Source of the DNA: an uncultured archaeon
GTDB taxonomy: Archaea > Asgardarchaeota > Thorarchaeia > Thorarchaeales > Thorarchaeaceae
Assembly (NCBI GenBank): GCA_964631415.1
Contig: CAZVZC010000035.1
Coordinates: forward strand, 1 to 21,368
DNA: 21,368 nucleotides
Reading direction: 5' to 3'
In this document: positions 1 to 21,368 of the stretch, one piece after another
How the letters are laid out: the number at the start of each line of letters is the position of its first letter
Position numbering within the stretch: position 1 is the first letter of the stretch
Program-made: the position numbers and the translations under genes
Notes under the pieces: model-generated
Seen by the model: only the letters and a program-made list of their open reading frames with translations
Told to the model about the DNA's origin: nothing
Databases searched by the model: none

Positions 1-1
1 G

Positions 2-598
2 TCTTTCATTCTCCTGTTGCAGATTCTTGTCACAGCGAATGGGTCAGTCCTTTTCTTCCTGATACCCCGATTGGGCGAGTTGGGCCCATTTGTGCCTGTC
101 ACGGACTTCGGTGTTGAGAAGGGGCTTGCAATAGCCATCAGGTTTCTCGTGGTGGTCCTCTCCAGTATGCTGTTCGTTTCGGTCACTGATCCAACGCTTC
201 TCGCCTACTCCCTAACTAAGCTGGGTATTCAGTACAAGTATGCTTTTGCTCTTGTGATAGCTCTCCGGTTCTTGCCACTGTTCGACTCTGAAAACGACGC
301 GGTCCGAATGGCTCAAAGGTCCAGAGGGATTTCGATAGAGGTCGGCAGCATCTCCAAAATCCTGAGGGCTGCACGCTATACCTTCTTTCCGCTGCTTGTT
401 TCCGCTCTGTCAAAAGTTGAAGCCCTGTCATTGTCAATGGATGGCAGAGGCTTCGGGTACAGTGACCGCAGGACGTATCTACGAACTCCCGAATGGCATC
501 ATGCGGACACCATCGTCTTGTCGGCCTCAATCGGTTTCCTGTCACTATGCCTGCTATTGGGGCTTGGTCTTCTTCCCCAGCTCTCGGCTTACCTCTGA
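2..598 (+). CDS. ecfT: ECF transporter transmembrane component T (EcfT/CbiQ family), 5' end outside the window
   Basis: Hydrophobic helices, 'ALRFLP', and two X-R-G coupling motifs (AQRSRG, SMDGRG). The frame is open to the window edge. Confidence 0.88.
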   Translation, partial: SFILLLQILVTANGSVLFFLIPRLGELGPFVPVTDFGVEKGLAIAIRFLVVVLSSMLFVSVTDPTLLAYSLTKLGIQYKYAFALVIALRFLPLFDSENDAVRMAQRSRGISIEVGSISKILRAARYTFFPLLVSALSKVEALSLSMDGRGFGYSDRRTYLRTPEWHHADTIVLSASIGFLSLCLLLGLGLLPQLSAYL

Positions 599-2854
599 AG
601 GTGCAGGTCCCGAAGTAGGAAACCCAATGGCAGCCACAATGGAGCTGAGTGCCTCTCTCACATCCACTCTCCGACCATGTTCGAGGACGTTTGGGTAGTG
701 CTTGGAGTAGTGTTCCAGACACTTGCCAAGAGTCATCACAAACACATCAAGAGAACTCAGTCTCTCCCCAGTTGCTTCAATATCCTCAATCATCCGTTTC
801 GATGCCTGACCAACTGATCTCTTTACTGTGCTCCACGCCTTTGGCGCGGGCTCGTGAGATCTCTTTCGGCAGACAAGGATGATATCATACTTGATGTTGT
901 TCATCAGGTGAAGGTGAGTCGACGCCTTCATCTCACTCCTCACGGCATAGGCCGCAGTCACAAGGAAACCCGAGTTCAGAACCGACTGAAGGACAGAGGC
1001 CCATCCATCAAGGCTCTTGTGATGGAACGTAAAAACGAGGAGGCCACGTGTCCTCAACACCCGGTTCGCCTCGGAGAAGACGGAAGTGAGTCCTTCTAAG
1101 AACTCCCTGTCACCCTTTTTCTGAACCCTATTCGAGATCACCTCGTCCTCCCACGGGACAGTTTCTGCTGCAAAGTGCTTGTACCTCTCTCTCAATGCGA
1201 GTCGGAGCCAGACGTAGAAGAAGTTGGACAGCTCCGAGTACATCACATTGCCCGCATACGGGGGATCCGTGATCACAGCATCAACTATTCCGTCTGGAGC
1301 ATCTATCTTGGCAGATGACCCACAAATCAACAGTACATTCTTGCGCTTCTGGAAATCCTTGTAGTCTGATGCGATTTCAGCGACGATTGGGGTCTTGAAG
1401 CGGACTGTTCTCATGCCATTGTTCCCCACAGCGACTCTCTCAAAGGGGGCTTCGCAGTACCTCTTTGCTTCAATGATGAGTCTGACAAATGCTGTGAAAG
1501 GGCCTCTTCCCTTTGGGGTGTCGTAGCAGTTGCCCTCTACGGGCATCGTCGAGGGGGAGTATGAATGAGTTCTGAAGATGTCCGTTATGAACCCCCTTGT
1601 TGCGTTGTACTTGCACAACATGTTGTTGTACTTCAGACAGTTCGACAGGGCGAGTACTAAGAACTCCTTCAGGTTCCAGTCTTGGAGGCTCAGGATCCAC
1701 CTGTATATCTTGCCGAGATTGAGCAGCTGACGTGCACTAAACAGGTCTTCGAACCTAAGATATCCATGGTTCAAGGCACGACGGGTTTCCACACCCGTTG
1801 GAATACGAACATCCGGAATTGGCAATTCTTCTTTCTCTTTCTCAAACTCTATCTCCGCCTGCTCCAGCCTCTCGTAATCAGCCGCATCGGGCTTCTTGTA
1901 CCCTCGACCCCGCGACAGTTTTGGGTTGCGTCTTTCGTCACAAGCCCTGCAGTAGAACTCTATAGCATACATACGTTCCTTGGGCCGACCCTTGTTTCTG
2001 ATTGCATCAACGATTCTCGCAGGTCGACATCCATCATTTGGACACGAGTAATCCTGCCCCGATGTGTACGATACATCTCTTGGCACAAACTCAGTACCGC
2101 ACTTGGCACACCTGACTTGGGTGGCAGAGTCGCGGGTCTTGAACACATCCCAACAACAGGGACAGACCACCACATCTCCTGCCCCACTAGGGAGCCGTGC
2201 CAAGAGGAAGTTCTTCATCAAGGGCACCAAGGAGCCGCAGTCGGGACATTCAAGCTCCTTGCAGTGGAAGTAGTAAATCCCTTCTGCATCGCCTCCACAC
2301 TCAGGACAGGCAGTCCTGTAGTACTTGCGTAACTCGGGGCCGATATCTCGCTCCATCTCGACGAGACTGTTCTCAAGTGCACATGGATCAATGTGTTCAA
2401 TCTCTTTCTTCACAATGAACCATGAAACCGGGTTGAGATCTCCTGCAATGACTCTGCATCCAAGTCTGAGTGCTTCCACAACAGTGGTTCCGCCACCCAT
2501 CATAGGATCGAGTACCACCTTGCCAGTGAGGTGTACGTCGCGTGAGTAGAGCTGCCACAGACTGTGTGGGTCTTGATCCCAGTCGCTTAGTCGATTGTCA
2601 GCAAGTGTGTAGAGGAGGATTGCTCTGAAGACAGACCCGAGCCGCCGTGCCCACCACTTGTGCATGACATACACTGGCCGATAGTGACGTCGTCCAAAGC
2701 CCGTTGACTCCTTCTCGGCTATCTTGTTGACCTCAGCGGTTGGAAACACGGTTTCTATTGGTCTTACGGGCAGGGCGGTTCCTCCTGTCATATGAGGGAC
2801 TGTAATCATAGTGTGCTTTTTGTGTCTTGAGGACAAACTGATGTACTGCTGCAT
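554..2854 (-). CDS. Adenine-specific DNA methyltransferase with Zn ribbons (DUF1156/COG1743-like)
   Basis: N-terminal HKWWARR motif, SAM-binding motif I 'VLDPMMGGGTTVVEALRLG', catalytic motif IV 'TDPPY', and several CxxC-type pairs between them. The true start may be ATG 2809 or later. Confidence 0.88.
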   Translation of the reverse strand: MQQYISLSSRHKKHTMITVPHMTGGTALPVRPIETVFPTAEVNKIAEKESTGFGRRHYRPVYVMHKWWARRLGSVFRAILLYTLADNRLSDWDQDPHSLWQLYSRDVHLTGKVVLDPMMGGGTTVVEALRLGCRVIAGDLNPVSWFIVKKEIEHIDPCALENSLVEMERDIGPELRKYYRTACPECGGDAEGIYYFHCKELECPDCGSLVPLMKNFLLARLPSGAGDVVVCPCCWDVFKTRDSATQVRCAKCGTEFVPRDVSYTSGQDYSCPNDGCRPARIVDAIRNKGRPKERMYAIEFYCRACDERRNPKLSRGRGYKKPDAADYERLEQAEIEFEKEKEELPIPDVRIPTGVETRRALNHGYLRFEDLFSARQLLNLGKIYRWILSLQDWNLKEFLVLALSNCLKYNNMLCKYNATRGFITDIFRTHSYSPSTMPVEGNCYDTPKGRGPFTAFVRLIIEAKRYCEAPFERVAVGNNGMRTVRFKTPIVAEIASDYKDFQKRKNVLLICGSSAKIDAPDGIVDAVITDPPYAGNVMYSELSNFFYVWLRLALRERYKHFAAETVPWEDEVISNRVQKKGDREFLEGLTSVFSEANRVLRTRGLLVFTFHHKSLDGWASVLQSVLNSGFLVTAAYAVRSEMKASTHLHLMNNIKYDIILVCRKRSHEPAPKAWSTVKRSVGQASKRMIEDIEATGERLSSLDVFVMTLGKCLEHYSKHYPNVLEHGRRVDVREALSSIVAAIGFPTSGPAPSEVSRELGKKTKPQ

Positions 2855-2870
2855 CTGTCAGCTGAGTAAC

Positions 2871-2880
2871 GTTTTTATTT
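2871..2880 (+). promoter_or_regulatory. Putative TATA box of tRNA-Tyr
   Basis: GTTTTTATTT about 26-35 nt upstream of the tRNA 5' end, in an otherwise GC-rich background. Confidence 0.45.
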
Positions 2881-2905
2881 CTACTGAACGCCCATCCGGG
2901 GGCAA

Positions 2906-3013
2906 CGGAGCGTAGCTCAATCTGGCTGTTCTGCGACGAGTCGCCCGGGACCGGAAGAGAGCTATGGACTGTAGATCCATTGGTTGGGAGTTCAAATCTC
3001 CCCGCTCCGACCA
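2906..3013 (+). tRNA. tRNA-Tyr(GUA) with a 29-nt non-canonical D-loop intron (about 2928-2956) and encoded CCA
   Basis: Acceptor CGGAGCG/CGCTCCG (C1-G72, A73), anticodon arm ATGGA-CTGTAGA-TCCAT, T arm GGGAG-TTCAAAT-CTCCC. The D-loop is interrupted by a BHB-forming insert. Confidence 0.93.
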
Positions 3014-3118
3014 TTCACTCTCAATTCTCGTATCGCCACAGTAGCATTGGCCCGGCAGATGGAGGGCATGTCTTTGGGACGGGCATCTCTCATTGATGGA
3101 AGCCATGGCCTATACTCG

Positions 3119-3266
3119 TTCGCGAATAGAAACTTGAAGGGCTCATGGCTGGACTGATCTCTGAGGCCGACTCGGCACAGTCTGTTGTCAAGGACTGCGA
3201 CCCCAGTGCCGTTTCTGGGTGGACGCAGTTTCTTGTTTCCACCTTGTCCAACCAACAATGAACGGT
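3119..3266 (+). repeat. Dispersed ~148-nt structured element, copy 1 (candidate ncRNA or mobile-element end)
   Basis: Aligns with 15865-16012: 22-nt identical core CGACCCCAGTGCCGTTTCTGGG (3198-3219) and a shared 3' block TGTCCAACNNACAATGAACGGT. Confidence 0.8.
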
Positions 3267-3331
3267 ATTACTCCGCCAATACAGGTCTTTTAGTAGTCTA
3301 CTGACGAACTCCTGTTAGGTGGACTGTCGAG

Positions 3332-3619
3332 ATGAACACAATCGAGGCCAAGATAAAGTCGGGTCTAGAAGGTCAAGGCATTCGGGTACATTCTGTGTAT
3401 AAAATGCCAGAAGCCGAGGAGGACCGCGTGCTGCTAGCCTTCAACTCAATGGACAACCCCCGACTGACAACTGCCAGAGTGGAAGAAGCATTGAGCGCCC
3501 TTGGGGTGGGCGAATTCAAGGTACCAACGACGTTTGAGCGTCTGAGTGCATCTTTTCTCCATCTGGAGGTCATCATGAGCGCACGCACTGAGCACGAAGT
3601 GAGAAGCGGGGCCGAATGA
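3332..3619 (+). CDS. Hypothetical protein (95 aa)
   Basis: ATG preceded by an AGGTGG SD-like motif. Globular, protein-like composition. No family recognised. Confidence 0.7.
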   Translation: MNTIEAKIKSGLEGQGIRVHSVYKMPEAEEDRVLLAFNSMDNPRLTTARVEEALSALGVGEFKVPTTFERLSASFLHLEVIMSARTEHEVRSGAE

Positions 3620-3677
3620 CTCCAACTCCGAGTGCTATGTGTTCTACTCGTCGCTCCACATCGGTGGTGGTTGAAAC

Positions 3678-4445
3678 ATGGACCTTAAGCTAGACGGCAA
3701 GAGGATGCTTGTCACCGCGGCGTCTCGCGGTCTAGGATTTGGCGTGGCAAGAGCGCTTGTGGGCGAAGGTGCAGAAGTGATCATCTGCGGGCGTACTGAG
3801 GAGTCCCTGAAGAAGGCAGTTTCTGGCCTCGGTGATCATTCTCAGTATGTCGTGGCAGACGTGTCGAAACAGGAAGGTGTGACTTCGCTCATGGAGCGCG
3901 TGAGGTCCATCAGTCCGAGGCTCGACGGACTCTTCGTCAATGCAGGTGGCCCACCCCCGGGGACATTCCTGAGCCTGACCGACAGCGATTGGTATTCATC
4001 ATTCGAACTCACTCTTATGAGCGCAGTCTGGCTCACTAGACAGGCACTGCCTCTTCTCAGAGGGTCTCAGAGTCCAGCAATACTGTATAGCACATCTGTT
4101 TCGGTCAAGCAGCCTCTTGAGAATCTGCTTCTCTCCAATGCAATGCGCCCTGCGGTGATTGGAATGATGCGCACGCTGGCGGATGAGATTGGGCCTGATG
4201 GGGTCCGCGTGAATGCTGTCTGCCCCGGCTATATCTACACAAAACGTGTCGAAGAAATCATGGCGAAGTCAAAGGGAAAGAAGTCCCAGTCAGAGGAGAG
4301 CATCAAGGCCATGATTCCTCTGCGTAGGATGGGACGACCAGAGGAGTTTGGCGCCATTTGTGCATTCCTGCTGAGTCCAGTTTCCAGCTATGTGCATGGG
4401 GCACTGCTTCTGATCGATGGTGGCTTCTTCAGGGGTATGATGTGA
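3678..4445 (+). CDS. Short-chain dehydrogenase/reductase (FabG/BKR-like SDR)
   Basis: TAASRGLG Rossmann motif, VNAGGPP, SNAMR at the catalytic YxxxK position, GVRVNAVCPG, IPLRRMGRPEE, IDGG. Confidence 0.92.
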   Translation: MDLKLDGKRMLVTAASRGLGFGVARALVGEGAEVIICGRTEESLKKAVSGLGDHSQYVVADVSKQEGVTSLMERVRSISPRLDGLFVNAGGPPPGTFLSLTDSDWYSSFELTLMSAVWLTRQALPLLRGSQSPAILYSTSVSVKQPLENLLLSNAMRPAVIGMMRTLADEIGPDGVRVNAVCPGYIYTKRVEEIMAKSKGKKSQSEESIKAMIPLRRMGRPEEFGAICAFLLSPVSSYVHGALLLIDGGFFRGMM

Positions 4446-4473
4446 GAAGAGTATCAACGAGTCTTTCGTCGTT

Positions 4474-4510
4474 CTGCCCCGGTCAGCACGACATACAGAG
4501 CCGGGGGCAG
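4474..4510. terminator. GC-rich hairpin between the convergent SDR and SIS genes
   Basis: CTGCCCCGG...CCGGGGGCAG inverted repeat with one bulge. No U-tract. Confidence 0.3.
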
Positions 4511-4550
4511 TATCATGAGTATTGTGTAGTCGGCCTAGTTAGGGGCAACC

Positions 4551-5555
4551 TCAGTAGATCTTGAATGCTCCTGCGTGTGGCTGTCTGAAGCCCTGCTTAT
4601 TGGGGTCGTTCTTCAAGACCGCATAGTATGACGCCACCTGAAGCGCGATTGTGTTTGGGATTGTCTGCGCTAGTGGTGTAAGCAAGCCCAGTCCATCGTC
4701 AGTGTTGAGAGCATAGATGCGCATGCCTAGCTTGGTTCTGAGGGTCATGAGGAATCTCTCATCCTTGGGGGTGACCGGATTGTCTGAAATGACCACTGCT
4801 CGTTCGTCCTTGTCGATTGACATGTTGTAGTGGTGCTGAAACTCCTCTCTCAATGCTGCGATGCCCTTCACAACCGAAAACTCATCGAGTTTCATCATGC
4901 CAATCTGCGCAGCTGTGTAGTTGGGCCCATCAGAGATCAGATAGAGAGCCTTTCCTGTTTCGATAAGCTTGGAGATGGCAATCCCCTGTCGTTCTGACCA
5001 GCGTACGATTTCGTCCCCTTTCGACTCTAAGATGCCTATGTCGTGCTGGAGCGTGCTCTGGTCAGCTGTTGTGTGCTTTGCAGCGAGTGCAAGAAGGTAT
5101 GTGAGTGCACTTGTGGTGGTAGATGACGGGCTGATTTCATAGGACTTCAATCCAGAACTGGTCTGCCACACTCTATCTGCGAGCTGTGCGATTTTCCCCT
5201 GTGGATTGTCTGTCAGAGCAATGGTCATTGCACCACCAGACTTGGCGAACTCGAGTGCCTCAACTGTCGCCAGAGTCCGGCCAGAAGCACTCACTCCGAT
5301 AACGACAGAGTCCCGTCTGAGATGCAGTTTCTGCAGTTCGGGCGGCGACAGCGAAATCGCGTTGAATCCGGCCGTGAGAAGTGCCCACCTACCATACTCG
5401 GCAACGGCGTATGAATCGCCGCATCCAAGAAGCATAATGAGTTGTCTGCCTGAAAGAGGCTTCAGGTCGTCTTCTCTGACAGCTCTTATCGTAGCTGGTA
5501 TTGATGATGCCTGTCCCCTGATCGCTCGATAACAAGCATCTAGGAACTCGGTCAT
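4551..5555 (-). CDS. SIS-domain sugar-phosphate isomerase/deaminase-like protein (GlmS/AgaS/FrlB-like, two SIS domains)
   Basis: LLGCGDS, VIGVSASGRT, TIALTDNPQG, and second-domain motifs GMMKLDE and EEFQH. GGAGTGG SD upstream. Confidence 0.85.
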   Translation of the reverse strand: MTEFLDACYRAIRGQASSIPATIRAVREDDLKPLSGRQLIMLLGCGDSYAVAEYGRWALLTAGFNAISLSPPELQKLHLRRDSVVIGVSASGRTLATVEALEFAKSGGAMTIALTDNPQGKIAQLADRVWQTSSGLKSYEISPSSTTTSALTYLLALAAKHTTADQSTLQHDIGILESKGDEIVRWSERQGIAISKLIETGKALYLISDGPNYTAAQIGMMKLDEFSVVKGIAALREEFQHHYNMSIDKDERAVVISDNPVTPKDERFLMTLRTKLGMRIYALNTDDGLGLLTPLAQTIPNTIALQVASYYAVLKNDPNKQGFRQPHAGAFKIY

Positions 5556-5667
5556 TGATTATTCCACTCCTTGCAGAGTGTTCAGCTCGCTTCCTTATCT
5601 CGGTCACGATTGGACGCATCATGCCTAGGACACGCCAGACATGAATGAACACGGCACACAGAAGTAG

Positions 5668-5745
5668 TGGCGCCCCCGCCGGGATTTGAACCCGGGTTAG
5701 ACGAGTGACAGTCGCCTATGCTAGACCGTACTACACTACAGGGGC
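5668..5745 (-). tRNA. tRNA-Asp(GUC), intronless, encoded CCA
   Basis: Reverse complement reads GCCCCTG...GGCGA-CTGTCAC-TCGTC...CCGGG-TTCAAAT-CCCGG-CGGGGGC-G-CCA. Confidence 0.96.
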
Positions 5746-6102
5746 ACTCTCGACTCATCCGGCTCCAGACCCTGAATCCTCGAGTCGACTGGCTGGTCCG
5801 CCAGCATTTCTATTAAAGTTGTCGGAGTACAAATCGGTTCTCAGTCGAGCAAGAGGAAGTGTCCGACCACAGGGACCTGCCAGTGTGTGATCGAGTGCCG
5901 CGGACAACGGAAACCCCCTTCCAAACACCGAAACGAGTTGGTTTCATGGAAACACTTTTATGGCCACAGAATTCCGATTCGCTGCTTAGGCAGAGCTGCT
6001 TCCCGCTCATGCATGGCCATATGTGTCGTTCCAAATGAATCATGTTTTTGCAGGATGACTTCATGCAGAGCATGCTCCATAGGACACACAGGTGACTATC
6101 GG

Positions 6103-6208
6103 GGGCTAGTGGCGCAGCCAGGTAGCGCTGCAGGCTTTTAACCTGAAGGCCGCGGGTTCAAAGGACGCACACGTTCCATGGCGTCTGAAAGTCCCGCCTA
6201 GCCCGCCA
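6103..6208 (+). tRNA. tRNA-Lys(UUU) with a 29-nt non-canonical T-loop intron (6163-6191, position 59/60) and encoded CCA
   Basis: Acceptor GGGCTAG/CTAGCCC, anticodon loop CTTTTAA, T stem GCGGG/CCCGC. Canonical BHB: TTCA/TGAA helix, bulges AAG and AGT, intron helix GACGC/GCGTC. Confidence 0.94.
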
Positions 6209-6252
6209 TGGCCCTCATGATGGGTGGGGGTGGACCACTGCCAAGGCAAAAC

Positions 6253-6339
6253 GAACGGGGCGTCTATTGCGGCGAGAGAACTCGGACTTCTGGGTTCATG
6301 CATAGGGAAGCAATCACGCTGACAGTAGTGCCCCGGTTC
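6253..6339 (+). ncRNA. Predicted structured RNA (three-way junction) in the rpoB leader
   Basis: About 21-bp basal helix (6253-6274/6317-6339) enclosing an 8-bp hairpin (6278-6297) and a small third helix. Folded by eye. Confidence 0.45.
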
Positions 6340-6362
6340 TTCCAACAAGGTGTGGTGACAAG

Positions 6363-9300
6363 TTGGTCGTAGAAGAACGGGACAAGTACTGGCCGGTCAT
6401 GCAGGCCTACTTCTCCGAGTTTGGCCTTGTAGGCCAACACTTGGACTCATTCAATAGGTTTGTTCGCGAAGAGCTGCAGGAGATTGTTGCCAGTGTCGGC
6501 AGGTTGAGCCCAAAGGTTGAGGACTACTTTGTTGACCTTGGTGTCATCACTGTCGAGCCACCGTCTATCAGGGAGGCAGACGGCAGCGAGCACCCGCTCT
6601 TTCCTAACGAGGCGCGAATCAGGAACCTCACCTATGCGAGCAAGATGCACTTGGAGTGTACTCCAGTCCGCAAAGAGGGTTCTGTGACAACAAGAATGGA
6701 GACTCTCAGGATCTACATCGGTGACCTGCCTATCATGCTCAGAAGTGAGAAATGCCTCCTCCATGGTATGTCCGATGAGGAACTCATACGGCATGGAGAA
6801 GACCCCAAGGACCCTGGAGGGTACTTCATAATCAATGGGTCTGAACGCGTACTTGTCACACAGGAAGACTTGGCGCCAAACAGGATATTGATTGAGGAGG
6901 CCAGCAAGAGCTCAAGCTACACCCACATTGCGAAAGTCTTCTCAACTTCTCGCGGCTTCAGAGCACCAGTCACGATTGAGAGAAAGCGTACGGGAGAACT
7001 GAGGGTGTCTTTCCCATCTGTACCAGGCAAAATCCCCCTTGCCATTCTCATGAAGGCACTAGGTCTTGAGTCTGACAGAGACATAGCAGATGTGGTTTCA
7101 GATGACGAGGAAATCCGGAACGAGCTTATCGTCACGATCGAACAATCTGCGCCAATCAATGCCACACAGAATGAAGGTGAAACCTCCACTAGGATAAACG
7201 CATTGGACTTCATTGGCAAGCGTGTGGCTGTCGGACAGACCAAGGAGTATCGTCTTGCCCGAGCTGAGAAGGTGCTGGACAGGTATCTGTTGCCCCACAT
7301 TGGCACCGAGGACAAGCACAGGCTTCAGAAGGCCTACTACCTCGGTGAGATGGTCGAGCGTCTGCTGGAGCTAGTCATGAACAAACGTCAAGCGGATGAC
7401 AAGGACCACTATGCAAACAAGCGTCTCAAGCTCTCAGGCGACCTCCTGATGTCTCTCTTTCGAGTAGCACTGTACTCCCTCACCCGTGATATCAAGTATC
7501 AGCTGGAACGTACAGCCGTACGGGGCCGCAAGCCGAACATTCGTACTGCCGTGAGGGCGGATGTGATTACGCAGAGGCTGAAGCACGCGCTTGCGACTGG
7601 CAACTGGGTTGGTGGAAAGGCTGGTGTTTCTCAGCTCCTTGACCGTACAAACTATATTTCATGTCTGTCACACCTGCGGAGAGTAGTCTCCCCCCTGTCA
7701 CGGTCACAACCTCACTTTGAGGCGCGAGACCTCCACTCGACACACTGGGGCAAGATATGTCCCAATGAAACCCCTGAGGGGCCAAACTGTGGTCTGGTAA
7801 AGAACATCGCCATGATGGCATACATCTCAGTGGGCACAGTTGAGGAGGCTGTAGAGAGAGCCCTACTGAAGGCCGAGGTAGAGCCCATAGAGCGGTTGAA
7901 GGGCAGACGTGGTACAAAGGGTGCTGATGTCTTCCTGAATGGTCGTCTTGTGGGCATTCATCCTGCTCCGCAAGTGTTAGTCAAGACTATCCGTCAGAAA
8001 CGACGCACAGGAGAGATTGACCAAGAGGTCAACATCGCTTACTACGAGGACACACACGAGGTCCAAGTGAACAGTGATGCGGGTCGAGTCCGGCGTCCGG
8101 CGATTGTCGTTGAGAATGGTCGAAGTCGTTTGACGGATGAGCACCTCAGGATGATCAAGGATGGTGAGTGGGGTTTCATGGACCTTCTCAGGAATGGGAC
8201 TGTCGAATTCCTTGACGCCGAAGAAGAGGAGAACACACTCATAGCGATGTACGCGAGCGATATCGGTCCTCACACAACACACTTGGAGATAGCGCCCCCA
8301 ACTATACTCGGAATCTCTGCGGCGCTCATACCATTTCCTGAGAGAAATCAGTCGCCCCGCAACGTGTACATGGCTGGCATGGCAAAGCAGTCTGTTGGAG
8401 TGCCTGCGTCCAATTTCAAGTTCAGAGTCGACACCCGCGCACACTTCTTCCACTACCCGCAGAAACCCCTTGTCAAGACACGGGCCATGGACCCCATCGG
8501 CTATGAGGAGCGTCCCGCAGGACAGAACTTTGTGGTGGCAATACTGTCCTTTGAGGGGTACAACATTGAGGACGCGCTGATCATGAACAAGGCCTCTATC
8601 GAGAGGGGCCTAGGGCGAAGCACTTTCGCACGTGTCTACGAGAGTGAGGAGCGCAAGTACCCTGGTGGACAGGAGGACAGGTTTGAGGTCCCTGAAAGGA
8701 GCGTACGTGGATACAGAGCCTCAGAGTCGTACCGCAATCTGGGCGAGGATGGTATCATAGAGACCGAGGTCGAGGTGCAGGGCGGAGATGTCCTCATAGG
8801 CCGAACCTCACCACCTAGGTTCCTTGAGGAGTACTCCGAGTTCGAAATCCAGTCCCCCAACAGAAGAGAAACGTCTGTCGCAGTCCGTCATGGCGAGTCT
8901 GGTGTCGTAGACGGTGTCATACTGACTGAAACGATTGATGGTAACAGGCTCGTGAAGGTCAAGGTCAGAGACCTCAGAATCCCCGAACTCGGTGACAAAT
9001 ATGCATCACGTCACGGACAGAAGGGTGTGATTGGCTATGTGGCTCCTCAACAGGACCTACCGTTCACTGAGGATGGAGTAGTTCCAGACCTCGTGATCAA
9101 CCCACACGCCATACCCAGCCGGATGACCATTGGTCAAATCCTCGAGATGATTGCTGGCAAGGCCGCCGCAGTGGTTGGCAGACAACAGGACGCGACGCCA
9201 TTCTGTGGCGTGACTGAAGAGGAACTCTTCGAGATGCTAAAGAGTCATGGTCTCCAGCACAATGGCCGTGAGGTCATGTACTCTGGTATCACAGGTGAGA

Positions 9301-9728
9301 AGCTCAAGACTGACGTGTTCATCGGATGTATCATGTACCAGAAGCTGCATCACATGGTCGCTGACAAGATTCACGCCCGGGCGAGAGGTCCTGTCCAAAT
9401 CCTGACCCGGCAGCCGACGGAAGGCCGTGCACGTGAGGGTGGTCTGAGGTTTGGTGAGATGGAACGCGACGTTCTCATTGGTCATGGCGCAGCAATGCTG
9501 CTCAAGGGCAGACTGCTCGATGAGTCCGATAAGAGCAACATGCTGGTATGCGAAACCTGCGGGCTCATAGGCGTCTATGACCGCAACAAGGACGTGTATT
9601 ACTGCCCGATATGCGGCAGCGGAGCGAAGATCAGTAGTGTGGTCGTCTCATACGCGTTCAAACTGTTAATACAAGAGATGATGTCATTGGGACTGGCATG
9701 TAGACTCAGACTGAAGGAGATGATCTAG
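6363..9728 (+). CDS. rpoB: DNA-directed RNA polymerase subunit B (fused Rpo2)
   Basis: Motifs GGYFIINGSERV, ETPEGPNCGL, GDKYASRHGQKG, GGLRFGEMERD and a C-terminal Zn finger. TTG start after a GGTGA SD. Confidence 0.99.
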   Translation: MVVEERDKYWPVMQAYFSEFGLVGQHLDSFNRFVREELQEIVASVGRLSPKVEDYFVDLGVITVEPPSIREADGSEHPLFPNEARIRNLTYASKMHLECTPVRKEGSVTTRMETLRIYIGDLPIMLRSEKCLLHGMSDEELIRHGEDPKDPGGYFIINGSERVLVTQEDLAPNRILIEEASKSSSYTHIAKVFSTSRGFRAPVTIERKRTGELRVSFPSVPGKIPLAILMKALGLESDRDIADVVSDDEEIRNELIVTIEQSAPINATQNEGETSTRINALDFIGKRVAVGQTKEYRLARAEKVLDRYLLPHIGTEDKHRLQKAYYLGEMVERLLELVMNKRQADDKDHYANKRLKLSGDLLMSLFRVALYSLTRDIKYQLERTAVRGRKPNIRTAVRADVITQRLKHALATGNWVGGKAGVSQLLDRTNYISCLSHLRRVVSPLSRSQPHFEARDLHSTHWGKICPNETPEGPNCGLVKNIAMMAYISVGTVEEAVERALLKAEVEPIERLKGRRGTKGADVFLNGRLVGIHPAPQVLVKTIRQKRRTGEIDQEVNIAYYEDTHEVQVNSDAGRVRRPAIVVENGRSRLTDEHLRMIKDGEWGFMDLLRNGTVEFLDAEEEENTLIAMYASDIGPHTTHLEIAPPTILGISAALIPFPERNQSPRNVYMAGMAKQSVGVPASNFKFRVDTRAHFFHYPQKPLVKTRAMDPIGYEERPAGQNFVVAILSFEGYNIEDALIMNKASIERGLGRSTFARVYESEERKYPGGQEDRFEVPERSVRGYRASESYRNLGEDGIIETEVEVQGGDVLIGRTSPPRFLEEYSEFEIQSPNRRETSVAVRHGESGVVDGVILTETIDGNRLVKVKVRDLRIPELGDKYASRHGQKGVIGYVAPQQDLPFTEDGVVPDLVINPHAIPSRMTIGQILEMIAGKAAAVVGRQQDATPFCGVTEEELFEMLKSHGLQHNGREVMYSGITGEKLKTDVFIGCIMYQKLHHMVADKIHARARGPVQILTRQPTEGRAREGGLRFGEMERDVLIGHGAAMLLKGRLLDESDKSNMLVCETCGLIGVYDRNKDVYYCPICGSGAKISSVVVSYAFKLLIQEMMSLGLACRLRLKEMI

Positions 9729-9729
9729 G

Positions 9730-13586
<3,857 letters not shown>

Positions 13587-13690
13587 AGGCGTGTTCCACT
13601 GCGCAAGCATTAAAACCGGACAGCATATGGCACTACTGGTCCTAGGTCCATGAAACCACAGCAACATGATACTCAACGAGGTCGCTGAAC

Positions 13691-13984
13691 TTGAGCCTGA
13701 ATCAACCGATTGCAAGTGCAGTCAGCACGGGTGAGTGCAGGATAGGAGCAAGCTCATCCATCAAGGCGCTCCGCGCTGGTATTGTGAAACTGGTAGTAGT
13801 GGCCTCCAACTGCCCTAAGGAGGAGTACGAAGATATCAGTCACTATGCCAGTCTTACCGAAACCAAGATGTACAAGTTCGAGGGTACTTCCTGGGACCTT
13901 GGTGAAGTTGTCGGAAAACCATTCATGGTTTCCGCCATTGCCATCATAAAACCGGGTGACTCCAAGATTCTAAACATGGTATGA
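13691..13984 (+). CDS. rpl30e: 50S ribosomal protein L30e (eL30)
   Basis: KLVVVASNCP, GTSWDLGEVVGKPFMVS, PGDSKIL. Canonical position after rpoA2. Confidence 0.96.
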   Translation: MSLNQPIASAVSTGECRIGASSSIKALRAGIVKLVVVASNCPKEEYEDISHYASLTETKMYKFEGTSWDLGEVVGKPFMVSAIAIIKPGDSKILNMV

Positions 13985-13995
13985 GGAGAGTCCTC

Positions 13996-14430
13996 TTGCC
14001 CAAATTCAAGCTGTCCATGGATGACATGGCTCTGATTGCGACGTTCGAGAGCATAACTGGGGTATCCGCTGTAGACGTTGTCCGTGATGACGATAGTGAG
14101 CGCCTGATATTCGTCGTGCGTGCTAAACAGCTGGGAAAGGCGATAGGTAGGGACGGCGTGAGGGTGAGGACCGCAGCTGACGCTTTTGGCCGGACAGTCG
14201 ATGTCGTTGAAATGGCTGAAACTGCTGAGGACTTTGTCAAGAGTGCACTGGCACCAGCCCGCGTGGAACGCGTGAAGATAGTCGAACACAAGGACGGGAG
14301 CCTCGTCGCCAGCGTGACGGTCAAGGCTGAGGACAGAGGGGTTGCTATAGGACGTGAGGGCAGGAATGTCGCACGTGCTCGCATTCTTGCAAGGCGTCAT
14401 TTTGATCTGGACAACGTTGTAATCGCCTGA
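13996..14430 (+). CDS. nusA: Archaeal NusA (two KH domains)
   Basis: FESITG, GKAIGRDG, GVAIGREGRNV. Start placed at TTG 13996 after a GAGGAG SD; the ORF track gives 13981. Confidence 0.95.
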   Translation: MPKFKLSMDDMALIATFESITGVSAVDVVRDDDSERLIFVVRAKQLGKAIGRDGVRVRTAADAFGRTVDVVEMAETAEDFVKSALAPARVERVKIVEHKDGSLVASVTVKAEDRGVAIGREGRNVARARILARRHFDLDNVVIA

Positions 14431-14505
14431 CACCGACCTAAACCTGAGTTGTTGTCCTCCTCTTTACTCAAGGATGCAAAGAATGCCTCAGTCGGGTCAT
14501 AATGC

Positions 14506-14511
14506 TTTTAA
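14506..14511 (+). promoter_or_regulatory. Putative TATA box for rps12-rps7
   Basis: TTTTAA in the 160-nt nusA-rps12 gap, about 80 nt upstream of the start codon. Confidence 0.45.
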
Positions 14512-14590
14512 GGAAAGGGTCCGCGGGTGGTCTGACCCCCTCAGGTCGAGCCATACGTGTTTTGATCCTGAGAGCTAAGAGGTAGATCAC

Positions 14591-15034
14591 TTGACTCATT
14601 CAAAGTCGCCGCTCGGTGAGTTTGCTGCTAGGCCGCTCGCCTCCAAGCGAAGGAAGTTTGCGTGGAAGAAGCCCACTTACAAGAGCAGAGTGCTTGGCCT
14701 GAAGCGGAAAACCGACCCGCTGGAGGGAGCTCCTCAGGCACGTGGGATAGTCCTTGAGAAGGTCGGAGTCGAATGCAAGCAGCCGAACTCGGGTATTCGC
14801 AAAGCAGTCAGAGTTCAACTGTCAAAGAATGGCAAGCAGATCACTGCATTCATACCTGGCGATGGAGGACTCAAGTTCATTGACGAGCACGACGCCGTCA
14901 TCTTGGAGGGCATCGGTGGCGCCATGGGTGGTGCCTTCGGAGACCTCCCCGGTGTCAGGTGGCGCATAATTAAGGTCAATGGTGTCTGCCTTGAATCGCT
15001 GATCTATGGCAAGGTCGAGAAGCCTGTACGTTAG
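14591..15034 (+). CDS. rps12: 30S ribosomal protein S12 (uS12, archaeal/eukaryotic type)
   Basis: [40 protein letters not shown] start after a GAGGT SD. Confidence 0.98.
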
Positions 15035-15043
15035 GTGATAATC

Positions 15044-15700
15044 ATGGCAGAAGAAGAGAAGACCGAGTCGACTCAGGCTCCTGAAGCACCAGCCCCACAT
15101 TCCAAGCCTCCTCTGCTGCTATTCGGCAAATGGAACTCCACCGAGGTCCAAGTGAAGGACGTCGGTCTCGAGAGGTATATCACGCTGAAGCCTGTGCTTA
15201 TCCCCCACACTGCGGGTCGACATGCAGACAAGAGGTTCCACAAGTCTGGTGTACCGATAGTGGAGCGTCTGGTGAACAAGGTCCTCAACGCAGGCGACCG
15301 TCATGAGAAGAAGATGCGGACTGGACGTAATGCTGGCAAGAAGGTGAAGGCAATCGCCTTCGTCAGGCGCGCCTTCGAGATGATAGACTTCAGGACTGGC
15401 CTGAACCCCATACAGGTCTTGGTAACCGCGATTGAGAATGCGGCTCTCGCCGAGGACACCACTCGTATCTCCTATGGTGGTATGGCCTATCCCCGCTCCG
15501 TAGATGTAGCCCCACAGCGGAGGGTGGACGTCGCATTGAGGTATATTGTAGTCGGGGCTGTGAGGACCTCGCACAACAACGCCAAGTCGCTTGAGGAATG
15601 TCTCGTCGACGAAATACTCCTCGCATTCAAGGGTGACATGGGAAGCTACGCCATTTCTAGAAAGGACGAGCGCGAGAGAGTAGCGAGATCAGCTCGTTAG
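15044..15700 (+). CDS. rps7: 30S ribosomal protein S7 (uS7)
   Basis: LLFGKW, PIVERLVN, NPIQVLV, VDVAPQRRVD, ERVARSAR. ATG after an AGGTGA SD. Confidence 0.98.
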   Translation: MAEEEKTESTQAPEAPAPHSKPPLLLFGKWNSTEVQVKDVGLERYITLKPVLIPHTAGRHADKRFHKSGVPIVERLVNKVLNAGDRHEKKMRTGRNAGKKVKAIAFVRRAFEMIDFRTGLNPIQVLVTAIENAALAEDTTRISYGGMAYPRSVDVAPQRRVDVALRYIVVGAVRTSHNNAKSLEECLVDEILLAFKGDMGSYAISRKDERERVARSAR

Positions 15701-15728
15701 AAGGCTTTGGCGCCAACATTTTACGAAT

Positions 15729-15751
15729 CTGGCAGGTCTTGTCAGTTTCTT
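15729..15751 (+). terminator. Putative terminator after rps7
   Basis: CTGGCA-GGTCT-TGTCAG hairpin followed by TTTCTT. Confidence 0.35.
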
Positions 15752-15864
15752 GCAACTATCGTTAGAATGTCCCTTTGACCAGCCCAAGTCATAAGACACA
15801 CCAATTCACGGCTACTAGTTGAGAGGGCGGACAACAGCTACTGAGAATTCGGTAATCTTGGACA

Positions 15865-16012
15865 TTCTCGAGTAGAAGCTCAAATGGCTTGAATCAGACA
15901 TCTCTCTGAAGCTGGTTCGACACATTTCAGCCCCAATGAGTACGACCCCAGTGCCGTTTCTGGGAGGGCAGAAACTCCTGTGTCCAACTCTGTCCAACTT
16001 ACAATGAACGGT
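15865..16012 (+). repeat. Dispersed ~148-nt structured element, copy 2
   Basis: Homologous to 3119-3266, with the identical 22-nt core at 15943-15964. Confidence 0.8.
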
Positions 16013-16177
16013 GGCGACACTGTGTACAACTGGATTCATCCAGACAATCGTGGCATTGTTTTGTTCCTGAGAAAGCGGGGCTACAAAGTGCTTAACCTGA
16101 TCGAAAGTCGTAGACCCCGAATGAATGAGAAACTGACTAGCCGGATTCAGGTTGGGGAGTATGAGTCCGATTACTGA
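16010..16177 (+). pseudogene. C-terminal fragment of a GNAT-family acetyltransferase
   Basis: GGDTVYNWIHPDNRGIVLFLRKRGY fits the GNAT C-terminal pattern (hxxxNxxxxxFxxKxG[FY]). The acetyl-CoA binding motif A and N-terminal half are absent, with the repeat in their place. Confidence 0.6.
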
Positions 16178-16191
16178 TGGATTCCGTAAGG

Positions 16192-16197
16192 TTTAAA
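16192..16197 (+). promoter_or_regulatory. Putative TATA box of tuf
   Basis: TTTAAA about 55 nt upstream of the ATG, with a GAGGT SD at 16241. Confidence 0.5.
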
Positions 16198-16248
16198 CCC
16201 AGACCAGTTGTTTTCCGCCTAGTTCAACCTAGTCTGAGTTGAGGTCAT

Positions 16249-17658
16249 ATGAGCAAAGAGAAAGGAAAGGCCGCAGCAGCACCAGCGGCGGCGCCTGCTA
16301 CACCGAGCAAAGAGAAAGGAAAGGCCGCAGCAGCACCAGCGGCGGCGCCTGCTGCACCGGGCAAAGAGAAAGGAAAAGAGCACCTCAACCTCGTCGTAAT
16401 TGGACACATCGATCACGGGAAGAGCACTCTTACCGGACGACTTCTGTACGAGGCCGGTGCACTTGACGAGAGGACCGTCGCAGCCAACAAGGCCGAGGCG
16501 GAGCGTCTTGGACGGCCTGAACAGGCTTGGGCCTTCGCGCTTGACAGGCTAAAGGAGGAGCGAGAGCGTGGCATCACTATTGACATCGCATTCTTCAAGT
16601 TCCTCACTCCAAAGTTCTACTACACTGTCATTGACGCGCCCGGCCACAGGGACTTCGTCAAGAACATGATAACTGGCGCGTCCCAAGCTGATGTCGCTAT
16701 GCTGGTCGTGTCTGCCAAGAGCGGTGAGTTCGAGTCCGGCGTTGGTCCTGGTGGTCAGACCAAGGAGCATGCATACCTTGCAATGACCCTTGGAGTCCCC
16801 AGTCTCATCGTCTGTATCAACAAGATGGATGAGGTCAAGTACAGCGAGGCCCGGTACAAAGAGGTCAAGGAAGAGGTCGGAGACTTCCTGAAGAGCATAG
16901 GGTACAAGGTCGACCAGATCCCGTTCATCCCGACCTCTGCGCTAGAGGCTGTGAACCTGAAGACGAAGACCCCCGCCAAGACCCCGTGGTACACCGGACC
17001 CAGTCTGCTGGAGGCCCTCGACGCAGTGACACTCCCTCCGAAGCCTATGGACAAGCCTCTGCGTGTGCCCATCAACGACGTGTACACGATCAAGGGTGTT
17101 GGAACAGTACCAGTCGGCCGTGTTGAGACCGGAGTCATGAAGCCAGGGCAGAAGATAGTCTTCATGCCACCTAACAAGTCAGGTGAAGTGAAGTCGATAG
17201 AGATGCACCACGAAACGCTGGCTCAGGCAATACCGGGTGACAACATAGGTTTCAACGTCAGGGGTATTGAGAGGAAGGACCTCACCCGTGGAGACGTCGC
17301 CGGACCTGTCGAGAAACCTCCGACGGTCGCAACGGACTTCACAGGCCAAGTGATGGTCATTCAGCACCCGACTGCAATCACTGTGGGCTACACCCCTGTC
17401 ATCCACGCCCACACTGCACAGGTCGCGGCTAGGTTCGACCAAATCACGAAGAAGATCGACCAGCGCACGGGCCAAGTCATCCAAGAGAACCCCGACTTCG
17501 TCAAGAGAGGCGAGAGCATGGTCGCCAAACTCGTCCCATTAAAGCCGTTGTGTCTCGAGAAGTACAAGGACATGCCCCAGCTGGGCAGGTTCGCAGTACG
17601 TGACATGGGTATGACCGTCGCAGTGGGTATCGTGCTCGACATCACCCCAAGGGCATAA
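16249..17658 (+). CDS. tuf: Translation elongation factor EF-1alpha with a repetitive N-terminal extension
   Basis: GHIDHGKST, ERERGITID, DAPGHRDF, NKMD, GTVPVGRVETG, LGRFAVRDM. Confidence 0.99.
   Translation: MSKEKGKAAAAPAAAPATPSKEKGKAAAAPAAAPAAPGKEKGKEHLNLVVIGHIDHGKSTLTGRLLYEAGALDERTVAANKAEAERLGRPEQAWAFALDRLKEERERGITIDIAFFKFLTPKFYYTVIDAPGHRDFVKNMITGASQADVAMLVVSAKSGEFESGVGPGGQTKEHAYLAMTLGVPSLIVCINKMDEVKYSEARYKEVKEEVGDFLKSIGYKVDQIPFIPTSALEAVNLKTKTPAKTPWYTGPSLLEALDAVTLPPKPMDKPLRVPINDVYTIKGVGTVPVGRVETGVMKPGQKIVFMPPNKSGEVKSIEMHHETLAQAIPGDNIGFNVRGIERKDLTRGDVAGPVEKPPTVATDFTGQVMVIQHPTAITVGYTPVIHAHTAQVAARFDQITKKIDQRTGQVIQENPDFVKRGESMVAKLVPLKPLCLEKYKDMPQLGRFAVRDMGMTVAVGIVLDITPRA
16251..16376 (+). 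repeat. 54-bp tandem repeat x2.3 in the 5' end of tuf
   Basis: Units 16251-16304 and 16305-16358 differ at one base. Partial third unit at 16359-16376. Confidence 0.95.
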
Positions 17659-17681
17659 GCGCATCAGAGTGATAACATAAT

Positions 17682-17717
17682 GGACCGGGCCGCACGGCCC
17701 GCGTCCCTCTACTTTTT
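17682..17717 (+). terminator. Hairpin plus T-tract terminator after tuf
   Basis: GGAC-CGGGCC-GCAC-GGCCCG-C-GTCC followed by CTCTACTTTTT. Confidence 0.65.
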
Positions 17718-17833
17718 CGCCACACCATCCGAGCAGTGACTAATCATCATCGCTGTCGGTGCTCTATGCTATGCTCACAGCCCTCAATCGCAACACTGAT
17801 TACGTTTCGTGGGCTCTCCAGCCCTCGACCGCT

Positions 17834-18259
17834 ATGATGGGTGACAGTGCACGCGGCTCGACAGGCAGCCAAGAAGAGAAGCCGACAAACCCTGCCCGGT
17901 GGATCGTCTTCGTCCTCCTGACCGTGATAGGTGTCCTTGTGATATACGGCACTCTGCTCGTTTCGTCCTACGAGGTGTTCTTCGGCTACACTGTCCTCAT
18001 GTTCCCACTCGTGATCTTGATGCTCTGTGCAGCGTTCCGCTGGGCGCAGGGCCATTCTATCGCACCAGTCGATGAGGCCCAAGACAGCGAAATCTTCGCC
18101 TCAATGACACGCCATGCTCTTCCTGCGCAGCAGACAGGCGGTATTGAGATGTTCCGCTGCCCAGAGTGCGGGATGTCGTTCGAACTCACAAATGCGACAC
18201 AGGTCGAGGACCATGTCGTACTGTGCCCTGTGTGTGGGGTGCGCCTGTTCATAGGATAG
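17834..18259 (+). CDS. Two-TM membrane protein with a C-terminal Zn ribbon
   Basis: Two hydrophobic segments, then CPECG-x16-CPVCG at the C terminus. Start chosen at ATG 17834/17837; the ORF track gives 17759. Confidence 0.75.
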   Translation: MMGDSARGSTGSQEEKPTNPARWIVFVLLTVIGVLVIYGTLLVSSYEVFFGYTVLMFPLVILMLCAAFRWAQGHSIAPVDEAQDSEIFASMTRHALPAQQTGGIEMFRCPECGMSFELTNATQVEDHVVLCPVCGVRLFIG

Positions 18260-18432
18260 GTCGTCCTAGGATTCCTGTCCAAACGCCACTTGGGGTCCAG
18301 TCTGTCACTTGCTGTGAGCATCTCTGTGACTTCTTGGGGGAGATGTAGCGGCCTCCTGTCATCCACAGCAGGAATGGCCAAGTCAGCAGGGGCCGCTACC
18401 CCGTCTTCACACGGCTCATCGCATTTTCTCAT

Positions 18433-21366
18433 TCAGGAAGGCGCCCTTCCTCCTGTCCTCCTTCTCATAAGCACTAACAATGCTATGAGTCCGACACAGC
18501 CAGCTGCTCCAACAATGACGATGAGCTCAATCCCCATCGGGGGCACGGCGGTCGTACCAGTATGGCTAGGATAATCGAGTGCATCAAGAGGGTCCGTCCC
18601 TGCCAGCACTTCAGCACCGTCAAGGAAGGTGTCATTGTCACTGTCATCGTCTGTTGGACTAGTACCTATCTTGACCTCGTAGGCATCGTTGAGATTGTCA
18701 CAGTCAGTGTCGATGCACTGCAGGTCTGTCCCAAGTGCTATCTCATCGAGGTCATCAAGCCCGTCGTAGTCTGTATCCCCGACCGTAACACCGAGCATCT
18801 CTAACACTGCCCGTATCTCGTTGATGTCCTCAATGTGACTGGCATTGAACTGTGACAGTGCGGCTACGTCCTGCGCGACCAGTGCGGCAAGGAGATCAAG
18901 CTCGGCCTCGTTGTTGTCCACTGCACTGACAACCTGCATGAGTAGTGTTGCATTTCCATCGACATAGGAGAAGAGCCTCTCGATATTCGTGTGGTTTCCA
19001 TCAAGCCAAGACACCACCTGCTGGAGCATCGTGGCATTGTCGTCCATCTGTTGCATCACACTCTGCAGAAGAGTCGCATTGCCGTTGGACCACGCGATGA
19101 GGTACCGGATCAGGGTCGCATTCCCATCGAGGTCCTCGTAGATGGCTTCATACCAGGCTTGGGGCATGGCGGGGTAGGACAGCGGATCTAGGGGATTGGA
19201 ACCATAGGCCACCTCGTACCCGTCGAGGAAGTTGTCGTTGTCAGAGTCGATACATAATGGATTCGTGCCGTAAAGAGCCTCCACCAAGTCAATCAGTCCG
19301 TCCATGTCAGTATCAGTACCATCACAGATGACAGTCACAAAGGAATCATAGTCACCGGCGTGGGTCGAGTCGTACGCATCGGCTATCGGGAAGTCCGTGG
19401 AAGATGTACAACCTGTGATGTATGCGAAGCCGTTCTCCACAGCGATTCCATATCCAGCGTCATCGCTTGAGCCTCCGAAGTAGGTACTGTGGATGAGTGA
19501 CTGGCCGTCAGATGCCAGACTGGTCACAAAGCAGTCGCCGCCTCCGTTGTAGGTCGAGTCGTACGCATTGACAGTCGGAAAACCGGACGAGTCTGTAGAG
19601 CCCGTCACATAGGCCGAGCCGTTCTCTAGGGCAATCGCCGCTCCTCCTTCTTGGCCTGAGCCCCCTAGGAAAGTGCTGTAGACCAAGGCCGAGCCATTCG
19701 CTGCCAGCCTAGTCATGAAGCAGTCTCGAGTGCCGCCTAGAATCGAGTCGTACGCATTGACAGTCGGAAAACCGGACGAGTCTGTAGAGCCCGTCACATA
19801 GGCCGAGCCGTTCTCCACAGCGATTCCACATGCGATGTCTTGGGCCGAGCCGCCAAGATATGTGCTATACACCAGAGACGAGCCGCTGGCTGCCAGTTTG
19901 GTCACGAAGCCGTCGATGCTTCCACCGTAGGTGAAGTCAAAACTATTGACGCACGGGAAGCTCGAAGACTGGGTATAGCCCGTCACATAGGCCGAGCCGT
20001 TCTCCACAGCGATTCCGCGTGCTGCGTCCAGGTTCGAGCCGCCAAGATATGTGCTATACACCAGAGACGAGCCGCTGGCTGCCAGCTTGGTCACGAAACA
20101 GTCATACAATCCTCCGTTGTAGGTAGCGTCGTAATGATTGAATGTCGGGAAATCTTCTGAGCTCGTAAAGCCCGTCACATAGACTGAGCCGTTGTCAACA
20201 GCTATTCCGTTCACGCCTTCCCGATTGGAACCCCCGATGAAGGTGCTGTAGATCAAGGACTGACCGTCGACCGCTAGCTTCGCAATGAAGGCGTCACAGT
20301 CCCCAGTAAGGACCGAGTCATAGGCATTGATTGTTGGAAAGTCGGAGGAGTATGTTTCGCCGACCACATAGACGAAGCCGTTCTCCGCGGCAATCGCATA
20401 TCCGAAGTCGTAGCCTGAGCCCCCGATGAAGGTGCTGTAGACAAGAGACTGACCGTCTGCCGCTAGCTTCGCAATGAAGGCGTCATTGTCCCCACTGAGG
20501 GCTGAGTCATAGGCATTGATTGCCGGGAAGTCGGAGGAGTATGTCTCGCCGGTCACATAGACGAAACCGTTCTCCACAGCAATCGCGTATCCGGAGTCGT
20601 AGCCTGAGGCTCCGAGGAACGTGCTGTGAATAAGAACCAGAGGATCGACAACGAGTTCACGGGTCACATCGTATTGACCAACTGAGAGCCCTATGGCGTT
20701 ATCACCACGGGGTTCGAAAGTGCACTCAATACTGACAATCCTACTGTCCTCTTGATATACCATGAGTCCGCTGTCTGTGAGTACGACCCCATTCATCGCC
20801 ACAGCCACAGAATCATCATTCACATCAATCGTGTCTGCGTCTGGATACCTCATCTGTATCAGCGACGGGTCCATCCGAGGCGTAACAGCAAACTGGTACT
20901 TGAGGCTCCCATCGAGAAACCCGTACACGAGATCAATTCCCGGGTAGATGTCCGAGTATCTCAGGACTGCACAATCCCTGAGCCCCATTCTCCATCCACT
21001 TGGGTCATTCCCAAACATGTAGTTTGTCACAGAGCCCGTTTCCTTGTCACCGACAGGCATGATTCCCGCACTCCCAGGGAACCCAAGCCTGAGCAGCGTG
21101 TCTCCAACGACGTACCACACCTCAGACTCTCCGAAGTAAGCGATGGGGTCGACGCCTCTGCGCGCCACGTAGTAGATGCCATCTTCGACAGACGCCGAGG
21201 GCGAGAAGTGCATCATGTCCAGTGTTACATCCCTGTTCCCTGTGCCATCGTCCGTAGTGCTCGTCGGCCCCGGCGTGTCCTCATGAAACACCGGCTGGGC
21301 GCCCATGAGCGACGGCACCATAGAGCACACGGACAAGAGCAATAGCACTGCTGCGATCACTGCAGA
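18433..21366 (-). CDS. Cell-surface protein: signal peptide, N-terminal beta-rich domain, 7 SBBP-type beta-propeller repeats, Ca-binding DxDxDG repeats, glycosylated coiled stalk, C-terminal TM anchor (5' end probably outside the window)
   Basis: 63-aa repeats 'YST[FY]LGGS..D...GIAVENG.AYVTG.T.S.[DG]FP', DTDxDGLxDxxE repeats, and a TM helix followed by RRR. The frame is open to the window edge. Confidence 0.9.
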   Translation of the reverse strand, partial: SAVIAAVLLLLSVCSMVPSLMGAQPVFHEDTPGPTSTTDDGTGNRDVTLDMMHFSPSASVEDGIYYVARRGVDPIAYFGESEVWYVVGDTLLRLGFPGSAGIMPVGDKETGSVTNYMFGNDPSGWRMGLRDCAVLRYSDIYPGIDLVYGFLDGSLKYQFAVTPRMDPSLIQMRYPDADTIDVNDDSVAVAMNGVVLTDSGLMVYQEDSRIVSIECTFEPRGDNAIGLSVGQYDVTRELVVDPLVLIHSTFLGASGYDSGYAIAVENGFVYVTGETYSSDFPAINAYDSALSGDNDAFIAKLAADGQSLVYSTFIGGSGYDFGYAIAAENGFVYVVGETYSSDFPTINAYDSVLTGDCDAFIAKLAVDGQSLIYSTFIGGSNREGVNGIAVDNGSVYVTGFTSSEDFPTFNHYDATYNGGLYDCFVTKLAASGSSLVYSTYLGGSNLDAARGIAVENGSAYVTGYTQSSSFPCVNSFDFTYGGSIDGFVTKLAASGSSLVYSTYLGGSAQDIACGIAVENGSAYVTGSTDSSGFPTVNAYDSILGGTRDCFMTRLAANGSALVYSTFLGGSGQEGGAAIALENGSAYVTGSTDSSGFPTVNAYDSTYNGGGDCFVTSLASDGQSLIHSTYFGGSSDDAGYGIAVENGFAYITGCTSSTDFPIADAYDSTHAGDYDSFVTVICDGTDTDMDGLIDLVEALYGTNPLCIDSDNDNFLDGYEVAYGSNPLDPLSYPAMPQAWYEAIYEDLDGNATLIRYLIAWSNGNATLLQSVMQQMDDNATMLQQVVSWLDGNHTNIERLFSYVDGNATLLMQVVSAVDNNEAELDLLAALVAQDVAALSQFNASHIEDINEIRAVLEMLGVTVGDTDYDGLDDLDEIALGTDLQCIDTDCDNLNDAYEVKIGTSPTDDDSDNDTFLDGAEVLAGTDPLDALDYPSHTGTTAVPPMGIELIVIVGAAGCVGLIALLVLMRRRTGGRAPS
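19330..20630 (-). repeat. 189-bp intragenic repeats encoding propeller blades
   Basis: Exact matches at offset 189: 19554-19626 = 19743-19815 (73 nt) and 19846-19896 = 20035-20085 (51 nt). Array boundaries are approximate. Confidence 0.9.
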
Positions 21367-21368
21367 GT

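Follow-up and report, generated by a model that had tools for sequence, protein, structure and literature searches.

A repeat family of Thorarchaeota probably consists of gene-less IS607-type mini-transposons carrying an omegaRNA scaffold

Results

Genes and repeat copies in the window

The window analyzed here is a 21,368-nucleotide stretch of DNA from an uncultured archaeon of the Thorarchaeaceae (assembly GCA_964631415.1, contig CAZVZC010000035.1). The archaeal genes rpoB, rpoA', rpoA'', L30e, NusA, S12 and S7 occupy positions 6363-15700. For RpoA'', identity to Candidatus Thorarchaeota MAGs amounts to 75-80%. An earlier note had described two like-oriented + strand stretches, 12.7 kb apart, as copies of an RNA-like element of about 148 nt. 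Both stretches were found where the note had placed them, and their 22-nt core and 3' end (ACAATGAACGGT) are indeed identical. The extent of 148 nt was too short, as a covariance model of the family reaches further in the 5' direction in both copies (Table 1). Chance is excluded, because E-values reach 1e-51 within the genome and because the + strand of copy 2 folds better than its shuffles (z -2.28), whereas the - strand does not (z -0.25).

Copy 1 begins 67 nt downstream of an intron-containing tRNA-Tyr gene. This gene (anticodon GUA; 2905-3014, + strand) has about 32 nt inserted near its D-loop region. It was missed by ARAGORN, and its 3' part scored 28.6 bits in Rfam against a cut-off of 29.

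Copy 2 is placed after the S7 gene. At this place the genomes G001 and G003 have the 5' part of a gene, the C-terminal remnant of which follows copy 2 in the window. The remnant is headless (16003-16177, + strand): in G001 and G003 the gene has about 400 nt more. An ATG within the terminus of copy 2 is in frame with the remnant and gives a 58-codon ORF; this is probably chance, and it could supply a start codon. Empty sites for both window copies were sought in G001 and G003. The 3' junctions align exactly. On the 5' sides, strong divergence or deletion prevented the definition of an empty site.

Repeats of other kinds are also present in the window. Three 54-nt repeats (16251-16376), each coding for an 18-codon Lys/Glu- and Ala/Pro-rich unit, are located at the start of the 469-codon gene after copy 2. 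The gene at 18433-21360 (- strand, 975 codons) contains at least six tandem 189-nt repeats at 19378-20605.

Table 1. Coordinates of the two repeat copies and of their parts in the window
Feature	Position	Strand	Remarks
Copy 1, complete, old and decayed mini-element	3081..3266	+	covariance model R1 62.5 bits, model 1-189; nhmmer 3118-3266, E 2.5e-33
P1 hairpin, copy 1	3201..3220 (stem 3202-3206/3215-3219, loop 3207-3214)	+
3'-terminal GAACGGU, copy 1	3260..3266	+	homology to the orthologous locus of G001 resumes directly after
Copy 2, complete mini-element	15825..16012	+	covariance model R1 180.6 bits, model 1-189; nhmmer E 3.8e-47
Left end of copy 2	15825..15864	+	GG(G) terminus, degenerate first box, second 10-bp box ATCTTGGACA at 15855-15864
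Hairpin S2, copy 2	15902..15940 (15902-15914 with 15928-15940)	+	probable 5' part of the RNA scaffold
P1 hairpin, copy 2	15946..15965 (stem 15947-15951/15960-15964, loop 15952-15959)	+
Two inverted 10-bp boxes (TGTCCAAC..), right end of copy 2	15981..16000	+	inverted left-end boxes; present in right ends of full-length tnpB elements
3'-terminal GAACGGU, copy 2	16006..16012	+	predicted P1-loop pseudoknot partner; includes the right-end GG crossover site

Copy number, ends and mobility of the family

The element had been thought to be present twice, which is too few. In the assembly that holds the window (2.16 Mb, 85% complete), a first search gave 32 matches, and three iterated rounds of nhmmer gave 41. 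Eight of the 41 lie at contig ends; therefore, the repeat breaks the assembly. The repeat was detected, in tens of copies, in 17 of 24 genomes that belong to the same archaeal family; 16 genomes from outside this family were searched as well and gave none. The copies differ in age: a young subfamily is 91-97% identical, and old copies are 58-80% identical. Copy 2 is intermediate, with about 84% identity to the young subfamily and 84-85% to its nearest copies, and copy 1 is one of the old copies.

Alignment of the flanks gave a unit of about 189 nt with sharp common ends, starting with GGGT and ending with AACGGT. Among 87 copies, GGG(T) forms the first bases in 75-83, ..CGG(T) stands last in 85-86, and AACGGT makes up the last 6 nt in 78-86. 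Neither terminal inverted repeats nor a target duplication was found in the aligned termini and flanks. Except for an A-rich preference just upstream, the flanks are without conservation. The copies are mostly intergenic and occur in both orientations, and no neighbour gene recurs.

A filled and empty pair of sites was observed. Contig C41 of the window's genome is occupied at 5245-5433, and contig C8 of the congeneric genome G002 reads through with a GG at the junction; the flanks are 91-93% identical. A second locus is filled in G002 and about 230 nt shorter in G001 and G003. At C14:41196-41519 of the window's genome, two copies stand head to tail. The second starts right after the ACAAAG of the first and replaces its last bases; judging from this junction, the pair is a nested or end-directed insertion.

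Predicted RNA fold

The pairings P1 and P2 and the pseudoknot, all proposed in the earlier note, were counted in 109 distinct right-end modules, which had been aligned with MAFFT blind to structure. P1 of copy 1 was confirmed. In the modules it is 87.8% paired, and its outer pairs covary (C-G 84, U-A 21, G-C 1; next pair G-C 23, U-A 21). The pairing of the P1 loop with the 3' end had been given as 8 bp. The complementarity is real (3207-3214 with 3260-3266 in copy 1), and it comprises at most 7 bp: the eighth pair, U3207-A3267, was dropped because A3267 is the first flanking base and is variable between copies. The predicted pseudoknot is 95.3% paired over the 7 pairs and varies at the two end pairs only (U-G 55, C-G 34, U-A 6 and G-C 2 at one; G-U 92, G-C 8 and A-U 6 at the other). 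Its support is mostly conservation. P2 is 84% paired with little covariation, and this count is confounded, since its arms lie within 10-bp repeats of the kind that IS607-type transposases bind.

A covariance model of the whole element gave a full-length match in nearly every locus searched. Over 87 copies, 82.6% of the cells are paired, against 30-46% when the partners are slid, in an alignment that was fitted to the model and therefore inflates pairing. Changes on both sides were detected in 38 of the 49 pairs, and none of 500 shuffles reached the observed values. The strongest helices are the long hairpin S2 (helix 5), with both-sided changes in 9 of 9 pairs and 85.7% of the cells paired, and a helix of 5 bp around P1; neither overlaps the transposase boxes. 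The two helices that the terminal boxes form may be due to co-evolution with the transposase instead of RNA pairing. A plain MAFFT alignment of 61 full copies gave almost no structure with RNAalifold. Because this alignment is poor across genera, the covariance-model alignment was used instead.

According to the earlier note, the element is not known to match a riboswitch or ribozyme consensus. In Rfam, with its riboswitches, ribozymes and IS605-orfB RNAs, no match was obtained at the gathering score or at E <=10, and the only hits were the tRNA and a chance miRNA match (E 8.5).

IS607-type ends and the transposase

Elements of the IS607 family have GG at their termini and in the target, lack inverted repeats and target duplications, and carry helically phased subterminal repeats bound by TnpA (PMC6188088). 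The ends of the Thorarchaeota element resemble those of IS607 and IS1535 in the GG termini, in the lack of terminal inverted repeats and target duplications, and in phased repeats of about 10 bp that begin about 20 nt inside the end (PMC6188088). Two 10-bp boxes, 10 bp apart, are found at the left end, and inverted versions of them at the right end. These boxes are presumed, by analogy, to be the binding repeats of TnpA. There are two such predicted binding sites per end, whereas IS1535 has four.

In G003, the left end of the element (about 43 nt) is located 79 nt upstream of a gene with HTH_17/MerR and Resolvase domains (L156:250-876). The same left end, followed by a Resolvase match, was detected on contig C76 of the window's genome. 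Resolvase-domain genes of about 210 aa occur in this genome and in its relatives. In contrast to these serine recombinases, no match to a Y1 transposase (Y1_Tnp) was obtained in the window's genome. A first reading of the element as IS200/IS605 (Y1 transposase, PATE) was dropped on account of this null result, the GG...GG ends and the left end beside a serine recombinase.

These results also bear on the proposal that the copies are a regulatory RNA family of the host (riboswitch, ribozyme or small RNA) that is repeated by chance. The conserved fold, the position of most copies between genes and the lack of an Rfam match are as such a family would have them. However, presence or absence of the element at a GG is polymorphic, and this mobility contradicts a host RNA. 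Furthermore, the element shares its ends with tnpA genes and, as described below, with tnpB genes, its copies break the assembly, and they follow no particular gene or orientation. We regard a host regulatory RNA as hardly credible.

Relationship to tnpB genes

Several family matches cover only the last 70 nt or so. Three of them directly follow matches to the TNB domain of TnpB/Cas12f, at C2:1292-1525 and at the contig ends of C19 and C32. In C2, the reading frame crosses the conserved module and reaches its stop codon within the terminal ACAATGAACGGT. The mini-element and the right ends of TnpB-like genes of 718-763 aa have exactly the last 66 nt in common; the 5' 123 nt of the mini-element gave no match in the tnpB loci. 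The position of the conserved module, at the 3' end of tnpB and running to the right-end boundary, matches that of an omegaRNA.

The intact genes of the relatives code for 718-763 aa, of which Pfam recognises the C-terminal TNB domain only. RuvC-like D, E and D motifs and a CxxC..CxxC finger were seen by eye in the translation. A language-model look-up placed the partner protein among TNB/C2c1-RuvC clusters, and a PDB sequence search with it gave marginal Cas12g matches only (E about 0.008). In the 85%-complete assembly of the window's genome, an intact partner tnpB was not found; it holds a 179-aa C-terminal fragment (C2) and two contig-end pieces. Two large-tnpB loci of G003 (L157 and L158; G003:C8 and G003:C16) share more than 4 kb upstream of tnpB at 86-89% identity; a divergent ORF that exceeds 772 codons is part of this shared stretch. 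Therefore, the mobile or duplicated unit is larger than tnpB alone. The left end of a full-length tnpB element was sought in G003 and was not found there.

A second, unrelated TnpB-like open frame is present at C59:5005-6744 (-) of the window's genome. It has 580 codons from stop to stop, with 27% identity in the RuvC/TNB region and a long tail at the C terminus, and is without a copy of the element's right end.

As the last 66 nt are homologous to the 3' coding sequence of tnpB, the two copies might be a decayed protein gene, either the 3' end of tnpB or the ORFs 2992-3258 and 15815-16039 of the - strand, and a - strand frame is in fact open in several young copies. However, the unmatched 5' 123 nt and the sharp ends common to all copies do not agree with a decayed gene, and no frame is consistently open, the best being open in 20 of 87 copies. 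A codon-patterned open frame across genera was looked for and was not seen. We therefore hold a decayed protein gene to be very improbable. The two - strand ORFs were rejected as genes, as no frame is kept open across the 87 copies; they have a short peptide in common because both cross the conserved core. That best antisense frame is stop-free in 9 of about 12 young copies of the window's genome and is not kept across genera, so that it looks like a lineage accident and not like a conserved trait. The earlier argument against a protein, from two compensating 1-nt indels, is valid for the mini-element. It does not apply to the full-length elements, where the 66 nt overlap the 3' coding end of tnpB and its stop codon.

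Another explanation is that the element is a DNA parasite only: the helices would be due to transposase binding sites and to shared descent, and the gene-less copies would make no functional RNA. As in IS1535 (PMC6188088), the terminal boxes would be repeats to which a protein binds. The bias of the wobble pairs towards the + strand is modest, with 369 G-U against 281 A-C, and an intact tnpB is absent from the assembly itself. These observations are in line with a mere parasite. On the other hand, S2, P1 and the helix enclosing P1 lie outside the repeat boxes and have many double changes. Serine recombinases use double-stranded DNA, so hairpins are unnecessary for movement. Moreover, the module is found exactly where tnpB elements encode the omegaRNA. 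On balance, a parasite without functional RNA appears unlikely to us.

From the ends, the fold and the tnpB homology, we conclude that each copy is likely a gene-less, non-autonomous mini-transposon of the IS607 family (MITE- or PATE-like), with a + strand omegaRNA scaffold that would be used in trans. Among the functions suggested for the RNA in the earlier note, the guide-RNA scaffold fits, because the conserved 3' module is the 3' or right end of TnpB-like genes, where omegaRNAs are encoded; riboswitch and ribozyme do not fit. The copies thus form a genuine structured element, of a kind that was known before, and not a new RNA family of the host.

A possible second scaffold-like module in the 5' leader of tnpB

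In relatives, the start codon of the large tnpB lies within a look-alike of the right-end terminus (L052:970-1075, L053:1000-1075, L055:700-800, L056, L057 and, on the - strand, L054). A P1-like hairpin is located about 40 nt upstream. The bases immediately following the ATG pair with the loop of this hairpin, with covariation between lineages. An exact repeat of the next 12-15 nt, which differ between lineages, is found 115-139 nt upstream within an AT-rich stretch that resembles a promoter. The 5' leader of tnpB may thus be a second scaffold-like module with a guide that matches its own promoter. The match of this putative guide to its own promoter region suggests RNA-guided self-repression.

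Discussion

Comparison with known systems

Gene-less PATE-like elements of bacteria keep the transposon ends and the omegaRNA region and are present in multiple copies (Meers et al. 2023, PMC10055086). The Thorarchaeota element is like them in these respects and, as they do, would depend on TnpA and TnpB encoded elsewhere; the omegaRNAs that PATE-like elements often keep likewise need to be used in trans (PMC10055086). However, PATE-like elements belong to bacterial IS200/IS605, with a Y1 transposase and single-stranded DNA hairpin ends, whereas the Asgard element has IS607-type GG ends and repeat boxes.

The IS607 element CboIStron, with its TnpB and omegaRNA, resembles the Thorarchaeota element in the serine TnpA and in the GG core dinucleotide at both ends and in the target (bioRxiv 10.1101/2023.11.20.567912). 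Its TnpB scaffold ends in ..UCGG at the transposon boundary, and a G-rich TAM is located at its left junction (bioRxiv 10.1101/2023.11.20.567912). The predicted scaffold of the Thorarchaeota element also ends in ..CGG at the right end, and the left junction is G-rich. In contrast to CboIStron, the Thorarchaeota element is without a group I intron and without both genes, and its partner nuclease has about 720 aa instead of about 400.

In the omegaRNA of ISDra2, the bases just 5' of the guide form a pseudoknot that all Cas12 guide RNAs conserve (PMC10097598). Here too, the bases directly 5' of the guide are predicted to pair upstream, which places the pseudoknot at the position of the one conserved in TnpB and Cas12 guide RNAs. 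The ISDra2 pseudoknot stacks on a stem; ours is a predicted structure. The two have no sequence similarity, and the pairing partner here is a hairpin loop about 50 nt upstream.

Proposed mechanism

The left 43 nt or so and the right 30 nt or so contain the GG crossover dinucleotides and the 10-bp repeats; by homology and from the literature, a serine-recombinase TnpA encoded elsewhere would bind these ends and move the element. The right-hand 105-110 nt or so would encode a + strand omegaRNA scaffold. In our model, this scaffold would consist of the long hairpin, the short helix enclosing P1, and the 7-bp pseudoknot that joins the P1 loop to the last bases. Transcription would continue into the adjacent host DNA, which would become the guide; the guide of copy 2 would start at 16013. 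As in the IS605 and IS607 studies, a large TnpB-like nuclease of about 720 aa would load the RNA in trans and cut the empty donor site after excision, and this cutting would favour re-copying of the element. Since the layout is the same as in the cited TnpB and PATE systems, we infer TnpA as the mover and guide-loaded TnpB as the cutter of the vacated site.

A TATA-like box was detected 133-136 nt from the 3' end in 49 of the 87 copies. The young copies have it, and it could drive an RNA with a scaffold of about 105-110 nt. In both window copies the box is degenerate. With copy 2 moderately diverged and copy 1 decayed, both are probably relics.

"Guides" taken from the flanks match their own locus only. 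When second genomic targets were sought for the 20-nt flank "guides", only background matches of 14-18 nt were obtained. The mini-elements might be self-contained guide-RNA genes, with a TATA-type promoter fused to a scaffold, so that about 40 loci per genome would each express a guide against their own neighbourhood; we consider this unlikely. If it were true, the genome would have, with TnpB in trans, a dispersed and heritable set of guides, by which host loci could be silenced or cut as well. It is plausible that such a set would stand midway between transposon guides and CRISPR-like arrays.

Significance of the family

The conspicuous "orphan RNA" of this locus is explained as mobile DNA and is therefore not to be annotated as a riboswitch or ribozyme of the host. 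The family accounts for many contig breaks in Thorarchaeota assemblies, and our results provide an IS607-type family of Asgard archaea with exact ends, a GG target and a covariance model. The compact scaffold of about 105 nt and the TnpB partner of about 720 aa are a pair that could be put to the test as an RNA-guided nuclease. If the gene-less copies express RNA, the family would be an archaeal example of guide RNAs and nucleases that are uncoupled in trans.
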